A DNA stretch of 39,713 bases from the sequence record MW883060. The stretch is one strand, 5' to 3'. This DNA comes from Escherichia phage vB_EcoP_SYGE1. Every line of letters begins with the position of its first letter. Positions within the stretch are counted from its first letter, which is position 1. This document shows positions 1 through 39,713 of this stretch, one piece after another. The translations under genes and the position numbers were made by a program. The notes beneath the pieces were generated by a model that ran no database searches, was not told where the DNA came from, and worked only from the letters and a program-made list of their open reading frames with translations.

Positions 1-170
1 AGGGTCTCAAAGAGACACTCAAGGCAACACTCAAAGAAACACTCAAAGACAAACCCAAGGGTCATCCCAACCCTTTAGGGACCCTCAAAGTCAACTGAAA
101 GTTGACTCAAGGTGATTGGCTGGGCTTTAGGACCCCTATGGGGGGAACTTTGGGTCCGTACACTGTGAGA
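1..170. repeat. Direct terminal repeat, right-end copy in conventional T7 orientation
   Basis: Bases 1..170 are identical to 39544..39713; the reverse complement of the end reads TCTCACAGTGTACGGACC..., the T7-type genome terminus. Confidence 0.9.
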
Positions 171-345
171 ATAGTCACTCAGATTTTTATGGTATATTTT
201 AAAGGACCCTCTAGGGACTCCTTAGGCCCTCTCTAAGACCCTCTTTAGGTGACACTGATAGGATGGCCTATCTTTAGGTATAGACCTTACGGATAGACCA
301 TTAGATGCTCTTTATGGGTATACCTTAGGACTTGACTCTATAGGG
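171..345. repeat. Array of dispersed short CTTTAGG/CCTTAGG-type motifs next to the terminal repeat (concatemer junction / packaging region)
   Basis: Several copies of ctttagg/ccttagg-like heptamers are visible; the position corresponds to the right-end repeat region of T7. Confidence 0.5.
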
Positions 346-411
346 ATGAAGTGGTGTGATGCAATCATACCGCTGAATCCCTCGGTGAGCCATCAGTCGG
401 TCAGGAAGACC

Positions 412-561
412 CTAATCGCTACAAGTGAGTAAAGAGCAAACGGCAGACTCCAGTGAACTGAGGTCTCCAGTAAGCGATGCGTACCCAAGGGCAGCACAAA
501 GTACCATAAGAAAGCGGTAGGTGACTCTATGCCGCAATAGGTTCAACAATAAGCGGAACAT
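412..561 (-). CDS. gp19.5-like small protein (49 aa)
   Basis: Minus-strand ORF ATG..TAG, MFRLLLNLLRHRVTYRFLMVLCAALGYASLTGDLSSLESAVCSLLTCSD, preceded by AAAGGGAGGAG; lies downstream of phiOR as in T7. Not in the ORF track because it is under 60 aa. Confidence 0.7.
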   Translation of the reverse strand: MFRLLLNLLRHRVTYRFLMVLCAALGYASLTGDLSSLESAVCSLLTCSD

Positions 562-714
562 TAGTCTCCTCCCTTTATGTTAGTCTTTAAGTTAGGTGAT
601 ATTAATATAATATAATCACCATTCTTAGAGGTCACTTTAGGTACACTACTATGCATACTTTATGCACTCTATAAGTATTCATTCAGTATCTATATAGTAA
701 CCTTTCGTCCCTCC

Positions 715-737
715 TCTCCCTATAGTGAGTCGAATTG
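715..737 (-). promoter_or_regulatory. Phage RNAP promoter phiOR
   Basis: Minus strand reads CAATTCGACTCACTATAGGGAGA, matching the T7 class promoter consensus. Confidence 0.85.
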
Positions 738-816
738 ATTTCTCTTTATATTCAATAACTTAAAAATCGACCTTCCGTGGTCTCTAATGAATCCATATGC
801 AGTCTTAATGCATAAA

Positions 817-2577
817 TCACCACTCAATGAAAGACGTACCGTAACCCTCATCGTCCTCAGAGTACACCTCAACTCCTCCTACAGACATCTCAATGATGTG
901 CGTGGCAGACACTGTAGGGCGCATCATGTGCTCCTCAAGGAAGTCAGCAATCACTTCACCTTCGACCTTAATGGAATCCAACTGCATGGACTCACGGAGA
1001 TACTCAACGCCTAACGCAAGGGCATCCAATCGGTCATCATGAGCCAGAGCGCCTTTATCACGGGTGATACGGGTCATCTGGTAGAACAGTGAATACTTAA
1101 CGTCATGCTTACCGTCTACATCACGAGCGGACTGGTAGTCGGCCCTAATGACCTCATCACGAATGATAAGGCGGTGAGTCTGCATGACTGGCTCAAGGGT
1201 GTCACAAATACGTACCTCCTTCATTCCACGAGCACGAATCTCTTCCATAGCGCAGTTGTGGTGTTTAAGAAGGATAGGACTGAACACCTTACCAAACATA
1301 CCATCACCGAAGTTACTCTCATAGACAACCGTATGGACTCCCCATTGCTTCGCTTTCTTAGCGAGCAACTCAAGGGTCTTATCGGAGTAACCATCACGGA
1401 AACCTCCAGCTTCCATAAGGTAGATGTAACCGTTCAGGGTGTACAGTACAGCGTAACCTGTTTCGTCCTTACCGCGACCACTAGGGTCAATGACCAGAAT
1501 CTTCTGTTGGTACTGACCTGAGTTGTTGGAACAATCATGATAGGTATGCAGGTCATCACCTTTAAGACCAACGTTAGGAAGGTCCTCAATGATGTTCTGA
1601 CGGTTCGGAAGCCACTGGTAATGCATTGGGGCCTTCTCTAAGTCTAAGGCCGCTACGATAGCGTCACGGAGCCTCAGAGGGTACTTCTCGGCATCACTCA
1701 GGTTCGGGTTAAGCATGAACTGTAGTGTGAAGCCAGCCTTACCGTATTCCAACTCACGCTCACGCAGGTCATCACGGTCAAAGCGCACAGGGTCTGTAGG
1801 AGTCCCAGCGAGTGCCTCAGGGTTCTCATCGTACTCAGCGCGTAACATAGGAGCAAGACGCTGTGCGTAATAGAGGTTCTCTTCATGCGTCCTTGGGTAC
1901 AGAGCAGGCCAGATGATAGTGGTGTACCCACGGTTATCCTCAAGTTCCTTATAGAGAGTCATCTCAGTTTGAGGTGTACCAAGGTAGATAACGCGAGAGG
2001 AAGGCAGCGGTTTAAGTAACGCAGCGAACTCCTGAACGAGAGTCCACAGCTTCTCACGGGCACCCATAGTCGCACTGTTAGACGGAATCTCAACGTCATC
2101 CGCAATGATAATGTCAGCACGGCTACCAGTTAACTGACCAGTGATACCCACTGATTTAACACTAGGAGAGTGGTCAGGTTTAGCTGGGCCAACGTCAAAG
2201 CTGATTACAGAATCACGCTGTCCGGGTCTTGGCTTCAACTCGCTGAGAAACGGTAGAAGGTCAATGATGTTCTTAATGAAGATGGAGTTAGCGTCTGCAC
2301 GCTCCTTAGAGGCTGATACGATAAGTATCTTCAACTGAGGGTCTCTCCATAAGGACCACACAACGAACGCACATGTGATGAACGACTTACCGATACCACG
2401 GAAAGCCTGTAGGATAAACTTCTTGTTTTCTCCATTCGCAAGCACCTTAGCCATGTCAATCTGACACTTAGTGGGCACCGGAAGATTTAACGCCTTCCAT
2501 AAGACGAACAGGAACGCCACGAAGTCTCCTTTCAGTTGCGCCACTACGAGCGCATTACGATTGGCTTGAGTAGACAT
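817..2577 (-). CDS. Terminase large subunit (DNA maturase B), gp19
   Basis: 586 aa with ATG start; near identical to recalled T7 gp19 ([18 protein letters not shown]..., GIGKSF ATPase motif). Confidence 0.95.
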
Positions 2578-2586
2578 GTTGCCTCC

Positions 2587-3030
2587 TTACTTGATTTCCT
2601 GCTTATGTTGCAGTTCACGAATAGTATCCTGTAACGCACGAATCCATGCGTCACCCCTCTGGGTCACTGCGAGAATACGCTTAGCATCTCGGTCGTCAAG
2701 TTCGGCTCGACCATCAGGCTCGAATCCACACTGACCATCGGAGGCTCCGGTAGTTTTGACTCTGACGCGCAACCGCTTATTGTCGCTACGCAAATCAGAA
2801 ATAATCCTATCAGTGCTCCCTTCCAGCGCGGCAAGGTCTTCTTGATACTTAGCCGATATTTCATTGATTGCTCTTTGAGTGCTCGCCGTAGCCTCAACTC
2901 TCTTAACGTACTCATTGTGTACCTCCTGTTTCCATTTAGCGTCCATTGAGTCTGACCCTAGGTGCCATCCTAATCCGAATAGCATCCCAGCGAGAACCCA
3001 AGGGATTAGCTTACGTAAAAATTCCAGCAT
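2587..3030 (-). CDS. i-spanin Rz (gp18.5)
   Basis: 147 aa with ATG start and an N-terminal transmembrane segment; contains the embedded Rz1 ORF in another frame. Confidence 0.85.
   Translation of the reverse strand: MLEFLRKLIPWVLAGMLFGLGWHLGSDSMDAKWKQEVHNEYVKRVEATASTQRAINEISAKYQEDLAALEGSTDRIISDLRSDNKRLRVRVKTTGASDGQCGFEPDGRAELDDRDAKRILAVTQRGDAWIRALQDTIRELQHKQEIK
2664..2915 (-). CDS. o-spanin Rz1 (gp18.7), embedded out of frame inside Rz
   Basis: 83 aa with ATG start; lipobox-like ATISGCAS followed by a proline-rich segment; lies wholly within the Rz ORF in a different frame. Confidence 0.8.
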   Translation of the reverse strand: MSTLRELRLRRALKEQSMKYRLSIKKTLPRWKGALIGLFLICVATISGCASESKLPEPPMVSVDSSLMVEPNLTTEMLSVFSQ

Positions 3031-3090
3031 AATGCCTCCCGTTAACTTTCAGATTTCACGTAGGAGCATCTCGTATAGACAATGACATCC

Positions 3091-3127
3091 ATAAAGACCA
3101 CTATAGGTAGTGGCCTTGAGTATATCA
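3091..3127 (-). promoter_or_regulatory. Putative RNase III processing hairpin (R18.5-like)
   Basis: Motif ataaagaccactataggtagtggccttgag resembles the other putative RNase III sites in this genome; located between genes 18 and 18.5. Confidence 0.35.
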
Positions 3128-3394
3128 CTGTAAAGTGTAAATATCGTCATCCGTAAGACCATTATCACCGACTTTCTCTTTGTACTCTTCAAGAGCACCA
3201 GCAAGGCCACCTAAGATGTGAACATCCGGCTGCAACTTACCAATCTGGAACTTGTGGCGGTCTAACAATTTGTTGATGGCGTTATAGAGTTGCGGAGAGC
3301 GGCGCTCAGGGTCCGAAAGGTCCGCAAGCATACGCTGAGCCATCGCAGTGTCCAACATCTCTAAGAACGTAATGAGACTCTTATCTTTTTCCAT
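3125..3394 (-). CDS. Terminase small subunit (DNA maturase A), gp18
   Basis: 89 aa, MEKDKSLITFLEMLDTAMAQRMLADLSD..., matching recalled T7 gp18. Confidence 0.9.
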   Translation of the reverse strand: MEKDKSLITFLEMLDTAMAQRMLADLSDPERRSPQLYNAINKLLDRHKFQIGKLQPDVHILGGLAGALEEYKEKVGDNGLTDDDIYTLQ

Positions 3395-3397
3395 ATA

Positions 3398-3601
3398 TTA
3401 CTCCTTGTTGGCTTTCTTCCAGTCAATCATCTTATCGACTACCTTGGCACCAATCTGAACCACTGTGTAGGCGATAGCAGCAATATAGAACCACTCGTTT
3501 AATGAAAGTCCCCAAAATAGTCTGGCAGCACCATCGGCTACACCAGTCCCTACAATCGGAGCAGCCTTCACTACCTCGTTGTTAAAATCTAATGACAACA
3601 T
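3398..3601 (-). CDS. Holin (gp17.5), 67 aa
   Basis: Internal ATG at 3599..3601 preceded by AAAGGAGGACACACACAC; MLSLDFNNEVVKAAPIVGTG... with a hydrophobic core and charged C-terminus. The 84-aa track ORF is an upstream extension. Confidence 0.85.
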   Translation of the reverse strand: MLSLDFNNEVVKAAPIVGTGVADGAARLFWGLSLNEWFYIAAIAYTVVQIGAKVVDKMIDWKKANKE

Positions 3602-3654
3602 TGTGTGTGTGTCCTCCTTTAAAGTTGAGACCGTCCGTGGTCTATTGGTCATCC

Positions 3655-5607
3655 TTATTGGTTCTGTACTAGAATACGAGTTGGTACAGAGTGGCGATCC
3701 TCATCGTTACGGAATGTTCGCCCGTTGTTGGAGATAGTGAACTTCAACCAGCCACCATCAGACGAGATGAAGTAAGACGCATTGTCACCAATAGGCACAG
3801 CGTTCCAGCGTCCGTTAGTCTGAATCCAGATAGTTCTCCATCGGACATCCTGTGAGAGACCTACTGAAACACCACCACCCACATCACCTTTCCACACCTC
3901 AGCCCACCCAGCATTCTTATTAACGTATCGACCATCAGCTTGGGCTTGTGTCAATCGACCATTGACCAAGTTGTTCACTTCTCCTTTGGTGTAGGCGTGT
4001 TCGTTTAGTCGGTGGTTTACCCATGCATCAATGTACATTCCATACTTATCGATATATAGGTTACCATCTGGTGGGATATACCAACCAGTCGAGCTAACAA
4101 GAGTACCATCACTCCTGAAATCGAAGTGAGTCACACGGAGATAATGTCTGATAAAGAAGTTAGCGCCATCGCCATTGTTGTATAAGCACTTAGCATACAG
4201 GTGCTCTTTGCCCCAAATGGTTGCTCGCTCAAGGAGATAGTTTACATCACCCTGCTTCTCAATGTTATGCTGAACATCAGGTGTCAGACTGCTAGTCCAC
4301 TGGTTCCAACCACCACCATGCGTTTTCTTAGTGAAACTTGAAGTGGTAGAATCAATGAAAAAGTTCTTATTAGTGTGCACCCCATCGGCTTTAAGTGAAA
4401 CTGATGTGTTGTTTTGGTAACTATGGAGATATACATCTGCGCTACCTTTGTTTGCACGACCTACGTACCAATCATTTACCCCAGCTTGCGACCCAAACAC
4501 CGCTGTTGTTCCTTCATTATTACTAGAGGTTGACTGTAGGTTAAGTCTTGGTTGTTCAGTGTTGGAGACGAAGCTACCATGTTCAGCATAGAAGTCACCA
4601 TTACTAAGTTTAACCCCTGATTTAAAAGTTGGGGTTGCTCCCTCTACCTTCTCAATGGTTCCAGCTAGGCCATTCATATTACCCAACTTGTTGGCCTCAG
4701 ACTTAGCACGGTCTGCTTCACTCTCAGAGCGGTTTGCCTCAGTGTTGGCTCGGTCAGCATGTCCCTTAGCGGTCTCAGCATGTGCAGCAGCCTTGGCAAC
4801 CTCAGCAGCAGCTTTAGTCACTTCTCCGGCAGCACGATTGGCCTCATCACGGGCACGATTGGCCTCAGAGTTGGAACGGTCAGCTTGCTTCTCGGCCTCA
4901 GCGACACTTGCGGTCATACTGTCAGCATAACCTTTAGCACGATTGGCCTCAGAGTTGGAACGGTCAGCTTGATTCTTGGACTCAACTGCTTGTGCCGTAG
5001 AGACACCTGCCTGCTGGGTCGAGCGGTCAGCTTCACGTTTCGCGCGGTCAGCTTCGTCGCGTGAGCGGTTGGCTTCCCTGTTGGAGCGGTTAGCGTGTTC
5101 ATCAGCTTTAGTAACAGCGTTCCACACAGAGGTCTCACGTTCCTTAATCTGCTTCAGCGGGACGGCATCATAGTCGCCAGTAGCGAACGCTAGGTTAACA
5201 ATCTTACGACCACGGGCATCCAAGTGACCATTATTGTTGACACCGATAGTATCCGCAGTCATGTCACGAGCCTCTTCCGCTACGTGCATTGTTTGAATCT
5301 GAGCAACGTTAAGGTCATACGCACGGAGGATTGAGCCGTCCGTAAAGTCAACCAAGCGGTCGGTCGTGGAGGTTACTCGACGTAACTCGATGGTCGTGTA
5401 GCCATCTGACGGACCCCAAGCCTTGGTCAGTGAGATGGTAGTACGTGTAGCAAAACGGTAGTCCGTATTAATCGTAAGGACCTTGCGGTCTACACCAATA
5501 AGAGTTACCACTACGAACTTACGGGCTAGATACTCAAACGGGATATTAAAATCACGCTTGGAGCCATCTAACTGGTAAGTCAAAACGGTTTTAATTACGT
5601 TAGCCAT
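3655..5607 (-). CDS. Tail fibre protein gp17 (650 aa), chimeric
   Basis: N-terminal ~150 aa match the recalled T7 gp17 tail-attachment domain; the middle is a long acidic/basic coiled-coil with ADRSNSEANRA-type repeats; the C-terminal domain is only distantly T7-like. Confidence 0.9.
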   Translation of the reverse strand: MANVIKTVLTYQLDGSKRDFNIPFEYLARKFVVVTLIGVDRKVLTINTDYRFATRTTISLTKAWGPSDGYTTIELRRVTSTTDRLVDFTDGSILRAYDLNVAQIQTMHVAEEARDMTADTIGVNNNGHLDARGRKIVNLAFATGDYDAVPLKQIKERETSVWNAVTKADEHANRSNREANRSRDEADRAKREADRSTQQAGVSTAQAVESKNQADRSNSEANRAKGYADSMTASVAEAEKQADRSNSEANRARDEANRAAGEVTKAAAEVAKAAAHAETAKGHADRANTEANRSESEADRAKSEANKLGNMNGLAGTIEKVEGATPTFKSGVKLSNGDFYAEHGSFVSNTEQPRLNLQSTSSNNEGTTAVFGSQAGVNDWYVGRANKGSADVYLHSYQNNTSVSLKADGVHTNKNFFIDSTTSSFTKKTHGGGWNQWTSSLTPDVQHNIEKQGDVNYLLERATIWGKEHLYAKCLYNNGDGANFFIRHYLRVTHFDFRSDGTLVSSTGWYIPPDGNLYIDKYGMYIDAWVNHRLNEHAYTKGEVNNLVNGRLTQAQADGRYVNKNAGWAEVWKGDVGGGVSVGLSQDVRWRTIWIQTNGRWNAVPIGDNASYFISSDGGWLKFTISNNGRTFRNDEDRHSVPTRILVQNQ

Positions 5608-5659
5608 TTGACCTCCTTAAAGTAAATCTAAGAGACTACAGGGAGAAGATTCTTTCGCC

Positions 5660-5682
5660 TCTCCCTATAGTGAGTCGTATTA
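5660..5682 (-). promoter_or_regulatory. Phage RNAP promoter phi17
   Basis: Perfect reverse complement of TAATACGACTCACTATAGGGAGA. Confidence 0.9.
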
Positions 5683-8600
5683 TTTCTTACGTTCCCTCAA
5701 GTTAACACCGTTCGCCTCATAAATCTTCAACACAAGCTGTTGAGTCAATGGGTCGTTCGGTACTAACTCTTTGGTAGAGTTCATTAAGCCAGTCATGAAG
5801 TCCTGCTCGGTTGCTTTGTTAGGTGAATTAACCACACCAGCAGCATTCAGTAGGGTCGCCCCTACGTTAGCCACAAAGCCAGCAGAAGGCATCTGTTCCA
5901 GAAGGTTTGAACCCATATCACCAATTACCTCTCTAGAGGTGTACGGTTTGTTTGGGTCACGTTCCTTCGTGGTGTCCTTAGGTAGAATCGTAGAGCGAGC
6001 CATCTTGGAGGACTCGAACCCTAAGGCACCACCAACTAGGTCAGCCATAGCCAAAGGAGCACCTAATTGAGAACTACGAGATAACGCAGCGTGGGCAATC
6101 ATGATTGGGTCCAATGCACGCTCCAAATACTCCTTACGTTTCTCCTTAGGCATCCCATACGCTTTGACGTGTACGGACATAGCATAGAAACCACCAGCGA
6201 GACCCATTGAGGTGATAATGCTCAGCGCAGCGTCAATCGCTCGGTTGTTCTTGTATCCATCATAGAAGGTTCGCAGGAACTTAGAGTTAAGGGACTTGAT
6301 AGTGAAAGACTTAAACTGCATTACCATCTTACCTAATGCTCCGAACGCATGGGAATCCTGTAAGGACACCTTATGTGGACGCAGCATTGCCTCATCAGCT
6401 ACCTTGTCAGCAAGTCGCCATAAGTCCATAGCCCGTGGGTCCATAGAGAACGCTTGCTTGTCCTTGATGGTAAACTTCCCGTCCTCACCGCGTACCATGT
6501 GTTCCTTGATGAGAGACTTGATGCCAGCCATCTGCTCAGGAGTTACGGAGGCACCACGAAGGAATCCTTCTTTCTCCCAGCGGGTAGTCTTCCCTGTTAA
6601 GGTGGCACTAATAACATCCCCAAGCATCCCTTGACGCGCAGCATCCAGAAGGTAGTTAGTGGTTCCGTTCAGCATCTTGGTCCACGGAGAGCGAGCAGCC
6701 AATTCCTGTGTGGAATACTTCAAGGTCCCTACGATGTTCACCAAAGCAGGTCCGGTATCTGTTGCTTCCCTTAGGCGCTGCACAATGTCAGCACGTTTAG
6801 GCCGAATCAACTGGTCAACCTCCTTCCCGAACAGAGACGCATGGAGTTCCTTGAGTTCCTTAGCGGATACTGGTTTAGACTTGTAGAGTACATCGCGCAG
6901 AATTGGGATACCGTGACCGAGAGCGCGCACGTTACCAGTGACAATCATCCCAGAAATCTCCGTAATGTTCTGAGCACCCATATAGGCGTTCTTAGCGAAA
7001 AACCCTAGGTCATTGATGGAACGCAGTGCGGTTTCCCACACAGTGTCCTGATTGCGTCTAGCACGACCAGTAAGAATCTTAACGGTATCCATTAGGGCAT
7101 GAACCTCGCCAGTCTTCTTACCGTCTCCCTCAGCTTTCGCTTTGAGAGCTAGAATCTCATCCTTAAGTTCCTTAGTGGTTTTACCGGTAGACCCCATGAT
7201 GGCGATGTCACCGTTGATACGGCGGTCATACGCTGGCATGATGCGGAACATATCGAAGTCCCTTAGGTCGTTCACTGAGAATTGCTGTCCGTCTGGCATA
7301 GTGATGGATAGGTCCGAATCAAACAAGTTACGCGCCTCAAGGAATGAGTTGTTCTCGATACCTACTAAGCCCTCAATGTTCTCTTCGATTATGGAACTAT
7401 TGGTGAACTGGTCTGAATGGGAGATACCGTAAGCCTTATCCATAGCGTACTTCTCTACCATCTCTGGTGTTACTTCATTCACCCCGTGTACTTCCTTAAG
7501 CATCTCATCGACTCTAGCCTTGACCTCAGGTCTGGAGACGTAGCTGTTCATCCACGAACGTGCAATACCTTCCTGTAAACCTTCGGCACCGTAGCGTTGA
7601 ATCATCAGCGCCTTGGCGTGACGGTCGTATACGTGAGGAACGTAAGTCCCTTTGTGGCGACTCTCAGGGAAGATACTCACAGCCTTTGTGTTACCGAAGA
7701 TTGCTGGGTTTTCCATAAGTTCACGCTTGGTGTCAAAGTGACGCTTAATGATGTCCATAACGATTCTCTCAGACGGAGTAAGTGCCTTCTGCAACTCTGG
7801 ACGCTCAATAGCCAGTGCCGCTCTACGATAGATAGTGTAGCGAGCTTCTTCACGGGACATCTTAGCACCGCCAGTAGAGAACTCAGGGTCTTTCATAGCG
7901 TCAGACATTGCTTTGTACAAGTCATTATAAGTACGCTGGTCAGTACCATGAAGTCTCTCGTGGATGTCAGAAGCTGTTGCACCGAACTTACCTGAGGCAC
8001 CAGACTGCATACCAGTAGGGGAGCGAACGAGGTCGATAGCCACTCTACGGATGTCAGCATCGTCAGACCCCAAGGTCTTCAAGCCAATCTCGGTGAACCC
8101 AGCAAGTTTGATTCCTCGTGCGGCCTTCTCAGGGTCAACCTCTGAGAACTCTTTGAGAGTCTTAGGGTTAATTGGGTTGCTTGCACTTAGGACTGAGCCA
8201 TCGTGTAACACCACGGCACCTCTCTCTGTTGGTAATTCCTCATAAGGGACACCATTATGTTCACCTTCAAACTTCATGTTCTCAGTGTTCATCCGAGAGA
8301 GGTCCGTAGAGCTGGCGTTACGTGCTGTCTCACGGGCTTCCAATCTCATCATAGGACCGATGAACTCATTGTCAAACTCAGCTTCTGGTTTACTACGTTT
8401 CAGGCCAGCCGCTACAGCGTCACTGATTGCAGACATACCAGCACCAAACACAAAGCCACCTAAGGCCGCACCAGCATAGTCTGCATCACCACCAGCTACG
8501 GAGGTACGGAGACCTTCGGATGCAACGTTCAGCGCAGCACTTTCTGCACCAACTACAAGAGCCTTATTGATTAACTTAAAGCCCTTACCAGTTACACCGA

Positions 8601-9636
8601 CCATAGGAACATAGCTAAGTGGGTCCACACCAGCGCCAATCACGCCAGCACTCAGTTTGGCACCTAGGCCAGCTTCGGCAGCGCGGGAGTCAGCCTCAAA
8701 GTTCTCGTTAGCCAACTTAATGAGGTCGTCAAGATTCTCAGGGGAACCACCAGTTACCACGTTGATGTACGCAGGGTTCTTAACCTCTTTCCTAATCTTC
8801 TCTAACTCTTCTGGAGTCCAGATGTGAGAGTTCCAGCGAGTCGGCGTAATGGTGTCTTTAAACACGTCAAAACCATTGTCGAGACGACCAGCACGGAAAG
8901 CCATCCCAGCTACTGAGTTTGAGAGTTCAGCTTCGGCAGCGTTTTTGAATCCGAAGAAGGTTGAACGATTATTGTACTCGTCAAGTGTTTCTCCGTGGGT
9001 CTCCCAAAAGTCCTTGGCGAATGGTTTCGCCGGAGCCTCCTGTTCGATACCCTTAACGTCAAAACTTGTGGACTCAGGAAGTTCACGCGTTACTTTCTGA
9101 CTGTGACCGATTCCAGCCAATCCTACCTCAGCCGGAATGCCTTTACCCTTTGGGGTGATACCTCCAAAAGTTTCCAACTGTCCAGCCATAGGTGACTTAG
9201 CAACATCCAGAAGGTTACGCATGTAGTTCCGTCCTTCCTCAGAGATGGACGCGAAGTCTCCCTTGGAGTACGCCTCCAGTTGTGGACTACCCAAGTGTCC
9301 CTCGCCTTGATTGTACGCAAGGGCAGCTTTGAGTTCGTCCCCATCAAATTTACTCACCAGTTCAGCAAGGTGCTTGGCAGCAGCATTGATAGCCAACTCA
9401 GGGTTCAGTCGGTCATCATCTGGACCATCGGTAACTCGCAGACCAAGGGCCTTAGCGGTCGCCTTGGTGAACTGCATCATGCCTAGTGGTCCAGTCTTAG
9501 ATTTTGCTGTAGGCTGGAATCGTGATTCTGTCCAAGCGACTTTACGTAAAAGGTCATAAGAGACCCCGTTGGCATCAGCCGCCTTCTGGAACAGACCATC
9601 ATACTCGCTTGGTACGTTCTTATCGTACTTAACCAT
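5680..9636 (-). CDS. Internal virion protein D gp16 (1318 aa) with N-terminal lytic transglycosylase domain
   Basis: 1318 aa with ATG start; N-terminus has an SLT-like motif (TESRFQPTAKSKTGPLGMMQ); length and position as T7 gp16. Confidence 0.9.
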   Translation of the reverse strand: MVKYDKNVPSEYDGLFQKAADANGVSYDLLRKVAWTESRFQPTAKSKTGPLGMMQFTKATAKALGLRVTDGPDDDRLNPELAINAAAKHLAELVSKFDGDELKAALAYNQGEGHLGSPQLEAYSKGDFASISEEGRNYMRNLLDVAKSPMAGQLETFGGITPKGKGIPAEVGLAGIGHSQKVTRELPESTSFDVKGIEQEAPAKPFAKDFWETHGETLDEYNNRSTFFGFKNAAEAELSNSVAGMAFRAGRLDNGFDVFKDTITPTRWNSHIWTPEELEKIRKEVKNPAYINVVTGGSPENLDDLIKLANENFEADSRAAEAGLGAKLSAGVIGAGVDPLSYVPMVGVTGKGFKLINKALVVGAESAALNVASEGLRTSVAGGDADYAGAALGGFVFGAGMSAISDAVAAGLKRSKPEAEFDNEFIGPMMRLEARETARNASSTDLSRMNTENMKFEGEHNGVPYEELPTERGAVVLHDGSVLSASNPINPKTLKEFSEVDPEKAARGIKLAGFTEIGLKTLGSDDADIRRVAIDLVRSPTGMQSGASGKFGATASDIHERLHGTDQRTYNDLYKAMSDAMKDPEFSTGGAKMSREEARYTIYRRAALAIERPELQKALTPSERIVMDIIKRHFDTKRELMENPAIFGNTKAVSIFPESRHKGTYVPHVYDRHAKALMIQRYGAEGLQEGIARSWMNSYVSRPEVKARVDEMLKEVHGVNEVTPEMVEKYAMDKAYGISHSDQFTNSSIIEENIEGLVGIENNSFLEARNLFDSDLSITMPDGQQFSVNDLRDFDMFRIMPAYDRRINGDIAIMGSTGKTTKELKDEILALKAKAEGDGKKTGEVHALMDTVKILTGRARRNQDTVWETALRSINDLGFFAKNAYMGAQNITEISGMIVTGNVRALGHGIPILRDVLYKSKPVSAKELKELHASLFGKEVDQLIRPKRADIVQRLREATDTGPALVNIVGTLKYSTQELAARSPWTKMLNGTTNYLLDAARQGMLGDVISATLTGKTTRWEKEGFLRGASVTPEQMAGIKSLIKEHMVRGEDGKFTIKDKQAFSMDPRAMDLWRLADKVADEAMLRPHKVSLQDSHAFGALGKMVMQFKSFTIKSLNSKFLRTFYDGYKNNRAIDAALSIITSMGLAGGFYAMSVHVKAYGMPKEKRKEYLERALDPIMIAHAALSRSSQLGAPLAMADLVGGALGFESSKMARSTILPKDTTKERDPNKPYTSREVIGDMGSNLLEQMPSAGFVANVGATLLNAAGVVNSPNKATEQDFMTGLMNSTKELVPNDPLTQQLVLKIYEANGVNLRERKK

Positions 9637-9662
9637 TTAGGGCCTCCTTATGTAGCCTTTAG

Positions 9663-11906
9663 TTACTCCTTACGTCCATAGATGAACTTAGGAGTCTGTT
9701 TACGTTTCTCTCTGACTCGTTTAGCAGCAGCTTCACGGGCTTTCGTTGCGGCAACTATAGGTGCTCGCTTGTTAACATCAGCCAGAGCCTTCTCGCGAGC
9801 TTTCTCTTCGAGTTTCTTCTGGTTCTCACTCCAGACCTTCGAGAGTAACTCTTTGTCGTATCGTGCTCGGACTTGACCAGTTGTGTCCATAAGGTAAATG
9901 GAATCACCTTGTGAATATACGGTCAGTTGCTTATTGGTTATCCAAGGGTTACTCGCAATGATTCCCTTACGTGCTTCCTCCAGAATATCACGACCTTGCT
10001 CCCATGATTTCGGGTCAGAGTTGACTTGCATCATGTTCTTAGGAATTACACCAACGGTATCACCATCAACATCATCACCAGTGAACGTGTAGGTAGATTC
10101 CTTAAGGAACTTGGTCATCTGCTCCATAGCCATACTTTCGTTCCCTGAGCGATATTTAACTGAGTCATAAATCTTACGCGCAGACTCACGTAGTGACGCT
10201 GGCATACGGGCAATCTCAGGAGCCTTAGAGCTATTCAGTGCAGATTCGAATGCTTTATCATCCTCGAAGCGTTGCTCTTTGGAGCGTTTGGCAGTCAGTC
10301 GGTCAGCGTCTAGAATAACCTGAGGGTCAATACCTTGCTTGTCCATCATGTCCATCGTCAGGAACAACTCAGCTTGGTCTGGATATAGTGCAGCAATCAA
10401 CTGAGGGTCGGCATTACGGATTCTACGGAGGGCATCAAGAGCTGGCGTTCGTTCTGGCAACTTACCGTTAATCACAGCGGCAGACCACTCCTGAGCAGCA
10501 TCAGTGACCATAGTCCCGATAGCTGTACGGAATGCTCCGTCCTTAGAGTCCGCTTGAAGGTACTTCAACTTCATAGCGTCCTTAGCGCCATCTGGAATAT
10601 CCATGCGGTCAATCTCCGCGAGCTTCTTATTGGCGTAGTTAACCATATCACTATGCTTGAACTCACCAGTGTTCTCGTTTGTTGGCATGTCCTTAAAGTC
10701 CGTTGAGACCCACTCACCGTTGATTCGCTTCTGAAACTGCTTGTCGATTACTTCAAGTTTGTTCATAGACTTCATGGAATCATCAAGAGCCTTTGCCTGA
10801 GCTTTCGTCCATGCGTTCATCTGCTTCTGAACTTGTTCCTGTGCGGAGATTAACCACTCACGTTGGGGTGTCATCTGCTCATCAGGTTGAACCTTATCAA
10901 GTTCTGCCTTGATACCTTGAAGCATCTCCCACGCAGTCCGAGGGTCCTCTTGGTTCAGCGCAGAGTTAATCTTCAAGCGGTACTGCTCGTTCAGCTTAGC
11001 GTCATTCTCAAACTGAGAACGTTGTGCTGTGACCATGAGAGCATTCCACTGTTCTTCACCCATCAACTCTCGGTAAGTCGTAGTGGCTCCGTTAAGTGTT
11101 ACCTTCTTGTCACCGACTCGCATCAGAAAGTCAGCACCACCAGCACGGCTAGAAGCGTCACTGAACGCTTGGCTTATAAGCTGTGTAGCCTGAGCGTCAG
11201 ACGGGATTGCTCCAGTAACCAGACCGTTGTCGATGTACTTCTCAAAGAAGTCCGCAGAGTCTGGACGACGCAGCATATCTGGGTCTTGAAGGACACTGTT
11301 GAGTTCCACTCGGCTGTTCATGATGGCACCCTTCTGAGCTTGCTGGCTCAAGAAGTTATCGTGTGCGCCATACAGCGAGATGTTACGCTCGGTGATGTCC
11401 CCGTTGAAACCACGCTGATAGTCAACGTCATCAGGGTCAATACCAAACTGCTCAGCGTATGCCTTAGCGCCCTCTTGAAGACGACTGTGACGATACTCTT
11501 CCATTTCTTCACGAGTACGGAAGACACCCTCTTTGATCTTCTGCATAACGTCATCGTCAACAAGGTACGCAGCGTTACGACCAGTCTTGACTCGCAGTGC
11601 TTCCATAGCGTATGGGTCATCCTGATACAGAAGGGTCCCATTGTTGAGAGCTTCTCGACGTTGCTCAGGGGTCAGCTTACGGATAATCTCGTTGGAGCGT
11701 TCGTCAGCTAGGTCTCGTGCTCTCTGTTCCTTAGCGGTATACATATCAGCACCAGCCTGAGCGAACCGACCAATGGTGTCCAATAGGCTTGACTTTGGCT
11801 GTGCAGCTTGAGTTGTTGCCGCACGATAACCCATACCACCAGCGCCACCACGTAACCGAGAGATTCCCGGTTGTGCCGCTTGAAGGGCAGATTCAATTTT
11901 ACTCAT
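9663..11906 (-). CDS. Internal virion protein C gp15
   Basis: 747 aa with ATG start; position and length as T7 gp15. Confidence 0.9.
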   Translation of the reverse strand: MSKIESALQAAQPGISRLRGGAGGMGYRAATTQAAQPKSSLLDTIGRFAQAGADMYTAKEQRARDLADERSNEIIRKLTPEQRREALNNGTLLYQDDPYAMEALRVKTGRNAAYLVDDDVMQKIKEGVFRTREEMEEYRHSRLQEGAKAYAEQFGIDPDDVDYQRGFNGDITERNISLYGAHDNFLSQQAQKGAIMNSRVELNSVLQDPDMLRRPDSADFFEKYIDNGLVTGAIPSDAQATQLISQAFSDASSRAGGADFLMRVGDKKVTLNGATTTYRELMGEEQWNALMVTAQRSQFENDAKLNEQYRLKINSALNQEDPRTAWEMLQGIKAELDKVQPDEQMTPQREWLISAQEQVQKQMNAWTKAQAKALDDSMKSMNKLEVIDKQFQKRINGEWVSTDFKDMPTNENTGEFKHSDMVNYANKKLAEIDRMDIPDGAKDAMKLKYLQADSKDGAFRTAIGTMVTDAAQEWSAAVINGKLPERTPALDALRRIRNADPQLIAALYPDQAELFLTMDMMDKQGIDPQVILDADRLTAKRSKEQRFEDDKAFESALNSSKAPEIARMPASLRESARKIYDSVKYRSGNESMAMEQMTKFLKESTYTFTGDDVDGDTVGVIPKNMMQVNSDPKSWEQGRDILEEARKGIIASNPWITNKQLTVYSQGDSIYLMDTTGQVRARYDKELLSKVWSENQKKLEEKAREKALADVNKRAPIVAATKAREAAAKRVREKRKQTPKFIYGRKE

Positions 11907-11912
11907 AGTTCA

Positions 11913-12503
11913 TTACCTCCCCGTCTTGGTTCCTTTAGCGGCAACTATAGGTGCCTTAGTTGTGGGTTTAGAGTCGAACGCGCCGGATGCATAAGCACTC
12001 GCAGCGGAAGACCCCATGATAGCCAGCGGGTCCAGAACCATCTGTAGCTTACTCTTCTGCTTCTGTTCGCCCTTATAGATTTCTCTAATCTGGCTTGCAG
12101 CACTTTGAGTGCCACCAAGTTGCTGTGCGAAGATTGCTTGGTAGTCACGACGATAGTTCTCAGTTACCATATTGGCTTCCCGAATGAACTGTCCCTCTGT
12201 GACTCGCTTAATGCGGTCCATTGAGGAACCCTCAAGCATACTCTCCCCGATAGCCGCTCTGATAGACCCCAGAGCTTGGACCTTCTGCATGTTCTGAGCG
12301 GTCAACTCAGAGGATGCTTCCTCAAGTTTACTTCGAGCTTGCAGCGATAGGTCAGCATTCTGGATGTTCGTCTGCTTCATAAGTTCAAAGGCTTGACGAC
12401 GACCAGCAGCGGTCTGGGCGGCAATCATTTTGGCCTGAGTGTTCTGACCACTGATAGCCTGAGCGCCAGCTATAGCGATAGGAATTGCGGCTGCCCAACA
12501 CAT
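11913..12503 (-). CDS. Internal virion protein B gp14
   Basis: 196 aa with ATG start; position and length as T7 gp14. Confidence 0.85.
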   Translation of the reverse strand: MCWAAAIPIAIAGAQAISGQNTQAKMIAAQTAAGRRQAFELMKQTNIQNADLSLQARSKLEEASSELTAQNMQKVQALGSIRAAIGESMLEGSSMDRIKRVTEGQFIREANMVTENYRRDYQAIFAQQLGGTQSAASQIREIYKGEQKQKSKLQMVLDPLAIMGSSAASAYASGAFDSKPTTKAPIVAAKGTKTGR

Positions 12504-12507
12504 ATGG

Positions 12508-12924
12508 TTATCCTCCTTTCGTGATTATAAATAACTGAAATTGACCATCCAGTGTGTACTCTTCATGGAATACCGCACCGATAGTCTTGAGGAAACGAAT
12601 GTGGGACGTATTACCTACCCATACGTAATTCCAAAGAGTATCATACTTCTCAAGCATCTTATCGCGATACTCCATGATTAACTTACGGAACTCTCGCTTA
12701 GCTTTTCCACTAAGTCGCCACACTTGGTCGCTCGTAACGAACCAGCATTGGCCCCCACAGTTACCACCGATAGCTAAGGGGAACCCATAGAGGCTCAACG
12801 TGACACACTCGGAAGCATCAGGGAAACTCGGCTCAATACCAGCAGCCTTAGCTTCAAGAATGTCATGGTGAGCCGGAGTGAATACCTCAAAGTCTGTACT
12901 TTTAGTAGGTCTTATAATCATCAT
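12508..12924 (-). CDS. Internal virion/assembly protein gp13
   Basis: 138 aa with ATG start, downstream of phi13. Confidence 0.85.
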   Translation of the reverse strand: MMIIRPTKSTDFEVFTPAHHDILEAKAAGIEPSFPDASECVTLSLYGFPLAIGGNCGGQCWFVTSDQVWRLSGKAKREFRKLIMEYRDKMLEKYDTLWNYVWVGNTSHIRFLKTIGAVFHEEYTLDGQFQLFIITKGG

Positions 12925-12941
12925 AAGAAAACCCTCCCGTA

Positions 12942-12964
12942 GTCGTATTGTTCTCCCTATAGTG
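12942..12964 (-). promoter_or_regulatory. Phage RNAP promoter phi13
   Basis: Perfect reverse complement of TAATACGACTCACTATAGGGAGA. Confidence 0.9.
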
Positions 12965-13004
12965 AGTCGTATTAATTTCGAGCCACCACAGGGAGAACAT
13001 TTAA

Positions 13005-15389
13005 TTAAATACCGGAACTTCTCCGTAAGTAGTTACCTTCCCAGCCACACCCAATGATGTTCAGTGGGGTAGTCTCATCAGACAAGATGGACACGGTATT
13101 GACCTTGGCGTTACCCACCACAGGGAATCGATATTGTCCGGTCCCTAAGTTCAATCGCCCAGCCCTCAGAGTGTTAGAGCCTAAGCGAGCACCAGCCATT
13201 GTATACTTCCAGTTGGACGATTGGTTCTCAACATAAATATCGAACGTACCAGATTCCTCGTAGTTAACCCACGCTCGGCGTAACTGTAAGCGACCAATGT
13301 CTTCCGTGGAGGTAGACCCATCGTCGGCAGTCTGCTTGATGAGAAACTTGGAGAACTCATAGACGAAGCTAATGTTGAACCCAATGTACACCGTTCGTCC
13401 CTCTAAGTTACCGTTGAGTCTCAGCCAAGGGTCACTATTCCACCCGGCCTTAGGTTGCTCAAATACGGTTATCTTACCATCAGGCTCCAATACAGTGATT
13501 TTGCCCCTCCTGAAGTTTGCACCATAGATTGTTGGAATGTGGATAGAGGTAGTGAATGTATCATCGCTGTACGTTCCACTAGGAATCGTGTAGCGAATCT
13601 TCATATCCATAAAGGCACGATATGGTTCACCTTGTAAGTCAATGGCATTCTTAGTGAAGGATATTTTAGCTAGAAACGTATTGAACTCATTGCGAAGAAT
13701 AACGTACATATCCGAGCCGATGCTCTGACAAGCTAGAACCTGCACGTTTGCCCCAAAGTCCCAGTGAGACCACGACTGTTGCCTTAACTCTTCGTTCAGG
13801 TACAGGAATTTGTAAATGAAGATTTTACTTGGGTCCCCGTGAGATAGTACAGAACAGAAGTTTTCCGTACCACTGCCACAAATACTGAACACACCATTAG
13901 GGATGTAGTTAGGAACGTGCGCTGTAATGTCCTCAGCGTTCTTAACGAAACTTACATCCTGCACAGCGTAATATCTGTAGATGGACGTGAAGCTGGACCT
14001 CGGACTAGCAAAGTAGACATTACGCCCAATCCCATAAGGTCTCGCCCTGTCCTGTACGTCAAACTGAGTCGTTAGGTTCAACTCAACCGACTTCGATGTA
14101 AGTGTGCCTGACGCTGTCAGAACGAACTGTGCTTCGTCGGACCAGATGAGTAACTCTTCTGAGAACGGAACGGCGTACTTAAGGATTGATATTCGGTTGG
14201 TACTCACAGCTACGTCTATAGGGTCGTCATCACTAAGGTTCGCAATGGACGCAGGGTAGAAGTTGAAGTATTTGGCTGTACGGCTCAATATGATGTTCTC
14301 CCCACTAAGGAATCCTAAGCGGTTACGGAAGAAGAACACATCGTTAATATTTGAACCAACAAAAGAAGGCCAAGGGTTGGTATCAACGTCACCACAAGAC
14401 TTAGGAGACCACTCAAGCCACTTGAAGTCAAAATTACCGTCAGCGGCTCGCACAAGAGCGTGTGGCATGGTTTCCCATAGAACTTGGTTCTCAGTGTCCC
14501 AACCTAAAGTCTCAATCCAAACTTTCCGCTCAGCGTCATACCGAACGTAATACTGGTCGGCAGACCTAGAGGAGTCCCCTACGATTTTCACAATGTAGCC
14601 GTTAGGAGCATTAGGTGGCAACTTAGAGAACGACTGAGCGTAGTGGGGCACAGGGTTAATCAACTGGTCTGCGTATCCATCTTTAGTCGTGAAGGAGTTA
14701 ATCTGTTGACCGCTAGGTGCGGCCACATGGATGAACCCTTGCCCTACATTTACAGTCCAACCAGACAAGTTAGCGCGCATCTGCTTGGCTAACTCTTCGG
14801 CTAACCATTGGGCATCCGTATTGTTTACGTGTTCGGGCTTACTACCATCTGGTATCTTATACTTAGCAACGTCTTTCCCGTTAATGTGGATAATTAGTTC
14901 CCTACCATACTGACCACCACGCACGTTAATCAATCCGTCTTGCTTAGGGTTGTAATTCTGTAAGTTGACAGACTTTGTGTTCTTCTGTACAACAACGTTA
15001 CGGTTAACGATGAACGTATAGTCTGCTACAGTAACCATTCGCAGGTCGTTACGTGGATTAGCGGTCTTGATGTAGTTGGAACCGTTAGGATACCTGACTT
15101 GCTTCTCGTTACCAGCAAGGTCGAACACTCGGATTCCACTACCAGTGAACACAGCATAATACTGTTCGCGCTCATCTCGGTTAATCAGGTGGATGTACGG
15201 GGCTTGACCTAACGCACCGTTGTCTCCAAGTGTCTTAATGAAAACCAGCGGTGGACGCTTTTGGAGGCCATCGGTCTCCGAAGACCAACCGTTAACTTGA
15301 CGTGACCCTTGGTCTGGATAACGAAGGATGTCAGGCTGTTGGCTGATACCACCCTTCAAGTTCTTGATTGATTGGCTAATGAGTGCCAT
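13005..15389 (-). CDS. Tail tubular protein B gp12
   Basis: 794 aa with ATG start; position and length as T7 gp12. Confidence 0.9.
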   Translation of the reverse strand: MALISQSIKNLKGGISQQPDILRYPDQGSRQVNGWSSETDGLQKRPPLVFIKTLGDNGALGQAPYIHLINRDEREQYYAVFTGSGIRVFDLAGNEKQVRYPNGSNYIKTANPRNDLRMVTVADYTFIVNRNVVVQKNTKSVNLQNYNPKQDGLINVRGGQYGRELIIHINGKDVAKYKIPDGSKPEHVNNTDAQWLAEELAKQMRANLSGWTVNVGQGFIHVAAPSGQQINSFTTKDGYADQLINPVPHYAQSFSKLPPNAPNGYIVKIVGDSSRSADQYYVRYDAERKVWIETLGWDTENQVLWETMPHALVRAADGNFDFKWLEWSPKSCGDVDTNPWPSFVGSNINDVFFFRNRLGFLSGENIILSRTAKYFNFYPASIANLSDDDPIDVAVSTNRISILKYAVPFSEELLIWSDEAQFVLTASGTLTSKSVELNLTTQFDVQDRARPYGIGRNVYFASPRSSFTSIYRYYAVQDVSFVKNAEDITAHVPNYIPNGVFSICGSGTENFCSVLSHGDPSKIFIYKFLYLNEELRQQSWSHWDFGANVQVLACQSIGSDMYVILRNEFNTFLAKISFTKNAIDLQGEPYRAFMDMKIRYTIPSGTYSDDTFTTSIHIPTIYGANFRRGKITVLEPDGKITVFEQPKAGWNSDPWLRLNGNLEGRTVYIGFNISFVYEFSKFLIKQTADDGSTSTEDIGRLQLRRAWVNYEESGTFDIYVENQSSNWKYTMAGARLGSNTLRAGRLNLGTGQYRFPVVGNAKVNTVSILSDETTPLNIIGCGWEGNYLRRSSGI

Positions 15390-15409
15390 TATAGCCTCCT
15401 TATTGATTA

Positions 15410-16000
15410 TTAGCGAGTCAGTAGACCAGAAGTGAACGCATCGCCATCCAGCATATTGTACCCACCGTAGTCCACTTCGTACTCCATACAGAGACGTCTA
15501 GCCTCATCTTCCTCTTCTTGGAGTACGCCCTCTACTTCCGGTGCCCCAAAGAATCGGTTGTTGAACTGACGGGAAGCCTTGGTGACAATCCAGTAGCGGA
15601 AGCACTCAGGCATCTCATCGTAGTCTCGAAGACGTATAATGTTCACTGTAATACCAGAGTCAAAGCGGTCTGTTTGATTCGTTCGGTCATATACATAGCC
15701 ACCTCGGTTGACGTAGATGGATTGACCGGAAGTAGACATTAAGGATAAATAGTCATCGCTGTATACAATCAGGTTGGAGTAAACATCAGGTAAGAGCGTT
15801 ACACCTTCCTCAATGTTGAACGTCCAGCCACGAGACTGAATCTGTCGGTTAATCTTATTGAGAATACGTCGAGCGTTCGCCACGTCTGCGTTAGAGTCAC
15901 CCTCTAGCGTCGATACCGGAGGTTCACCGATAGATGCCAGAATGTCGTTCACAGCTGATAACTCAGCGGCAGTCTCAACGTTCATATCATAAGAGCGCAT
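15410..16000 (-). CDS. Tail tubular protein A gp11
   Basis: 196 aa from ATG at 15998..16000 preceded by GAAAGGAGGAGG; [17 protein letters not shown]... matches recalled T7 gp11. The track ORF has a 12-codon upstream extension. Confidence 0.9.
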
Positions 16001-16021
16001 ATAGTTCCTCCTCCTTTCAGC

Positions 16022-16069
16022 AAAAAAACCCCTCAAGACCCGTTTAGAGGCCCCAAGGGGTTATGCTAG
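16022..16069 (-). terminator. T-phi late terminator for phage RNAP
   Basis: Minus strand reads CTAGCATAACCCCTTGGGGCCTCTAAACGGGTCTTGAGGGGTTTTTTG, the classical T7 T-phi hairpin plus U tract, immediately after the 10B stop. Confidence 0.95.
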
Positions 16070-17268
16070 TTATTGCTCAGCGGTGGCAGCAGCCAACTCA
16101 GCTTCCTTTCGGGCTTTGTTAGCAGCGCGTGTGCGTGCGGCCTTCTGTGCTGGCGTTAAGGTTTCTTCTGTTGAAGTAACACTCACCTCTTCGGGACTAG
16201 CAGCGACCGTTGAGGCCACCTCCTGCATTACTCCCCCTTGAAAACCACAGCACCAGCAGCTTCTGGGCGCAGACCACCGTGACCCATTGCATACTTAGCA
16301 ATAATCTGGTCAGCTTGGAAGTTAGCACGGCGAGCGCGCTCCAGAGCCAAGTCACGCAGTTTAACAGTACCTACCGCAGAGCGGTGCATGAACAGGCCGA
16401 TAACGTTGTTCTTAGCAACCTTGGCGTTATCACTCTTAGTGGTAGGGAAGGCGTGCTTCTGACCAGTAGTAGTATCATCACGAGCAGTACCAGCACCACC
16501 AGCGGTGAGGTGCGGAACTTCTACAACCTCAAAGCCCATAACGTTGCGGATAGAACCCTTCTCAGGGTCAATCAGAGCAGCGTAGTTTGCCGCGTTCGGC
16601 ATCAGCGCAGCCAGAATCGCAGAGTAGCTATCTGGGTCGCAGTAGAACACGCGGTCAGCAGCTGGAACATAGTTCTTGGTCAGAGCCGCACGAGCTTTGG
16701 TCAGAGCCGCAATAATCTCCTTACCCAGAGCAACTTGGTCGGTAAGCTCACTCTTGCTCTGAGTGGTCTCAATCACAGTGGCAGTGCCCAGACCTGCAAT
16801 GTTCTCATCAGCGGTACTCTCCAAGTTACACAGGCCAGCAATCTCAGCCAGAACCGCACCATCAGCAGCCATCGCCAGAGATTCACCCAACTGAGAGGTA
16901 TACTCAGAGCGAACGTCATAGTGGTTCATCGCGTCCTCAATATCGTAAATCAGAACGTCAGCCGTCAGGAGACCATCAATGGTGATTACCTTCTCGGTGT
17001 GTTTGATGTCTTTACGTTTATCATCGAGGTTCTCACCCGGAGCCAGATACGCTGCCTGAGTGCGACCCAGAACAGGGAACTGAGCAGATTTACCGCTGGA
17101 AATGGAACGGACCATGTGGCGAGAAGTGGTCACAGAGGTACGAGCGAATGCAGTCAGAACTTCACCACCAAATACCTTCAAGAACAACGCCAGTTTATCA
17201 GAAGCACTTGCACCTTTACCTTTACCTTGGTTAGCACCCAGTTGCTGTCCACCAGTCATAGTAGTCAT
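16070..17268 (-). CDS. Minor capsid protein gp10B, made by -1 ribosomal frameshift near the end of 10A
   Basis: Slippery GGTTTTC on the minus strand at 16240..16246; the -1 frame stays open for 56 codons (QGGVMQEVASTVAASPEEV...KARKEAELAAATAEQ) to TAA at 16070..16072. Confidence 0.75.
16228..17268 (-). CDS. Major capsid protein gp10A
   Basis: 346 aa with ATG start behind the phi10 leader (AAGAAGGAGACATACATATG); near identical to recalled T7 gp10A after the first ~25 residues. Confidence 0.95.
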   Translation of the reverse strand: MTTMTGGQQLGANQGKGKGASASDKLALFLKVFGGEVLTAFARTSVTTSRHMVRSISSGKSAQFPVLGRTQAAYLAPGENLDDKRKDIKHTEKVITIDGLLTADVLIYDIEDAMNHYDVRSEYTSQLGESLAMAADGAVLAEIAGLCNLESTADENIAGLGTATVIETTQSKSELTDQVALGKEIIAALTKARAALTKNYVPAADRVFYCDPDSYSAILAALMPNAANYAALIDPEKGSIRNVMGFEVVEVPHLTAGGAGTARDDTTTGQKHAFPTTKSDNAKVAKNNVIGLFMHRSAVGTVKLRDLALERARRANFQADQIIAKYAMGHGGLRPEAAGAVVFKGE

Positions 17269-17326
17269 ATGTATGTCTCCTTCTTAAAGTTAAACAAGAA
17301 TGATTTCTAGAGGGAAACCGTTGTGG

Positions 17327-17349
17327 TCTCCCTATAGTGAGTCGTATTA
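17327..17349 (-). promoter_or_regulatory. Phage RNAP promoter phi10 with canonical leader
   Basis: TAATACGACTCACTATAGGGAGACCACAACGGTTTCCCTCTAGAAAT... on the minus strand, the classical phi10 leader. Confidence 0.95.
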
Positions 17350-17362
17350 ATTTCGGAGTCTA

Positions 17363-18286
17363 TCAGAAGTTCGAGTCGATTACTTTCTGTTCGACTTGAC
17401 GACGATAATTGGCATCTGTGCGATACCGAGGGTCGCTCATAGCTTTAATCATCTCGCTACGGTCCGCAAAGCCTTCACGCTTGGTCGCCTGAGGTTTAGC
17501 CGGAATAGCACGATTAGTCACGCTACGAGTTGGCTTACGACCGAACGCCTTAGCGCGAGACTCACCAGCCAAGTTGATGATAGCCTTAACGGTCGCTAAG
17601 TCACGATTGGTCAACGCATTGTCCAGTGACTGTGCAGCCTCAGGGTTGTGCGTCTCAAGGTGATTATACAGTGCATCAAAACGCTCACGACCGCCAGCGT
17701 ACTCAATGACACTGTTTACGTACCGCTCCACCAGAGCCTCTTGACCACGAATGTATGAGTCAATGAAAGCCTTCGTGTAGCCAATTTCAGCCAGCTTAGC
17801 GTAGGACTCAGCGGATAACTCTTCGTTCTCCTCGTACTCACGCTGGATGACCTCGATGGTCTCGGCGCTCATGCCACGCTCGGCAGCAATATTAATCATC
17901 TCTTGGAAGCCCTCTTCGTGCTCACCAAGTTGCTCAGAGGCAGCTACCAGTTCTTCTGGAGCCTCACCCAGCGGGGTAAACTCTTCGGAACCTTCGGTGT
18001 CCCCAAAGCCTTCTTCACCAGTGTCCACATCGGTCGGCTCAGAGCCATCACCAATACGAACCTGAATGCGACCTTCGTCATCCTCTTGACCGAACGGGTC
18101 AGAGTTGTCATACAGGTCACGTTCTGTTTCCACTTCGTCGGACGCTAACTCGATTGCATCATCGCCATCACGGGCAGCAACATCAAGAGCCAGCATATTC
18201 TGCTCATGTTCCTCAATGGAACCACCAGACATCACAGCGGAGTTCACGCCAAAAGATGCATATACGTCTGCATTAGATTCAGCCAT
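17363..18286 (-). CDS. Capsid assembly (scaffolding) protein gp9
   Basis: 307 aa, strongly acidic, with ATG start; position as T7 gp9. Confidence 0.9.
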   Translation of the reverse strand: MAESNADVYASFGVNSAVMSGGSIEEHEQNMLALDVAARDGDDAIELASDEVETERDLYDNSDPFGQEDDEGRIQVRIGDGSEPTDVDTGEEGFGDTEGSEEFTPLGEAPEELVAASEQLGEHEEGFQEMINIAAERGMSAETIEVIQREYEENEELSAESYAKLAEIGYTKAFIDSYIRGQEALVERYVNSVIEYAGGRERFDALYNHLETHNPEAAQSLDNALTNRDLATVKAIINLAGESRAKAFGRKPTRSVTNRAIPAKPQATKREGFADRSEMIKAMSDPRYRTDANYRRQVEQKVIDSNF

Positions 18287-18361
18287 TATTATTGTCTCCT
18301 TAAAGTTGAACTACAGGGAGACGCAGCGAAGGTCCGCAGTACGGATTGCCTCGAAGTCTTA

Positions 18362-18384
18362 CTCTCCCTATAGTGAGTCGTATT
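18362..18384 (-). promoter_or_regulatory. Phage RNAP promoter phi9
   Basis: Perfect consensus 23-mer on the minus strand. Confidence 0.9.
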
Positions 18385-19993
18385 AAATACCAGGCTGTAA
18401 ACCTACGGAATCAGCAGCAGCAACCATAGCCTCAGGTGAAGCCGTAGCCTGTGCAGCCATACCTTGACCAAGCGCAGCAGCACCACTATCCATACCCATT
18501 TGCATAGACTGTTGAGCCATCTTCTGTTGCTTCTGTTCTTCGGTAAGAAGGATACCAGAAGTGTCAATACCGATAGCGTTAGCAATGCGCAACTTAATCA
18601 TCGCAAGGTTGATGTCAGGGTCATCACGCATAGGAGCAAGAGCAGCCCACGCAGCGACACAACGCTCCAGCTTATCAAGGTCTTGACCACGACCGATTGC
18701 TTCCAGACCTGTACTAATGGTTGGCTCTACGGCTTCCTTAGGTAACTCAGGAATCTGTTGCGTGGCTTGTAGTTGCTTCAAGAGCACTCGTACCAGAGGC
18801 AACTGTAATTCTTGAGAAAGGATTGAGTAGACACCACCTAAAGTATCTTCAAGTTCAGAAGCGACATACCGAATCTCTTCGGCGGTCACACGTTCACCTG
18901 TGCGCTGAACCGCAGAGTTCAACATAAAGGCAAACGAAAGGCGAGCCTCAATAGCGTCACTGACAGCCTTGGCTACAGTAAAGTCTGCTTGCTTCTCCAG
19001 TTGGAGGAACGAGATGTCTTCTGGACGACCGGTAACGAAGTCACCAGTCTGAGCTTTGGTCAGTCGGCGTGGCTGGGTGATACCAGCAGGATTCACTAAG
19101 CCGATAACCTTAGAGCTAATCATGGACATCTTGACGATAGCCTCTTGGAGATTCTCAAGGGACCGTAAGTCACCTAAGTATTCCTCAATGTACGAACGAC
19201 CGTAGGATTCACCGTCCAGACGAACCATTCGAATCGGGATGTATGGACAAGCATCTTTAGGATACGCCCCATCGGAGCCTTGTATCTCCATACCTTCAAC
19301 CTCTTCGTAGCGGAGATATTCGTCTGACTCTTCGTCCAAGTAGATGTGAGTGTACACATCAATGGTCTCATCAGGTTTCTTCTCACCGCCTTGACCTTCT
19401 ACAGCCTTACGGATGTCCTCAGGGAGAGCACCAAAAGCTATCTGGTCACGAGTCACCATTTGCAGAACGTTGCCGAATGCGTCTCGTTGGACCACATAAG
19501 AAGACAATCGGTACAGCTTCATGGGATTATAGTTTGACCCTTCTGGTTCCGGTAGATACAGCAAGACGTTACCCGCTACGACTAACTGCTTGAGAGCCTC
19601 AAAGAGAGTCACGCGGTAGCTGTTAGACTCAATGTAGTTCATGATGATACGCTCTACCATTGAGAGACCCTCATCGACCTTAGCGAGTCCATCGGGGTCA
19701 TTCAGTAACTGTTTGGCCTCATACTCAGAGATGGTCAGTTTCATCCACGTCTGCATCGGAAAGAGAGCCAGCATGAGCTTAGAGGCCAAGTTATTGAGAC
19801 CGCGAGCACCTACAGCTTGCCACGGAGTTGTGTAGTCTGTAGATGAGTTATCGGAGTCCTTAGGGAAGAGGGACGGAATGGTGTACTGAGCGCAGTTTTG
19901 AGCGCGAGTCTCATAAGGAGCGCGGTCGTTCTTCAATCGGTCATAAACGGACTTTGCGCCTTCCTCGGCTAGACCTGTACGCTTCTCAGCCAT
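18383..19993 (-). CDS. Head-to-tail connector (portal) gp8
   Basis: 536 aa with ATG start; position and length as T7 gp8. Confidence 0.9.
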   Translation of the reverse strand: MAEKRTGLAEEGAKSVYDRLKNDRAPYETRAQNCAQYTIPSLFPKDSDNSSTDYTTPWQAVGARGLNNLASKLMLALFPMQTWMKLTISEYEAKQLLNDPDGLAKVDEGLSMVERIIMNYIESNSYRVTLFEALKQLVVAGNVLLYLPEPEGSNYNPMKLYRLSSYVVQRDAFGNVLQMVTRDQIAFGALPEDIRKAVEGQGGEKKPDETIDVYTHIYLDEESDEYLRYEEVEGMEIQGSDGAYPKDACPYIPIRMVRLDGESYGRSYIEEYLGDLRSLENLQEAIVKMSMISSKVIGLVNPAGITQPRRLTKAQTGDFVTGRPEDISFLQLEKQADFTVAKAVSDAIEARLSFAFMLNSAVQRTGERVTAEEIRYVASELEDTLGGVYSILSQELQLPLVRVLLKQLQATQQIPELPKEAVEPTISTGLEAIGRGQDLDKLERCVAAWAALAPMRDDPDINLAMIKLRIANAIGIDTSGILLTEEQKQQKMAQQSMQMGMDSGAAALGQGMAAQATASPEAMVAAADSVGLQPGI

Positions 19994-20007
19994 GTGTCAC
20001 CTCCTGT

Positions 20008-20325
20008 TTAAATGTTGATGCCGCCACCGGAGCTACGGGCTACGCTCAAGGACTTCTTACCACCAGAACGAGCTTTCTTACGTCCGCTTTCGGTCTGTGC
20101 TTCGTCCTCCGTGGAAACCTCTTTCTCAGGTACGTCAACAATCTGTGCAGCAGGAGTTGCGGCAGCCGTTGGTTGCGGTACTTCAACTACCTGTGTTTCA
20201 CCAGCACCTGCCAGCGCACCAGCGACCTGTTTAATAGGACGAGTCACTTCCTTGGTAGCTTTCTTCACAGCTTTCGTAATTGGCTTTGTGGCTTTCTTCA
20301 CTACCTTCTTAACTTTCTTACCCAT
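20008..20325 (-). CDS. gp7.3 tail/host-range protein
   Basis: 105 aa, lysine-rich MGKKVKKVVKKATK... and a C-terminus ...ESGRKKARSGGKKSLSVARSSGGGINI similar to recalled T7 gp7.3. Confidence 0.8.
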   Translation of the reverse strand: MGKKVKKVVKKATKPITKAVKKATKEVTRPIKQVAGALAGAGETQVVEVPQPTAAATPAAQIVDVPEKEVSTEDEAQTESGRKKARSGGKKSLSVARSSGGGINI

Positions 20326-20328
20326 AAC

Positions 20329-20730
20329 TTATACCTCCTTAAAGTATACACGCATTGTCTCGCCTTCGTGTTTACAGCGGGACACCCAATCGCAATCGTG
20401 GAGTTCTGCAAGGTACTTAAAGCGTTTCGCTAGGAATCGCTGTAAGCCCTTAGAGTCTGCCTCAGGATTAATAACAACGGACGTAACGTCCAGAATGTCT
20501 CCCTTGTGGTGAATGTCACAGCTTACGCACCACGCTAAGTACGCTACATGTTTTCCTGTAGAGTCCAGAATGTACTCTTCACGACAACCAGACATGTCCA
20601 TTACTGCGTCCACGTAGAGGCTGTAACCTATGAAGTGACCTTCAAATCCCTTAGGCAACCCAAGGTGTTCCACAGTCCACCGAATTGCACGGAAGCGACT
20701 CTTGGCCTCCACACATGTGAACTCAGACAT
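20329..20730 (-). CDS. gp7 host-range protein
   Basis: 133 aa from ATG at 20728..20730 (MSEFTCVEAKSRF...); the track ORF begins one codon upstream at GTG. The start overlaps the gp6.7 stop (TGATG). Confidence 0.8.
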   Translation of the reverse strand: MSEFTCVEAKSRFRAIRWTVEHLGLPKGFEGHFIGYSLYVDAVMDMSGCREEYILDSTGKHVAYLAWCVSCDIHHKGDILDVTSVVINPEADSKGLQRFLAKRFKYLAELHDCDWVSRCKHEGETMRVYFKEV

Positions 20731-20996
20731 CACTTCTTACCTTCAAATGCGGACTTACGGATTGAAGATTTCATACGAGCTGAACCAGTACCACTGGCTT
20801 TATACTTCGCTACGGAATCGTCGCGTTCGACCTTGAGACCTTTGCGTCCAGACACTTCGGTGCCTTCGGTATCCGTCTCATCAGAAGACCCACCGAACTC
20901 CACGCTTGACACTTCTTTGGTCAGAGGCGCTGGCTCAACGGCTCGAATCTGATTGGTATCCATCTTCGGAACTTTAACTTTCGGTGAGAAACACAT
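20730..20996 (-). CDS. gp6.7 virion/morphogenesis protein
   Basis: 88 aa from ATG at 20994..20996 preceded by GGGGAGGATTGACCTT; MCFSPKVKVPKMDTNQIRAV... Confidence 0.8.
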   Translation of the reverse strand: MCFSPKVKVPKMDTNQIRAVEPAPLTKEVSSVEFGGSSDETDTEGTEVSGRKGLKVERDDSVAKYKASGTGSARMKSSIRKSAFEGKK

Positions 20997-21000
20997 AAGG

Positions 21001-21255
21001 TCAATCCTCCCCATCATCTCTTAGTTGTTCCTTGCGTAACTCAATCTCATCAATGACGTTAGAGGCATACTGTAGGCCCTGAATGAAACCCAAGATGTGG
21101 GCTTCACTACAACCATTAGCACGCATAAGTCCTATATGACCAGACGCTTCGAGATACGCGTAGTTGAATCGAACCTGTAGATACTCAGCGGTTGCACGAG
21201 GCACGTCTGGAACATCATTAGGGTTCTTAAGTAATTGGTTAATAGGTGTTAACAT
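21001..21255 (-). CDS. gp6.5
   Basis: 84 aa with ATG start, directly downstream of phi6.5. Confidence 0.75.
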
Positions 21256-21287
21256 GATAAAGATTCCTCTTAGAGTTAAATCTTAAA

Positions 21288-21352
21288 GTAATAATCATAA
21301 AGGCCCCTATCTCCCTATAGTGAGTCGTATTAATTTAGGGACCTTGAGTTTA
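21288..21352 (-). promoter_or_regulatory. Putative RNase III site R6.5 enclosing the phi6.5 promoter
   Basis: ataaaggcccctatc...[promoter]...gggaccttgagtttatt inverted elements flank the promoter. Confidence 0.4.
21310..21332 (-). promoter_or_regulatory. Phage RNAP promoter phi6.5
   Basis: Perfect consensus 23-mer on the minus strand. Confidence 0.9.
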
Positions 21353-21466
21353 TTACTTAGTGTCGTGTAACGACTTGATTATTCTGGCTAAGTCCAAAAG
21401 GCCCCACGAAATGAGGCACACTCCGATACCACAAAGACCAAGACCAATATACGCTACGGTCTCCAC
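21353..21466 (-). CDS. gp6.3-like 37-aa peptide
   Basis: GTG start 7 nt after AAGGAG, overlapping the end of gene 6; VETVAYIGLGLCGIGVCLISWGLLDLARIIKSLHDTK is hydrophobic; size matches T7 gene 6.3. The start codon is uncertain. Confidence 0.45.
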   Translation of the reverse strand: METVAYIGLGLCGIGVCLISWGLLDLARIIKSLHDTK

Positions 21467-22356
21467 AGGTAAATCTCCTTGTCAATAAAGTTGTACTCGT
21501 TGAACCGAAGGATGCGAGCCAGCTGGCCCTGCTTGATAATATCCTCTTCGGTCATACCAGCCTTAGCGCCAATGGACTTAATGCAGTCCCAAAGCGTCTC
21601 ATGAGGCTCAGGGTCGCGTTTAACCCATTTAGTAACCGCTTGGCCTTTGTTCTTGCCAGACTTAAGCACAGACGTTTTAGGCTCGACTATGAACGGGTTA
21701 TTCAAGAAGTCCTCGGCGGTATCACCCCATCCGGCAATCCCTGAGTAACCATCGGTGATGTCACCTTTGATTGTCTGGAAGAGGTGCCACCAGTCAGCGG
21801 ACTCTTCTGTCTGAGTAAGGATGTTACCAGTGGTACACCACAGGAAGTCACAGTTAGGGATGGTCTTAAAGTCCTTATCGCACGAGATGATTACCGCCTT
21901 ACGAGCACCGAAGGCAGACGGATTGGAAGCAATAACTCCCATAACGTCGTCACCCTCAAGCATAGGCTCACGGATGCAATAGAACTCTTCTCGCTCAAAG
22001 AGGGCATCAAGGAACTCAAAGTAACCTACAGGTTTCTTAATGGCCTTACGGTTAGCCTTGTAGTTCGGGTCAACCAGTTCTTTACGCCAGTTAACACTAT
22101 CGGTGAACGCAAGGACAATCGGAGCACCTACCCAAGCCTTCTTACGGGTCTCATAGGACTTAATGGAATCATCAAGAATCTGACGGGCCTTAGCGTGGTC
22201 ACAGCAGCGATGCCAAATCTCTTCCTCCCATGAGGCATCAAACTCAGCAGCACTCATCGCTTGGAAGACCAGCCAGTCACCATCCATCACAAGGATACCC
22301 TTGTCGTCACAGCCTTCACGTAACTCGTAGAATTGTTTAAGGTCAAGAAGTGCCAT
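21454..22356 (-). CDS. 5'-3' exonuclease gp6
   Basis: 300 aa with ATG start; near identical to recalled T7 gp6 (MALLDLKQFYELREGCDDKGILVMDGDW...). Confidence 0.95.
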   Translation of the reverse strand: MALLDLKQFYELREGCDDKGILVMDGDWLVFQAMSAAEFDASWEEEIWHRCCDHAKARQILDDSIKSYETRKKAWVGAPIVLAFTDSVNWRKELVDPNYKANRKAIKKPVGYFEFLDALFEREEFYCIREPMLEGDDVMGVIASNPSAFGARKAVIISCDKDFKTIPNCDFLWCTTGNILTQTEESADWWHLFQTIKGDITDGYSGIAGWGDTAEDFLNNPFIVEPKTSVLKSGKNKGQAVTKWVKRDPEPHETLWDCIKSIGAKAGMTEEDIIKQGQLARILRFNEYNFIDKEIYLWRP

Positions 22357-22501
22357 TAAGTTTCTCCTCTAGCTCAGCCACGTATTTGTCAGCTTCCATT
22401 AGTTGATTCTTAAGGCTATCGTTCTCACGTTCCAGAGAGTCGATGTAGCCCTGCATATCGTTCCACACATCGCGCGGAATAGTCACAAGGTCGCGAGACA
22501 T
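22343..22501 (-). CDS. gp5.9 RecBCD inhibitor
   Basis: 52 aa from the internal ATG at 22499..22501 (MSRDLVTIPRDVWNDMQGYIDSLEREND...), matching recalled T7 gp5.9; its start overlaps the gp5.7 stop. Confidence 0.8.
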   Translation of the reverse strand: MSRDLVTIPRDVWNDMQGYIDSLERENDSLKNQLMEADKYVAELEEKLNGTS

Positions 22502-22710
22502 TATACACAGCCTCCCATTCGTTTCAGAAAGCGAGTACCAGAAGCAGTGATTTCCCAAGCGCCACCGTTACGTCCACTTGTGGTCAGGCACGAGATGTGA
22601 CCACGGGAAGCGGCCTCCGCTACGAGGCTCGCATTGTTCCGTACATAGTTGGACTGGAAAGTCTTAGGGCAACTTTTGATTGCTTGCAGCACTTTAAGAT
22701 AGTCAGACAT
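22501..22710 (-). CDS. gp5.7
   Basis: 69 aa with ATG start; position as T7 gp5.7. Confidence 0.8.
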   Translation of the reverse strand: MSDYLKVLQAIKSCPKTFQSNYVRNNASLVAEAASRGHISCLTTSGRNGGAWEITASGTRFLKRMGGCV

Positions 22711-23012
22711 CAGAACACCTCCCGTACAGTTGCAGGAGAGAGTCGAATCAGTTTACGCTCAGACTCGCTCATGTCATTGTAGCTATCCTTAACGAATGAG
22801 CGAAGTTCATGCTTAATCAGGAACGTAGCGAGGCCCTCAGGACCATTCGTCAACGCTTGGACAAGCAACTCTTTCTTAAAGTCATCAACCTGTTCACCAG
22901 CGGCTACTGCCTTTGCAACTCGCATGACGTAGTCTTGTAGGTTTCGTTCACCTTCACTAGTAATTACAGCGGTAACATCAAAGGACGCTTTAAATTTCTT
23001 GGTGATAGCCAT
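22710..23012 (-). CDS. gp5.5 (H-NS-binding protein in T7)
   Basis: 100 aa from ATG at 23010..23012 preceded by ATAGGAGAAATTATT; the 147-aa track ORF is an upstream extension that overlaps gene 5 exon 2 in another frame. Confidence 0.75.
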   Translation of the reverse strand: MAITKKFKASFDVTAVITSEGERNLQDYVMRVAKAVAAGEQVDDFKKELLVQALTNGPEGLATFLIKHELRSFVKDSYNDMSESERKLIRLSPATVREVF

Positions 23013-23031
23013 AATAATTTCTCCTATAGAA

Positions 23032-25746
23032 TTAGTGACATACGGCCCAATTCGGACCAATCTTACCTTCGGTATCCAGAAGACACCGGAAGTTCCAGTG
23101 GTCTCCAACCCAGCGCATTGCTTCTTGTGCGGTCTCAATGACCACCTGAGCAATCTCTTCGGTACGGCAACCTACTTGAATCTCATCCTTTCTGTATTCT
23201 CCTATTACTAGGAGTGTCGGACTATATCATCAGCCTTTGAGTTGACTGTCTGGCGCTTCGGGTAACGAGGGAATCTCACCCTCGGCCCTACTCCTTTCGG
23301 ATAGTCTCTACGCCTTCCACTCTCTAATCCACTTACAAGCGGCAGAGAACGTTACACCAAACTTCTCACCTAAGTGTGTTCCTGTACATCCAGTCTCCAA
23401 CCAGTATTCCTTCGCGGACTCTTTACGGTCAGCGTAGCGTTCACTGTTTGTCTTGACTGTATGCTCAGAACCTTCTAGTAACTGGAGGTGCTCTACGTTA
23501 CAGCACGCCCTGTTCCTACACTTGTGGTCTACTTCATACCCTTCTGGTATATCTCCGTAGTGTTCCTTCCATACTGTCCTGTGATACATTTCTAGGACAC
23601 CGTTAGTCTTCTTTTGGAAATAACCATCAGCATTAAGTTTGTGTGACGTAGGGATGATACAACCACTCTCTGTGGCCGCAAGTATTAACTTCTTGCCTCT
23701 CATATATCCTCCCTATGGCTTGGCTCGGTATTGCCCAGAAGGGTTTCACCGAGTTCACCAGATTTAATGTGCACAATGAGATAGTTTATGCACCCATGCC
23801 ATGTACGCAAAGTCCCCATCCCATCCATGCTTCAAGCCTTTCTCTACAAGCATCTCTTCGGTCTTGATAATCCACAGTTTGCAGATAAGAGCACCAGCAG
23901 ATTGCAGTAGGGTATTCAAGGCAGCATGAGGACTACGAACGTGTACCTTACGACCATCCAGACCTTTAATCCAGCGGCGTTTCCACTTGACTTGTTGCTC
24001 ACCAGCTACCCATTGAGAGGACTCGACAAGTGTCTGTTGGATAGACTCGCGGAGTGCTGCAATCGCGGGGGTGTTCTCAAGGAATTTCTTCTTGAGTTCC
24101 TTACCGCGCTCTTTACCAGCACCAACAATCTGCCCAATCTTCTCATCACCAGCACCATAAAGGAACCCATAGATGAACGTCTTTGCGTTATCACGGGTAG
24201 GCAATTCAGCAGCTAGCTGGTTCTTAGTGTGGATGTCGCCATGAAGAATCTCTCTAGCGTACTCGCCGTTATCAAAGCGAGCCATGAAATGAGCCAAGCA
24301 GCGTAGCTCCAGACCGGATGCGTCTATACCTGCCTGAACCCAAGGCTTACCCGTAATACCGTCTAGGTGATGTTCAGCGCCAAAAGCAGCGCGGCACTTA
24401 TCACCATAAGGAGAACGGACACCGGGTACTTGTGCGAGGTTAGGGAAAGCGTGAGTAGCGCGCCCAGTAACAGCGCCGTTGGGATTAACAGAACCATGAA
24501 TCTTACCGTCCTCAGCAACGTAACGAAGCCACGCCTTGTCTCCCTCAGCAGACTGTCCGATTCGCTTCTGAATCATCAGGTACTCTTTAATGAGGTCGAT
24601 AGCAGCTTGCTTCTCAGGGTCATCTACACGCACTCCTTCGAGTACCTCATCGTCCACCACAGGAGCGCCATTATCGGTGTACTTCGTGGGGACCCAGCCA
24701 GCCTCTTGAAGTTTCTTCTGGATGTGGTCACGAGACGATGGGTTAAACACTACGTGCTCAACTGGGGTGTAAGGAGCACCAGCAACGTACTCTCGGGTAT
24801 CCAGTTCGCAAGGCTCAAGGCCTTCTCGCTGTGCCTTGTTCTTAGGCTTCTTAAAGATACCACCAACTTTAGGTGTCTTAATGCGAGGGTATTTAGGCAG
24901 TGGCTTACCTGTCCGTGGATGGCAGAACATTTCGGTACCACCTTTCGGCTGATACCATGAGCCGAACGTTTCGGTCAGCTTACGGAGCAACTCAGAGCGT
25001 CTCGCAGCTAACTCTACGTACAACTCTTCGATTGCTTTCGTGTCAAATGGGAATCCATTGCGTTCTTGCTTAGCGAGCAGCCATGCAGCACGATGCTCAA
25101 TGTCAACGGCCTCAAGGGATTCTGACCAGAACGTAGTGTATCCTACGTCCGTAAAGTCAATCTCAGGAGGGAAGTAATGTTTGTCAGAGAGTAGCTTCTC
25201 AAGGAGAGTTTTAGTGACCACAACGTCCTGAACGTTATAGGCCATCATCTCTTCGTTGAAGTTCCACCACTCCATTCCGTCAACGTATTCTTCACCTTGC
25301 TCTTCAAGCATACGCTTAAAGTCATCCTTGTATTCACCCTTCATCTCGCCTAAGCGATAGCCCCACGCCTCCAGAGCGTGAGACCCAAAGCGGTTCCCCG
25401 GCAACTTACCGGAACGCAGGAGACCCATATCGGTGTCCTTTAGGTTAGAGTGAATCAAACGTGACAGCACAAGGGTGTCAATACAGTTCTCGCGAGGAAG
25501 GTGGAACTCTCGGTTCAATTGTAGCTTTGCCAGTTTGGTCAATGCAGGAACGTCATACTTGTGACCGTTGTGGAACACAATAAGACCGCCTCGTGCAACC
25601 TCGGCTTCCAGCGCATCCAGATACGCACCGAAGTCACTCGGACGGTAGCTTACGTACTCAGCGGTGGAGTAGTCGTAGATAACCCCGCAGTGGAACTTAG
25701 TGACGCTCTCTAAGAGGGCGTTAGCTTCGATGTCAGAAACGATCAT
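23032..25746 (-). CDS. DNA polymerase gp5, split gene: exon 1 25746..23788, exon 2 23187..23032, spliced product 704 aa
   Basis: The track ORF (660 aa) follows T7 gp5 up to ...FAYMAWVH and then adds 7 unrelated residues before a stop. The missing C-terminus ([51 protein letters not shown]-stop) is encoded 600 nt downstream. 653 + 51 = 704 aa, the T7 gp5 length. Confidence 0.85.
23188..23787 (-). mobile_element. Group I self-splicing intron (600 nt) in DNA polymerase gene 5, carrying an HNH homing endonuclease ORF
   Basis: Exon 1 ends in U and the intron ends in G. Intron positions 14-19 (GUGCAC) can pair with the exon 1 end GUGCAU including the U-G wobble (P1); positions 8-13 (CUCAUU) can pair with the exon 2 start GAUGAG (P10). 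The 3' part has P7-like AGACUA...GAUAUAGUCCGAC and a terminal hairpin CUCCUAGUAAUAGGAG. Confidence 0.8.
23308..23703 (-). CDS. Intron-encoded HNH homing endonuclease (131 aa)
   Basis: ATG preceded by AGGGAGGATAT; HNH motif [20 protein letters not shown]; its TAG stop abuts the P7-like core element. Confidence 0.8.
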   Translation of the reverse strand: MRGKKLILAATESGCIIPTSHKLNADGYFQKKTNGVLEMYHRTVWKEHYGDIPEGYEVDHKCRNRACCNVEHLQLLEGSEHTVKTNSERYADRKESAKEYWLETGCTGTHLGEKFGVTFSAACKWIREWKA

Positions 25747-25764
25747 ATTGATTTCTCCTATTGA

Positions 25765-26172
25765 TTATCGCGACTTAACAATCTCTTCATACGAGACAAC
25801 AGTCAAGAATTTTGTATGAAATGGGCAGGCACTATCCGTAACTATTGCACCTCGTGGAGTTACACCTGTGATGTATGATACTTGTGCATATCTGTCACTA
25901 ACTGAGCGGACGTAGCCATACCAACTGACAACTCCCATGTCAACCTTAACCCAATCACCAGCCTTGATGTGGGTCATAGTGTCCTTATCGAACACCTTAT
26001 GGCTCAGCTTGGTAACTTCTGGTTTCTTCCAGCCAGTCTGTCTTGTCCAAGTCCAGCCTAAGTTCTTCAAGATGTGAACAGCGGAGCGGGTCTTGTCCTC
26101 ATGGAGCTTAACGTCCTCCAGTTCAGCTTCCAACTTAGCGATTTCTGCTTGGATAACTTTAGGGTCACGCAT
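25765..26172 (-). CDS. gp4.7
   Basis: 135 aa from ATG at 26170..26172 (MRDPKVIQAEIAKLEAELEDVK...), matching recalled T7 gp4.7; the track ORF is an upstream extension through the promoter. Confidence 0.8.
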   Translation of the reverse strand: MRDPKVIQAEIAKLEAELEDVKLHEDKTRSAVHILKNLGWTWTRQTGWKKPEVTKLSHKVFDKDTMTHIKAGDWVKVDMGVVSWYGYVRSVSDRYAQVSYITGVTPRGAIVTDSACPFHTKFLTVVSYEEIVKSR

Positions 26173-26178
26173 GGTAAT

Positions 26179-26201
26179 ATCTCCTATAGTGAGTCGAATA
26201 G
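26179..26201 (-). promoter_or_regulatory. Phage RNAP promoter phi4.7
   Basis: Minus strand reads ...ATTCGACTCACTATAGGAGAT... Confidence 0.8.
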
Positions 26202-26202
26202 T

Positions 26203-26245
26203 ATTCATGAAGGCCACCACTCGGGCGACCTTGAGGATACCACTC
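26203..26245 (-). promoter_or_regulatory. Putative RNase III site R4.7
   Basis: catgaaggccaccactcgggcgaccttgagg matches the recurrent ...aaggccac...gaccttgag motif. Confidence 0.4.
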
Positions 26246-26515
26246 TTAGCTATCAATCTTGTCGAGGATAGCCATAGCTTCATTGATGCGACCAGCTTCA
26301 TGAATTGCTGTCACGGCAGCTTTGGTAAGCGCATTGACCAGACGCAGTGCTTGCTCATCTGTCAACGTCATACGCTGAGTGTGATTCTTAGAGGACTTAG
26401 AGTCCTTCCAGCGGTAAACCATAGTCGCCTTACCGTTGCGAACGTTGATGTGGACTCGACGGTTCCACTGGTCAGCGGTATCGGATAGACGGATTGTTTC
26501 AGCTACGTTAGACAT
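26246..26515 (-). CDS. gp4.5
   Basis: 89 aa from ATG at 26513..26515 preceded by CAGGAGAAACCATT; MSNVAETIRLSDTADQWNRRVH... Confidence 0.8.
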   Translation of the reverse strand: MSNVAETIRLSDTADQWNRRVHINVRNGKATMVYRWKDSKSSKNHTQRMTLTDEQALRLVNALTKAAVTAIHEAGRINEAMAILDKIDS

Positions 26516-26534
26516 AATGGTTTCTCCTGTTTGA

Positions 26535-26747
26535 TTACTCAAAGAATTTGGAAAGTTGCTGAGCTTGGTTTGCTACATGGGCAGCTTCGGTAACTTTAGT
26601 GGATGCGCTGTCAGCCAGTTCGTTGGCTCGAATCGCCAGAGCGCGTGACTGTGTGGCCTCTTTACGAGCCTCATCGTTCAGACGCTTGGCTTCCACGTTG
26701 TACATACGAACCAGCAGTTGGCCTAATTTCTTAATCAGTTTGAACAC
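26535..26747 (-). CDS. gp4.3
   Basis: 70 aa, directly downstream of phi4.3. Confidence 0.8.
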   Translation of the reverse strand: MFKLIKKLGQLLVRMYNVEAKRLNDEARKEATQSRALAIRANELADSASTKVTEAAHVANQAQQLSKFFE

Positions 26748-26759
26748 GGTGTGTCTCCT

Positions 26760-28509
<1,750 letters not shown>

Positions 28510-28541
28510 TCAACATTGCGAACAAAGGGAAACCGTTGTGG

Positions 28542-28564
28542 TCTCCCTTTAGTGAGTTCAATTA
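28542..28564 (-). promoter_or_regulatory. Phage RNAP promoter phi3.8
   Basis: Minus strand reads AATTGAACTCACTAAAGGGAGACCACAACGGTTTCCC. Confidence 0.8.
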
Positions 28565-28565
28565 A

Positions 28566-29021
28566 TTATCCACGGTCAGAAGTGACCAGTTCGTTCTTCT
28601 CCCACCAACGCTTAAGGTCGAACGAAGGGCAAGCCTTAGGTGCCACGTCATGATGCGCCCGAAGCACAGCGCCTTCGTACTTAGCCAGCAGTGTGACAAG
28701 CAGTGAGCGGAGGGATTGCATTTGGGCTGGCGTAAAGTTAGCGTTAAACTTACCTTTATCGCCGATACCACCTACAAGGCAGACACCAATAGAGTTGTGA
28801 TTGTAGTCCTTAGCGTGAGAGCCTACAGCCATCTCATCTCGGCCTTCCTCCACAGTACCATCGCGCTTGATGATAAAGTGATACCCCACATCGAGCCAAC
28901 CTTGCTCTTTATGCCACTGGCGAATCTCACGGACACCTACATTCTGACTTGGCTTGGTAGCCGAGCAGTGAACAAAGATTGCGTCAGTAGATTCACGTTG
29001 TTTAAACTGTACACGAGCCAT
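28566..29021 (-). CDS. Lysozyme / N-acetylmuramoyl-L-alanine amidase gp3.5 (also the phage RNAP inhibitor in T7)
   Basis: 151 aa, MARVQFKQRESTDAIFVHCSATKPSQNVGVREIRQWH..., near identical to recalled T7 gp3.5. Confidence 0.95.
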   Translation of the reverse strand: MARVQFKQRESTDAIFVHCSATKPSQNVGVREIRQWHKEQGWLDVGYHFIIKRDGTVEEGRDEMAVGSHAKDYNHNSIGVCLVGGIGDKGKFNANFTPAQMQSLRSLLVTLLAKYEGAVLRAHHDVAPKACPSFDLKRWWEKNELVTSDRG

Positions 29022-29470
29022 TATTTCTTTCCTCCTTTCCTTTTTAATCTATCAAAGGGGACCTTCTTCTTGGGTTCCTTTATCCACTCAGCAGGTATCA
29101 GTTTATCAGCGAACTTAATGCCATGCTTTTCGCAGAACTCTCCATAAGACGTTGGAGAACCTTTGTATAACTTAGTACGTGAGCTTGAGAAGACAATACG
29201 GATGTCTAACTCGGGGTGCTGCTCCCTAATTAATAAGTGCTTCTTTCTATCATCGCTTTCCCACAGACCCTTCGTCTCAACGAATATACCGTTGGGAAGT
29301 AAGAAGTCTGGGGTGTAAGTGTGACTGCTCGCCGGAATTACATAAGGCACTTTCCACTCTTCATACTCGAATTTAATACCTTTTGATTCCAACTGCTTTG
29401 AAACCTTGTCCTCTAGGCCAGAGCGAAACGCTCCAACCTTTCGGATTCCTTTAGCGCCGTAACCTGCCAT
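29021..29470 (-). CDS. Endonuclease I (Holliday junction resolvase) gp3
   Basis: 149 aa from ATG at 29468..29470 preceded by GGGAGGCGAC; MAGYGAKGIRKVGAFRSGLEDK... Confidence 0.9.
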   Translation of the reverse strand: MAGYGAKGIRKVGAFRSGLEDKVSKQLESKGIKFEYEEWKVPYVIPASSHTYTPDFLLPNGIFVETKGLWESDDRKKHLLIREQHPELDIRIVFSSSRTKLYKGSPTSYGEFCEKHGIKFADKLIPAEWIKEPKKKVPFDRLKRKGGKK

Positions 29471-29870
29471 GTCGCCTCCCTTTGCGTATATCACAAATAG
29501 TCTGTTGGGAGACACCATAGGTGCGAGCTAAGGATACATTGGACTCGCTGGACTCCATGATTGCCATTACGTCTTCGTCTGAAAGTTTATACCCCTTGTG
29601 TGAGCGACCCTTATTTACCATGTCAGCGGAGTTCTCTTTTGGAGTTCCTATGGATAGGTGTTCAGGGTTACAACATAATGGATTATCACAGGAGTGCAGG
29701 ACGGTAGAACCTTTAGGAGCATTAGACATTATGCGGTGGCAGTATACAACCTTTCCGGTATTACTGCACCACACCTGCCCGTACCCTTTACTGTTCGTAG
29801 CACCCTGCCACTCCCAACACCCAGAGGAAGTCACCTTGATTCGCTCAAGGATTTTCTCCCGCAGTTCCAC
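29451..29870 (-). CDS. gp2.8, HNH-like nuclease-fold protein with a C-terminal HTH-like segment
   Basis: 139 aa with GTG start; HSCDNPLCCNPEHL is an HNH-type motif; the C-terminus VSLARTYGVSQQTICDIRKGR is HTH-like. Confidence 0.7.
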   Translation of the reverse strand: MELREKILERIKVTSSGCWEWQGATNSKGYGQVWCSNTGKVVYCHRIMSNAPKGSTVLHSCDNPLCCNPEHLSIGTPKENSADMVNKGRSHKGYKLSDEDVMAIMESSESNVSLARTYGVSQQTICDIRKGRRHGRLRR

Positions 29871-30569
29871 TTAGAAATCCCCGTCTTCGTCTACTTCATC
29901 GGACTCTTCGTCGTCTTCGTCCCAGCTTTCTTCGTCGCGTGGTTTGCTCGCTTTGGCAGAACCAGAGGCAACATAGCCGTTCTCTTCGACTTCATCGGCC
30001 CAATCGTCTTCACCGCCACCAAAGGTAGCCAGTTCGACCAGCATCACGGATTCCAGTTGCAGCTTAACGCTTGCACCAACAGCGGTGTTCCACTTGTAAG
30101 GAACCAGAGAGTATTTGACTTTCAGTTTTGAGCCACCACCGATAATCGGAACGTCTTCCATCTTCTTACCTTTGGAGTCAACCACAACCAGATTGATGTG
30201 CTTGGTCTCTTTGGTCTTCTTGTCTTGGAAAGACGCGTAGCATTTGAACTTAAAGGTAGTCGTACCGTCACCATTATCGAAGAACGGCATGTCACCTTCA
30301 TACGGTTTCAGCGGTTTCTTACCACGAGCTACAGCAGGTGGATTAGCTTCGTATTCCTCAACGGCAGCAGCATAAGCCTCTTCGTGACACTTCACGATTT
30401 CATCGACCATGCGTTGGCAGCGTGGGTCTTTGTTGGGAGTAGTCAGGTCAACTTTGTAGACACCGCGAGGGTTCCCAAAGCCACGCTCCTCGTTACCGTA
30501 GTCCGGCTTGGAGAGGTAAGCGTAAGGTTCAGCAGTACCCAGCGCAGAGGTGAAAATCTTCTTAGCCAT
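29871..30569 (-). CDS. Single-stranded DNA-binding protein gp2.5
   Basis: 232 aa from ATG at 30567..30569; acidic C-terminal tail ...DEDDEESDEVDEDGDF; the track ORF begins at an upstream TTG. Confidence 0.95.
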   Translation of the reverse strand: MAKKIFTSALGTAEPYAYLSKPDYGNEERGFGNPRGVYKVDLTTPNKDPRCQRMVDEIVKCHEEAYAAAVEEYEANPPAVARGKKPLKPYEGDMPFFDNGDGTTTFKFKCYASFQDKKTKETKHINLVVVDSKGKKMEDVPIIGGGSKLKVKYSLVPYKWNTAVGASVKLQLESVMLVELATFGGGEDDWADEVEENGYVASGSAKASKPRDEESWDEDDEESDEVDEDGDF

Positions 30570-30613
30570 AATGTTAATCTCCTTTAGGTTTCGTTTGTTT
30601 CTCAAAGGGAGTC

Positions 30614-30633
30614 TTCCCTAATAGTGAGTCGTA

Positions 30634-30636
<3 letters not shown>
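30614..30636 (-). promoter_or_regulatory. Phage RNAP promoter phi2.5
   Basis: Minus strand reads TAATACGACTCACTATTAGGGAAGAC. Confidence 0.85.
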
Positions 30637-30900
<264 letters not shown>

Positions 30901-30941
30901 CTATACATTCAGTCCACATTCTGTGGCACCAGTCGGAAGGC

Positions 30942-31169
30942 TTAAGTATAGCGGTTCACCATAACACAGTCGTCAGAATATTCATACTCCTCTACCTTAA
31001 TAATTAGACTAGGTGTCTTCTTATAAGCAAATGGTAGGAGGTCACTATCACAATACTCACTGTGTCCTAACGAGAACATCAGCATACCCATGCGCAGCGC
31101 CTTGTATGCCCGATAGAACCTGTGCGCTCTACGCTTCACCGATGCGGCTTGAAGTTCTTCACGCGTCAT
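30942..31169 (-). CDS. gp1.8-like protein
   Basis: 75 aa from ATG at 31167..31169, overlapping the end of gene 1.7; assignment by position only. Confidence 0.5.
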   Translation of the reverse strand: MTREELQAASVKRRAHRFYRAYKALRMGMLMFSLGHSEYCDSDLLPFAYKKTPSLIIKVEEYEYSDDCVMVNRYT

Positions 31170-31740
31170 AACACTTATCCTTATGTTTCTCGTACAGTTC
31201 ACCGTAGAAGTCAGCTTTCGCCATGTCTTTCTCTAAGTAAGCCAGTTCGGACTTCTTACCAGCACGCAGGCGGTACTTAAGGATGTTCCCGAAGCAGTAC
31301 CCTTTGAACTGCTCACGAGTCATTGAACGGGCAATCACTTCGATAGCCTCAATGTCGTCGAACAGCATGTAATGGGAAGGCTTAGTGACACCTTCGATTG
31401 GCTCAGCTGAAGGCTTGTCATCTGTAGGAGTTACCTCTGGTTTATCCAGTTTAGGCTTACGTGGGTCCATCGCTCGGATTTCACCTAAGGTTATCTCTTG
31501 GTCGTTATTTGCTGGGCATAGGTGGCAAGGGACATTATAGCAGAGAAGATCGCAGCCATGTAAATCATCTTGGCGACCTTCGTTGTTGTCTACCAGCTTC
31601 ATGATCATCTCTTGTTCATGTTCGGTCATATCGTTAGCTCCTTTATTACAGGTATGTAGATAACGGTCGTCTTTCTCTAAGCAAGCTATACACCCAGTTG
31701 CTTGTACTGGCTGGTTCTCTTTTTTCCCAAGCTGCACCAT
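31159..31740 (-). CDS. gp1.7 (nucleotide kinase in T7)
   Basis: 193 aa with ATG start; Cys-rich ...ATGCIACLEKDDRY...CHLCPANND... matches recalled T7 gp1.7; the first ~12 residues differ. Confidence 0.85.
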   Translation of the reverse strand: MVQLGKKENQPVQATGCIACLEKDDRYLHTCNKGANDMTEHEQEMIMKLVDNNEGRQDDLHGCDLLCYNVPCHLCPANNDQEITLGEIRAMDPRKPKLDKPEVTPTDDKPSAEPIEGVTKPSHYMLFDDIEAIEVIARSMTREQFKGYCFGNILKYRLRAGKKSELAYLEKDMAKADFYGELYEKHKDKCYDA

Positions 31741-31752
31741 CTAACAGTCCCA

Positions 31753-32013
31753 TCAGAACACCTCCTTGATACGTTTGAGTAACAGACGGACGAACGGGAA
31801 GCGGGTCACTGCCACACTAAGAACCGGACGTTTCTTGTCTATTGCTTTCTCAAAGTCACCACGTGTGATAATGATGTGGACGCTCGGTGCCAAAGTAACT
31901 GTGTTACCAATAAGAGGCAGCTTAGCTCGGCGCTCGCTCTCACATACGATTGAACGGTCAGCACGGCGAACCGTGAAACTCTTAATGCTTTTGTTGAAAT
32001 GAAGTCGAAACAT
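31753..32013 (-). CDS. gp1.6
   Basis: 86 aa with ATG start, directly after phi1.6 (AAAGGAGGTACTATATG). Confidence 0.75.
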
Positions 32014-32018
32014 ATAGT

Positions 32019-32041
32019 ACCTCCTTTAGTGAGTCGTATTA
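32019..32041 (-). promoter_or_regulatory. Phage RNAP promoter phi1.6
   Basis: Minus strand reads TAATACGACTCACTAAAGGAGGTA. Confidence 0.85.
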
Positions 32042-32053
32042 AGCGTGGTCATC

Positions 32054-32155
32054 TTATGTGTCATCATCGTCATCATCACACAGTACAGCATATACAGGGA
32101 TGAGAATGAGTAATGACACCAAGAACAGCATTAGTAATGGCATTAAGTACATCAT
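32054..32155 (-). CDS. Micro-ORF B: 33-aa hydrophobic peptide with poly-Asp tail (gp1.5-like paralog)
   Basis: ATGATG start 5 nt after CTAAGGAGATACCTT; MMYLMPLLMLFLVSLLILIPVYAVLCDDDDDDT; TAA stop. Confidence 0.5.
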   Translation of the reverse strand: MMYLMPLLMLFLVSLLILIPVYAVLCDDDDDDT

Positions 32156-32179
32156 AAGGTATCTCCTTAGTTGGTGTCG

Positions 32180-32272
32180 TCAAGCGTGACCATCTGGCAT
32201 ATCATCATCGTCAGTATAGTGAAGCGCAAGGCATCCTAAGATGACAATGAGTAATGGCATTAAGTACATCAT
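32180..32272 (-). CDS. Micro-ORF A: 30-aa hydrophobic peptide with acidic tail (gp1.5-like)
   Basis: ATGATG start 7 nt after the promoter-borne GGAGG; MMYLMPLLIVILGCLALHYTDDDDMPDGHA; TGA stop. Confidence 0.5.
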   Translation of the reverse strand: MMYLMPLLIVILGCLALHYTDDDDMPDGHA

Positions 32273-32278
32273 GATGTG

Positions 32279-32301
32279 TACCTCCTTTAGTGAGTCGTAT
32301 T
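32279..32301 (-). promoter_or_regulatory. Phage RNAP promoter phi1.5
   Basis: Minus strand reads TAATACGACTCACTAAAGGAGGTACA. Confidence 0.85.
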
Positions 32302-32332
32302 AAACGCAGAAAGGCCCACCAGAAGGTGAGCC
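32302..32332 (-). terminator. Early terminator TE for host RNAP (rho-independent)
   Basis: Minus strand GGCTCACC-TTCT-GGTGGGCC hairpin followed by TTTCTGCGTTT, immediately 3' of the ligase gene. Confidence 0.75.
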
Positions 32333-32339
32333 AGTGTGG

Positions 32340-33356
32340 TTACATTTTCTCTTGAGGGTTGTCCTCGGTGCCACGGAAGCAGGTGAAGGAAGGGTGTCGC
32401 AATGAGCCATCGGGTGTTTCTTCCATAAATCCAATCTGGCAAGTCCACCCGTTATAGTAGTCATCGCCATGTTCTTTAACGTTAGCTGTAAATTCATCCA
32501 TTAAGGTGCGAGAGATGTTTGTGGCGTTAACTACACGACCACTCTCAAGAAGCACCTCAAATCCGATGACTTTACCTTCATTTGCTAAACCTTCTGTTCC
32601 CCACACAAGACCCTGAATAATACCATCAGCCTCGTTCTCTGGCTTAAGTTTCCACCAGCCGGACTTCTTACCGCGCTTATAGATGCACATCGGGTCTTTC
32701 ACAATGAGACCCTCATGGCCTTCTTCACGCTTCTTCTCATACAGTTGCTGTAGTTCTACCATATCGTAGACCTCGTAAGATTCAGCCGCTTGCCATTCGA
32801 TTTCAGGGAAGTATTCCTGTAGCAGAGGCAGCATGTTCTTAACGTGTTCCTGCATGAGCAACGTCATGACATCACAGTCTTCTCCAGACTCCACGATGTG
32901 CAGCGGGAGGATAGCGTACAGTTTGACACTCAGACGTTTGGTGTCCAACGCGAACTCAACCTTGGACCCTTTGAGCGGAGGTACACCGCCAACGTCGAAC
33001 TCAAAGTTATTCTTGTTGAGCCACTTGGTGCGCAGTAGGCCAGACCCAGTGTTAAAGTCTACGCCCTTGACCATGAGTTCACCATCGAGCATAAAGCCAT
33101 CTTTGTAGAAACAACGGTCATCGCTCAGCAGACGCTTCCAGCGAACATCAAACCCGTTTAAGTACTCCATCGCCGGAATCGGTTTAGACACACGAGAGAG
33201 CCAGCAGCAGTTAGCAGTATTGTCTACGCAGATGTTACCACGCACACCATCGTACTTAATGTCAGCAATAAGATACCCAGCGTTATCCAGAGCTTTCTTA
33301 ATGGCAGACTCTACGAAAGACACGGCTTTAAACGGGCTAGTCTTAATGTTCATCAT
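32340..33356 (-). CDS. ATP-dependent DNA ligase gp1.3
   Basis: 338 aa with ATGATG start; adenylation motif region IADIKYDGVRG; appears ~20 aa shorter than recalled T7 ligase (359 aa). Confidence 0.9.
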   Translation of the reverse strand: MMNIKTSPFKAVSFVESAIKKALDNAGYLIADIKYDGVRGNICVDNTANCCWLSRVSKPIPAMEYLNGFDVRWKRLLSDDRCFYKDGFMLDGELMVKGVDFNTGSGLLRTKWLNKNNFEFDVGGVPPLKGSKVEFALDTKRLSVKLYAILPLHIVESGEDCDVMTLLMQEHVKNMLPLLQEYFPEIEWQAAESYEVYDMVELQQLYEKKREEGHEGLIVKDPMCIYKRGKKSGWWKLKPENEADGIIQGLVWGTEGLANEGKVIGFEVLLESGRVVNATNISRTLMDEFTANVKEHGDDYYNGWTCQIGFMEETPDGSLRHPSFTCFRGTEDNPQEKM

Positions 33357-33374
33357 AATGTTTATCTCCTATTG

Positions 33375-33414
33375 GTTAAATGACTAAGGCCACTCAATGA
33401 GCGACCTTAAGCAT
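33375..33414 (-). promoter_or_regulatory. Putative RNase III site R1.3
   Basis: taaggccactcaatgagcgaccttaagc matches the recurrent motif; lies between phi1.3 and the ligase start. Confidence 0.4.
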
Positions 33415-33437
33415 TGTCCCTATACTGAGTCGTATTA
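33415..33437 (-). promoter_or_regulatory. Phage RNAP promoter phi1.3
   Basis: Minus strand reads TAATACGACTCAGTATAGGGACAATG. Confidence 0.85.
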
Positions 33438-33707
33438 CTTCCAGTGCTTCAAATCACTGTGAACCTTACGGAGCCATTCCGTCTGTGCGTTACAGCGAAC
33501 GTCTTCGTCTGACTGTTCGAACCTCTTGGATGTTAGCTCTACGCCATTCCGCAAGACCACTCGAAGAGTCTCACCAGCTACCCATCGGCGCTGTGCGTAG
33601 TCTTCGCGTCGATAAGTCTCAACAACCACATCGACAGAATGGTCTTCTCTGAGGCGCTTGATAGCATCTTTGTATGCTGCCAGATTACCACTATATAGAC
33701 GTCCCAT
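33435..33707 (-). CDS. gp1.2-like protein (in T7, inhibitor of host dGTP triphosphohydrolase)
   Basis: 90 aa from ATG at 33705..33707; MGRLYSGNLAAYK... and the ...DLKHWK end resemble recalled T7 gp1.2, but the middle appears divergent. Confidence 0.7.
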   Translation of the reverse strand: MGRLYSGNLAAYKDAIKRLREDHSVDVVVETYRREDYAQRRWVAGETLRVVLRNGVELTSKRFEQSDEDVRCNAQTEWLRKVHSDLKHWK

Positions 33708-33708
33708 C

Positions 33709-33837
33709 TTATTGACTCTCCCAGCAGCGTTTATGAGCACGGGTGCGTAATGGTTTATTAAACTTGCGGCCCTTAGTTGCCTCGAAGCCATGAGCGTTAC
33801 GGTTAGAACGTTTGGTCATCTTTTCGAAGTTACGCAT
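33709..33837 (-). CDS. gp1.1 basic 42-aa protein
   Basis: ATG after GAGAGGACTTTAAGT; MRNFEKMTKRSNRNAHGFEATKGRKFNKPLRTRAHKRCWESQ; not in the ORF track because it is under 60 aa. Confidence 0.75.
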   Translation of the reverse strand: MRNFEKMTKRSNRNAHGFEATKGRKFNKPLRTRAHKRCWESQ

Positions 33838-33917
33838 ACTTAAAGTCCTCTCTTAGTAATTCTTTAATTTAAATCTTTAATTAACACTTAAGGGTCTTAA
33901 AGTTAAACCTTAAGGTT

Positions 33918-33940
33918 CCCCCCTATAGTGAGTCGTATTA
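33918..33940 (-). promoter_or_regulatory. Phage RNAP promoter phi1.1B
   Basis: Minus strand reads TAATACGACTCACTATAGGGGGGAA. Confidence 0.85.
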
Positions 33941-33949
33941 ACCGGAAGA

Positions 33950-33992
33950 AGGTCAATCATAAAGGCCACTCTTGCGAATGACCTTGAGTTTG
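33950..33992 (-). promoter_or_regulatory. Putative RNase III site R1.1
   Basis: ataaaggccactcttgcgaatgaccttgag matches the recurrent motif. Confidence 0.4.
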
Positions 33993-33993
33993 T

Positions 33994-34016
33994 CCCCTCT
34001 ATAGTGAGTCGTATTG
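33994..34016 (-). promoter_or_regulatory. Phage RNAP promoter phi1.1A
   Basis: Minus strand reads AATCAATACGACTCACTATAGAGGGGAC. Confidence 0.8.
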
Positions 34017-34017
34017 A

Positions 34018-36669
34018 TTAAGCGAATGCGAAGTCAGATTTCAGAATGTCTTGCAGGTTCAGATTACCCTTCTTAGGCAGAGCTGGCATCTTGTCGAGCT
34101 GGGATTCGTGCAACTGGTCTGCGAACTGCTCATAGAAGTCGGCCAGTACATCACAAGACTCATAGGTGTCCACCATAGTTTCGCGAACAGCTTTGAACAG
34201 GTTAGCAGCGTCAGCCGGAATGGTCCCGAAGGAGTCGTGAATCAACGCAAATGATTCGATTCCGTACTTCTCATGCGCCCACACTACAGTCTTACGCAGG
34301 TGGCTACCGTCTTGGCTGTGTACAAAGTTAGGAGCAATACCGGACTCCTGTTTGTGTGCATCAATCTCGCTATCCTTGTTAGTGTTAATGGTTGGCTGCA
34401 AGCGGAACTGACCGAGGAAAATCAGGTTCAAGCGAGTCTGAATTGGCTTCTTGTATTCCTGCCACACAGGGAACCCATCAGGAGTTACCCAATGTACAGC
34501 GCAACGCTTGCGAAGAATCTCTCCAGTCTTCTTATCTTTGACCTCAGCAGCCAGCAGCTTAGCGGCAGACTTGAGCCAGTTCATAGCCTCTACAGCAGCT
34601 ACTACAGTCACACTCACAGCCTCCCAAATCAGTTTCGCCATGTATCCAGCAGCCTGATTCGGTTGAGTGAACATCAGACCTTTACCGGAATCAATAGCTG
34701 GCTGAATGGTATCTTCCAGCACTTGTTGGCGGAAGCCGAACTCTTTGGACCCGTAAGCCAGAGTCATTACTGAACGTTTAGTCACGCTGCGTGTTACACC
34801 GTAAGCCAGCCATTGACCAGCCAGCGCCTTAGTGCCCAGCTTGACTTTCTCAGAGATTTCACCAGTGTTCTCATCGGTCACGGTAACTACTTCGTTGTCG
34901 GTTCCATTGATTGCGTCTTCTTGCAGAATCAAATTGACTTTCTTAGCGACAATCCCGTAGATGTCCTGAACGGTTTCGCTAGGCAGAAGGTTAACAGCAC
35001 GACCACCAACCTCATCTCGGAGCATCGCGGAGAAGTGCTGAATGCCAGAGCAAGACCCATCGAACGCCAGCGGAAGAGAGCAGTTGTAGCTTAAGCCGTG
35101 GTGCTGTACCCCAGCGTACTCAAAGCAGAACGCGAGGAAGCAGAACGGAGAATCTTGCTCAGCCCACCAAGTGTTCTCCAGCGGAGACTTAGCGCAAGCC
35201 ATGATGTTCTCATGGTTGTCCTCAATGAACTTGATGCGCTCAGGGAACGGAACCTTATCGACACCAGCACAGTTTGCACCGTGGATTTTCAGCCAGTAAT
35301 AACCTTCCTTGCCGATTGGTTTCCCTTTAGCCAGCGTCAGCAGACCCTTGGTCATATCGTTACCTTGCGGGTTGAACATTGACACAGCGTAAACACGACC
35401 GCGCCAGTCCATGTTGTAAGGGAACCAGATGGCCTTATGGTTAGCGAACTTATTGGCTTGCTCAAGCATGAACTCTAAGCTGATACGGCGAGACTTGCGA
35501 GCCTTGTCCTTGCGGTACACAGCAGCAGCAGCACGTTTCCATGCGGCGAGAGCCTCAGGATTCGTGTCGATGTCTTCCGGTTTCATCGGAAGTTCTTCGC
35601 GCTCAATCGCTGGGATGTCCTCTACAGGACAATGCTTCCACTTGGTGATTACGTTAGCAACCGCTAGGACTTTCTTGTTGATTTTCCAAGCGGTGTTTTG
35701 CGCAATGTTAATCGCTTTGTACACCTCAGGCATGTAAACGTCTTCGTAGCGCATCAGTGCTTTCTTGCTATGAGTACGTACCAGTGCCAGAGGACGGCGA
35801 CCGTTAGCCCAATATCCACCACCAGTAATACCAGTCCACGGTTTAGGAGGAACTACGCAAGGTTGGAACATCGGAGAGATACCAGCAAGCGCACCTGCAC
35901 GGGTTGCGATAGCCTCAGCGTATTCCGGTGCAAGTTCGATAGTCTCAGAGTCTTGCCCTACTACGCCAGCATTTTGACGATGTAAGCTAACCATTCCGGT
36001 GGACTCAATGAGCATCTCAATGCAGCGCACACCAACGTGAATGGAGTCTTCCTTATGCCACGAAGACCACGCCTCGCCACCCAGTAGACCCTTAGAGAGC
36101 ATGTCCGCTTCGACAACCTGCATGAATGCTTTCTTGTAGACGTGCCCTACGCGCTTGTTGAGTTGTTCCTCAACGTTTTTCTTAAAGTGCTTAGCTTCAA
36201 GGTCACGGATTCGACCAAAGCGCGCCTCGTCCTCAATAGCTCGACCGATTGCACTTGCTACAGCCTGAACGGTTGTATTGTCTACGCTCGTTAGGCAAGC
36301 CAGAGTTGTCTTAATGGTGATGTACGCTATCGCTTCCGGCTTGATTTCTTGCAGGAACTGGAAGGCTGTCGGGCGCTTACCGCGCTTAGCTTTCACTTCC
36401 TCAAACCAATCGTTGATGCGTGCAATCATCTTGGGGAGCAGAGTAGTAATGAGAGGCTTAGCGGCAGCGTTATCCGCAACCTCACCCGCTTTAAGTTGAC
36501 GCTCAAACATCTTGCGGAAGCGTGCTTCACCCATTTCGTAAGACTCATGCTCAAGGGCCAACTGTTCGCGAGCTAAACGCTCACCGTAATGGTCAGCCAG
36601 AGTGTTGAACGGGATAGCAGCCAGTTCGATGTCAGAGAAGTCGTTCTTAGCGATGTTAATCGTGTTCAT
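34018..36669 (-). CDS. Single-subunit DNA-dependent RNA polymerase gp1
   Basis: 883 aa, MNTINIAKNDFSDIELAAIPFNTLADHYGERLAREQLALEHESYEMGEARF..., near identical to recalled T7 RNAP. Confidence 0.98.
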   Translation of the reverse strand: MNTINIAKNDFSDIELAAIPFNTLADHYGERLAREQLALEHESYEMGEARFRKMFERQLKAGEVADNAAAKPLITTLLPKMIARINDWFEEVKAKRGKRPTAFQFLQEIKPEAIAYITIKTTLACLTSVDNTTVQAVASAIGRAIEDEARFGRIRDLEAKHFKKNVEEQLNKRVGHVYKKAFMQVVEADMLSKGLLGGEAWSSWHKEDSIHVGVRCIEMLIESTGMVSLHRQNAGVVGQDSETIELAPEYAEAIATRAGALAGISPMFQPCVVPPKPWTGITGGGYWANGRRPLALVRTHSKKALMRYEDVYMPEVYKAINIAQNTAWKINKKVLAVANVITKWKHCPVEDIPAIEREELPMKPEDIDTNPEALAAWKRAAAAVYRKDKARKSRRISLEFMLEQANKFANHKAIWFPYNMDWRGRVYAVSMFNPQGNDMTKGLLTLAKGKPIGKEGYYWLKIHGANCAGVDKVPFPERIKFIEDNHENIMACAKSPLENTWWAEQDSPFCFLAFCFEYAGVQHHGLSYNCSLPLAFDGSCSGIQHFSAMLRDEVGGRAVNLLPSETVQDIYGIVAKKVNLILQEDAINGTDNEVVTVTDENTGEISEKVKLGTKALAGQWLAYGVTRSVTKRSVMTLAYGSKEFGFRQQVLEDTIQPAIDSGKGLMFTQPNQAAGYMAKLIWEAVSVTVVAAVEAMNWLKSAAKLLAAEVKDKKTGEILRKRCAVHWVTPDGFPVWQEYKKPIQTRLNLIFLGQFRLQPTINTNKDSEIDAHKQESGIAPNFVHSQDGSHLRKTVVWAHEKYGIESFALIHDSFGTIPADAANLFKAVRETMVDTYESCDVLADFYEQFADQLHESQLDKMPALPKKGNLNLQDILKSDFAFA

Positions 36670-36679
36670 TTCGTACCTC

Positions 36680-36735
36680 TTCCGGTTAGTAAATCGTATC
36701 TATTCAGGCCACCCGCAGATGACCTGTAAGATAAG
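36680..36735 (-). promoter_or_regulatory. Putative RNase III site R1 upstream of gene 1
   Basis: Minus strand CTTACAGGTCATCTGCGGGTGGCCTGAATAG, potential hairpin between 0.7 and gene 1. Confidence 0.4.
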
Positions 36736-36739
36736 ACTA

Positions 36740-37825
36740 TCAGCCCATTAGCATTGCGTCAAGTTTCTTGTCGATGTTAAGCGGAAGACCGTTAGCGATA
36801 GCCATCCGGTCAGCTTTACACCAGTGTGCTGCGATTCGTTCCTCAAGCGCCTTAAAGTCCCCAGCGAACATGTTGACCCAGAGCATAGCGTTATCGGTTC
36901 TTCCCAGTACATCTACAGCTCTCTCATGGTTACGTCGTTCTTGACGTTCAGCCATTCGCCACGCAGCGACCATTCGCTTGTGCTTCGCTTGGTGTACTTT
37001 ACGTGCCTTGCGGTTGTGACGTTTGAATCTGCGTGCATCTAATCGACCCACATGCCGTGCTTTACGTTCCCTAGCGCGTTCAATTTCCTTCTGACGTGCG
37101 ACCTCCTCGATTTCCTTGATGAGTTCCTCAGGGTCAATACTGAATGAGCCACCGCCTTTCTTCTGTGAGAGCGATACAGGGTCGGTAATGTATGGTACAT
37201 CATTATCATCAAACATGATGTTCCCACTGTGCATGTCGAACGAAGCGATGCCCTCAAAGAACTTGCGGATTAGCTTACAAGTCTCGACGAACTCGCCATC
37301 CCACCCAGTCAGCACATCGTGCATATCTGATTTGTAGTCAATGATGTCGCTTGCAATCTCAGCGTATTTATAGTGTTCATCGTTATCGTAACACTCGCAA
37401 TCATTCAGTGCATCGAGTACAACCGTATAGCATCCAGCGTGACGCTGTACATCGTAGACGTTAGGTATACCTGCACGGCCCTGATACATGCGGCAGAATG
37501 CGGTATACGCAGCGCCTGAGTCCTCTTTCTTAAAGCCCACCTTAATCACTCTATTGGGCAGCAGCGGGTGACTATAAGCAGCCGAGAAGTGACCATTACC
37601 GAGCATCTTGAACCCTGCGTCAGCCGTGAGACACTTCAAGGTAGTCCACCAGTCTTGCGACTCAAGACACCGATTCAGTTCGGTAATTTCCCCATCGCAT
37701 GTCTCGCTATTGACCATCTCTACCAGTAAGTCGATAAGCATCCCTTGACGTTTGTCAAGTTCACAGATTGGCAGTGCTTTGATTGCGTCGATAGCGTTCA
37801 TGATGTCGGTAATGTTCACTTGCAT
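36740..37825 (-). CDS. Ser/Thr protein kinase and host shutoff protein gp0.7
   Basis: Near identical to recalled T7 gp0.7 ([25 protein letters not shown]...). The start is ambiguous: ATG at 37823..37825 (MQVNITD) or GTG at 37817..37819 (MNITD, better-spaced GGAGA). The track ORF begins at TTG. Confidence 0.85.
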
Positions 37826-37840
37826 ATTCTCCAAATGTGA

Positions 37841-38038
37841 TTAATGGGTTGCTACGTAAAAGATGCCTACTTTGTTCGCCTTAAAGCGCCCGTTGTGTTC
37901 ACGTACCGTAAACCGTGGTAGGAATCCGTATTTAAAGTAACTTAGCGTTGCTTTGTGGACCTTTATACCCTTGCGGAAGTCTCTAAGGAACACGTATAGG
38001 ATTAGAGCGTAACCAGTGATGATAATTAGCGATAGCAC
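37841..38038 (-). CDS. gp0.6-like small hydrophobic protein
   Basis: 65-aa ORF with apparent GTG start overlapping the end of 0.5; assignment by position only. Confidence 0.35.
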   Translation of the reverse strand: MLSLIIITGYALILYVFLRDFRKGIKVHKATLSYFKYGFLPRFTVREHNGRFKANKVGIFYVATH

Positions 38039-38196
38039 TTTATTGCCTCCAGAGCTTCCTTACCGCGCCCCTCAGCGTCCAACTTAGCGAGTAGTGCATC
38101 ACGTTGCTTAAGGAACTTTGAGCGCTCCAACGCGGTGCTACGCCATCCCATCGCTACGAATACTGCAACGGTTGCCATAAAGATTCCAGTCGTCAT
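38026..38196 (-). CDS. gp0.5-like small membrane protein
   Basis: 56 aa from ATG at 38194..38196 preceded by GAGGATTAAACAC; MTTGIFMATVAVFVAMGW... has a hydrophobic N-terminus. Confidence 0.5.
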   Translation of the reverse strand: MTTGIFMATVAVFVAMGWRSTALERSKFLKQRDALLAKLDAEGRGKEALEAIKCYR

Positions 38197-38218
38197 GTGT
38201 TTAATCCTCATAGAATGA

Positions 38219-38262
38219 TAATCATGAAAGGCCACTCGCTTTGAGCGACCTTGAGTCTATCA
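38219..38262 (-). promoter_or_regulatory. Putative RNase III site R0.5
   Basis: tgaaaggccactcgctttgagcgaccttgagtc lies between 0.4 and 0.5. Confidence 0.45.
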
Positions 38263-38415
38263 CTCAGCAGATTCCAAAGCTATTGCCTTGTTGTTTTCGT
38301 ACAGTTCCTTAAGGTGTGCCATTGCGAGCGACCAATTAAACCCGCAGCGCACCATGTCACTATAGAACAGTACAGTTTGAGCGGTCAGACCGTATTGCGT
38401 GGTGCTGTTAGCCAT
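38260..38415 (-). CDS. gp0.4 (FtsZ inhibitor in T7), 51 aa
   Basis: ATG overlapping the ocr stop (TAATG); [51 protein letters not shown]. Confidence 0.7.
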   Translation of the reverse strand: MANSTTQYGLTAQTVLFYSDMVRCGFNWSLAMAHLKELYENNKAIALESAE

Positions 38416-38762
38416 TACTCTTCTTCCTCGTCTTCTACTTCCGCAAGATACTCGTTCAGTAAGTCCTCAGCGTCTGCCCAAAGGTCGCTAGTGAGTTGCT
38501 CATAGATGCGAGCCTGTAGAATGCGGGTTACGTCCTTGGTGTTCGGAATAAGACCAGAGTCCTCAAATTCAAAACCAATGCCATCGCTTGCCATTACACT
38601 AAAGATGTCATTATAGTAGTGAGGGACCGCATCATCGGCAGCCATATGAATAGCATCGTGCAGGTCGTCAATTCTACGGATGTCATCATAACGGATGTTT
38701 TCTTTCAGCATTTCGTAAGCGTGGTCGAAAACGTTGTTGTAAGTCATGTTAGACATAGCCAT
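38415..38762 (-). CDS. ocr: Ocr, DNA-mimic anti-restriction protein gp0.3
   Basis: 115 aa, highly acidic, [29 protein letters not shown]..., near identical to recalled T7 Ocr. Confidence 0.95.
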
Positions 38763-38793
38763 CTTGTGTTACCTCATAGTGTTGTTAGTGGAT

Positions 38794-38829
38794 ATCATAA
38801 AGGGCATCTTGCGATACCCTTGAGTTATC
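38794..38829 (-). promoter_or_regulatory. Putative RNase III site R0.3
   Basis: atcataaagggcatcttgcgatacccttgagttatc upstream of ocr. Confidence 0.35.
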
Positions 38830-38939
38830 CGCTAGTCATGCACTCAAGAGCTATTTACCAAATTGCTAAAGAGCGTCTTTGGTCAGGTTTCGTTAGACCG
38901 CATCACCTTTCAGTGTGGTGACTCACTGTCGTTTCATGT

Positions 38940-38973
38940 GGTACATCGTACCGTGTTTACTTCATGTTGTCAA
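38940..38973 (-). promoter_or_regulatory. Host sigma70 early promoter A3
   Basis: Minus strand TTGACA -17 nt- TACGAT; the surrounding sequence CAAACGGTTGACAACATGAAGTAAACACGGTACGATGTACCACATGAAACGACAGTGAGTCA matches recalled T7 A3. Confidence 0.75.
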
Positions 38974-39045
38974 CCGTTTGTTTCACCTTATGTGCCGTGG
39001 TGCGCTTAAGTCACCTAGAAGACACCGTGTGCTACCGGTTGACGC

Positions 39046-39080
39046 TTAATATCTTACTGCATGTTACTGCGTGTTGTCAA
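39046..39080 (-). promoter_or_regulatory. Host sigma70 early promoter A2
   Basis: Minus strand TTGACA -18 nt- TAAGAT. Confidence 0.7.
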
Positions 39081-39171
39081 TGCCTGTTTTTCGTATGACT
39101 TATCAGGCTGTCTACTTATCCGGTTGACCCCGGTATCTCAGGGAGTGGCTTTAGGCCGTTGTCCCGTTGAC

Positions 39172-39207
39172 GAGATGAATAGTAAACCATAGGACTCTTT
39201 AAGTCAA
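39172..39207 (-). promoter_or_regulatory. Host sigma70 early promoter A1
   Basis: Minus strand TTGACT -17 nt- TACTAT. Confidence 0.7.
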
Positions 39208-39258
39208 TACTCTTTTTAAAAACTTTAATTTCTCTCTTTAAGTCCTCTTTAAGTAGTA

Positions 39259-39281
39259 TCTCTCTATAGTGAGTTGTATTA
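39259..39281 (-). promoter_or_regulatory. Phage RNAP promoter phiOL
   Basis: Minus strand reads TAATACAACTCACTATAGAGAGATAC. Confidence 0.8.
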
Positions 39282-39339
39282 GAAAGACAATGATTAAAGA
39301 CTATGATTAAAGGGTATCTCTTTATAGGTAACAACAAGG

Positions 39340-39540
39340 CGTCTATAGGATAGGCTTTAGGCTGGTCTTTAGGCTGGTCTTTAGAAGATACTTTAAGATA
39401 GGCGTTGACTTGATGGGTCTTTATGGTTAGGCTTTAGGTGTTGGCTTTAGGATGGACGTTAGGAGGTGACTTTAGGAGGTGACTTTAGGAGGTGACTTTA
39501 GGAGGTGACTTTAGGAGGTGACTTTAGGAGGTTGTAACAG
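39340..39540. repeat. Left-end repeat array, including 5 perfect tandem copies of a 13-bp unit (aggaggtgacttt) at 39461..39525 plus a partial copy
   Basis: Dispersed ggctttagg/ggtctttag motifs, then aggaggtgacttt x5, immediately next to the terminal repeat. Confidence 0.85.
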
Positions 39541-39543
39541 ATA

Positions 39544-39713
39544 AGGGTCTCAAAGAGACACTCAAGGCAACACTCAAAGAAACACTCAAAGACAAACCCA
39601 AGGGTCATCCCAACCCTTTAGGGACCCTCAAAGTCAACTGAAAGTTGACTCAAGGTGATTGGCTGGGCTTTAGGACCCCTATGGGGGGAACTTTGGGTCC
39701 GTACACTGTGAGA
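39544..39713. repeat. Direct terminal repeat, left-end copy in conventional T7 orientation
   Basis: Identical to 1..170. Confidence 0.9.

Follow-up and report, generated by a model that had tools for sequence, protein, structure and literature searches.

Architecture and genomic setting of the SYGE1 tail fibre

Gene 17 of Escherichia phage vB_EcoP_SYGE1 (hereafter SYGE1) very probably encodes a modular T7-type lateral tail fibre of the "extended" class, in which the middle cassette has been swapped by recombination and the DNA repeats of the shaft are inactive for length variation. In the ORF list, the gene occupies positions 3655..5607 and encodes 650 amino acids followed by a stop codon. 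All positions refer to the window, the whole 39,713-nt stretch that was analysed (record MW883060), and all of the features described here lie on its minus strand. The PHROG profile phrog_4242, "tail fiber protein", covers the product end to end (E=1.5e-238). The sequence is a 100% match to "hypothetical protein SYGE1_5" of the phage itself, which forms a singleton cluster (P0001); the GenBank record calls it a hypothetical protein, while the UniRef name for the same sequence is "Tail fiber protein".

SYGE1 is a T7-like coliphage of the genus Teseptimavirus, with genome identities of ~96% to JeanTinguely (Bas64) and ~94% to T7. JeanTinguely, the nearest whole genome, is collinear with SYGE1 and has a tail fibre of 643 residues. 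Gene 17 is flanked by gene 16 (internal virion protein D; 1318 residues, with a transglycosylase-like sequence at the N-terminus) and gene 17.5 (holin), and this neighbourhood is syntenic with those of T7, BA14, and JeanTinguely. A perfect 23-nt consensus phi17 class-III T7 RNA polymerase promoter overlaps the gene 16 stop codon (5660..5682; 0 mismatches in the pattern search, with a chance expectation of 0 matches), at the same location as phi17 in T7 and BA14. The Shine-Dalgarno sequence AAGGAGG, read from the sequence, lies at 5612..5618, upstream of the ATG at 5607-5605. Gp17 of SYGE1 combines the synteny and promoter of a T7 gp17-type fibre with the T7-type adaptor, heptad shaft, pyramid domain, and tip described below. 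By homology to T7 gp17, it probably forms a homotrimer, six of which would be attached to the tail.

The adaptor domain (residues 1-150; 5158..5607), defined by PF03906, sequence identity, and structure matches, would dock the fibre onto the tail, as it does at the gp11/gp12 interface in T7. PF03906 (Phage_T7_tail) matches residues 1-155 with E=1e-64 (217 bits against the Pfam cut-off of 25.2 bits). Among the T7 gp17 structures, 7BOZ, 7EY9, and 8DSP represent the N-terminal part, and 4A0T/4A0U represent residues 371-553; between them, they account for matches to the pyramid region and the tip of SYGE1 gp17 as well as to its N-terminal domain. The adaptor matches 7BOZ, 8DSP, and 7EY9 by both sequence and fold, and the whole-sequence match to 7BOZ has E=8.6e-127, with the best stretch at residues 1-194 (domain E=7.4e-89). 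The adaptor is 93% identical to that of T7 and 98% identical to that of JeanTinguely, as compared to 73-80% for Berlinvirus and Teetrevirus adaptors, and is therefore of the Teseptimavirus type. The T7-type N-terminal domain recognised in an earlier sequence-only reading of this DNA is thereby confirmed.

Distal modules and comparison with T7

Beyond the adaptor, the protein consists of an α-helical shaft (residues 151-317; 4657..5157), a linker, two domains that we call A and B, a neck, and a tip. The linker (TIEKVEGATPTFKSGVKLSNGDFYAEHGSF; residues 318-346; 4570..4656) was delimited by alignment and contains β-strands at residues 318-328 in the AF2 model. It is shared with vB_SEqdws-315 and Yep-phi, and is 72-75% identical to the linkers of clusters P0008 and P0009. 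Domain A (residues 347-419; 4351..4569) is homologous to the pyramid domain of T7 gp17, as judged from PF20744 and identity. PF20744 matches residues 356-418 (E=7.7e-10; 39.1 bits, with a Pfam cut-off of 21.7 bits), and the match was repeated on the fragment. The phmmer alignment pairs residues 309-437 with residues 325-454 of T7, and domain A is 33% identical to T7 residues 374-434 and 83% identical to its counterpart in vB_SEqdws-315. The Pfam name "gp37_trimer" suggests a link with T4 gp37, which we rejected: the match falls on the part equivalent to the T7 gp17 pyramid, and the same family is found in T7 and T3.

Domain B (residues 420-513; 4069..4350) is a β-rich module defined by alignments; it is an insertion that separates the pyramid-like domain from the DGNLYI motif. 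It is marked by the motif string GGWxQWT...LLERA...LYAKCLYNNG...GWxIPxDGNLYI upstream of the neck. Its identity is 76-85% over 84-85 residues to P0002-P0006 (the BA14, Sekstaphage-1, IME390, and FE44 types), 70% to Yep-phi, and 56% to P0016. In the alignment, domain B is absent from the T7, T3, and vB_SEqdws-315 fibres. A phmmer search of 1.84 billion representative proteins for domain B outside gp17 fibres yielded only the BA14-type cluster as genuine. The Ig-like repeat protein P0121 was judged a spurious homologue, as it shares only a short GWxxxPD motif. Domain B has no specific PHROGs or Pfam match and no fold match. The AF2 monomer pLDDT values of domains A and B are 40-65 in both the full-length and C-terminal models, and because of this low confidence we placed their boundaries from alignments and indel junctions.

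The neck (residues 514-562; 3922..4068), defined by alignment and AF2, comprises the DGNLYIxKYGxYIDxWVN motif and a helical connector, with AF2 helices at residues 526-534, 541-544, and 554-557. It is 26-27 residues longer than the T7 linker, as shown by 27 gap columns in T7 and T3 and by anchor arithmetic (+26), and the same 27-residue insertion is reported in the Sxt1 fibre (PMC11680406). The C-terminal tip (residues 563-650; 3658..3921) is a T7-type receptor-binding β-sandwich, homologous to residues ~465-553 of 4A0T. It is predicted with pLDDT above 90, and is 51% identical to T7 and 94% identical to JeanTinguely. The DE loop has one residue fewer than in T7, and the HI-loop "hook" residues S541-R542 of T7 correspond to R638-H639.

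How does SYGE1 gp17 differ in length from T7 gp17? At 553 residues, T7 gp17 is 97 residues shorter, in good agreement with the ~100 residues noted previously. The excess is composed of +42 residues in the shaft, -58 after the shaft, +88 for domain B, +26 in the neck, and -1 in the tip. The loss after the shaft reflects a shorter stretch from the end of the shaft to the pyramid core, ~71 residues in SYGE1 as compared to ~129 in T7. After the pyramid-like domain, SYGE1 has an insertion of ~88-94 residues, domain B, and T7 has none. The shaft thus supplies only 42 of the 97 extra residues, and the remainder is the ~94-residue inserted domain and the 26-27-residue neck insertion, minus the post-shaft loss. 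The non-T7 character of the distal half is supported. Domain-wise alignment to T7-group fibres reveals a mosaic of a T7-type adaptor, an ADRS-type shaft, and a non-T7 distal half.

The "extended" fibre class, already described for Sxt1 (PMC11680406) and ETEP21B (PMC11267873), includes the Berlinvirus-type fibres BA14 gp17, Sxt1/Sekstaphage-1 p38 (PMC11680406), ETEP21B ORF38 (PMC11267873), FE44, CarlSpitteler, and IME390/PHB20. SYGE1 gp17 shares with it the 159-residue ADRS shaft, the 27-residue neck insertion, and domain B. Its full-length identity is 70-72% (BA14, Sekstaphage-1, and ETEP21B), and the class lengths are 654-667 residues. By module, the identities are 86-92% for the shaft (BA14, Sekstaphage-1, P483, and IME390), 76-85% for domain B, 68-90% for the neck, and 73-89% for the tip. 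In contrast, the ~110-130 residues between the shaft and domain B have only 21-35% identity to the class in global alignment, and residues 311-428 gave no BLAST hit against P0002-P0006; at this place, SYGE1 has the vB_SEqdws-315-type linker and domain A. Since the class-typical segment is replaced, SYGE1 gp17 is a recombinant variant within the "extended" class, rather than a straightforward orthologue.

Probable recombination of the middle cassette

How was this combination of modules assembled? Gene-level and whole-genome blastn comparisons with JeanTinguely delimit a swapped cassette at residues ~320-507 (4087..4649). It is the only part of gene 17 without nucleotide homology to JeanTinguely, and one of only three such non-homologous blocks genome-wide. 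The flanks, gene nt 1-958 and nt 1522-1953, are 95.9% and 93.1% identical, respectively, and at the protein level the shafts are 96% and the necks 85% identical. Over residues ~321-507, JeanTinguely carries a 285P/BSP161-type cassette and SYGE1 carries domains A and B, with an apparent amino acid identity of 21-46%. The fibre had been called chimeric, and a mosaic it is, with its cassette at residues 321-507; however, the junctions relative to JeanTinguely are at residues ~320 and ~508, in the distal half, and not at the adaptor/shaft boundary.

The relatives of the cassette modules are found in different phages. The fibre of the Enterobacter phage vB_SEqdws-315 (554 residues) has the linker and domain A, its domain A being the nearest relative of that of SYGE1 (83% amino acid and 86% nucleotide identity), but lacks domain B, with the junction FFI|DGNLYI. 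Conversely, the fibres of the Yersinia phages Yep-phi and Yepe2 (569 residues) have the linker and domain B but lack domain A, with the junction GSF|TKKT. The vB_SEqdws-315 and Yep-phi fibres have the same shaft, linker, neck, and tip as SYGE1; each has one domain, while SYGE1 has both. At the nucleotide level, vB_SEqdws-315 matches gene nt 220-1257 at 86% identity, and BA14, Sekstaphage-1, and IME390 match from residues ~423-428 (nt ~1268-1282) onward at 73-80%. The search for a cassette donor found none with more than 86% nucleotide identity.

The A+B tandem occurs in only one other fibre among the 120 clusters listed. This is P0016 (631 residues), a metagenomic protein from Logan SRR12008660 with Studiervirinae synteny, in which the order is adaptor, ADRS shaft, linker, A, B, neck, and tip. 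It is 71% identical to SYGE1 in the adaptor and 38-59% identical in the other modules, its neck lacks a 13-residue segment of the long neck, and its backbone is Berlinvirus-like, unlike that of SYGE1. Because the vB_SEqdws-315-type homology (to residue 419) and the BA14-type homology (from residue ~423) do not overlap, corroboration of the A/B junction comes only from the distant P0016.

Such adjoining but non-overlapping homologies, ending at nt 1257 and beginning at nt ~1268-1282, would also be expected if the contig were a chimera of two co-propagated T7-like phages, misassembled within the conserved fibre gene, and the singleton status of the exact protein fits this as well. However, the reading frame is intact across all of the junctions, both flanks revert to the JeanTinguely-like backbone at the background identity, and SYGE1 was plaque-purified (PMC8248792). 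Moreover, the independent and divergent P0016 shares the linker-A-B-neck-tip order and a homologous A/B junction (DNSKSSFRKET versus DSTTSSFTKKT). We consider an assembly artefact extremely improbable.

We favour a genuine recombination event, for which the pattern of homology suggests the following course. Homologous recombination may have taken place at two conserved junction motifs, KLGNMNGLAG at the shaft end and DGNLYIxKYG before the neck. This would have replaced an internal cassette of ~187 residues with the A+B tandem, in a backbone like that of JeanTinguely. The exchange could have proceeded in either direction, as a gain of the cassette by SYGE1 or its loss or replacement in JeanTinguely.

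The heptad shaft and its repeats

The shaft, the rod of the proximal half-fibre, was assigned from its heptads, the AF2 model, and its length class. Residues 162-308 form 21 unbroken heptads with the consensus x-x-E-A-[N/D]-R-[A/S], with Ala or Val at position 4 in 21 of 21 and Ala or Ser at position 7 in 19 of 21. The lag-7 self-identity is 0.364, as compared to 0.119 +/- 0.024 in 2000 shuffles (z=10), and the AF2 monomer model is a single continuous helix over residues 152-317 (166 residues). The shaft ends at the family-wide conserved junction motif EA(D/N)KLGNMNGLAG. Pfam matches to Borrelia_P83 and Mitofilin fell below the cut-offs and reflect only the coiled-coil composition. The heptad-repeat character asserted by the sequence-only reading is thus borne out, and all of the peptide repeats that it quoted are present in the translation.

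The distance from the DAVP anchor to the KLxNxN anchor is 159 residues in 24 of 24 ADRS-class proteins having both anchors (the query and 23 relatives), and 117 residues in 59 T7/T3-type proteins. The SYGE1 shaft thus exceeds that of T7 by six heptads (42 residues, or ~6 nm with a rise of 0.148 nm per residue), and is of a different sequence type (27% identity). We compared it with the shafts of 36 related clusters, formed at 90% identity, which come from Teseptimavirus, Berlinvirus, and Teetrevirus. In 33 of them, the length is the same as in SYGE1 and the identity is 77-96% (59-96% over the ADRS-type shafts as a whole), so the repeat-rich shaft is a conserved module and not a peculiarity of this phage. 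The exceptions are two single-heptad deletions, neither of them the four-heptad change discussed below, and one 15-heptad insertion (P0035); every shaft indel is a multiple of seven residues. The metagenomic P0036 lacks query residues 248-254 and P0044 lacks residues 265-271, exactly one heptad each, at tandemly repeated heptads. Judging from these comparisons, the shaft length looks constrained rather than variable.

At the DNA level, a repeat search detected two copies of a 48-nt direct repeat, copy 1 at 4937..4984 (gene nt 624-671; peptide ESKNQADRSNSEANRA) and copy 2 at 4853..4900 (gene nt 708-755; peptide EAEKQADRSNSEANRA). The copies are identical at 45 of 48 positions, including an exact run of 35 nt, and are dispersed, lying 84 nt (four heptads) apart. 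In 500 codon shuffles, the longest exact repeat was 16 nt. All of the repeat spacings in the gene are multiples of 21 nt. Tandem Repeats Finder reported a weak array at 5018..5076, with a 21-nt period, 2.8 copies (REANRS / RDEADRA / KREADRS), 74% matches, and a score of 60; it is the sole array, and no long, near-perfect head-to-tail array exists in gene 17. The near-identical copies had been pointed out before, with coordinates accurate to within a few bases, while the 36-mer quoted for them exceeds the 35-nt run by one base, an "a" at its start.

Do these repeats change the length of the fibre? If the 48-nt and 21-nt repeats acted as a slippage or recombination device, they would vary the shaft length, and hence the reach of the fibre, within populations, as had been proposed from the sequence. 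In its favour, the repeats exist and greatly exceed the chance expectation, and a deletion from one 48-nt copy to the other would cost the shaft precisely four heptads and preserve the reading frame. In addition, P0035, P0036, and P0044 demonstrate that in-frame indels of heptad units do occur on evolutionary time scales. Against this, the ADRS-type shafts of three genera are so uniform in length, and the 84-nt (28-residue) indel expected from recombination between the 48-nt copies is absent from all 36 related clusters, so slippage-driven variation in repeat number is not supported. Both copies are present in all seven relatives whose gene DNA was compared, without excess intragenomic similarity, and the tandem array is short and imperfect. 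Copy number does not differ among close relatives in the way expected of a contingency or phase-variable locus. On the basis of the shaft lengths, we rejected slippage or recombination at the 48-nt repeats as an active mechanism, and regard such a device as very unlikely. Gene conversion between the copies was likewise rejected: their intragenomic identity is 0.828 and the cross-genome paralogous identity is 0.824, with no excess. In Sekstaphage-1 and Yepe2, copy 2 has diverged, with an intragenomic identity of 0.58-0.67. Instead, the direct repeats would be the trace, in the DNA, of an ancient heptad duplication that selection on the coiled coil has maintained. Accordingly, striking DNA repeats within a coiled-coil gene need not mean length variation.

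Receptor recognition and host range

SYGE1 was isolated on the rough K-12 strain MG1655 and lysed 16 of 20 strains (PMC8248792). In the BASEL study, all of the tested Studiervirinae, including JeanTinguely, depended on the LPS core (PMC8594841), and the LPS core is also the receptor of ETEP21B (PMC11267873). It is thus still used by all of the characterised relatives (PMC8594841, PMC11267873), while the host ranges of relatives with the SYGE1 fibre class exceed that of T7 (PMC11680406, PMC11267873). Considering the sequence differences, it is plausible that the receptor specificity of SYGE1 differs from that of T7. We propose that reversible adsorption depends, as in T7 and JeanTinguely, on the binding of LPS-core sugars by the loops of the tip. 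The set of E. coli strains recognised would be modified by the changed loop residues, the greater reach of the fibre, and possibly domain B.

Could domain B be a second, independent receptor-binding module, for a sugar or an outer-membrane protein, and the source of the broad range? The Yep-phi fibre, which carries domain B, reportedly interacts with Ail, an outer-membrane protein, as its secondary receptor (PMC10254400, citing Zhao et al. 2013). Sxt1, which also carries it, infects 15 of 72 ECOR strains, as compared to 5 of 72 for T7 (PMC11680406), and the lysis of 16 of 20 strains by SYGE1 points in the same direction. The domain is dispensable for fibre assembly, because vB_SEqdws-315 lacks exactly this domain. 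However, conservation of 70-85% across E. coli, Yersinia, and Erwinia phages is unusual for a specificity determinant, differences in the tip confound the host-range comparisons, domain B may be no more than a structural spacer bead, and it has low pLDDT values and no fold assignment. A receptor-binding role for domain B is therefore doubtful in our view. A wider proposal, which we put forward with similar reserve as a tentative one, incorporates this role. The distal half would consist of autonomous trimeric "beads", inserted or excised precisely at very short identities (SF...SF around A and D...D around B). The A+B form would be the fullest, and possibly ancestral, version, from which the Yep-phi and vB_SEqdws-315 forms would have arisen by deletion of one domain each. 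Domain B would serve as a second module for receptor binding and contribute to the broad range of SYGE1 (lysis of 16 of 20 strains). If this were true, additive, domain-wise host-range engineering in the T7 system could be tested with SYGE1 as a natural scaffold.

Returning to the swapped-cassette, "extended" T7-type fibre that we favour, its weight for basic biology is small, as all of the modules are known, and the "extended" architecture and its likely link with a broader host range have been published for close relatives. The practical value of the domain map is modest. The map suggests candidate sites for engineering, namely the tip loops, the clean junctions at which domain A or domain B is naturally deleted, and the KLGNMNGLAG and DGNLYI recombination joints. 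SYGE1 itself is a phage of a therapeutic cocktail for bovine mastitis.

Genome setting of the fibre gene

The window carries an exact 170-bp direct terminal repeat at its two ends (1-170 and 39544-39713), and therefore represents the entire linear genome; the same repeat length is given in the SYGE1 paper (PMC8248792). The genome is complete and T7-like, lies in the reverse complement of the standard T7 map, and is ~96% identical to JeanTinguely (Bas64, Teseptimavirus) and ~94% identical to T7. A search with the T7 promoter consensus yielded nine matches, all on the minus strand: five perfect class-III sites, at 5660, 12952, 17327, 18363, and 21310, and four sites with two mismatches, at 715-737, 33415-33437, 33918-33940, and 39259-39281. 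This strand bias is consistent with a single transcription direction.

Gene 17 (3655..5607, minus strand), encoding the 650-aa tail fibre, is situated between gene 16 (1318-aa product) and the holin gene, downstream of a perfect phi17 promoter (5660-5682, minus strand) and with AAGGAGG as its ribosome-binding site. The fibre matches “hypothetical protein SYGE1_5” of vB_EcoP_SYGE1 at 100% identity; this mastitis-cocktail phage was isolated on MG1655 and lysed 16 of 20 strains of E. coli, and its publication contains no analysis of the fibre (PMC8248792). The neighbouring holin gene 17.5, as called, is an 84-aa ORF (3398-3652, minus strand) using an upstream ATG 2 nt past the gene 17 stop codon; the start that resembles T7's is an internal ATG, at 3601 (MLSLDF..., 67 aa), with AAGGAGG just before it.

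Domain composition relative to T7 gp17

The SYGE1 fibre exhibits all of the testable defining features of a T7 gp17-type fibre. The sequence-only reading is confirmed on all of its factual points, and its interpretation is partly borne out. It had recognized a T7-type N-terminus, and residues 1-150 are indeed 93% identical to T7 gp17, with a PF03906 match (E=1e-64) and matches to the solved T7 N-terminal structures. Nucleotide homology to T7 gene 17 ends at ~nt 420 (aa 140). The estimate that the protein is ~100 aa longer than T7 gp17 was also accurate, as the T7 protein has 553 aa, a difference of 97.

Where do the additional residues reside? On this point the sequence-only reading is not supported. 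Anchor arithmetic assigns +42 aa to the shaft; the other terms are a loss of 58 aa from where the shaft ends to the pyramid core, a gain of 88 aa from that core to the DGN motif, a neck longer by 26 aa, and a tip shorter by 1 aa. In the alignment, the difference in the neck shows as a gap of 27 columns in T7 and T3, and the +88-aa stretch is a discrete inserted module, hereafter called “domain B” (aa ~420-513). The preceding domain A (aa ~347-419) matches PF20744 above the cut-off and is 33% identical to T7 residues 374-434; judged by sequence, it is a homologue of the T7 pyramid domain.

The heptad-repeat shaft

Residues 162-308 form 21 unbroken heptads with the consensus x-x-E-A-[N/D]-R-[A/S], in which position 4 is Ala or Val in all 21 and position 7 is Ala or Ser in 19, and the peptide repeats quoted in the sequence-only reading are present among them. 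The lag-7 self-identity is 0.364, as compared to 0.119 +/- 0.024 in shuffles (z=10). In line with the proposed long coiled coil, AF2 predicts a single continuous helix over residues 152-317, and the shaft indels, all of which are multiples of seven residues, lend a coiled coil independent support. The T7 shaft is likewise heptad-periodic (lag-7 identity 0.357), yet its sequence is dissimilar, with 27% identity to that of SYGE1. Two discrete shaft lengths exist, 117 aa in the T7/T3 type and 159 aa in the type found here (the ADRS shaft), and they differ by exactly six heptads. With each residue of an alpha-helix contributing a rise of 0.148 nm, the 42 extra residues would add ~6 nm of rod.

This shaft is no novelty of SYGE1, a further point on which the sequence-only reading is not supported. 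It occurs without gaps, at the same place and length, in JeanTinguely (96% identity), P483 (92%), BA14 (91%), Sekstaphage-1 (88%), and IME390 (86%), and in about 35 of the 120 database clusters among the matches listed. The ADRS shaft is a conserved module that is not peculiar to this phage.

Do the DNA repeats drive shaft-length variation? The repeats themselves are real: two 48-nt copies, at 4853-4900 and 4937-4984 (minus strand), are identical at 45 of 48 positions and share a 35-nt exact run, while the longest exact repeat in 500 codon shuffles is 16 nt. The spacings between repeats are all multiples of 21 nt, namely whole heptads. Recombination between the 48-nt copies is expected to change the length by 84 nt (28 aa), and such a change is absent from all 36 ADRS shafts, 33 of which are identical in length. 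Among these relatives, slippage or recombination at the repeats is therefore not supported as an active source of length variation. All seven relatives for which the gene DNA was compared carry both copies, with copy 2 diverged in two of them, and the identity between copies within genomes (0.828) equals the paralogous identity across genomes (0.824), giving no sign of gene conversion. We conclude that an old duplication of heptads, kept by coiled-coil selection, left these repeats as its trace in the DNA, and that the length of the shaft is under constraint and not variable.

Two related fibres each lack exactly one heptad between near-identical neighbours: P0036 (593 aa) at query positions 248-254 (EANRARD/EANRAAG) and P0044 (730 aa) at 265-271 (EVTKAAA/EVAKAAA). 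Nothing else in the family hints at slippage by heptad units. The sole large length variant among the 36 shafts is that of P0035 (758 aa, NCBI), whose composite shaft (aa ~150-412) has a T7-type start, WQARNETLQFRN..., followed by an additional ~105 residues, or 15 heptads, within which AAQSAMAAEQHKASA is duplicated, and then a full ADRS shaft.

A probably swapped cassette in the distal half

The proposal of a chimeric fibre with a non-T7 distal half holds; the junctions fall elsewhere than had been placed, at aa ~320 and ~508 in the comparison with JeanTinguely. Gene nt 1-958 (aa 1-320) and 1522-1953 (aa 508-650) are 95.9% and 93.1% identical to the JeanTinguely gene, respectively, and both values equal the genome background. 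For the intervening 563 nt, nucleotide comparison detected no homology to that gene, and this cassette is one of only three such blocks genome-wide. The breakpoints adjoin two motifs that are kept across the aligned fibres: EA(D/N)KLGNxNxLAG, where the shaft ends, and DGNLYIxKYG, ahead of the neck (DGNIQGTKWG in T7/T3). Such motif-flanked breakpoints are the pattern expected of homologous recombination, which probably occurred at these conserved joints.

The two parts of the cassette have different closest relatives. For the linker and domain A, it is Enterobacter phage vB_SEqdws-315 (nt 220-1257, 86%; domain A, 83% amino-acid identity), and from domain B on, the BA14, Sekstaphage-1, and IME390 types (73-80% nucleotide and 76-85% amino-acid identity). 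The vB_SEqdws-315 fibre lacks exactly domain B, with the junction FFI/DGNLYI, and the Yep-phi and Yepe2 fibres lack exactly domain A, with the junction GSF/TKKT; in SYGE1, an SF dipeptide flanks domain A on both sides. Among the 120 clusters in the matches listed, the A+B tandem recurs only in P0016, a metagenomic fibre 53-56% identical to that of SYGE1 in A and B. Its contig, from a Berlinvirus-like phage, has the syntenic order gp16-gp17-holin-gp18, indicating that the arrangement is natural and old, though rare.

When aa 425-520 were compared by phmmer with 1.84 billion representative proteins, only the BA14-type cluster and one Ig-repeat protein matched, the latter judged spurious; the module is thus confined to Studiervirinae fibres. 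Neither predicted models nor structure searches yielded a fold assignment for domain B. A second receptor-binding site in the enlarged region was proposed by the ETEP21B authors (PMC11267873), and the Yep-phi fibre, which has domain B, is reported to contact Ail, an outer-membrane protein, as a secondary receptor (PMC10254400). The tandem, taken with the relatives that cleanly lack one domain or the other, could mean that the distal fibre evolves “bead-wise” and that domain B is a second module for binding, a scenario that we regard as rather doubtful.

Relation to the extended fibre class

The SYGE1 fibre shares most features of the extended class of Berlinvirus-type fibres, its sole departure being the stretch that links the shaft to domain B. 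It is 72% identical to the fibre of Sxt1 (Sekstaphage-1), which is described as having insertions, a helical linker longer by 27 aa, and a tip 54% identical to that of T7, and as having been gained by recombination from Berlinvirus-like phages; Sxt1 infects 15 of 72 ECOR strains, as compared to 5 of 72 for T7 (PMC11680406). Identity to the extended-class fibre of ETEP21B, whose receptor is the LPS core (PMC11267873), is 70%. The BASEL study found LPS-core dependence in all Studiervirinae tested, including JeanTinguely (PMC8594841). The SYGE1 fibre is a rare combination of modules, and its class, having recently been described, is already known.

Other observations

An HNH homing endonuclease ORF (139 aa, 29451-29870, minus strand; PF13392, E=4.8e-6, above the cut-off; a zf-His_Me_endon match just below it) lies between gene 2.5 (SSB, 29871..30605) and gene 3 (endonuclease I, 29021..29518), in a block without JeanTinguely homology. 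The adjacent 28566-29449 region has 86% identity against a background of 93-98%, as expected in the neighbourhood of a homing site. The third block without homology, 585-810, immediately follows the large terminase gene (817..2577, minus strand) on its downstream side; at the corresponding place, a putative homing endonuclease gene is present in JeanTinguely and only short ORFs in SYGE1.

Two T7-family fibres among the matches bear bacterial source labels: P0054 (599 aa, 39,671-bp contig), “Staphylococcus hyicus”, and P0010 (641 aa, 12-kb contig), “Escherichia coli”. They are most likely from lytic-phage contigs contaminating bacterial assemblies, rather than host genes.

What the first reader, a model, noticed from the sequence alone, without database searches (positions are those of the whole stretch)
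16070..16246. Programmed -1 frameshift site producing capsid protein 10B
10A terminates ...VVFKGE-TAA. The heptamer GGTTTTC (minus strand, 16246..16240) lies 3 codons before the stop, and the -1 frame is open for 56 more codons ending exactly at the T-phi terminator. This reproduces the known T7 10A/10B arrangement and is invisible in a simple ORF track.
Basis: partly seen in the sequence, partly recalled or inferred. Interest (0 to 1): 0.35.

Follow-up and report, generated by a model that had tools for sequence, protein, structure and literature searches.

The report
T7-type capsid gene 10A/10B frameshift
This is the well-known ribosome "slip" near the end of the phage T7 major capsid gene, which gives a minority of capsid proteins a 56-residue extra tail; it is present intact in this T7 relative and is ordinary.

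Summary
The window is a T7-like phage (Teseptimavirus, 92-94% identical to T7 and 13a) read as reverse complement. Gene 10A (16228..17268, minus) ends AVVFKGE-TAA. GGTTTTC lies in frame as G_GUU_UUC at 16246..16240. The -1 frame runs 56 sense codons to TAA at 16072..16070, 7 nt before the T-phi hairpin. The tail is 51/56 identical to the T7 10B tail.

Four results argue against chance:
- It is the only one of 14 in-frame slippery heptamers here with a long -1 ORF.
- 71 of 84 related capsid genes keep GGTTTTC exactly, with the -1 frame open 37-99 codons past the stop in nearly all and the +1 frame only 1-17.
- Tail variation peaks at -1-frame third codon positions, and all indels are multiples of 3.
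- 51 relatives have no ATG in the first 15 codons of the tail, so a separate small gene cannot be the general explanation.

The frameshift has been demonstrated in T7 and, by mass spectrometry, in Kvp1. It is already known and of low interest.

One side result: a candidate stem-loop starts 6 nt after the heptamer. Synonymous variation is suppressed over it (p=0.0004), and a stem-loop with the same spacer covaries clearly in a sister lineage.

The parts
17327..17349 (-). phi10-type T7 RNA polymerase promoter driving gene 10
   Evidence: Perfect match to TAATACGACTCACTATAGGGAGA. An AAGGAG ribosome-binding site and the ATG at 17268 follow.
16228..17268 (-). Gene 10A, major capsid protein (346 aa, zero frame, stop TAA 16230..16228)
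   Evidence: ORF. Pfam PF21703 Gp10A-like, E 5.8e-113. Matches T7 capsid chain 2xvr_A at E 1.3e-200.
16240..16246 (-). Slippery heptamer G_GUU_UUC (Val342-Phe343), site of the -1 shift
   Evidence: Position read from the ruler and by script. Exact in 71 of 84 related capsid genes. The Val codon is GTT in 75 of 79 sequences, codon entropy 0.33, the second lowest of 17 conserved Val columns (most 0.8-1.65).
16070..16240 (-). 10B-specific -1 frame: 56 sense codons (QGGVMQEV...ATAEQ) plus TAA. C16240 is read twice. Full 10B = 17268..16240 joined to 16240..16070, 399 aa
   Evidence: Translation. 51/56 identical to the T7 tail. phrog_12582, E 5e-28. Variability by codon position 0.083/0.043/0.143 in the -1 frame, and all indels are multiples of 3.
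16226..16228 (-). ATG overlapping the 10A stop (TAATG): the start that ORF callers use for a separate 52-aa ORF. Probably not a real start
   Evidence: Listed as an ORF and annotated that way in AV103. The ATG is lost in L038 while the tail is kept. It is absent from the first 15 tail codons in 51 relatives.
16174..16233 (-). Candidate 3' stimulatory stem-loop. Outer stem 16233..16225 pairs with 16182..16174, starts 6 nt after the heptamer and contains the 10A stop. Inner hairpin 16220..16214 pairs with 16208..16202, loop UCAAC
   Evidence: RNAalifold consensus. 99% of cells paired but no compensatory change. Third-position variability 6/20 here against 234/333 in the 10A body, p=0.0004. Local fold z = -2.0. 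Status: inferred.
16022..16062 (-). T-phi terminator hairpin (16062..16027) and T-run. Includes CCCC at 16060..16057, the distal element reported to affect T7 gene 10 frameshifting
   Evidence: Terminator scan. The hairpin itself is identical in T7 and almost invariant in 18 relatives, with one base differing at each end of the stem in two of them. The role of CCCC is taken from PMC5009743.
15998..16000 (-). ATG of gene 11 (tail tubular protein A), marking the end of the gene 10 unit
   Evidence: Sequence. Aligned with the T7 gene 11 start.

Best explanation
Gene 10 of this T7-like phage yields two capsid proteins from one mRNA by programmed -1 ribosomal frameshifting.

Most ribosomes read G_GUU_UUC in the zero frame and stop three codons later, giving 10A (346 aa, 36.6 kDa). 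A minority slip back one base while tRNA-Val and tRNA-Phe sit on GUU and UUC. These re-pair to GGU and UUU, the next codon read is CAA, and translation continues for 56 codons to give 10B (399 aa, 42.0 kDa). The acidic linker and basic helical end of the tail would lie on the capsid surface.

Shown here: the site, the frames, homology to T7 10B, conservation of the heptamer, and the coding signature of the tail.

Inferred from T7 and Kvp1 experiments: that the shift really happens, and at about 10%.

Inferred and less certain: that it is stimulated by a stem-loop starting 6 nt downstream (16233..16174), together with the distal T-phi element described for T7.
For: - **Site and frames:**
- **Orthology to T7:** region 92.6% identical, tail 51/56 identical, T-phi hairpin identical. 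T7 10B is annotated as a joined CDS at the homologous place.
- **Uniqueness in the genome:** the only one of 14 in-frame slippery heptamers with a long -1 ORF.
- **Conservation:** GGTTTTC exact in 71/84 relatives. The -1 frame is open 37-99 codons past the stop in nearly all, the +1 frame only 1-17. The Val codon is held at GTT.
- **Coding signature:** third positions of the -1 frame vary most (21 variable sites, against 12 and 6), and all indels are multiples of 3.
- **No ATG** in the first 15 tail codons in 51 relatives, nor in L038.
- **Literature:** G_GU U_UUC is the T7 shift site (PMC5009743). About 10% 10B in wild-type T7, and under 1% from the heptamer alone (PMC1635266). MS peptides prove the same shift in Kvp1 (PMC2579914).
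- **Downstream structure:**, and covariation in a sister lineage.
Against: - No protein data exist for this phage.
- G_GU is not a perfect X_XX, and the heptamer alone is weak (<1%), so efficiency depends on stimulators that are not understood even in T7.
- The three codons after the heptamer differ from T7 (AAG GGG GAG against AAA GUG GAG), which could change efficiency.
- The proposed local stem-loop has no compensatory change in this lineage. Its fold is only mildly better than shuffles (z -1.1 to -2.0). A covariance model from the sister lineage does not find it.
- A few relatives lack the first G (AGTTTTC, CGTTTTC), and 10B is dispensable in the laboratory (PMC3276506).
Confidence: 0.9

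Rival explanations
1. The tail is a separate small gene. Ribosomes terminate at the 10A stop and start again at the overlapping ATG (TAATG, 16228..16226), making a free 52-aa peptide. No fusion protein is needed.
For: The ORF 16070..16228 starts with ATG. GTAATGC is invariant in the 18 closest relatives and is preceded by a purine-rich GGAG-like stretch in most. Several GenBank records and phrog_12582 treat it as its own 52-aa 'head protein'.
Against: L038 has lost the ATG (GTAACAC) but keeps the tail and the pairing of that segment. 51 relatives in other lineages have no ATG in the first 15 tail codons, yet the -1 frame stays open from the heptamer. The invariance of TAATGC is also explained by its place in the outer stem. 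The conserved heptamer would be left unexplained. In T7 and Kvp1 the tail is found fused to the capsid protein. The database entries are products of ORF callers, not experiments.
Confidence: 0.05
2. The site is a relic. The heptamer and the open frame are inherited from a T7-like ancestor, but in this phage shifting is negligible because the context after the heptamer differs from T7.
For: The heptamer alone gives under 1%. The three codons after the heptamer differ from T7. 10B is dispensable. Some relatives have a truncated or missing tail (L040 and L023).
Against: The same AAGGGGGAG context occurs in many relatives that keep an intact tail. The tail shows purifying selection in the -1 frame, with no frame-breaking indel among 18 distinct sequences. 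The T-phi element and the candidate stem-loop are intact.
Confidence: 0.04
3. The longer protein arises from transcriptional slippage: RNA polymerase drops a U in the U4 run, so a fraction of mRNAs carries the tail in frame.
For: The heptamer contains a T run. The review covers slippage of this sort for other genes.
Against: Four T's is far shorter than the runs known to cause polymerase slippage (my own knowledge of the field, not tested here). The conserved register G_GUU_UUC, including the G before GUU in 71/84 sequences, fits tRNA re-pairing rather than polymerase slippage. The review classes T7 gene 10 as ribosomal frameshifting.
Confidence: 0.01

Closest known systems
Bacteriophage T7 gene 10A/10B -1 programmed ribosomal frameshift (Dunn & Studier 1983; Condron, Atkins & Gesteland 1991)
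   Same: Orthologous gene, the same heptamer G_GUU_UUC three codons before the 10A stop, a 56-codon tail 51/56 identical, and an identical T-phi hairpin with its CCCC just downstream.
   Different: The last residues of 10A are KGE rather than KVE. The first tail residues are QGGVMQEV rather than QSGVMLGV. The T-run is 7 T's rather than 6. 10A is 346 aa here against 345 in T7.
Kluyvera phage Kvp1 / Salmonella phage BP12A capsid frameshift
   Same: The same GGTTTTC heptamer in the same place, the conserved tail end LTPxQKAARTRAANKA, and a stem-loop starting 6 nt downstream. The shift is proven by MS in Kvp1.
   Different: The tail is shorter (45-48 codons) with an unrelated linker. There is no ATG at the 10A stop. 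The stem-loop differs in sequence and loop size and is not detected in the window by a covariance model built from that lineage.
Phage T3 / phiYeO3-12 gene 10 frameshift
   Same: A -1 shift near the end of the homologous capsid gene, giving a minor capsid form.
   Different: A different heptamer (C_CCA_AAG at Pro-Lys codons) and a tail of about 85-95 aa described as Ig-like. The T7-type tail is not Ig-like.
E. coli dnaX -1 frameshift (A_AAA_AAG with upstream Shine-Dalgarno and downstream stem-loop)
   Same: Tandem -1 slippage on a heptamer by bacterial ribosomes, probably assisted by a 3' stem-loop after a short spacer.
   Different: dnaX has a perfect heptamer, 50% efficiency and an upstream Shine-Dalgarno stimulator, and the shift shortens the protein. 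Here the heptamer is imperfect, no Shine-Dalgarno-like motif is visible 10-14 nt upstream, efficiency in T7 is about 10%, and the shift lengthens the protein.

Membership tests
T7-type gene 10A/10B -1 frameshift | In-frame heptamer G_GUU_UUC a few codons before the stop of the major capsid gene | tested here: met
   16246..16240, three codons before TAA.
T7-type gene 10A/10B -1 frameshift | Host gene is a Gp10A-like major capsid protein | tested here: met
   PF21703, E 5.8e-113. T7 capsid chain 2xvr_A, E 1.3e-200.
T7-type gene 10A/10B -1 frameshift | -1 frame open from the heptamer well past the zero-frame stop, encoding a tail homologous to T7 10B | tested here: met
   56 codons. 51/56 identical to T7. 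phrog_12582, E 5e-28.
T7-type gene 10A/10B -1 frameshift | Tail evolves as protein-coding sequence in the -1 frame | tested here: met
   Variable sites 12/6/21 at codon positions 1/2/3, and all indels are multiples of 3, in 18 distinct sequences.
T7-type gene 10A/10B -1 frameshift | Distal 3' element: T-phi terminator with CCCC just after the 10B stop | tested here: met
   Hairpin 16062..16027, CCCC at 16060..16057, hairpin identical to T7. Presence only: its effect on shifting comes from the literature and cannot be tested here.
T7-type gene 10A/10B -1 frameshift | A 10B fusion protein is actually made (about 10% of gp10) and built into capsids | not testable with these tools
   Known for T7 and Kvp1. 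No protein data for this phage.
Canonical -1 frameshift cassette (X_XXY_YYZ, spacer, 3' stem-loop or pseudoknot) | Strict X_XXY_YYZ heptamer allowing full re-pairing of both tRNAs | tested here: not met
   G_GU is not X_XX. The P-site tRNA-Val would face GGU after the slip. The review lists this as a tolerated variant.
Canonical -1 frameshift cassette (X_XXY_YYZ, spacer, 3' stem-loop or pseudoknot) | Stable, conserved RNA structure starting 5-9 nt after the heptamer | tested here: inconclusive
   A stem-loop with a 6-nt spacer is predicted. 99% of cells paired but no compensatory change. z = -2.0. Synonymous variation suppressed, p=0.0004. Strong covariation only in a sister lineage. A covariance model from that lineage fails to find it here.
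dnaX-type frameshift | Shine-Dalgarno-like stimulator 10-14 nt upstream of the heptamer | tested here: not met
   The upstream sequence GAAGCTGCTGGTGCTGT has no GGAGG/AGGAG-like motif.
T3-type capsid frameshift with Ig-like tail | C_CCA_AAG heptamer and an Ig-like tail of about 85-95 aa | tested here: not met
   Those features occur in L024-L029, not in the window. The tail has no Pfam domain.
Independent small 'head protein' gene (phrog_12582) | Own start codon conserved wherever the tail is conserved | tested here: not met
   The ATG is lost in L038 and absent from the first 15 tail codons in 51 relatives.

The most novel reading that the evidence does not exclude
A bipartite stem-loop begins 6 nt after G_GUU_UUC and contains the 10A stop codon. 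It is a conserved local stimulator of capsid frameshifting across T7-like lineages, and it could account for part of the long-unexplained stimulation of T7 gene 10 shifting.

In the window's lineage it lies at 16233..16174. Over this stretch synonymous variation is suppressed (6/20 variable third positions, against 70% in 10A). In the Kvp1/BP12A lineage, a stem-loop with the same 6-nt spacer that also contains the 10A stop has 10 covarying pairs.

I could not read the 1991 mutational papers, so this element may already have been tested.

A weaker add-on, from reading the sequence only: AAGGGG just after the heptamer (16239..16234) could pair with CCCCUU of T-phi (16060..16055). That G-run is not conserved in position among relatives.
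Probability: 0.4. Interest if true: 0.3.

Novelty: already known. Interest (0 to 1): 0.1.

Why it matters
For annotation, gene 10 of this phage should carry a joined 10B CDS (17268..16240 joined to 16240..16070, minus strand) rather than a separate 52-aa 'head protein' ORF. Several GenBank records and one PHROG family make that error. Biologically it adds nothing new, because the T7 10A/10B frameshift has been known since the 1980s and the tail is dispensable in the laboratory.

Two side results may interest specialists. The heptamer and a basic tail end (LTPxQKAAxTRAxNKA) are kept across distant T7-like lineages although 10B is 'dispensable'. There is also comparative evidence for a local downstream stem-loop, which bears on the still unexplained stimulation of this frameshift.

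Tried and rejected
- **1991 primary papers.** I tried to read Condron et al. (both papers) and Sipley et al. (PMC328964, PMC209055, PMC5952207). None is held, so statements about T7 stimulators rest on the 2016 review and later papers.
- **Whole-region folds.** Folds from the heptamer to T-phi, and of the first 90 nt, are not significantly more stable than shuffles (z -1.1 and -1.3).
- **Covariation in the window's lineage.** There are no compensatory pairs and the shuffles do not discriminate. An alternative outer helix (GGGA/UCCC), which is the single-sequence minimum-energy fold, is kept in only 80% of cells and was set aside.
- **Covariance model.** A model built from the Kvp1/BP12A stem-loop finds only the heptamer in the window (12.3 bits, E 0.43). 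The two lineages' structures cannot be shown to be homologous this way.
- **Rfam.** No family matches 15900..16400.
- **Apparent extreme conservation of the tail.** It showed in a 4-sequence alignment but is not general. With 18 sequences, overall diversity of the tail is ordinary; only the first ~60 nt are constrained.
- **T_TTA_AAG at 3623.** This in-frame heptamer lies in the ribosome-binding region upstream of the likely gene 17.5 start and is not a frameshift site.
- **A conserved GGGG partner for the T-phi CCCC.** G-runs occur near the heptamer, but at different positions in different relatives and not at all in L018.

Full report
**What the window is.** The region is 92.6% identical to T7 and up to 94.9% identical to other Teseptimavirus genomes such as AV103, JeanTinguely and 13a. 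The first 25 kb aligns over 90-94% of its length with IME390, 13a and T7 at 92-94% identity, in reverse orientation. The window is therefore a T7-like phage genome read as reverse complement. A perfect phi10-type promoter lies at 17349..17327, followed by a ribosome-binding site and the gene 10 ATG at 17268.

**Checking the observation.** On the minus strand, gene 10A runs 17268..16228 (346 aa) and ends ...AAGAVVFKGE, TAA.
- GGTTTTC is at 16246..16240 in the register G_GTT_TTC, and three codons (AAG GGG GAG) separate TTC from the stop.
- From C16240 the -1 frame reads QGGVMQEVASTVAASPEEVSVTSTEETLTPAQKAARTRAANKARKEAELAAATAEQ, which is 56 codons, then TAA at 16072..16070.
- The T-phi hairpin (16062..16027, 15 pairs, then a T-run) begins 7 nt later, so 'exactly at' is slightly loose.
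- Predicted masses are 36.55 kDa (10A) and 41.96 kDa (10B, 399 aa).

**Is it more than chance?** From composition alone, a 56-codon open frame has probability about 0.05, which is weak by itself. Two further results are stronger.
- Of 14 in-frame slippery heptamers on the coding strand, this is the only one followed by a long -1 ORF (56 codons; the next best is 11).
- I fetched 80 related capsid loci from IMG/VR and three GenBank records. GGTTTTC is exact in 71 of 84 sequences. The -1 frame stays open 37-99 codons beyond the 10A stop in nearly all of them, and the +1 frame only 1-17.

The Val codon of the heptamer is GTT in 75 of 79 distinct genes. Its codon entropy is 0.33, the second lowest of the 17 conserved Val columns, most of which lie between 0.8 and 1.65. 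The nucleotides are therefore conserved, not only the amino acids.

**Is the tail translated, and in which frame?** I compared 18 distinct Teseptimavirus sequences.
- Variability in the tail is 0.083/0.043/0.143 at codon positions 1/2/3 of the -1 frame, with 12, 6 and 21 variable sites.
- All indels are 3, 6, 9 or 27 nt.

That is the signature of a coding sequence in that frame. The tail is 51/56 identical to the T7 10B tail. It has no Pfam domain. The 10A part is PF21703 and matches the solved T7 capsid chains, which cover only 10A residues.

**Fusion or separate gene?** ORF callers list the last 52 codons as an ORF starting at the ATG that overlaps the 10A stop (TAATG). AV103 annotates it so, and phrog_12582 is a 52-position 'head protein' profile that matches these 52 residues end to end. 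Three results argue against a separate gene.
- L038 has lost the ATG but keeps the tail.
- 51 relatives have no ATG in the first 15 tail codons.
- The heptamer conservation would be left unexplained.

Experiments in relatives show a fusion. T7 10B is a joined CDS in V01146. About 10% of translations give 10B (PMC1635266). The review names G_GU U_UUC as the shift site (PMC5009743). MS peptides prove the same shift in Kvp1 (PMC2579914), which belongs to one of the lineages I sampled.

**Mechanism.** The best-supported reading is tandem -1 slippage of tRNA-Val and tRNA-Phe from GUU UUC to GGU UUU, with CAA as the next codon read. What boosts the slip is less clear.
- The heptamer alone gives under 1%.
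- The review calls the effect of a CCCC in the terminator, over 200 nt away, unexplained. That CCCC is present here at 16060..16057, in a hairpin identical to T7's.

**A candidate local stimulator.**
- RNAalifold on 18-19 relatives predicts an outer stem (16233..16225 with 16182..16174) that starts 6 nt after the heptamer and contains the 10A stop. It encloses a hairpin (16220..16214 with 16208..16202).
- Pairing is kept in 99% of cells. All changes are one-sided, so covariation is uninformative.
- At two adjacent pairs the set shows U-G, U-A and C-G, and G-U, G-C and A-U.
- Third-position variability over 16233..16174 is 6/20, against 234/333 in the 10A body (Fisher p=0.0004). The rest of the tail is ordinary at 16/25.
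- In the Kvp1/BP12A lineage a bipartite stem-loop with the same 6-nt spacer has 10 pairs with compensatory changes, and 0 of 500 shuffles reach that.
- The Klebsiella-phage lineage has a hairpin with two covarying pairs.

Against this, folds of the window sequence are only mildly better than shuffles (z -1.1 to -2.0). A covariance model from the sister lineage does not recover the structure here. Rfam has no family for the region. I rate the local stimulator as plausible, not shown.

**Comparison with what is known.** This is the T7 gene 10A/10B frameshift in a close relative. It differs from the T3 type, which uses C_CCA_AAG and an Ig-like tail. It differs from dnaX, which has a perfect heptamer, an upstream Shine-Dalgarno element and 50% efficiency. 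10B is reported to be dispensable for growth (PMC3276506) and surface-exposed, which is the basis of T7 display (PMC8811829).

**Verdict.** The feature is already known and of low interest. Its practical value is correct annotation of a joined 10B CDS.

Noticed in passing
window 16174..16233 (-): Third-codon-position variation in the first ~60 nt of the 10B tail is strongly suppressed: 6/20 variable sites against 70% in 10A (p=0.0004). The rest of the tail varies normally. This points to an RNA-level constraint just after the shift site.
   Followed up: partly
L019-L022, L033-L043, L081 (positions 1782-1901 of those loci): The Salmonella BP12A / Kluyvera Kvp1 lineage has a bipartite stem-loop starting 6 nt after GGTTTTC, with 10 compensatory pairs. 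The Kvp1 paper reported only a 'potential pseudoknot' 144 bp downstream of the capsid gene and 'no typical slippage site'.
   Followed up: partly
tails of L001-L022, L030, L033-L038, L041-L043, L046, L048-L050, L052, L055-L056, L058, L076, L081 and window 16073..16150 (-): The short-type tails differ completely in their linker but share a basic end, LTPxQKAAxTRAxNKAxK, across distant T7-like lineages. That is surprising for a protein reported as dispensable. Its function is unknown.
   Followed up: no
L038:1806-1907: One relative has GGTTTTAAAG, which creates a second overlapping heptamer U_UUA_AAG. It has also lost the ATG at the 10A stop while keeping the outer-stem pairing through U-G to C-G and G-U to A-U changes.
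   Followed up: partly
L007, L016, L039, L046; L023; L040: A few relatives lack the first G of the heptamer (AGTTTTC, CGTTTTC). L023 has no tail at all. L040 has a premature stop in the tail (GTTTAG for GTTGAG) that also hits the 3' arm of its stem.
   Followed up: no
window 16070..16228 (-); GenBank OR352934 and others; phrog_12582: Gene callers and some records annotate the 10B tail as a free-standing 52-aa 'major capsid' or 'head' protein. This is an annotation artefact, and it has become a PHROG family.
   Followed up: yes
PDB 8rcx_A residues 22-63: A solved 'VirS transcriptional regulator' chain matches tail residues 358-399 (E 6e-9). This probably comes from a T7 10B-derived solubility tag or vector sequence (my own knowledge, not checked) rather than from homology.
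   Followed up: no
window 16001..16028 (-): Relative to T7, the T-phi T-run has 7 T's rather than 6. The gene 11 ribosome-binding region carries an extra GGA (GAAAGGAGGAGGAACTAT), which AV103 shares.
   Followed up: no
window 3655..5607 (-): The ORF at the position expected for the tail fibre gene is 650 aa and contains repeated ADRSNSEANRAK-like units. From memory, T7 gp17 is about 553 aa, which suggests a different receptor-binding module.
   Followed up: no
window 3617..3623 (-): An in-frame T_TTA_AAG shows up in a stop-to-stop ORF scan. It lies in the Shine-Dalgarno region (AAGGAGG) upstream of the likely gene 17.5 start (MLSLDFNN...), so it is not a recoding site.
   Followed up: yes

Follow-up and report, generated by a model that had tools for sequence, protein, structure and literature searches.

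The DNA polymerase gene (gene 5) of Escherichia phage vB_EcoP_SYGE1 appears in the sequence record MW883060 (39,713 nt, one strand, referred to here as the window) as an open reading frame of 660 amino acids that follows T7 DNA polymerase as far as residue 653 and then stops. The question raised by this locus is whether the phage makes a shortened polymerase, or whether the C-terminus is restored from sequence further downstream. It is very probable that gene 5 is split between the codons for His653 and Asp654 by a mobile group I intron, the same element as in phages PhiI and W31; the element has been known since 2004, and close relatives already have it annotated.

Gene 5 and the joined polymerase

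The locus consists of three segments:
23788..25746, minus strand: gene 5 exon 1, 1959 nt, 653 codons, ending ...GCA TGG GTG CAU (His653)
23188..23787, minus strand: 600-nt insert read as an IA2-like group I intron with no P2 (absent from T7 and 3A_8767; Rfam RF00028; covariation)
23032..23187, minus strand: gene 5 exon 2, 156 nt (51 codons plus stop), first codons GAU GAG

Unspliced read-through from exon 1 adds seven codons (KLSHCAH) and stops at 23764, which is the 660-aa ORF (25746..23764, minus strand) described in the first-pass annotation of this DNA, and the 51 C-terminal residues that it placed 600 nt downstream are indeed encoded by 23187..23032. Exon 1 contains a Pfam DNA_pol_A match (3.8e-36) and can be aligned to residues 1-653 of T7 DNA polymerase, and the first two codons of exon 2 specify Asp654 and Glu655 of polymerase motif C (His-Asp-Glu). 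Together the exons encode 704 amino acids, the length given for T7 gp5 in the first-pass annotation; in the alignment that had been proposed as a check, residues 1-704 match residues 1-704 of T7 DNA polymerase (PDB 6n7w, 2ajq) end to end, with no gap anywhere, including the 653/654 junction. The junction GGGTACAT|GATGAAATCCAAG occurs without the 600 nt in T7 and in Salmonella phage 3A_8767, both of which are colinear across it, in agreement with the earlier statement that T7 itself lacks the intron; the T7 gene 5 DNA at the intron site reads GGGTACAT|GATGAAATCC. The splice junction is unique to the nucleotide, and the spliced RNA is predicted to read ...GCATGGGTGCAT|GATGAGATTCAA.... The restoration of a full-length T7-type polymerase on excision, and the colinearity of intronless relatives at that point, support the group I intron reading. 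Without splicing, translation would end after the seven extra codons in a 660-aa protein with no Asp654, a residue that is an established catalytic metal ligand in T7 DNA polymerase, and for that reason splicing would be needed for an active polymerase.

The split might instead be artefactual and stem from sequencing or assembly, for example from a chimeric contig or from DNA inserted on cloning. This explanation deserves almost no credence, since at least 80% of the 600 nt is present in 55 independent phage genome records in INPHARED, the insert lies at the same position in every homologue examined, and the exact product of its internal ORF is on record in NCBI, with members of the 90% cluster in many Logan and ENA assemblies.

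A second possibility is that a free-standing HNH endonuclease cassette interrupts gene 5 with no splicing, leaving either two associating polypeptides (660 and about 37-51 aa) or a truncated enzyme. Many GenBank records place a separate "DNA polymerase" CDS on either side of the endonuclease, and in other Studiervirinae related HNH genes do stand immediately after an uninterrupted gene 5, as in Yersinia phage YpEc11, where a free-standing relative with 47% identity to the HNH ORF follows gene 5. However, exon 2 begins (DEIQ) with neither a start codon nor a ribosome-binding site, the only listed ORF there starting 14 codons further in, and the catalytic Asp654 would be cut off from the rest of the palm domain. 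The insert is moreover bounded exactly by U and G, pairs with both exons through P1 and P10, and has non-coding flanks (about 200 nt) that are more conserved than the ORF and fold as a covarying group I core. A cassette of this kind is thus very improbable. An intein, a group II intron and a frameshift were likewise set aside on the features of the insert, namely its in-frame stops, its group I core and its exact U...G boundaries.

Boundaries, guide sequence and catalytic core

The intron starts with AAACUAUC and ends in ...ACAGAAAG, with the terminal G as ωG; the last base of exon 1 is U and the 3′ boundary reads ...GAAAG|GAUGAG. These limits coincide with the 600-nt stretch predicted earlier (23787..23188, preceded by U and ending in G). 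Near the 5′-end lies one further element:
23769..23780, minus strand: internal guide sequence, pairing with exon 2 (P10) and exon 1 (P1)

P1 is formed by intron nt 14-19 (GUGCAC) with GUGCAU of exon 1, which leaves a U·G pair at the 5′ splice site; all 12 of the homologues share this pair. The outer pair of P1 covaries with the exon sequence, changing from G-C to A-U in three relatives. P10 is formed over 6 bp by intron nt 8-13 (CUCAUU) with GAUGAG of exon 2; it is paired in 91% of cells of the 12-homologue comparison, with two pairs changed on both sides. Both helices had been proposed in the first-pass annotation, and both can be read directly in the sequence. The synonymous exon bases that flank the intron are GTG and GAG here versus GTA and GAA in T7, and the bases that distinguish them are exactly the pairing partners of guide bases C17 and C8. 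In phage Bas102 the exon has GAA and the guide a compensating U8.

A structure comprising P1, P3, P4, P5, P6a, P7, P7.1, P7.2, P8, P9 and P10 was drawn by hand and tested on the 12 homologues. Its core is laid out as follows:
23724..23762, minus strand: 5′ half of the catalytic core, P3, P4 and P5 (P3 5′ strand 23762..23756; P4 23753..23748; P5 hairpin 23743..23734; P4 3′ strand 23729..23724)
23715..23718, minus strand: P6a 5′ strand CCAU, partner GUGG at 23320..23317
23199..23306, minus strand: 3′ half of the catalytic core, P7 to P9 (P7 5′ strand GACUAU 23306..23301; P7.1 23300..23293; P7.2 23288..23260; P3 3′ strand 23255..23249; P8 23248..23231; P7 3′ strand AUAGUC 23225..23220; P9 23214..23199)

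Pairing is maintained in 97.7% of cells and compensatory (both-sided) changes occur in 25 of 60 pairs, the homologues being related and several near-identical, so that cells do not count as independent events. None of 500 shuffles reaches the observed value, and slid partners pair in 36-47%. P4 and P5 are paired in 100% of cells and P6a in 97.9%, with two of its four pairs changing on both sides (read directly, CCUU/AAGG in MQM1 and ACUG/CAGU in WAG25P1). The core includes a P3/P7 pseudoknot; compensatory changes affect five of the seven pairs of P3, and neither P7 nor P7.1 varies among the 12 sequences. Compensatory changes are found in each of P7.2, P8 and P9, among them an A-U to U-A exchange in P7.2 in 4 of 9 sequences. 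A complete core with compensatory changes across the 12 homologues also supports a group I intron. Single-sequence MFE folding of the ORF-less intron, which alone is weak evidence, recovered P4/P5, P7.1, P7.2 and P9 (z = -2.4) and did not recover the P3/P7 pseudoknot.

The 3′ region had been likened to the P7 core of Tetrahymena-type introns. The motifs are present (AGACUAU just after the ORF stop, and GAUAUAGUCCGAC) and P7 is formed, but the comparison is imprecise, as P7.1 and P7.2 joined by GUA mark subgroup IA2; the Tetrahymena intron belongs to subgroup IC1. As described in PMC3428280, IA2 introns carry an extra P7.1 and P7.2 between P7 and the 3′ strand of P3, joined by G-U-A. In the present intron P7.1 (CCGAAAGG) is followed by the linker AGUA and by P7.2 (GGGCCGAGGG...CCCUCGUUACCC).

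A group I scan with Rfam had also been suggested as a check. Model RF00028 (Intron_gpI) matches over its full length (1-253) across 23797..23198 with E=1.1e-7, at a score of 37.1 bits that lies below the gathering score of 50, which is a curation cutoff and not a biological criterion. At the gathering threshold there is no Rfam match in the whole window, and a default Rfam scan of it therefore overlooks this intron. The homologues of MQM1 (61 bits) and Arash (58.9 bits) exceed the cutoff, and four other relatives that were scored also fall below it. The low score is attributed to the 396 nt that the ORF inserts, the lack of P2 and the model's placement of P7 inside the ORF. Rfam's choice of the P7 5′ strand, AGACUA within the ORF (~23600), was rejected for AGACUAU right after the stop codon, because all homologues have the latter unchanged, with AUAGUC as its partner. 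The core as drawn differs from Rfam's own alignment in this strand, and it is the drawn core that the covariation tests.

In the pre-mRNA the guide sequence would form P1 with the end of exon 1, placing U·G at the splice site, and P10 with the start of exon 2, while the P3-P9 core would fold and bind guanosine. Two transesterifications would then excise the 600 nt and join ...GUGCAU to GAUGAG..., restoring motif C (His-Asp-Glu) and the 51 C-terminal residues of the polymerase. Self-splicing in this phage, like the activity of its endonuclease, is presumed by analogy with the literature on PhiI and W31; guanosine-dependent self-splicing of both those introns was reportedly shown by Bonocora and Shub in 2004.

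A scan of 22900-24000 for sigma-70 promoters and terminators gave nothing beyond shuffle expectation, and a search inside the intron for T7 promoters with up to 3 mismatches found none. The sequence CCAUAGGGAGG resembles the 3′ end of the T7-promoter consensus.

The intron-encoded HNH endonuclease

The group I intron call of the first-pass annotation was sound, but it overlooked an HNH ORF that takes up two thirds of the intron:
23308..23703, minus strand: HNH homing endonuclease ORF, 131 aa (Pfam HNH_3, PHROG 6254, identity to I-TslI)
23708..23713, minus strand: putative ribosome-binding site GGGAGG, 4 nt upstream of the ORF's AUG and adjoining P6a

The ORF sits in the P6a loop, between 23718..23715 and 23320..23317, and terminates in J6/7 with a UAG codon that a single base separates from P7. 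It matches Pfam PF13392 (HNH_3) at 6.7e-17 and 61.3 bits, against a cutoff of 24.8, and PHROG 6254 (HNH endonuclease) at 5.3e-46. Its identity to I-TslI of phage PhiI (AAV53690.1) is 86% over 131 of 131 amino acids, with 18 residues different, and on this identity it is an I-TslI orthologue. This relationship, and the annotation of an insert 98.5% identical to this one in phage 13a, bring the independent lines of support for the group I intron reading to five. Judged from its sequence and position, GGGAGG probably acts as the ribosome-binding site of the ORF. In the SYGE1 record the ORF is labelled "hypothetical protein", and a PDB sequence search with it gave no meaningful match.

I-TslI is a nicking homing endonuclease that nicks at a site with a 9-bp core, as stated in PMC8136825, which cites Bonocora and Shub (2009). 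In a mixed infection the HNH endonuclease of this phage would introduce a nick close to the insertion site in gene 5 alleles that lack the intron, and recombinational repair would copy the intron into the nicked alleles (homing). It is also conceivable that the ribozyme is intact but the element immobile, with a decaying or domesticated ORF and a passively inherited intron, and the differences from I-TslI at 18 of 131 residues would fit such a history. This is unlikely, however, as the ORF is full length and intact and its HNH motif (His...Asn...His) is conserved in 12 of 12 homologues, and as, in distant phages, the flanking exons have diverged far more than the intron and ORF.

The product of T7 gene 5.3 was considered as a free-standing relative of the intron HNH protein and discarded, no similarity being found. 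The T7 regions with genes 3.8, 5.3 and 7.7 are missing from the present phage; in the RefSeq T7 record 3.8 and 7.7 are annotated as HNH endonucleases.

Relatives, distribution and implications

Residues 881-883 of Pol I are the His-Asp-Glu triplet. The introns of PhiI and W31, described in 2004 (Bonocora & Shub, as cited in PMC3428280), are IA2 introns at Pol I site 881 with an HNH ORF in P6a (PMC3428280), so the first-pass annotation named these two phages correctly. They share with the present intron the host gene, the site before the motif C Asp, the IA2-type architecture with P7.1 and P7.2, and the position of the HNH ORF. PhiI is a different isolate, separated by the 18 amino acid differences in the endonuclease. 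Homology of the ribozyme itself to the PhiI and W31 introns (AY769989, AY769990) is probable, by way of the ORF and of phages 13a and K1F.

Close relatives are the introns of phages 13a (EU734174; 98.5%), Bas103 and Bas104, at 98.2-98.5% nucleotide identity, whereas that of Bas102 is 87% identical; JeanTinguely has 98.6% identity over a 901-nt query of intron plus flanks. Introns of 13a and the BASEL phages differ from this one only by point differences and a 1-nt difference in length, and 13a and Bas102 have the same boundaries, both records joining gp5 from two pieces, with an endonuclease annotated inside. Gene 5 of K1F (genus Kayfunavirus) is also annotated as a join. Its intron, with the endonuclease gp5.3, has the same site and architecture (ribozyme 92% and HNH protein 77% identical), but unlike this one has a weaker P10 (4 bp) and compensatory changes in P5, P7.2 and P9.

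Comparable arrangements exist in other phages. The T4 td, nrdB and nrdD (sunY) introns are self-splicing, interrupt essential genes of nucleotide and DNA metabolism, carry homing-endonuclease ORFs in peripheral loops and, like this intron, contain an in-frame stop a short distance past the 5′ splice site. They differ in their host genes and endonucleases, which are of the GIY-YIG type in I-TevI and I-TevII and HNH only in I-TevIII. According to PMC3428280, group I introns also interrupt the family A polymerase genes of the Bacillus phages SPO1 and SP82 (I-HmuI, I-HmuII) and Bastille (I-BasI) and of cyanophage Pf-WMP3 (I-PfoP3I), and they too code for HNH homing endonucleases of the nicking type. 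That of Pf-WMP3 is likewise an IA2 intron, with no P2 and its ORF in P6a. These introns lie at Pol I position 674, not 881, and belong to other intron lineages with other endonuclease architectures.

Members of the present intron family occur in Studiervirinae (Teseptimavirus, Kayfunavirus and Aeromonas phage PT2), in another Autographiviridae phage (Edwardsiella), in the 77-kb Gordonclarkvirinae, in a 112-kb Vibrio phage of the Grimontviridae and in an unclassified 63-kb Aeromonas phage. The ribozyme flanks are 78-92% identical in nucleotides versus 57-77% in amino acids for the ORF. The excess conservation of intron and ORF over the exons in distant phages points to recent horizontal movement, and the family's presence at a single site, His|Asp-Glu, in phage polymerases that are very distant implies horizontal spread.

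The main value of these observations is a correction of annotation, and no new mechanism is involved. ORF callers give a polymerase cut short at 660 aa, a "hypothetical protein" and, in some cases, a second, small "polymerase", where the true coding is one 704-aa T7-type enzyme and an I-TslI-like homing endonuclease; the same mis-annotation is found in many deposited T7-like genomes. The SYGE1 paper makes no mention of intron, polymerase or endonuclease. This phage is a member of a published therapeutic cocktail (PMC8248792), and a mobile intron that brings a nicking endonuclease along matters both for recombination with other T7-like phages and for the engineering of gene 5.

A modest addition is that a single intron family is found at one and the same catalytic-motif codon in phage polymerases that are very distant from each other. 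Taken jointly, the observations lean towards a family that is actively spreading across deeply divergent phage lineages, always homing into the conserved His|Asp-Glu codons, with the guide sequence and the synonymous exon bases re-adapting at each jump; in the present phage the element may also serve as a weapon against intronless T7-like phages in the same infected cell.

Gene 5 exons and the splice junction

Gene 5, encoding the DNA polymerase, lies on the minus strand of the window as two coding pieces, and the piece between them carries a reading frame of its own.

Components of the split gene 5 of phage vB_EcoP_SYGE1
25746..23788, minus strand: exon 1, 1959 nt, 653 codons
23787..23188, minus strand: intervening piece (intron), exactly 600 nt
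23703..23308, minus strand: intron ORF, 131 aa, Pfam HNH_3 and PHROG 6254, with GGGAGG upstream
23187..23032, minus strand: exon 2, 156 nt, 51 residues and then a stop

Read without splicing, the gene yields a 660-aa ORF (25746..23764, minus strand) that is recognised by Pfam as a family A DNA polymerase and ends in KLSHCAH before its stop. Joining the exons gives 704 aa that align, residues 1-704 on 1-704, with the T7 DNA polymerase chains (6n7w, 2ajq), free of gaps at the junction. The first-pass annotation, made from sequence alone, had described the 660-aa ORF, the 51 C-terminal residues lying 600 nt downstream, the joined length of 704 aa and the lack of the intron in T7; translation and the full-length alignment agree with it on each, and T7 is colinear across the junction.

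When the window is mapped onto T7 by blastn, a clean insertion of 600 nt appears between T7 positions 16311 and 16312. The intronless junction reads ...GCATGGGTACAT GATGAAATCCAAGTAGG... in T7 and identically in Salmonella phage 3A_8767, and moving the junction one base either way loses this sequence, so that the position of the splice junction is determined to the single base. It falls between His653 and Asp654, within the His-Asp-Glu of motif C. Since Asp654 is one of the two catalytic metal ligands of T7 DNA polymerase, a 660-aa polymerase made from unspliced transcript would be inactive.

Fold of the intron and its endonuclease

The insert in gene 5 is a group I intron. An Rfam scan of the whole window found no match at the gathering threshold, but in E-value mode Intron_gpI (RF00028) matched 23797..23198 on the minus strand over the full model (1-253; 37.1 bits, E=1.1e-7). 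The ORF insert of 396 nt and the absence of P2 (a P2 hairpin occupies the corresponding position in the MQM1 and WAG25P1 introns) best account for the shortfall, since the introns of phage MQM1 (61 bits) and Salmonella phage Arash (ORF-less; 58.9 bits) exceed the gathering score. Rfam's placement of P7 on an AGACUA inside the ORF was rejected as spurious; the real P7 strand is AGACUAU, which is invariant and immediately follows the stop codon.

Splice sites were located in eleven homologues from public phage genomes (13a, Sal_R1S, Bas102, K1F, CHRF_10037, ECBP2, 1-6af, the Aeromonas phages PT2 and MQM1, Vibrio phage Vp_R1 and Edwardsiella phage WAG25P1), the ORF was removed, and the ribozyme parts were aligned with that of the window (12 sequences, several of them near-identical). 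The helices P1, P3, P4, P5, P6a, P7, P7.1, P7.2, P8, P9 and P10 were drawn from the window sequence. Standard pairs fill 97.7% of 697 cells, 25 of the 60 pairs have changed on both sides, and none of 500 shuffles reached any of the five measures. When the 3′ partners were slid by 1-3 columns, pairing fell to 36-47% and the number of compensatory pairs to 2-7, a comparison in which drawing from the window sequence favours the structure in percentage paired, not in compensatory-pair counts. Compensatory pairs occur in P3 (5/7), P8 (4/5) and P9 (4/6), P7 and P7.1 are invariant, and P1 covaries with the exon, GUGCAU/GUGCAC becoming AUGCAU/GUGCAU in ECBP2, 1-6af and Vp_R1. Between P7 and the 3′ strand of P3 lie P7.1 and P7.2, with the linker A-G-U-A, an arrangement given as the hallmark of subgroup IA2 in PMC3428280. 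The same paper describes the introns of PhiI and W31 as the first group I introns found in T7-like phages, of subgroup IA2, at Pol I site 881 and with HNH endonucleases encoded in P6a, in keeping with the first-pass annotation, which had named PhiI and W31 as carriers of such polymerase introns. Its group I reading is upheld by the RF00028 match and the covarying core, and it was correct throughout on the boundaries, the P1 and P10 pairing and the AGACUA 3′ motif; it overlooked the ORF, which takes up two thirds of the intron.

An endonuclease cassette that is never spliced, leaving a two-piece polymerase, is contradicted by the covariation of the non-coding core, by boundaries of U...G accompanied by P1 and P10, and by the absence of any signal for translation to start at DEIQ.

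The ORF of this group I intron lies inside the loop closed by P6a (CCAU/GUGG), a helix that covaries (CCUU/AAGG in MQM1, ACUG/CAGU in WAG25P1), and its UAG stop lies in J6/7, one base ahead of P7. The product matches HNH_3 (6.7e-17; 61.3 bits against a cutoff of 24.8) and PHROG 6254, an HNH endonuclease family (5.3e-46), and is identical to QUD16309.1, recorded as "hypothetical protein SYGE1_24". It shares a 90% cluster with I-TslI of phage PhiI (AAV53690.1), with 86% BLASTP identity across all 131 residues, and is, by sequence, an intact I-TslI orthologue. PMC8136825 and PMC8845596, both citing Bonocora and Shub (2009), describe I-TslI as a nicking homing endonuclease of the HNH type, encoded by an intron, whose site has a 9-bp core.

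Related free-standing HNH genes lie directly downstream of uninterrupted gene 5 in other Studiervirinae, in line with the published proposal that the intron was invaded by an endonuclease once free-standing; T7 gp5.3, compared with the intron ORF, showed no similarity.

Free-standing relatives of the intron HNH gene
Yersinia phage YpEc11 (L015), 1835-2170: 47% identical over 101 aa
Citrobacter phage SH3 (L014), 1927-2142: related

The window lacks the T7 DNA holding the HNH endonuclease genes 3.8 and 7.7 as well as gene 5.3, and gene 5.5 directly follows exon 2; the one HNH gene checked in the window is therefore that of the intron.

T7 DNA missing from the window
Window 28479-28514: T7 11213-11586
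Window 22739-23031: T7 16469-17120
Window 19993-19999: T7 19843-20240

Nine matches to T7-type promoters, five of them perfect, occur in the window (for example 5660-5682, 12952-12974, 17327-17349, 18363-18385 and 21310-21332, minus strand). All are on the minus strand, and the window is thus the reverse complement of the conventional T7 map. The search found none inside the intron; intronic CCAUAGGGAGG resembles the 3′ end of such a promoter. By blastn, the 3′ part of the tail-fibre gene (3595-5188) does not match the C-terminal portion of T7 gene 17, which suggests a receptor-binding domain different from that of T7.

Predicted splicing and homing, and probable spread between phages

To judge from its sequence and from annotation in relatives, the intron is the element published in 2004. 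Phage 13a carries an intron 98.5% identical; its record joins gp5 from two pieces and places an endonuclease inside, as do those of K1F and Bas102. In many other records the polymerase is entered instead as two separate CDSs, or a hypothetical protein is annotated, and the published SYGE1 paper does not mention the intron. The practical value of identifying it is corrected annotation. At least 55 phage records hold at least 80% of the intron, and its presence in many independent genomes excludes an assembly artefact.

Established here are the split gene with its exact boundaries, a conserved and covarying ribozyme with guide-sequence pairing to both exons, and the intact I-TslI orthologue. Bonocora and Shub (2004) reportedly observed splicing of the PhiI and W31 introns in vivo and in vitro. 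By analogy, the transcript would self-splice with guanosine, ligating GUGCAU to GAUGAG and making synthesis of the 704-aa polymerase possible. In a mixed infection, the endonuclease would nick intronless gene 5 alleles, and their repair would copy the intron in.

The exons differ synonymously from those of T7 and 3A_8767 at -4 (23791; GTG versus GTA) and +6 (23182; GAG versus GAA), bases that pair with guide C17 (P1) and C8 (P10), respectively. Such changes at exactly the guide-pairing bases support continuing co-adaptation of exons and guide, and fit co-conversion or selection for splicing. Bas102 retains GAA with a compensating U8 in its guide.

All 12 introns are inserted after CAT (His) and before GAY GAR, in widely differing polymerases of Studiervirinae, another Autographiviridae phage, Gordonclarkvirinae, Grimontviridae and an unclassified Aeromonas phage.

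Identity of distant introns and their exons to those of the window
ECBP2, 1-6af, Vp_R1, WAG25P1: ribozyme 78-85% nt; HNH 57-62% aa; flanking exons 16-34% aa
MQM1: ribozyme 65% nt; HNH 61% aa; flanking exons 41-44% aa

MQM1's polymerase is recorded as a three-piece join, which implies a second intron elsewhere in that gene, and in WAG25P1 exon 2 is closely followed by another, separate gene for an HNH homing endonuclease. In Arash, a 181-kb phage, the ORF-less intron (L013, 749-1020) interrupts the family A polymerase elsewhere, apparently in the region of motif B. The 3′ core of this intron shares 75% identity with nt 471-600 of the window's intron, and the record names the polymerase halves "DNA polymerase nu" and "DNA polymerase theta".

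With ribozyme and HNH far closer than the flanking exons at an identical site, the comparison points to a single intron family spread horizontally between phage families into one catalytic-motif site. An immobile relic is unlikely, because the ORF is intact in every homologue examined and the element shows higher conservation than the gene it interrupts. No statement of cross-lineage spread into the motif-C site was found in the accessible literature; such horizontal spread is what homing theory predicts.

Follow-up and report, generated by a model that had tools for sequence, protein, structure and literature searches.

The DNA polymerase gene (gene 5) of Escherichia phage vB_EcoP_SYGE1 is interrupted, on the minus strand of sequence record MW883060 (39,713 nucleotides, the whole stretch analyzed and hereafter called the window), by an insert that carries an open reading frame (ORF) of 131 residues, which the record labels only 'hypothetical protein'. 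An initial annotation, made from the letters alone, had read this ORF as the HNH endonuclease of a mobile intron that would cleave intronless polymerase alleles in mixed infections. In what follows, we ask what the ORF encodes, how it is accommodated in the insert, and what becomes of the interrupted polymerase. We will argue that it is very probably the homing endonuclease gene (HEG) of a mobile group I intron of the IA type. The element as such is already known, which the initial annotation did not recognize. It was described by Bonocora & Shub in 2004 (J Bacteriol 186:8153) and 2009 (Curr Biol 19:223), and the literature of 2004-2009 covers its mechanism, its family and its biological role. 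The case of SYGE1 adds little to this beyond a correct annotation.

The insert lies in motif C of the T7-type polymerase, where it separates the codon for His653 of gene 5 from that for Asp654. Exon 1 (23788..25746, on the minus strand like all features below) comprises 653 codons and ends in ...AWVH, and exon 2 (23032..23187) runs to ...NWAVCH and the stop codon. Removal of the intron yields a polymerase of 704 amino acids with no stops, and the spliced 120-nt junction aligns gap-free with the intronless alleles of YpsP-G (96.7%) and T3 (84%). The exon junction suggested in the initial annotation, ...TGGGTGCAT/GATGAG... (the slash marks the insertion point), is confirmed by this alignment with intronless alleles, and the contiguous target is kept in the intronless genes of T7, YpsP-G and T3. 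The SYGE1 gene 5 should accordingly be annotated as a spliced join.

The intron itself measures 600 nt (23188..23787), from AAACUAU... to ...CAGAAAG, with the terminal G at 23188. By its predicted secondary structure it is a group I intron of the IA type, with a P3/P7 pseudoknot, P7.1/P7.2 and a complete ribozyme that is supported by covariation. The internal guide (23769..23780) is made up of a P10 strand and a P1 strand. The former, CUCAUU (23775-23780), pairs with GAUGAG of exon 2, while the latter, GUGCAC (23769-23774), pairs with the last 6 nt of exon 1, GUGCAU (23788-23793), which form the 5' strand of P1 and place a U·G pair at the 5' splice site. Since the guide pairs with both exon ends, excision would rejoin the exons into the full-length polymerase of 704 amino acids. 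The guide was found to follow its exons in the relatives, position 6 of P10 covarying (C·G/U·A) with the wobble base of the Glu codon and position 1 of P1 covarying (G·C/A·U) in the Kuravirus copy.

The ribozyme core is divided into two halves. The 5' half (23717..23762) contains the 5' strand of P3 (UCUGGUG, 23756-23762), P4/P5 (23724-23753) and the 5' strand of P6 (GCC, 23717-23719). The 3' half (23199..23307) contains the 5' strand of P7 ((A)GACUA, 23302-23307), P7.1 (23292-23301), P7.2 (23260-23288), the 3' strand of P3 (CGCCAGA, 23249-23255), P8 (23231-23248), the 3' strand of P7 (UAGUC, 23220-23224) and P9 (23199-23214), with J8/7 reading AUGAUA. P2 is absent from the SYGE1 copy and present as a hairpin in the relatives L021 and L006. 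Over 14 relatives, the proposed core pairs (n=47) are 97.2% paired, compared to 34-44% when the 3' partners are slid, and 21 of the pairs show compensatory changes; none of 500 shuffles matched the observed values. P3, P4, P5, P7.2, P8 and P9 all covary, while P7 and P7.1 are uninformative in this respect because they are invariant. The long-range pairing of P6, GCC with GGC, is weak, having 3 bp and 86% paired cells, and its candidate 3' strand GGC (23312-23314) lies within the last codons of the ORF. At the gathering threshold, the Rfam model Intron_gpI (RF00028) gave no match in the intron. With permissive filters the full-length model is matched at 37.1 bits (E=9.5e-8), which is below the GA of 50, and we attribute the low score to the 396-nt ORF in P6 and to the missing P2.

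The ORF (23308..23703, 131 amino acids from ATG to TAG) fills the loop of P6. It lies inside the intron and has a Shine-Dalgarno sequence of its own, both as originally noted: GGGAGG (23708-23713) stands 4 nt before the ATG, the upstream sequence being AUAGGGAGGAUAU-AUG, and its GGAGG is kept in all ORF-bearing relatives. Sequestration of this ribosome binding site (RBS) in RNA structure was considered, but the local minimum free energy fold leaves the Shine-Dalgarno sequence unpaired. The intron was also searched for a sigma-70 promoter and an intrinsic terminator that could serve the ORF, and none was found above shuffled expectation. At the other end, AGACUA comes straight after the TAG (23308-23310), and the ORF stops one nucleotide short of the P7 strand. 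The P7-like element that the initial annotation had pointed to at this place is the true 5' strand of P7. Its location of the ORF in a peripheral loop likewise stands, the loop being that of P6, but the ORF does not precede the entire core. On its 5' side are P3, P4, P5 and the 5' strand of P6, and on its 3' side P7, P7.1, P7.2, the 3' strand of P3, P8, the 3' strand of P7 and P9, which places the ORF in the P6 loop between the two core halves.

It is worth pointing out that the AGACUA hexamer alone is not significant, AGACTA being present in 22 copies on the two strands of the window versus ca 19 expected by chance. The extended AGACUAUCC is unique in the window, as is its pairing partner GAUAUAGUCCGA, and the AGACUA after the stop codon is kept in register in all relatives, including those that have no ORF. 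A second copy of the hexamer is found inside the ORF (23604-23609). The Rfam alignment assigns J6/7-P7 to this internal copy, and we have rejected that assignment, the copy not being conserved in the K1F-type relatives (AGGACUAAC).

By homology, the ORF product is a conserved nuclease of the HNH/His-Me-finger kind and an orthologue of I-TslI. The HNH motif described in the initial annotation is present, and a profile search against HNH families, proposed there as a check, places the protein well above the cutoff of Pfam HNH_3 (PF13392), with 61.3 bits versus 24.8 (E=6.7e-17). It also matches PHROG 6254 'HNH endonuclease' (E=5e-46). Searches of PDB sequences and of NCBIfam gave no match. The protein consists of an N-terminal beta region, the HNH (His-Me finger) motif at residues ca 40-82 and a C-terminal tail that resembles a helix-turn-helix. 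Roughly 200 homologues are present in the phage database. In a set of 44 homologues there is no or hardly any variation at the catalytic His and Asn and at the Cys residues (H60, N69, H72, C62 and C67), and the SYGE1 ORF keeps all residues that are invariant in the family. An AF2 model (pLDDT 87) has I-HmuI (1u3e) as its best PDB match in Foldseek, spanning the whole model with a probability of 0.94 but a modest E-value of 8.8e-3 and a TM score of 0.36; I-PpoI and Smad MH1 rank next. The dN/dS of the endonuclease is 0.07-0.2, even at saturated synonymous divergence. Judged by such ratios, the family is under purifying selection, and most of its copies are intact.

The distribution of the intron is that of a mobile element in several respects. 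The intron of BUCT788 is 95-100% identical to that of SYGE1 while the flanking exons are only 68-70% identical, which indicates lateral transfer. Genomes with and without the intron occur within Teseptimavirus, within Kuravirus and among the ECBP5-like phages, and the insertion site in these lineages is always HD/E. In three relatives the ribozyme is intact and the ORF is damaged, by a 211-nt deletion (L146), an in-frame deletion (L148) or a premature TGA (L006), and HEG-deleted introns persist in complete phage genomes. The initial annotation had regarded an ORF disrupted in close relatives, with the intron persisting, as evidence against its own reading. L146, L148 and L006 do fit that description; they are not a valid refutation, because the life cycle of homing endonucleases predicts such copies. 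The comparative data are rather a clean illustration of the homing cycle, with intact, selected HEGs next to natural HEG deletions in which the ribozyme is kept, and they illustrate lateral transfer into diverged polymerase genes as well.

The same comparative data include relatives of the ribozyme that have no ORF or are differently loaded. When IMG/VR was scanned with the 14-nt J8/7-P7' motif, at least 120 group I introns came up, most of them unrelated, and the scan was useful only after filtering with nhmmer profiles.

The mobile-intron layout with an HNH endonuclease put forward at the outset is upheld. Drawing on the I-TslI literature and on the distribution of the family, we can outline how the cycle would proceed. 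In a mixed infection, the enzyme would nick or cut the intronless gene 5 allele of a relative, close to the insertion site. The recipient would then acquire the intron, together with the ORF and neighboring exon bases, through recombinational repair from the intron-bearing genome. Alleles that bear the intron would be immune to the enzyme because their target is split. A broader scenario, which we consider rather unlikely, is that the SYGE1 intron is one branch of a single ribozyme-plus-HNH cassette, that this cassette has moved among podophage lineages that are unrelated (Studiervirinae, Kuravirus and the ECBP5-like Klebsiella and Edwardsiella phages), always at HD/E of motif C and with the guide retuned to the wobble bases, and that the 14% divergence from I-TslI reflects a shifted target preference, e.g. 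for the T7 sequence GTACAT/GATGAA. If this shift were real, SYGE1 would be an active competitor of T7 in mixed infections.

A minority chance has to be given to the endonuclease being mainly a weapon between phages. It would cut the polymerase gene of an intronless co-infecting relative to the benefit of its own genome and linked markers (marker exclusion), and the spread of the intron would be a by-product; homing is compatible with this. In favor are the position of the target, in a motif of the polymerase active site that is essential, the strong purifying selection on the enzyme family in many lineages, and the free-standing homologues that adjoin an intronless gene 5 in phages of the T3 kind. 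For the polymerase introns of SPO1 and SP82, intron endonucleases have reportedly been established as a cause of marker exclusion (Goodrich-Blair & Shub 1996, a reference in PMC3428280). The sequence, on the other hand, offers nothing that separates a weapon from plain selfish homing, and the HEG-deleted introns in complete phage genomes indicate that the host phage does not need the nuclease.

It is highly improbable that the SYGE1 ORF is an intact-looking but dead relic, which has lost its activity or its target and whose intron is now inherited only vertically. The decayed copies in L146, L148 and L006 and the 18 residues that differ from the characterized I-TslI could be taken in this direction, but the ORF is of full length with every invariant family residue in place, the low dN/dS holds even where synonymous divergence is saturated, and the near-identical intron amid ca 70%-identical exons points to a recent transfer of the SYGE1 allele type. 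An insertion that is not spliced at all is hardly conceivable, even though the two parts of the polymerase are entered as separate CDSs in several database records. Gene 5 would in that case yield two polypeptides and enclose a free-standing nuclease gene, or the insert would be an intein. The latter is ruled out by the in-frame stops straight after the junction, at the start of the insert. The split gene was rejected in view of the complete group I ribozyme with its compensatory changes, U·G splice site, terminal G and guide to both exons, and also because the catalytic HDE motif itself is interrupted and exon 2, upon inspection, has neither a start codon nor a Shine-Dalgarno sequence of its own.

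With the ORF taken as the homing endonuclease gene of a mobile group I intron, it can be placed among the known systems. The protein is 86% identical (95% positives) to I-TslI of phage PhiI (AAV53690.1) over 131/131 residues without gaps, and the two belong to the same 90% cluster. They differ at 18 of the 131 residues, and identical target specificity is therefore not guaranteed. A passage in PMC8136825, which cites Bonocora & Shub 2009, describes I-TslI as a nicking homing endonuclease of the T7-like phage PhiI that nicks sites with a 9-bp core. The introns of PhiI and W31 (AY769989, AY769990) interrupt the T7-type DNA polymerase gene at a position equivalent to site 881 of E. coli Pol I, and their ORF is located in P6a and has its own RBS (PMC3428280). 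They resemble the SYGE1 intron in host gene, in the position of the ORF in P6/P6a and in the separate RBS. We take the SYGE1 site at His653/Asp654 of motif C to be the same position as site 881. GTP-dependent self-splicing has reportedly been described for the PhiI and W31 introns by Bonocora & Shub in 2004.

Across the intron, ORF and junctions, 13a, JeanTinguely (Bas64) and HZP2 are 97-98.5% identical to SYGE1. The records of 13a, JeanTinguely and K1F give gene 5 as a join of two pieces and name an HNH or homing endonuclease inside it, unlike the SYGE1 record with its hypothetical protein; the K1F-type copy is 80% identical to that of SYGE1 in nucleotides and 77% in protein. The free-standing HNH endonuclease of the T3 gene 5.3 type, which is 47% identical to the SYGE1 protein over residues 6-94, is not intronic and does not have the conserved C-terminal ...CKWIREWK tail. 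In T3, SH2 and several IMG/VR phages, its gene comes directly after a gene 5 that has no intron, ca 160 nt downstream of the intron insertion site, and no such gene was found after gene 5 in the SYGE1 window. This enzyme is presumably the F-TslI of Bonocora & Shub 2009. I-HmuI, I-HmuII, I-BasI and I-PfoP3I, finally, are nicking endonucleases of the HNH kind from introns in the polymerase genes of SPO1, SP82, Bastille and Pf-WMP3, with ca 20% sequence identity to the SYGE1 protein. The general logic is the same as in SYGE1, a family A polymerase gene being interrupted by an IA-type intron that carries its HNH ORF in a peripheral loop, but the insertion site is 674 instead of 881 in E. coli Pol I numbering (PMC3428280).

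The window holds the whole genome of a T7-like phage (Teseptimavirus), given as the reverse strand, and T7, 13a and IME390 are 92-94% identical to it over most of its length. Read without splicing, its gene 5 ORF (23764..25746, minus strand; 660 aa) follows T7 gene 5 through ...AWVH and then ends in KLSHCAH*, and the rest of the polymerase (...NWAVCH*) is found 3' of the intron at 23032..23187 (minus strand). Excision of the group I intron (23188..23787, minus strand; 600 nt, last base G at 23188) gives a stop-free polymerase of 704 aa, and 120 nt across the spliced junction align without gaps to intronless YpsP-G (96.7%) and to T3 (84%). The insertion point is His653/Asp654, within the catalytic HDE of motif C. 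Downstream of gene 5 (22990..23031, minus strand), gene 5.5 comes almost at once, and neither the T7 gene 5.3, which encodes a non-HNH protein, nor the HNH gene 5.3 of T3 type was found after gene 5 in the window.

The initial annotation had described an intron-encoded HNH ORF with its own Shine-Dalgarno sequence, and this observation is confirmed. The ORF runs from ATG to TAG at 23308..23703 (minus strand; 131 aa) and is preceded by AUAGGGAGGAUAU-AUG, with the Shine-Dalgarno at 23708-23713 (minus strand). Its product is identical to QUD16309.1, labelled 'hypothetical protein SYGE1_24' (Escherichia phage vB_EcoP_SYGE1). The proposed HMM search returned Pfam HNH_3 (E=6.7e-17, far over the curated cutoff) and PHROG 6254, 'HNH endonuclease' (5e-46). 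H60, C62, N69 and H72 do not vary across 44 homologues, near-invariant residues include D59 and C67, and the C-terminal tail ...FS.AC.WIREWK is conserved too. With eleven 131-codon relatives dN/dS is 0.07-0.20, including those comparisons in which synonymous sites are saturated. A second, free-standing HNH ORF of 139 aa (29451..29870, minus strand) is flanked by the SSB gene (2.5) and endonuclease I (gene 3), which places it where T7 has gene 2.8; it shares 29% identity with the intron ORF.

We now turn to the ribozyme. At the gathering threshold the Rfam group I model has no match in the window; under that score (50), it matches 23198..23797 with 37.1 bits (E=9.5e-8). A hand-drawn structure of 47 pairs (P3, P4, P5, a long-range P6, P7, P7.1, P7.2, P8 and P9) was tested on an alignment of 14 ORF-stripped 'mini-introns', with relatives taken from GenBank phages and IMG/VR. 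In this alignment 97.2% of the cells are paired, vs 34-44% after displacement of the 3' partners by 1-3 columns; compensatory changes occur in 21 of the 47 pairs, and none of 500 shuffles matched the observed pairing or covariation. P7 and P7.1 are invariant and thus uninformative either way, and the long-range P6 (GCC/GGC) pairs weakly. In P1 (GUGCAU/GUGCAC), which has a U·G at the splice site, position 1 covaries with the exon, being A·U in the Kuravirus copy (exon end AUGCAU). P10 is GAUGAG/CUCAUU, its guide strand lying directly 5' of the P1 guide, and its position 6 covaries, C·G with exon 2 start GAUGAG and U·A with GAUGAA. P2 is missing from the window's intron and present as a hairpin in the Klebsiella-phage relatives.

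The AGACUA that had been noted straight after the TAG is indeed there (23302-23307). The bare hexamer occurs 22 times in the window, once inside the ORF, which is the chance frequency, and the extended AGACUAUCC and its pairing partner GAUAUAGUCCGA are each present in a single copy. The Rfam alignment takes the ORF-internal AGACUA as J6/7-P7, a choice that was rejected, that copy not being conserved in K1F-type relatives. The post-stop copy is the true J6/7-P7 element and the ORF an insertion in the P6 loop, since in the ORF-less IMG/VR relatives L101 (10194-10396) and L058 (3659-3838) the identical ...GYAGAGACUAUCC comes after a short P6 hairpin. The final codons of the ORF, AAG GCG UAG, hold the candidate P6 3' strand, and the next base starts P7 5'. 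The earlier placement in a peripheral loop is hence correct, while 'upstream of the catalytic core' captures only half of the layout, as P3 5', P4, P5 and P6 5' precede the ORF. In the IMG/VR contig L060 (3331-3965) a related ribozyme in another host gene bears in its P6 loop an HNH ORF of another, classical kind; together with L101 and L058, this suggests that one ribozyme lineage has been loaded independently by different endonuclease genes. In two further relatives, L099 (~2150-2200) and L082, CAG replaces TAG and the ORF extends across P7 to stop within P7.1 (GGAGUAGG).

Direct evidence that the intron has been transferred laterally comes from BUCT788, where it is 95-100% identical to the window's while the flanking polymerase exons are just 68-70% identical. 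The ribozyme halves are more conserved (93-100% identity) than the ORF (76-98%). Teseptimavirus genomes with and without the intron stand side by side; most of the cognate intron is present in 11 of 36 Kuravirus records, with intronless relatives too, and a cognate intron is likewise present in some ECBP5-like phages and absent in others. The insertion site is constant across these groups (HD|E). Members of the intron/HNH family were seen there in the family A polymerase of Kuravirus PAS59 (2411-3014; Kuraviruses have ~76-79 kb) and in Klebsiella phage RCIP0053 (2390-3034), one of the ECBP5-like Klebsiella and Edwardsiella phages; in both groups the polymerase is often annotated as two separate CDSs or hypothetical proteins. 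Intronless T7 and YpsP-G have GTACAT|GATGAA vs GTGCAT|GATGA(G/A) in intron-bearing alleles (GTGCAT|GATGAG in the window, 23788-23793 and 23182-23187), so the Val wobble base by the junction matches the P1 guide of the intron; across the intron-bearing copies, the Glu wobble base and the P10 guide covary. These matches fit either co-conversion or selection that favours splicing.

Relatives in which the ORF is disrupted while the intron is retained, which the initial annotation had named as evidence against a homing function, do exist. A 211-nt deletion takes out the HNH motif in L146 (a 39.9-kb scaffold; 1416-1799), an in-frame deletion leaves 75 aa in L148 (1424-1848), and L006 (2989-3400) has a premature TGA at codon 9, the ribozyme being intact in all three. 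Such decay is expected as the degeneration phase of the homing cycle and is no refutation of function where the copy is intact. The interpretation as a mobile intron is supported, with minor corrections. In Citrobacter phage NS1, whose record begins inside gene 5, the intron copy (873-1479) has no exon 2 after its 3' end, a mutated P7 3' strand (UACUC) and an insertion in the P6 region, which points to either a decaying copy or an artefact of assembly or permutation.

It is important to note that the element, intron and endonuclease, is already known. In the GenBank entries for 13a, JeanTinguely and K1F, gene 5 is already entered as a join that encloses a homing/HNH endonuclease. A passage of PMC3428280, citing Bonocora & Shub 2004, describes polymerase-gene introns of group I in the T7-like phages PhiI and W31, inserted at site 881 in E. 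coli Pol I numbering and with the endonuclease ORF in P6a, and one in PMC8136825, citing Bonocora & Shub 2009, describes I-TslI as an enzyme that nicks a site with a core of 9 bp. I-TslI of PhiI (AAV53690.1) and the intron ORF align without gaps at 86% identity and 95% positives, and share a 90% cluster. Mobility of the PhiI intron reportedly requires I-TslI, and gp5.3 of T3 is said to cut at the same position; T3-like phages have a free-standing homologue (47% identity) directly behind an intronless gene 5. The AF2 model of the ORF product (pLDDT 87) has as its top PDB match, over the whole length, I-HmuI (prob 0.94, E=8.8e-3), the nicking HNH enzyme from the polymerase intron of SPO1, followed by other His-Me-finger folds, I-PpoI and Smad MH1.

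Follow-up and report, generated by a model that had tools for sequence, protein, structure and literature searches.

A predicted pair of membrane peptides encoded by gene 1.5 and its tandem paralog in a T7-group phage

The compact genomes of T7-group phages rarely contain gene duplications, and the locus described here raises the question of how two adjacent and similar micro-ORFs came to lie between the promoters phi1.5 and phi1.6, where T7 has a single gene, and what the two might encode. The window, by which we mean the whole 39,713-base stretch of DNA that was analyzed, is a complete Teseptimavirus genome presented as its reverse complement and is ~ 94% identical to T7 and 13a. A preliminary description of this DNA had reported two minus-strand ORFs of 30 and 33 codons between the two promoters, and both were located there (ORF A, 32180..32272; ORF B, 32054..32155). 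It had also stated that T7 has a single 29-codon gene 1.5 at this position as well as a gene 1.4 that is absent from the window. The annotated T7 record does contain both genes, gene 1.4 being 51 codons long, and in the window the interval between the ligase stop codon and phi1.5 holds only a 37-nt region with the terminator TE, gene 1.4 being absent from 13a as well.

Layout of the locus and identity of the first ORF

On the minus strand, the elements follow each other in the order gene 1.3, TE, phi1.5, ORF A, a 24-nt spacer, ORF B, phi1.6, and gene 1.6. The DNA ligase gene 1.3 (33356..32340) is followed by the early terminator hairpin for E. coli RNA polymerase (32302..32332), annotated as TE in 13a and T7, in which the stem-loop GGCTCACC-TTCT-GGTGGGCC runs into a T-rich tail. 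Its position upstream of both micro-ORFs places them in the class II region that is transcribed by T7 RNA polymerase. The class II T7 promoter TAATACGACTCACTAAAGGAGGT is present as phi1.5 (32280..32302) and again as phi1.6 (32019..32041), both annotated under these names in 13a and T7. The 3′ end of phi1.5 also provides ORF A with its Shine-Dalgarno site and is followed by a 9-nt leader, while a 7-nt leader separates phi1.6 from gene 1.6 (31753..32013, 86 aa, placed from annotated relatives), which bounds the duplicated unit described below on its 3′ side. A scan of the region for sigma-70 promoters and intrinsic terminators gave results at chance level. An ORF on the opposite, plus strand (32058..32189, 43 aa) was rejected, since all genes of this phage group lie on one strand.

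ORF A encodes the 30-residue peptide MMYLMPLLIVILGCLALHYTDDDDMPDGHA and is preceded by the Shine-Dalgarno sequence AAGGAGGT with a 7-nt gap to the start codon. The peptide consists of a 17-residue apolar N-terminal helix, a GCLALH core, and the acidic tail DDDDMPDGHA. It matched PHROG 12128 over residues 1-30 (E = 7e-20), and precomputed annotation records PF26858 (Phage_T7_1_5) for a protein identical to it on nine public contigs. An alignment of 23 public gp1.5 variants, which are 80-100% identical to ORF A (the first row, P0002), revealed invariant residues at M2, Y3, P6-L8, throughout G13-C14-L15-A16-L17-H18, and in the terminal P-D-G-H-A, all of which are present in ORF A. The location of ORF A, directly after phi1.5 and before phi1.6 and gene 1.6, is likewise that of the gp1.5 family. 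Profile, alignment, and position together identify ORF A as an ordinary gene 1.5 of T7-group phages. Literature searches on gene 1.5/gp1.5 and on T7 ribosome profiling produced functional data from one source only, a 2026 preprint (10.64898/2026.01.27.700999), in which T7 Gp1.5 expressed from pBAD33 was toxic in minimal medium, the toxicity was suppressed by stringent-like rpoB alleles, and none of RelA, SpoT, and RpoZ was found as a partner of the protein.

ORF B, its distribution and a private allele

In the window, ORF B encodes the 33-residue peptide MMYLMPLLMLFLVSLLILIPVYAVLCDDDDDDT, with the tail DDDDDDT, and its Shine-Dalgarno sequence, TAAGGAG, again stands at a 7-nt gap from the start codon, in agreement with the earlier claim that each ORF has a ribosome-binding site of its own. 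When 50,697 phage records were searched at the DNA level, five contained the ORF B segment, namely those of the BASEL phages Bas64, Bas65, Bas103, and Bas104 and of Teseptimavirus PDP351P2, or 5 of the 158 matching GenBank records. The gene is annotated as "hypothetical protein" in four of these five records, and the PDP351P2 record is unannotated. Protein-identity look-ups added nine more carriers, all of them Logan/ENA contigs, so that the sample used below comprises the window and 14 further genomes or contigs, 15 independent assemblies from various laboratories. The contexts upstream of the A-B pair differ among carriers, with TE only, a homing endonuclease, or gene 1.4 in this position, indicating that the pair either is older than those rearrangements or has spread by recombination.

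Other collections were searched by pattern, protein, and profile. Seven gp1.5 loci in IMG/VR each contained the shared 23-nt start motif once, and therefore no tandem copy, and scans of IMG/VR and JGI metagenomes for ORF B-specific and relic-specific patterns returned no match. An exhaustive HMMER search of 1.84 billion representative proteins with P0001, the cluster that contains ORF B, recovered P0001 itself and no other protein, and a word-indexed protein search with the 40-aa Bas104 form matched one cluster, again P0001. The 38-aa form gave no tblastn match in the 50,697 phage records, a search in which the low-complexity filter probably masks the query. Against phrog_12128, ORF B had no match at E ≤ 1, and it matched weakly only unrelated PHROGs without an assigned function (phrog_7843 at 4e-4 and phrog_30457 at 1e-3). 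The ORF B proteins of 37-38 aa carry no recorded Pfam family, and NCBIfam, PADLOC, and a Pfam copy without the PF26858 model yielded no significant family for either ORF. ORF B also lacks the invariant GCLALH and PDGHA, having PVYAVL(R/C) and QD(D/G)HA instead, and the gp1.5 residues that it keeps are limited to the N-terminal MMYLMPLL and the terminal HA. These profile and motif tests place ORF B outside the gp1.5 family. Its distribution is lineage-restricted, and the homology described below marks it as a tandem paralog of gene 1.5. The locus is not mentioned in the first BASEL collection paper, and ORF B is not discussed in the literature found by searches on gene 1.5/gp1.5. ORF A was already known, and ORF B is in GenBank too, but without comment.

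The length of ORF B in the window is exceptional. All 14 other copies encode 38-40 aa, end in QD(D/G)HA, and have a TAA stop codon that overlaps the first bases of phi1.6. In the 15-genome alignment, codon 34 is CAA in 14 of the 15 copies and TAA (32054-32056) in the window alone, and the former end of the gene, the DDHA codons with the ancestral TAA, is recognizable downstream (32039..32053). The nonsense change costs ORF B its last five residues, and 33 of 38 codons stay open. Position 26 is Cys in the window and in contig L011 and Arg in the other 13 copies, and the nonsense change looks recent, since L011 has the same Cys yet keeps the Gln codon. The 33 codons first reported for ORF B are therefore correct for the window but do not represent the natural length of the gene, and the alignment identifies the shorter form as a private truncation of the window.

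The duplicated unit and the promoter relic

The preliminary description had noted that the first 23 nt of the two ORFs are identical and that their 3′ ends are similar, and both statements were borne out. The window contains exactly two copies of the 23-mer ATGATGTACTTAATGCCATTACT, 117 nt apart, and none of 100 shuffles contains it. At the other end, repeat family D6 pairs the 3′ end of ORF A and the spacer with the 3′ end of ORF B and phi1.6 at 70% over 47 nt, ungapped. Family D5, from the same repeat search of the window, has copies spaced by 117 nt and also by 24 nt. This spacing corresponds to a 24-nt in-frame tandem repeat within ORF B (32108..32155), in which unit 1 (32132-32155) encodes MMYLMPLL and unit 2 (32108-32131) encodes MLFLVSLL. 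In the offset test, the first 33 nt of ORF A matched ORF B at 27-28/33 positions at offset 0 and at 26-27/33 at offset 24, while the next best offset gave 16/33 and none of 20000 codon shuffles reached the observed value. The internal repeat thus supplies exactly the 8 codons that ORF B has in excess of ORF A. For comparison, a hypothetical ancestor was built from ORF A with its first 8 codons doubled. This ancestor (MMYLMPLL MMYLMPLL IVILGCLALHYTDDDDMPDGHA) aligned to the 38-aa ORF B (MMYLMPLL MLFLVSLL ILIPVYAVLRDDDDDDTQDDHA) with zero gaps, and 31 of 114 nt differed between it and the full-length gene (83/114 identical; ~ 27% divergence). The proposal of a diverged local duplication is well supported by this level of difference and by the recurrence of the arrangement in 15 independent assemblies.

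Divergence is unevenly distributed along ORF B. The 5′ 24 nt are far less diverged from ORF A than the remainder of the gene, for which a simple one-step model is insufficient and a later gene conversion or second recombination must be invoked. Most relatives have CCACTACTG in the start region of ORF B, compared to CCATTACTA in the window. The exact 23-nt identity between ORF A and ORF B is therefore partly private to the window, where it may have arisen by gene conversion from ORF A or by recurrent mutation.

The spacer between the two ORFs (32156..32182 including the stop codon of ORF A, TGACGACACCAACTAAGGAGATACCTT) reads TGACGACACC(A)ACTAAGGAGATACCTT from this stop codon on, and it aligned to the promoter TAATACGACTCACTAAAGGAG better than did 4,981 of 5,000 shuffles. 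It keeps the Shine-Dalgarno sequence TAAGGAG (32163-32169) and a 7-nt leader, while the promoter core has decayed. The T7-type class II consensus (-17 to +6, TAATACGACTCACTA(A/T)AGG) was not matched in the spacer at ≤ 3 mismatches, and the best alignment to phi1.5 requires indels as well as mismatches within the recognition region (-12 to -5). The leader length of 7 nt is shared with all phi1.6 leaders examined, while all phi1.5 leaders have 9 nt, indicating that the duplicated unit extended from the start codon of gene 1.5 to the start codon of gene 1.6, with its junction at the ATG. Among the genomes, the spacer varies in both length and sequence (CACCACTAA, CACCAACTAA, CACCGACTAA, CACCCGCTAA) while GGAG and its distance to the ATG are kept, as would fit a promoter that is free of selection next to a ribosome-binding site that is still selected. 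These comparisons identify the A-B spacer as a decayed promoter of the phi1.6 type that retains its ribosome-binding site alone. Contig L012 has the 5′ half of the relic joined to the 3′ half of phi1.6 (…GCTTGACGACACCACTAAAGGAGACACTATATG) and lacks ORF B, and its gene 1.6 has lost its own consensus promoter. This junction marks the loss of ORF B as a recombination between the relic and phi1.6.

The route from tandem duplication through promoter decay to divergence is well known in evolution, and the history read from the sequence of this locus has four steps. A segment of ~ 117 nt, comprising gene 1.5, phi1.6, and the phi1.6 leader, was duplicated in tandem from the start codon of gene 1.5 to that of gene 1.6, and the middle copy of phi1.6 decayed by mismatches and indels in its polymerase-recognition core while GGAG and the 7-nt leader survived. 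The second copy of the gene then acquired the in-frame 24-nt repeat, in which its first 8 codons are doubled, and came to differ by ~ 27%, with GCLALH becoming PVYAVL(R/C) and the run of Asp growing from 3-4 to 6-8 residues, and a recent change of CAA to TAA trimmed ORF B by five residues in the window. The duplication can be read in this way step by step, from the 117-nt copy through promoter death, the 8-codon repeat, and nonsense truncation to deletion in L012. Beyond the preliminary description, the comparisons add the 24-nt internal repeat of ORF B, the dead-promoter spacer with its recombination in L012, the private truncation in the window, and the uncommented annotation of ORF B in four GenBank records.

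Predicted products, rival readings and known systems

A hydrophobic helix with an acidic tail had been described for both products, and helix prediction agreed. ORF A has an apolar run of 17 residues with a dGapp (Hessa scale, summed) of about -1.5 kcal/mol and a net charge of -5, and ORF B has an apolar run of 25-26 residues with a dGapp of about -3.1 for the best 19-residue segment and a net charge of -6 in the window and -7 at full length. AF2 models contained one helix each, at residues 4-22 in ORF A and 4-26 in ORF B, with low-confidence tails. There is no Lys or Arg in ORF A or in the ORF B of the window, which leaves the positive-inside rule without purchase for a prediction of the topology.

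From the annotated maps of T7 and 13a, we infer that T7 RNA polymerase, starting at phi1.5 downstream of TE, transcribes both ORFs together during the class II period, and each ORF would use its own Shine-Dalgarno site for translation. The product of each is predicted to be a single-pass inner-membrane helix with a short, strongly acidic, and unstructured tail. The predicted membrane segment would be marginal in ORF A, where 17 residues are short for a bilayer-spanning helix, and full-length in ORF B (25 residues), a difference that the internal repeat would make. The peptides would act as dispensable accessory factors that disturb host physiology at the membrane, rather than as replication or structural proteins. 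The toxicity of T7 Gp1.5 in minimal medium is the one experimental hint in this direction, and likewise for the host interaction that the preliminary description had considered. A co-transcribed pair of predicted single-pass membrane peptides is the most likely arrangement, and we give a probability of roughly three in four to the overall explanation in which ORF A is gene 1.5, ORF B is its tandem paralog, and the two form a predicted accessory membrane-peptide pair.

Whether ORF B is maintained by selection was assessed from its variation. Nucleotide diversity was 0.028 in ORF B, close to the 0.029 of gene 1.6 and below the 0.045 of the relic spacer. After ~ 20 substitutions from the reconstructed ancestor, the 25-residue helix of ORF B contains no D, E, K, R, H, N, or Q and no stop codon, and neutral simulations gave such a polar-free helix at frequencies between 1% (kappa 1) and 5% (kappa 4). 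Present-day copies differ by 7 synonymous and 8 non-synonymous changes (P = 0.03 against neutrality at kappa 1 and 0.13 at kappa 4), and with transitions making up 15 of the 16 nucleotide changes, the result is not significant under so strong a bias and the counting is underpowered. The in-frame indels of ORF B sit in the GAT/GAC run, a sequence prone to three-base slippage in any case, and are neutral as evidence. ORF B is truncated in the window and deleted in L012, and is thus clearly dispensable. Selection maintaining ORF B is suggested by these sequence comparisons, at the level of suggestive evidence.

Several other explanations were weighed against that of a maintained pair. The ORFs are very short, and short tandem repeats between identical 23-nt promoters are a classic site of assembly error, both of which would fit a repeat created in sequencing or assembly or, for the ORFs, chance frames in a non-coding promoter spacer. 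This is refuted by the comparative data and has practically no probability left, as the two ORFs are diverged and unequal in length, the arrangement recurs in 15 isolates and metagenome contigs assembled independently in different laboratories, ORF A belongs to a curated gene family, and an Rfam search of 31700-32700 found no RNA family; the assembly duplication that the preliminary description had named as fatal to its proposal is accordingly not what the data contain. A decaying, non-functional ORF B, left by a neutral recombination accident and open in frame because it is short and young, is also unlikely, though it has more in its favor. The absence of the invariant gp1.5 motifs, the nonsense mutation in the window, the deletion in L012, and a synonymous to non-synonymous ratio not significantly below neutral at realistic transition bias would all be expected of such a duplicate, as would its confinement to a small clade (the 5/158 GenBank records, 0/7 IMG/VR gp1.5 loci, and no relatives among 1.84 billion proteins). 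On the other side stand the full ORF B frame in 14/15 copies, a Shine-Dalgarno sequence kept beside relic bases that vary in sequence and length, the diversity values, and a helix free of polar or charged residues and of stops that arises rarely under neutrality, and the nonsense mutation removes just the five terminal residues.

The remaining alternatives concern what the peptides do. In one, gp1.5 (ORF A) would be a minimal lipoprotein precursor, its helix a signal peptide ending in the lipobox [IV][VIL]G-C14, processing of which would release a lipid-anchored acidic peptide of 17 residues, and the Cys-less ORF B would be a non-lipidated and truly membrane-spanning derivative. The invariance of G13-C14 in the 23 gp1.5 variants speaks for this, as do the shortness of the 17-residue apolar run for a stable transmembrane helix and the placement of the motif at the C-terminal end of that run. 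With the lipobox consensus L[ASTVI][GAS]C, the sequences IVGC, IIGC, and ILGC agree fully or nearly so; the window has ILGC, with a Leu at -2 that is outside the strict consensus, and its relatives have IVGC or IIGC. The usual rule for lipoprotein signal peptides (PROSITE PS51257), however, calls for a Cys at 15-35 and a basic N-terminus, and ORF A has its Cys at position 14 and no Lys or Arg in the N-region. No NCBIfam or Pfam lipoprotein model matches, and L15-A16-L17-H18 are as invariant as G13-C14, suggesting a motif embedded in a helix and not a cleavage site, so that we regard lipidation as improbable. In another, ORF B would be a neofunctionalized partner of gp1.5, its longer helix stably spanning the membrane, pairing with the marginal 17-residue helix of gp1.5, and modulating the toxicity of gp1.5 to the host as antagonist or co-factor. 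We consider such a partnership a distinctly long shot; if true, it would represent a two-peptide membrane module derived from a promoter-flanked tandem duplication, and a traceable case in which a micro-protein changed its membrane behavior through an internal repeat of 8 codons. A role as holin or antiholin was rejected from the position of the pair in the early class II expression region, from the ligase gene to gene 1.6, and from the acidic C-termini (-5, -6).

The accessory-pair explanation otherwise describes an ordinary polymorphism of accessory genes, and nothing points to a new kind of system. The locus provides natural gp1.5 alleles, namely isolates with both genes, L012 with ORF A alone, and the window with its truncated ORF B, for one of the last T7 genes without an assigned function, and Bas64 and Bas65 are publicly available carriers.

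Among known systems, ORF A compares most directly to the T7 gene 1.5 protein (Y15_BPT7; PF26858; PHROG 12128), which likewise lies between phi1.5 and phi1.6, is of about equal length, and shares ~ 90% identity with it. The descent of ORF B from the same gene is indicated by DNA homology over its full length, the common MMYLMPLL start, and the terminal HA, whereas ORF B is 8 codons longer than gp1.5 and has a run of 6-8 Asp residues where gp1.5 has 3-4. Its direct orthologs are bas65_0018 (QXV80643.1, JacobBurckhardt), bas64_0019 (JeanTinguely), Bas103_0018, and Bas104_0019, all recorded as 'hypothetical protein' at the same position in cassettes with 92-96% nucleotide identity to the window; they encode 38-40 aa and end in QDDHA, while the copy in the window stops at codon 34. 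Holin/antiholin pairs such as lambda S105/S107 also consist of two small membrane peptides, one with extra N-terminal residues, but this is an analogy only, as the lambda proteins arise from dual starts of one gene in a lysis cassette and have a basic C-terminus, while here there are two genes in the class II region with acidic C-termini, and T7 has a holin of its own, gp17.5. Another comparison is with the small single-pass membrane proteins of < 50 aa from bacteria and phages (such as E. coli KdpF, AcrZ, and MgtS, or the T7 gene 1.4 protein), which are of similar size, with a single predicted helix and without an enzymatic domain, and which typically act by binding larger membrane proteins. 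ORF A and ORF B have no sequence relationship to these proteins, and their uninterrupted poly-Asp tails and complete lack of basic residues are unusual within that class.

Gene gain and loss downstream of the DNA ligase gene

The DNA ligase gene (32340-33356) encodes a protein of 338 amino acids, which is similar in length to the 13a ligase (340 amino acids, from a 1,023-nt coding sequence) and shorter than the T7 ligase of 359 amino acids. In relatives, a homing endonuclease gene or gene 1.4 is inserted between the ligase gene and the class II promoter phi1.5, indicating that the interval downstream of the ligase gene is a hotspot of both gain and loss for the small membrane ORFs 1.4, 1.5, and ORF B, the tandem paralog of gene 1.5. 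Loss is seen in L012, a Logan contig from SRR32664192, in which both ORF B and the consensus phi1.6 promoter are missing. At ~793-818 of this locus, 3′ of the gene 1.5 ortholog (ORF A), the 5′ half of the relic, a decayed phi1.6-type promoter, is fused to the 3′ half of phi1.6, and the hybrid runs straight into gene 1.6. L012 is a deletion derivative that arose in nature, and since it has neither ORF B nor a consensus phi1.6, transcription of gene 1.6 there presumably relies on read-through from phi1.5.

Invariant residues of gp1.5 and the Asp tract of ORF B

Alignment of the gp1.5 family (23 variants) revealed an invariant G13-C14 pair, encoded in ORF A at 32231-32236 and preceded across the family by I/V and then V/I/L. 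This motif is lipobox-like and closes a 13-residue apolar segment devoid of any basic residue. As H18 and H29 are likewise invariant, metal binding by gp1.5 through Cys, His, and Asp would be an alternative possibility. The Asp run of ORF B contains six residues in most copies, seven in L010, and eight in L007 (Bas104), a variation in length that results from slippage of GAT/GAC triplets. In three loci (L009, L017, and L018), the run is broken, reading DDDYDG or DDDYDD.

Repeat arrays and the early terminator

At 4685-5110, a 48-nt unit occurs in five diverged copies whose spacings are multiples of 42 nt, equal to a period of 14 codons. Their position places them in the region of tail-fibre gene 17 and is suggestive of a periodic segment, either shaft or coiled coil. 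Near the end of the window that corresponds to the left end of the phage's genetic map, ~7 tandem units of 13 nt (GACTTTAGGAGGT on the + strand) occupy 39417-39545. This is probably the short-repeat array that adjoins the terminal repeat, as known from T7. The loop of the early terminator (TE) hairpin is TTCT (32321-32324), whereas T7, 13a, and most relatives have TTCG (a UUCG tetraloop) and contig L011 has TTAG; the stem does not differ.

What the first reader, a model, noticed from the sequence alone, without database searches (positions are those of the whole stretch)
36740..37825. gp0.7 kinase appears to use a non-ATG or shifted start
Where T7 gp0.7 begins MNITD, this sequence has GTG AAC ATT ACC GAC with GGAGA 9 nt upstream, and an ATG two codons further upstream (MQVNITD) only 3 nt from the SD. 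Either a GTG start or a 2-residue N-terminal extension is implied.
Basis: seen in the sequence. Interest (0 to 1): 0.2.

Follow-up and report, generated by a model that had tools for sequence, protein, structure and literature searches.

The report
Ordinary GTG start of T7-like kinase
The phage protein-kinase gene here most likely starts at a GTG codon, as already annotated in many related T7-like phages, and the nearby upstream ATG is probably an unused triplet sitting too close to the ribosome-binding site, so the finding is real but ordinary.

Summary
The window is the reverse complement of a T7-like (Teseptimavirus) genome. The described sequence is there on the minus strand: TAA-TCACAT-TTG GAG AAT ATG(37825) CAA GTG(37819) AAC ATT ACC GAC.

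From the GTG the protein is 359 aa, 88% identical to T7 gp0.7 with no gaps, and starts at the same residue.

Comparison with 25 related loci shows three start-region alleles:
- T7-type ATG.
- A common GTG type (TGGAGAATACAYAAA-GTG) with no in-frame upstream ATG. All 12 annotated records checked start at the GTG.
- The window's type (TGGAGAATATGCAA-GTG), found in five independent sequences, all keeping the GTG.

The conserved GGAG places the GTG at an aligned spacing used by other genes (DtoStart 16; the T7 start is at 15). It places the ATG at DtoStart 10. Published E. coli reporter and toeprint data show an AUG is not used at DtoStart 10-11 when a GUG lies 2 nt downstream. No clear SD-led start in T7 (57 genes) or this genome (45 genes) sits that close.

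T7 carries the same ATGCAA in its spacer out of frame, so there it cannot be the kinase start.

Verdict: GTG start (about 0.8). The 2-residue extension is a minor possibility. Start-codon ATG/GTG switches are routine in this phage group. Low interest; already known.

The parts
36740..37819 (-). gene 0.7 protein kinase CDS read from the GTG (359 aa plus stop, 1080 nt, the same length as T7 gene 0.7)
   Evidence: BLASTP against T7 gp0.7: 317/359 identical, 0 gaps, residue 1 aligned to residue 1. PHROG 2828 serine-threonine kinase, E 5.5e-168, protein 1-359 on profile 1-366. tblastn maps T7 residue 1 to window 37819.
37817..37819 (-). GTG, the most likely initiation codon (read as fMet, giving MNITD...)
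   Evidence: Equivalent to the T7 ATG. It is the annotated start in 12 allele-B phage records. GGAG aligned spacing s=7, DtoStart 16. The following base is A (GTG-A).
37828..37832 (-). Shine-Dalgarno GGAGA, inside a TGGAGAAT block conserved across different upstream contexts
   Evidence: TGGAGAAT is invariant in all 15 allele-B and 5 allele-W sequences despite at least three unrelated upstream contexts. GGAG is annotated as the RBS in phage Pila. Hybridisation energy to the anti-SD is -6.4 kcal/mol.
37823..37825 (-). In-frame ATG two codons upstream (would give MQVNITD...), probably an unused triplet in the SD-start spacer
   Evidence: It lies 3 nt after GGAG: aligned spacing s=1, DtoStart 10. 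It is absent in allele B and out of frame in T7. AUG at DtoStart 10-11 was not used in E. coli assays (PMC9841429).
37832..37834 (-). TTG that opens the mechanical ORF (MENMQV...); not a plausible start
   Evidence: It overlaps the SD itself. No anti-SD pairing is found upstream of it. It is out of frame in allele B relatives.
37841..38038 (-). Upstream 65-aa ORF (phrog_2385) whose TAA stop lies 15 nt before the ATG and 21 nt before the GTG
   Evidence: ORF list. PHROG 2385, E 3e-28. Annotated as a hypothetical protein in Bas104, Bas103 and Bas64.

Best explanation
Gene 0.7 (the T7-type serine/threonine kinase) of this T7-like phage initiates at GTG 37819-37817. The 30S subunit pairs with the conserved GGAG(A) at 37832-37828, which places the GTG near the P site. 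The product is fMet-Asn-Ile-Thr-Asp..., 359 aa, colinear with T7 gp0.7.

The in-frame ATG two codons upstream is a triplet within the 9-nt SD-to-start spacer. It sits too close to the SD to reach the P site while the SD helix is formed, so it contributes little or nothing.

Shown: sequence, homology, conservation, spacing geometry, annotation in relatives. Inferred: actual codon usage by the ribosome. No N-terminal data exist for this phage.
For: 1. Homology. From the GTG the protein aligns residue 1 to residue 1 with T7 gp0.7 (88% identity, no gaps, both 359 aa) and with position 1 of PHROG 2828.

2. Relatives. The closest relatives of this region (Bas104, Bas103, JeanTinguely/Bas64, JB01; about 95% identical) read TTGGAGAATACATAAA-GTG. 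Their upstream frame is shifted by 1 nt and has no in-frame ATG/GTG/TTG near the SD, so the GTG is the only available start. The same holds for 11 more phages. All 12 annotated allele-B records checked start at that GTG. Pila also annotates GGAG as the RBS.

3. Geometry. Aligned spacing is s=7 / DtoStart 16 for the GTG and s=1 / DtoStart 10 for the ATG. T7's own accepted ATG is at DtoStart 15 and allele B's GTG at 17.

4. Spacing in other genes. Among 57 annotated T7 starts and 45 T7-equivalent starts in this genome, aligned spacing is 3-11. None is below 3, apart from one ambiguous T7 case that I take, from its sequence, to be gene 0.5, which also has a GAGG register at s=4.

5. Experiment in E. 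coli (PMC9841429). With AUGUG start sites at DtoStart 10/12 and 11/13, activity came only from the downstream GUG and not from the AUG. GUG at DtoStart 14 or more gave activity similar to AUG. [quoted passage not shown]

6. Model. A simplified Salis-type score (hybridisation + spacing penalty + start-codon term) gives -5.8 kcal/mol for the GTG. For the ATG it gives +4.4 with the GGAG register, or -2.7 with a weak 2-bp register.

7. ATGCAA in T7. T7 has the same ATGCAA in its spacer but out of frame (ATG CAA TGA). Other T7-type alleles lack it, so this ATG is not a conserved start signal.

8. GTG retention. All five allele-W sequences, in two different upstream gene contexts, retain the GTG.

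9. Precedent. GTG starts are normal here: 6 of 57 in T7 and 4 of 45 in the window, with ATG/GTG switches at genes 4.3, 17.5 and 19.

10. Accessibility. The region is unstructured (z = +2.1 against shuffles), so neither codon is masked.
Against: - There is no direct measurement for this phage.
- ATG is intrinsically a better initiator than GTG, and the SD is only a 4-5 nt GGAG(A). SD-independent or loosely positioned initiation at the ATG cannot be excluded.
- The upstream ORF stops 15 nt before the ATG, so a terminating ribosome could reinitiate at the first start codon it meets.
- Annotators of phage 64795_ec1, which has the same allele, chose the ATG in both the GenBank and RefSeq records.
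- GTG retention in five closely related allele copies is weak evidence, because GTG would also be kept as a Val codon over short evolutionary times.
- The experiments cited used overlapping AUGUG sites with a strong SD, not an ATG 6 nt upstream of a GTG with a moderate SD.
Confidence: 0.8

Rival explanations
1. The ATG at 37825 is the main, or a substantial co-used, initiation codon. It would give a kinase with a 2-residue N-terminal extension (MQVNITD..., 361 aa). Initiation would be either SD-independent or by reinitiation of ribosomes terminating at the upstream ORF's TAA 15 nt away.
For: ATG is in frame with no intervening stop. ATG is a stronger initiator than GTG. The identical allele in phage 64795_ec1 is annotated from the ATG (1086-nt CDS). 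The allele recurs in five sequences and two upstream contexts, so it is at least tolerated. The upstream ORF's stop is close. The region is unstructured.
Against: The ATG is only 3 nt from GGAG (DtoStart 10), a position from which AUG was not used in E. coli reporter and toeprint assays. No clear SD-led start in T7 or this genome has such a spacing. The ATG is absent from the closest relatives and from 15 allele-B phages, and is out of frame in T7. The model score favours the GTG by 3-10 kcal/mol. The base after the ATG is C, whereas the GTG is followed by A, the base reported to consolidate start codons.
Confidence: 0.17
2. Translation starts at the TTG at 37834 that opens the mechanical ORF, giving [10 protein letters not shown]... 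(364 aa).
For: It is the first start-type codon after the in-frame stop, which is why the ORF list begins there.
Against: The TTG overlaps the SD itself (TTGGAG). No anti-SD complementarity lies upstream of it. TTG is a weak initiator. In allele-B relatives the same TTG is out of frame. It is only 6 nt after the stop of the upstream ORF.
Confidence: 0.01
3. Translation starts at the downstream in-frame ATG at 37801 (codon 7, MNAIDAIK...), and the first six codons are leader.
For: An in-frame ATG exists at codon 7 and is conserved.
Against: No SD precedes it. The six preceding codons (NITDI or NAIDI) are conserved as coding sequence across alleles. All annotations and the PHROG profile include them.
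Confidence: 0.02

Closest known systems
Bacteriophage T7 gene 0.7 (protein kinase / host transcription shut-off; T7K), V01146 2021-3100
   Same: Same gene in the same genomic position, between the 0.3-0.6 region and gene 1 RNA polymerase. 359 aa, 88% identical, no gaps. The SD-to-start geometry is the same (DtoStart 15 against 16). Even the ATGCAA spacer string is shared.
   Different: T7 starts with ATG and the window with GTG. T7's upstream ATG is out of frame (ATG CAA TGA), while the window's is in frame because of one extra base. The SD is AAGGA in T7 and GGAGA here.
Gene 0.7 of Escherichia phages AnnaIndermaur_Bas104, EmilieLinder_Bas103, JeanTinguely (Bas64) and JB01, and about 11 other Teseptimaviruses with an annotated GTG start
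   Same: Same TGGAGAAT Shine-Dalgarno block and GTG AAC AT(T/C) ACC GAC start. About 95% nucleotide identity over the region, including the same upstream small ORFs in the first four.
   Different: Their spacer is ATACAYAAA (9 nt after GGAGA), with no in-frame ATG. The window has ATATGCAA (8 nt), which contains an in-frame ATG.
Escherichia phage 64795_ec1 ORF3 (NC_031114 1532-2617), plus IMG/VR UViG_3300045988_000100 and metagenome contigs ERZ1023972.892 and ERZ1036438.5212
   Same: Identical TGGAGAATATGCAAGTGAAC start allele.
   Different: Three of the four have a different upstream gene (a 0.6-like ORF ending ...NKI*). 64795_ec1 is annotated from the ATG, an annotation inconsistency within the group.
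E. coli genes with competing closely spaced start codons resolved by SD aligned spacing (hdhA, secF, nagZ; PMC9841429)
   Same: An upstream start-type codon lies too close to the SD and is excluded, and a downstream GUG is the functional start.
   Different: Those cases are overlapping AUGUG/GUGUG sites in different frames. Here the two codons are 6 nt apart and in the same frame, so a mistake would only add two residues.

Membership tests
T7-type gp0.7 serine/threonine protein kinase (PHROG 2828) | Full-length sequence similarity to T7 gp0.7 / family profile | tested here: met
   88% identity over 359/359 aa, no gaps. PHROG 2828 E 5.5e-168, covering profile 1-366. No Pfam-A family matched and no PDB chain matched by sequence.
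T7-type gp0.7 serine/threonine protein kinase (PHROG 2828) | Early-region position, upstream of the gene 1 RNA polymerase and downstream of ocr (0.3) | tested here: met
   RNA polymerase ORF at 34018..36669 and ocr-like ORF at 38415..38762, on the same strand. The same order is seen in Bas104 and T7.
T7-type gp0.7 serine/threonine protein kinase (PHROG 2828) | Kinase activity / host shut-off function | not testable with these tools
   Inferred from homology only. The function of T7K is described in PMC13645617.
SD-led GUG-initiated bacterial/phage gene | Start-type codon at the position homologous to the established start of orthologues | tested here: met
   GTG aligns with the T7 ATG and with the annotated GTG of 12 relatives.
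SD-led GUG-initiated bacterial/phage gene | Anti-SD complementarity at a functional aligned spacing (DtoStart about 12-17) | tested here: met
   GGAG, -6.4 kcal/mol, s=7 / DtoStart 16. This is within the 3-11 range of s seen for the other genes of T7 and of this genome.
SD-led GUG-initiated bacterial/phage gene | Experimentally determined N-terminus or initiation site | not testable with these tools
   No proteomic or ribosome-profiling data for this phage or for allele-W phages were found.

The most novel reading that the evidence does not exclude
The in-frame ATG allele (TGGAGAATATGCAA-GTG), which recurs in five sequences and two upstream gene contexts, is maintained because it yields dual initiation. 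It would then give two kinase isoforms, MNITD... and MQVNITD..., or tune kinase dosage through competition between an ATG crowded against the SD and a well-placed GTG.
Probability: 0.08. Interest if true: 0.2.

Novelty: already known. Interest (0 to 1): 0.07.

Why it matters
It matters mainly for annotation. The kinase of this phage should be annotated from the GTG (window 37819, minus strand), not from the ORF-opening TTG and probably not from the ATG.

Public records disagree on this allele: 64795_ec1 is annotated from the ATG, while relatives are annotated from the GTG.

T7K has recently gained importance as a hyperpromiscuous anti-defence kinase (PMC13645617). A two-residue difference at the N-terminus is not expected to change its biology, and ATG/GTG start switches are routine among T7-like phages.

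Tried and rejected
- Pfam-A scan of the kinase and the upstream ORF: no family.
- PDB sequence search: no solved relative, so no structural check of the N-terminus.
- Rfam over the whole window: nothing at gathering threshold, so no known leader RNA or riboswitch at the start.
- IMG/VR scan for GGAGAATATGCAANNNAAC, meant to find allele-W copies in which the GTG had changed: 39 loci, but 37 were unrelated chance matches. The two real ones (L006, L034) keep the GTG.
- Genome-contig scan: no hit.
- Metagenome scan: 5 loci, one of them (L067) a chance match.
- RNA folding of the start region, looking for a structure that might mask one codon: none. The region folds less well than shuffles.
- Literature search for a determined gp0.7 N-terminus or a discussion of its start codon: nothing specific found.
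- My extrapolated 'non-start codon' at the T7-equivalent gene 4A position was an artefact of extending a tblastn alignment. The window's 4A has a normal SD-ATG a few codons downstream.
- A simple recombination origin for allele W (allele-B SD joined to the T7 spacer) was considered. It does not give the observed sequence without an extra 1-nt change, so it is left as speculation.

Full report
**What is there**

The window is the reverse complement of a complete T7-like genome. The 883-aa RNA polymerase ORF lies at 34018..36669 on the minus strand. Immediately upstream on the same strand is a 364-aa mechanical ORF at 36740..37834.

Read on the minus strand, the start region is TAA(37843-37841) TCACAT TTG(37834) GAG AAT ATG(37825) CAA GTG(37819) AAC ATT ACC GAC ATC ATG AAC. 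GGAGA is at 37832-37828.

The quoted distances hold when measured from the GGAG core (3 nt to the ATG, 9 nt to the GTG). From the full GGAGA they are 2 and 8 nt.

**Identity of the gene**

From the GTG the product is 359 aa. It aligns with T7 gp0.7 residue 1 to residue 1, 317/359 identical, with no gaps. It covers PHROG 2828 'serine-threonine kinase' from profile position 1 (E 5.5e-168).

Pfam-A and the PDB hold no sequence relative. The CDS from the GTG is 1080 nt, exactly the length of T7 gene 0.7.

**Comparative evidence**

I anchored 25 related loci (GenBank phages, IMG/VR and metagenome contigs) on the conserved codons 2-8. The initiation region comes in three alleles.

- **Allele A** (T7, N30, C5, Yanou, ESh3 and three environmental contigs): AAGGACA-N-ATG.
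- **Allele B** (Bas104, Bas103, JeanTinguely/Bas64, JB01, JacobBurckhardt/Bas65, vB_Yep_15, KKE5P, 3A_8767, AV103, Pila, ESh2, CICC 80001, WW2, LNA7, PVN09): TGGAGAAT(A/G)CAYAAA-GTG. The frame upstream of the GTG is shifted by one base relative to the window and contains no ATG/GTG/TTG near the SD, so the GTG is the only possible start. All 12 annotated records of this allele that I checked begin the CDS at that GTG. Pila also annotates GGAG as the ribosome-binding site.
- **Allele W**, the window's type: TGGAGAATATGCAA-GTG. It occurs in the window, in metagenome contig ERZ1036438.5212 (same upstream context), and in 64795_ec1, UViG_3300045988_000100 and ERZ1023972.892 (a different upstream gene). 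All five keep the GTG.

The closest relatives of the window over this region, at about 95% identity, carry allele B.

T7 itself has the same ATGCAA string in its spacer. There it is out of frame (ATG CAA TGA, overlapping the real ATG). Other allele-A phages lack it. The ATG triplet is therefore not a conserved initiation signal. It is a variable spacer sequence that happens to be in frame in allele W.

By contrast, the TGGAGAAT block is invariant in alleles B and W despite at least three unrelated upstream contexts. That is what is expected of the functional ribosome-binding site.

**Geometry**

I aligned the last 9 nt of 16S rRNA to the leader.

| Codon | Salis aligned spacing (s) | DtoStart |
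|---|---|---|
| Window GTG 37819 | 7 | 16 |
| Window ATG 37825 | 1 | 10 |
| T7 accepted ATG | 6 | 15 |
| Allele-B GTG | not computed | 17 |

Across the 57 annotated T7 starts, the strongest anti-SD register lies at s = 3-11. The single exception is at s = 0; from its sequence I take it to be gene 0.5, which also has a GAGG register at s = 4. Across 45 T7-equivalent starts in this genome the range is 3-11, with none below 3.

A simplified Salis-type score (hybridisation + spacing penalty + start-codon term) gives -5.8 kcal/mol for the GTG. For the ATG it gives +4.4 using the GGAG register, or -2.7 using a feeble 2-bp register. This is my own reduced implementation, not the full RBS Calculator, so it is only indicative.

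The region is less structured than shuffled controls (z = +2.1). Structure does not discriminate between the codons.

**Experimental precedent**

In E. coli, reporters and toeprints with AUGUG sites at DtoStart 10/12 and 11/13 gave initiation only at the downstream GUG, not at the AUG. Native hdhA and secF behave the same way. GUG at DtoStart 14 or more was about as active as AUG. The authors conclude that short aligned spacing physically prevents the 5' codon from reaching the P site (PMC9841429). [quoted passage not shown] Here the GTG is followed by A and the ATG by C.

These experiments are analogous, not identical, to the present case. They used overlapping codons and a stronger SD.

**Context: how unusual is a GTG start here?**

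It is not unusual. T7 has 6 GTG starts among its 57 annotated starts. The window has 4 among 45 mapped starts. Between T7 and the window the start codon switches at gene 4.3 (ATG to GTG), gene 17.5 and gene 19 (GTG to ATG), and gene 0.7 (ATG to GTG).

**Conclusion**

The most likely mechanism is ordinary SD-directed initiation at GTG 37819, giving a protein colinear with T7 gp0.7 (confidence about 0.8).

The ATG could contribute a minor MQV- isoform, perhaps through reinitiation after the upstream ORF's stop 15 nt away, or could even dominate (about 0.17). One public record of the same allele (64795_ec1) is annotated that way.

The TTG that opens the mechanical ORF overlaps the SD and has no SD of its own, so it is not credible. 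The same goes for the SD-less ATG at codon 7.

Nothing here is new biology. GTG starts for this gene are already annotated in many GenBank records. The practical outcome is an annotation recommendation, plus a note that databases are inconsistent for allele W. T7K's recently described role as a hyperpromiscuous anti-defence kinase (PMC13645617) makes the gene interesting, but not its start codon.

Noticed in passing
window 26747 (gene 4.3), 3601 (gene 17.5), 2577 (gene 19), minus strand: Start codons switch between T7 and this genome at three other genes: 4.3 is ATG in T7 and GTG here, while 17.5 and 19 are GTG in T7 and ATG here. ATG/GTG interchange is therefore routine in this phage group.
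   Followed up: partly
L014 / NC_031114.1 1532-2617 (phage 64795_ec1): This phage has the same start allele as the window, but both its GenBank and RefSeq records annotate the kinase from the upstream ATG (1086 nt). All allele-B relatives checked are annotated from the GTG (1080 nt). This is an annotation inconsistency.
   Followed up: yes
L003 (T7 V01146) around 2012-2023: T7 carries a two-codon out-of-frame mini-ORF, ATG CAA TGA, whose stop overlaps the gene 0.7 ATG. Its ATG sits at the same crowded spacing (DtoStart 10) as the window's in-frame ATG. It is not conserved in N30, C5, Yanou, ESh3 or SKED01000561.
   Followed up: partly
window 37841..38235, minus strand: In place of T7 genes 0.5/0.6 the window has two small overlapping ORFs: 38026..38235 (69 aa) and 37841..38038 (65 aa, phrog_2385, unknown function). 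Among GenBank phages this arrangement is shared only with Bas104, Bas103, Bas64 and JB01, plus one metagenome contig.
   Followed up: partly
whole window: T7 proteins 0.5, 0.6A, 1.4, 1.8, 3.8, 4.1 and 5.3 found no tblastn match at 1e-5. Genes 1.2 (40% identity), 5.5 (44%) and the tail fibre gene 17 (56%) are strongly diverged from T7. The first 25 kb is at most about 94% identical to any phage record, so this may be a distinct Teseptimavirus species.
   Followed up: no
window 37770-37880, minus strand: The RNA around the 0.7 start folds less stably than dinucleotide shuffles (MFE -10.9 against a mean of -17.0 kcal/mol, z = +2.1). This is consistent with an open translation-initiation region.
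   Followed up: no

Follow-up and report, generated by a model that had tools for sequence, protein, structure and literature searches.

A 13-bp tandem repeat beside the concatemer junction of Escherichia phage vB_EcoP_SYGE1 is an allele of a hypervariable repeat within a conserved heptamer array

Organization of the left genome end

The stretch of DNA analysed here (the window; sequence record MW883060, 39,713 nucleotides) is the complete genome of the Teseptimavirus Escherichia phage vB_EcoP_SYGE1, given as the reverse complement of the T7 orientation. Over 25 kb, genomes of this genus match the opposite strand of the window with 93-96% identity; the closest is JeanTinguely with 95.7%, and T7 reaches 93.3%. 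The 3′ end of the window is the reverse complement of TCTCACAGTGTACGG, which is a left end of the T7 type, and the T7 left end aligns there with 77.9% identity over 100% of the 814-nt query. A dozen T7-type promoters are located on the minus strand of the window, and the homologues of the E. coli promoters A1, A2, and A3 as well as an Ocr-type gene 0.3 are present in the expected order. Window coordinates are converted into T7-style coordinates by subtracting them from 39714. In T7 orientation the order of elements is the terminal repeat, TATCTGTTACA, (CCTCCTAAAGTCA)n, further CCTAAAG heptamers, the leftward promoter A0, phiOL, and then A1-A3.

The 170-bp direct terminal repeat is present at 39544-39713, which is the left copy in T7 orientation and aligns with the terminal repeats of T7 and 13a, and at 1-170, which is the right end. 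Both copies are 100% identical. The 170-bp terminal repeat of the original prediction is thus real, while its designation of the copy next to the tandem repeat as the “left” one is correct in the conventional T7 orientation only, since the window is the reverse complement. The non-coding left-end region is limited on its inner side by the T7-type promoter phiOL (TAATACAACTCACTATAGAGAGA, 39259-39281, minus strand), which was read from the sequence and corresponds in position to phiOL of T7. Immediately upstream of phiOL lies a 13-nt duplication, AAAGACAATGATT x2.3 with 94% identity (39283-39312), that is present as a single copy in T7. Between phiOL and the tandem repeat, a homologue of the leftward E. 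coli promoter A0 is found on the plus strand at 39405-39433, with TTGACT as −35 element (39405-39410), a 17-nt spacer and TAGGCT as −10 element (39428-39433). It aligns with A0 of T7, for which a start at nt 224 is annotated, and its −35 block is conserved in the relatives; in a generic promoter scan it scores below the threshold. A transcript from A0, if made, would cross the tandem array toward the DNA end. Elsewhere in the window, a family of 48-nt direct repeats with spacings of 42, 84, and 126 nt occupies 4685-5110 and includes a 21-nt tandem array at 5018-5076. In T7 orientation this region is found at about 34.6-35.0 kb, a position that, going by the T7 map, we take to suggest the tail-fibre gene.

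The concatemer-junction signal next to the array

The terminal repeat and the tandem array are separated by 11 nt of non-repeat sequence (39533-39543, plus strand TGTAACAGATA), which in T7 orientation, on the minus strand of the window, read TATCTGTTACA and represent the concatemer-junction signal. Its ATCTGTT core is located at 39536-39542 at the inner border of the terminal repeat, and TATCTGTT, the reverse complement of 39536-39543, directly adjoins the terminal repeat at 39544. The original prediction had let the tandem repeat stop 3 nt short of the terminal repeat. It actually ends at 39532, and within the resulting 11-nt gap lies the class II pause signal, which had been missed; no other neighbour of the array is as informative.

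As in the T7 concatemer junction, the conserved ATCTGTT follows a T, is located at the border of the terminal repeat and stands 4 nt from the first unit of the array, so that by its sequence it belongs to the class II signals. The core of such signals, at which T7 RNA polymerase pauses or terminates, is ATCTGTT after A, C, or T, and the sole natural example is the T7 concatemer junction (bioRxiv 10.64898/2026.02.12.705533). There, the polymerase-lysozyme complex pauses and engages gp18/gp19, leading to maturation and packaging (PMC3276506). CCCTATCTGTT is near-invariant in 27 of 27 left ends, that of T3 included, and the record of phage 13a carries the annotation “concatemeric junction” at the same place. 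The array itself lies downstream of the signal and is no part of it. Since it begins 4 nt past ATCTGTT, its first unit would be occupied by a polymerase that has paused a few nucleotides beyond this core.

The T7 junction doubles as a sigma-70 promoter of the TGnTA type, with starts just downstream (bioRxiv 10.64898/2026.02.12.705533). In the window, too, the junction signal shares positions with an extended −10 motif of the TGnTA type (39533-39541). The −10-like hexamer is TACAAC in the window, Bas103, Bas104, JeanTinguely, and Yanou, but TACAGT in T7, and as TACAAC is without the final T, the sigma-70 activity of the junction may be weaker in these phages.

The 13-bp tandem repeat

Directly inside the junction signal, the 13-bp unit AGGAGGTGACTTT is repeated head to tail in five exact copies on the plus strand (39461-39525), and the fifth is followed by the partial copy AGGAGGT (39526-39532), which bears out the five copies and partial sixth originally described. 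The perfect period-13 tract comprises 74 nt or 5.7 units (39459-39532); it reads (AGGAGGTGACTTT)5 plus AGGAGGT on the plus strand and (CCTCCTAAAGTCA)5 with flanking partial units on the T7 top strand, which is the minus strand of the window. On its inner side a degenerate sixth unit is present (39454-39466, minus strand; GGACGTTAGGAGG on the plus strand, CCTCCTAACGTCC in T7 orientation) that has two mismatches in the register of CCTCCTAAAGTCA, and T7 and Yanou have the same degenerate unit CCTCCTAACGTCC at the inner edge of the array. The wider array (39432-39532) has the highest Tandem Repeats Finder score of the window, 160, the runner-up scoring 67. With up to two mismatches the 13-mer occurs seven times compared to 1.25 expected, a number reached in none of 100 shuffles, and five consecutive exact copies in 39.7 kb cannot have arisen by chance.

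The T7 top strand of the array is nearly free of G apart from the G of TAAAG. A strand asymmetry of this kind extends over 39340-39543, where the plus strand has 34% G and 10% C and the T7 top strand is nearly G-free.

Several simple readings of the repeat can be dismissed. A coding function is ruled out, because there is no ORF and a period of 13 nt, not being a multiple of three, cannot hold a reading frame; the only frames touching the array have 25-36 amino acids, lie on the minus strand and begin in the terminal repeat. A function of the Shine-Dalgarno-like AGGAGGT as ribosome-binding site is ruled out as well, since no ORF starts downstream of any plus-strand AGGAGGT and no start codon follows; the original prediction had rightly refrained from a translational interpretation. 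A structured RNA is ruled out by the lack of any Rfam family match for the array at E-values up to 1 and by the predicted folds: the leftward A0 RNA folds no better than shuffled sequences (z=−0.01), and the RNA of the rightward strand is less structured than 197 of 200 shuffles (z=+2.08), as is expected for a G-poor sequence. Finally, a bacterial or prophage origin is ruled out, as two tandem units do not occur in any genome of a collection covering 185,579 species of bacteria and archaea.

Oriented heptamers on both sides of the terminal repeat

The 13-bp unit is part of a larger array of heptamers. CTTTAGG, the plus-strand form of CCTAAAG, occurs 23 times on the plus strand and twice on the minus strand of the window compared to about 2.5 expected per strand, and 15 of the 23 plus-strand copies are located in the end regions, where the original prediction had noticed them as dispersed heptamers. 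Allowing one mismatch, there are 32 sites per kb at the ends vs. 2.6 per kb elsewhere, and no such site is found on the opposite strand of the end regions. The left 420 nt contain 17 heptamer sites with at most one mismatch, all on one strand. Beyond the 13-bp repeat, the left array continues at 39340-39458 (minus strand) with CCTAAAG-type heptamers spaced by 12-13 bp, as identified by motif sites and Tandem Repeats Finder. Across the 14 sites of the left array the spacings are 13, 13, 13, 13, 13, 12, 13, 13, 28, 12, 12, 12, and 12 bp, and the single gap of 28 bp contains the −35 element of A0. A counterpart with the looser motifs CCTAAAG/CCTAAGG/CTAGAG is located at the right end, directly inward of the other terminal repeat, in the same orientation (171-345, minus strand), and has seven heptamers with at most one mismatch and looser spacing. 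The same motif occurs also inside the terminal repeat.

Two further small tandem arrays are found in this region. The left array contains a second perfect tandem repeat, CTTTAGGCTGGT x2.5 (39355-39384), and units matching it, ACCAG(A)CCTAAAG or ACCATACCTAAAG, number about two to five in relatives. Across the junction signal from the 13-bp repeat, the terminal repeat has a 12-nt tandem array of its own, CTCAAAGAAACA x3.7 with 84% identity (6-49 and 39549-39592), corresponding to TGTNNCTTTGAG in T7 orientation. It varies among relatives by indels of 12-14 nt, with one unit fewer in Bas104 and extra sequence in 13a and pO111, which shows that the terminal repeat contains its own variable-number repeat abutting the junction.

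The position of the left array between the terminal repeat with its junction signal and phiOL, the CCTAAAG heptamer, the strand and the spacing of 12-13 bp are the same as in T7, where Dunn and Studier are said to have named in 1983 the left heptamer string SRL and its right-end counterpart SRR. The location, the restriction of the heptamers to one strand, the homology to T7 nt 161-350, with which the left array can be aligned, and the presence of a right-end counterpart identify it as a terminal heptamer array of the T7 group. It differs from SRL of T7 in that the unit that is single there is present in five perfect copies in the window, and also the number of distal units is different. To our knowledge, the terminal heptamer arrays of T7 have no assigned function 40 years after their description, and our literature search yielded no paper on SRL or SRR of T7 and no relevant one on the copy number of tandem repeats in T7-like phages.

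When the units are pooled, the sequence logo has a fixed CC-TAAAG and free spacers, with 76% C at position +2 after the core, and 200 of 252 intervals from one TAAAG core to the next measure 12-13 bp. Outside the expansion, in the array as aligned for nine genomes, invariant columns number 45 of 59 in the heptamers and 30 of 61 in the spacers (Fisher p=0.003), or 17 of 40 in the spacers when the −35 block of A0 is excluded (p=0.001), values that are possibly inflated since aligners tend to anchor on repeated heptamers. The heptamer core is thus better conserved than the spacers, and it is strand-specific.

Two structural ideas were rejected. End protection by Chi-like sites is ruled out, because the heptamers of the two ends point in the same direction instead of being inverted. 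A hairpin at the junction could be formed by an imperfect inverted repeat of 19 nt with 79% complementarity (39432-39450 / 39561-39579), with the junction signal and the tandem array between its arms. One arm lies in the heptamer array and the other in the 12-nt repeats of the terminal repeat, and, as judged by eye, the arms change independently of each other among relatives; their similarity looks like shared motif content.

Copy number in Teseptimavirus

For comparison with relatives, uninterrupted runs of the exact unit were counted in 26 Teseptimavirus left ends, taken from individual loci. In an alignment of nine left ends the array is found directly after CCCTATCTGTTACA, at the place of the single CCTCCTAAAGTCA of T7 (T7 nt ~185-197). 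One exact copy is present in T7, Yanou, Bas102, and several IMG/VR genomes, two in JeanTinguely, AV103, pO111, ESh3, KKE5P, and others, three in 13a and JB01, four in Pila and one IMG/VR genome, five in the window, nine in Bas104, ten in Bas103, and 16 plus one variant unit in PHB20; where public assemblies rest on short reads, the counts of the longest arrays are possibly wrong. Every Teseptimavirus examined keeps the unit. Bas103, Bas104, PHB20, Pila, JB01, and 13a have the identical 13-bp unit at the orthologous site, where it is unannotated, and differ from the window in the number of copies (3-16) and in their flanking haplotypes.

The expansions are found on at least four different combinations of left and right flanks. 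In the window, TTACAA on the left is joined with a right flank of the T7/Yanou type, the right flank of Bas103 and Bas104 is TTCCTACCGTC of the JeanTinguely type, and the left flanks are TTCACC in PHB20 and TTCAGTCTCC in Pila. Therefore, the expansion has happened repeatedly. PHB20 and the IMG/VR genome UViG 2974600872 are 99.85% identical over 677 nt of flanking sequence, but have 16 and 4 exact copies, respectively, which is due either to a very fast change in copy number or to a collapse of the array in one of the assemblies. A phage of metagenome ERZ1036441 that is 96-97% identical to the window has at least four copies, and both of its contigs (12104-12174; 1-60) terminate inside the array. 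The repeat beside the terminal repeat thus breaks short-read assembly.

Copy-number variation had been one of the candidate roles put forward in the original prediction, and with the exact unit occurring 1-16 times in 26 left ends and a difference of 12 units between near-identical phages it is confirmed. The comparison with the left ends of T7 and T3 that had been proposed as a check gave one unit for T7 and none for T3, which has the junction signal and heptamers in common with the window: CCCTATCTGTT also borders the terminal repeat of T3, a phage of another genus, where four to five YYTAAAG heptamers follow, but the 13-bp unit is absent. A count varying without phenotype, together with a unit not conserved among relatives, had been named as what would speak against a role in recognition. 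The first part agrees with our census insofar as the count varies freely in viable isolates; the second does not, as the unit is conserved in Teseptimavirus.

With perfect head-to-tail units and polymorphism of the orthologous locus even between near-identical genomes, the repeat behaves like other variable-number tandem repeat loci, and the 1-16 exact copies in 26 genomes place it among them. It differs from an ordinary locus of this type by lying within an array whose core is kept across genera, and the conservation of this core motif indicates that the repeat is not simply junk DNA. Taken together, the array of the window is an allele of a hypervariable repeat that is nested in a conserved, oriented heptamer array beside the junction pause signal. 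Thus, the 13-bp repeat is an ordinary fast-changing repeat and a known kind of feature, and what the window adds is a new allele and no new element.

Origin and possible role of the array

It is almost certain that the array is a variable-number expansion of the heptamer array of the T7 type. One 13-bp unit CCTCCTAAAGTCA, as it is singly present in T7, would have been amplified to five perfect copies by replication slippage or by unequal recombination between adjacent units, and since the five units are perfectly identical, the expansion was probably recent. The oriented heptamers flanking the terminal repeat could serve as redundant sites that are bound or recognized during maturation by the small terminase gp18 together with gp19, or by a partner of theirs, and might help to mark the terminal repeat as the place of cutting. 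As such sites would be redundant, gain or loss of a unit would cost little, and the copy number would drift quickly. On balance we favour, with fair but not high confidence, a slippage-driven expansion in a redundant, probably protein-binding heptamer array for concatemer maturation. Considered by itself, a protein-binding role of the heptamers is a tentative assignment, to which we give somewhat less than even chances, and from the sequence pattern it is plausible that they are recognized by terminase, as the original prediction had suggested for the repeat, or by another maturation protein; our literature search found no binding data for the heptamers.

gp18 is reported to recognize PacB and gp19 to cut at PacC (PMC9860248), and T3 and T7 use specific sequences for terminating packaging (PMC2366019). 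Short oriented repeats beside the cut at the genome end, which are recognized by the machinery and partly redundant, are also present as R-elements of cosB and as cosQ in lambda and as packaging “A” repeats in adenovirus (PMC2366019). The likeness of the T7-group heptamers to lambda cos and the adenovirus “A” repeats is a functional analogy only. In T7 the left end enters the cell first, and the left array would therefore be the last DNA to pass the motor before the final cut at the terminal repeat, a position comparable, again as a functional analogy, to that of cosQ in lambda. The right-end array presumably lies where the terminase-binding site pacB was mapped, and the location of pacB on the right-end side of the terminal repeat counts against a packaging role of the left array. 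Furthermore, the existence of viable phages with one to about 17 copies means that there is no dosage requirement for the unit, and this equally fits the absence of any function.

The latter leads to the strongest alternative, although we regard it as unlikely: the heptamer string could be a neutral microsatellite that merely records slippage in non-coding DNA, with the five copies as its latest expansion. The 1-16 copies in viable isolates, their recurrence on different flanks and the difference of 12 units between phages of 99.85% identity are all in agreement with this, as are the variation of two more small tandem arrays within the same 400 bp and the lack of an ORF, an Rfam family and an RNA structure signal. 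However, neutrality does not account for a CC-TAAAG core that is kept while the spacers diverge, for the strictly one-stranded orientation of the heptamers or for the occurrence of the motif on both sides of the terminal repeat and inside it. The persistence of heptamers beside the same junction signal in T3 argues against it as well, since slippage alone would not hold a 7-bp core across genera.

Much less probable is that the array acts as a spacing or tuning element. The distance or DNA geometry between the junction pause or cut site and A0/phiOL would then depend on how many units are present, and changes in their number would affect pausing, cutting of the ends, or early transcription in the manner of a contingency locus. 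The array is highly mutable, its start 4 nt past ATCTGTT places the first unit under a polymerase paused a few nucleotides downstream, and the starts of the sigma-70 TGnTA promoter at the T7 junction fall at its edge. But no preferred copy number or periodicity is found among the isolates, and the junction signal itself is unchanged. A functional dosage element, with the array providing 5-17 anti-16S sites for an A0 RNA that acts as ribosome decoy, or with the count tuning both pausing and cutting by terminase, is more improbable still. If true, natural changes in copy number would represent an adaptive switch for host takeover or packaging efficiency.

A role at the RNA level is about as improbable as the dosage element. 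The leftward A0 RNA with five AGGAGGUGA, each a perfect 9-nt complement of the 3′ end of 16S rRNA, could be a decoy for the 30S subunit, or the rightward RNA would carry the anti-Shine-Dalgarno-like CACCUCCU repeats. The conserved −35 and −10 hexamers of A0 point into the array, and AGGAGGTGA occurs five times on the plus strand, all of them in the array, and elsewhere once on the other strand. Against this, the site is single in T7 and missing in T3, neither a start codon nor an ORF is located downstream, A0 is a minor promoter, the A0 RNA folds like its shuffles (z=−0.01), and the match to the Shine-Dalgarno sequence is possibly a by-product of CCTCC preceding TAAAG. Moreover, stable transcripts from the left-end region were reported to be not abundant (bioRxiv 10.64898/2026.02.12.705533).

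That the count of five, or the array as such, results from mis-assembly beside the terminal repeat is very improbable: the two metagenome contigs of one sample do break in the array and short-read counts of long arrays can be unreliable, but the 74-nt tract is shorter than ordinary reads and 2-16 copies are found at the same site in many independently sequenced phages. Least of all can the array be assumed to consist of replication-origin iterons bound by an initiator, although tandem direct repeats near a DNA end and the distance of about 180-270 bp to phiOL, presumably a secondary origin of T7, would be in line with it, because the copy number is unconstrained, the unit is without the primase pentamers GGGTC, TGGTC, and GTGTC (six in the 374-nt end region on the plus strand, too few to interpret), origins of the T7 group consist of phage promoters and AT-rich DNA, and we know of no iteron-type initiator in these phages. 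Recognition by a replication protein, the further option of the original prediction, is therefore unsupported.

Significance for T7-like phages

The preferred reading, an expansion by slippage within redundant heptamers that may serve concatemer maturation, is consistent with the pattern described above: a core that is kept, with spacers and copy number left free, is what is expected of redundant protein-binding sites. The significance of the finding is modest. For practical work, the array can be used as a fast-evolving typing marker for close T7-like isolates, and it is a trouble spot in assemblies, as contigs break inside it and counts of long arrays are possibly unreliable. For the biology of these phages, it shows that the stretch between the junction pause signal and the remaining left-end region tolerates natural insertions of 0 to >200 bp, which is useful for T7 packaging cassettes, phagemids, and refactored genomes and informs models of how the terminal repeat is recognized and duplicated.
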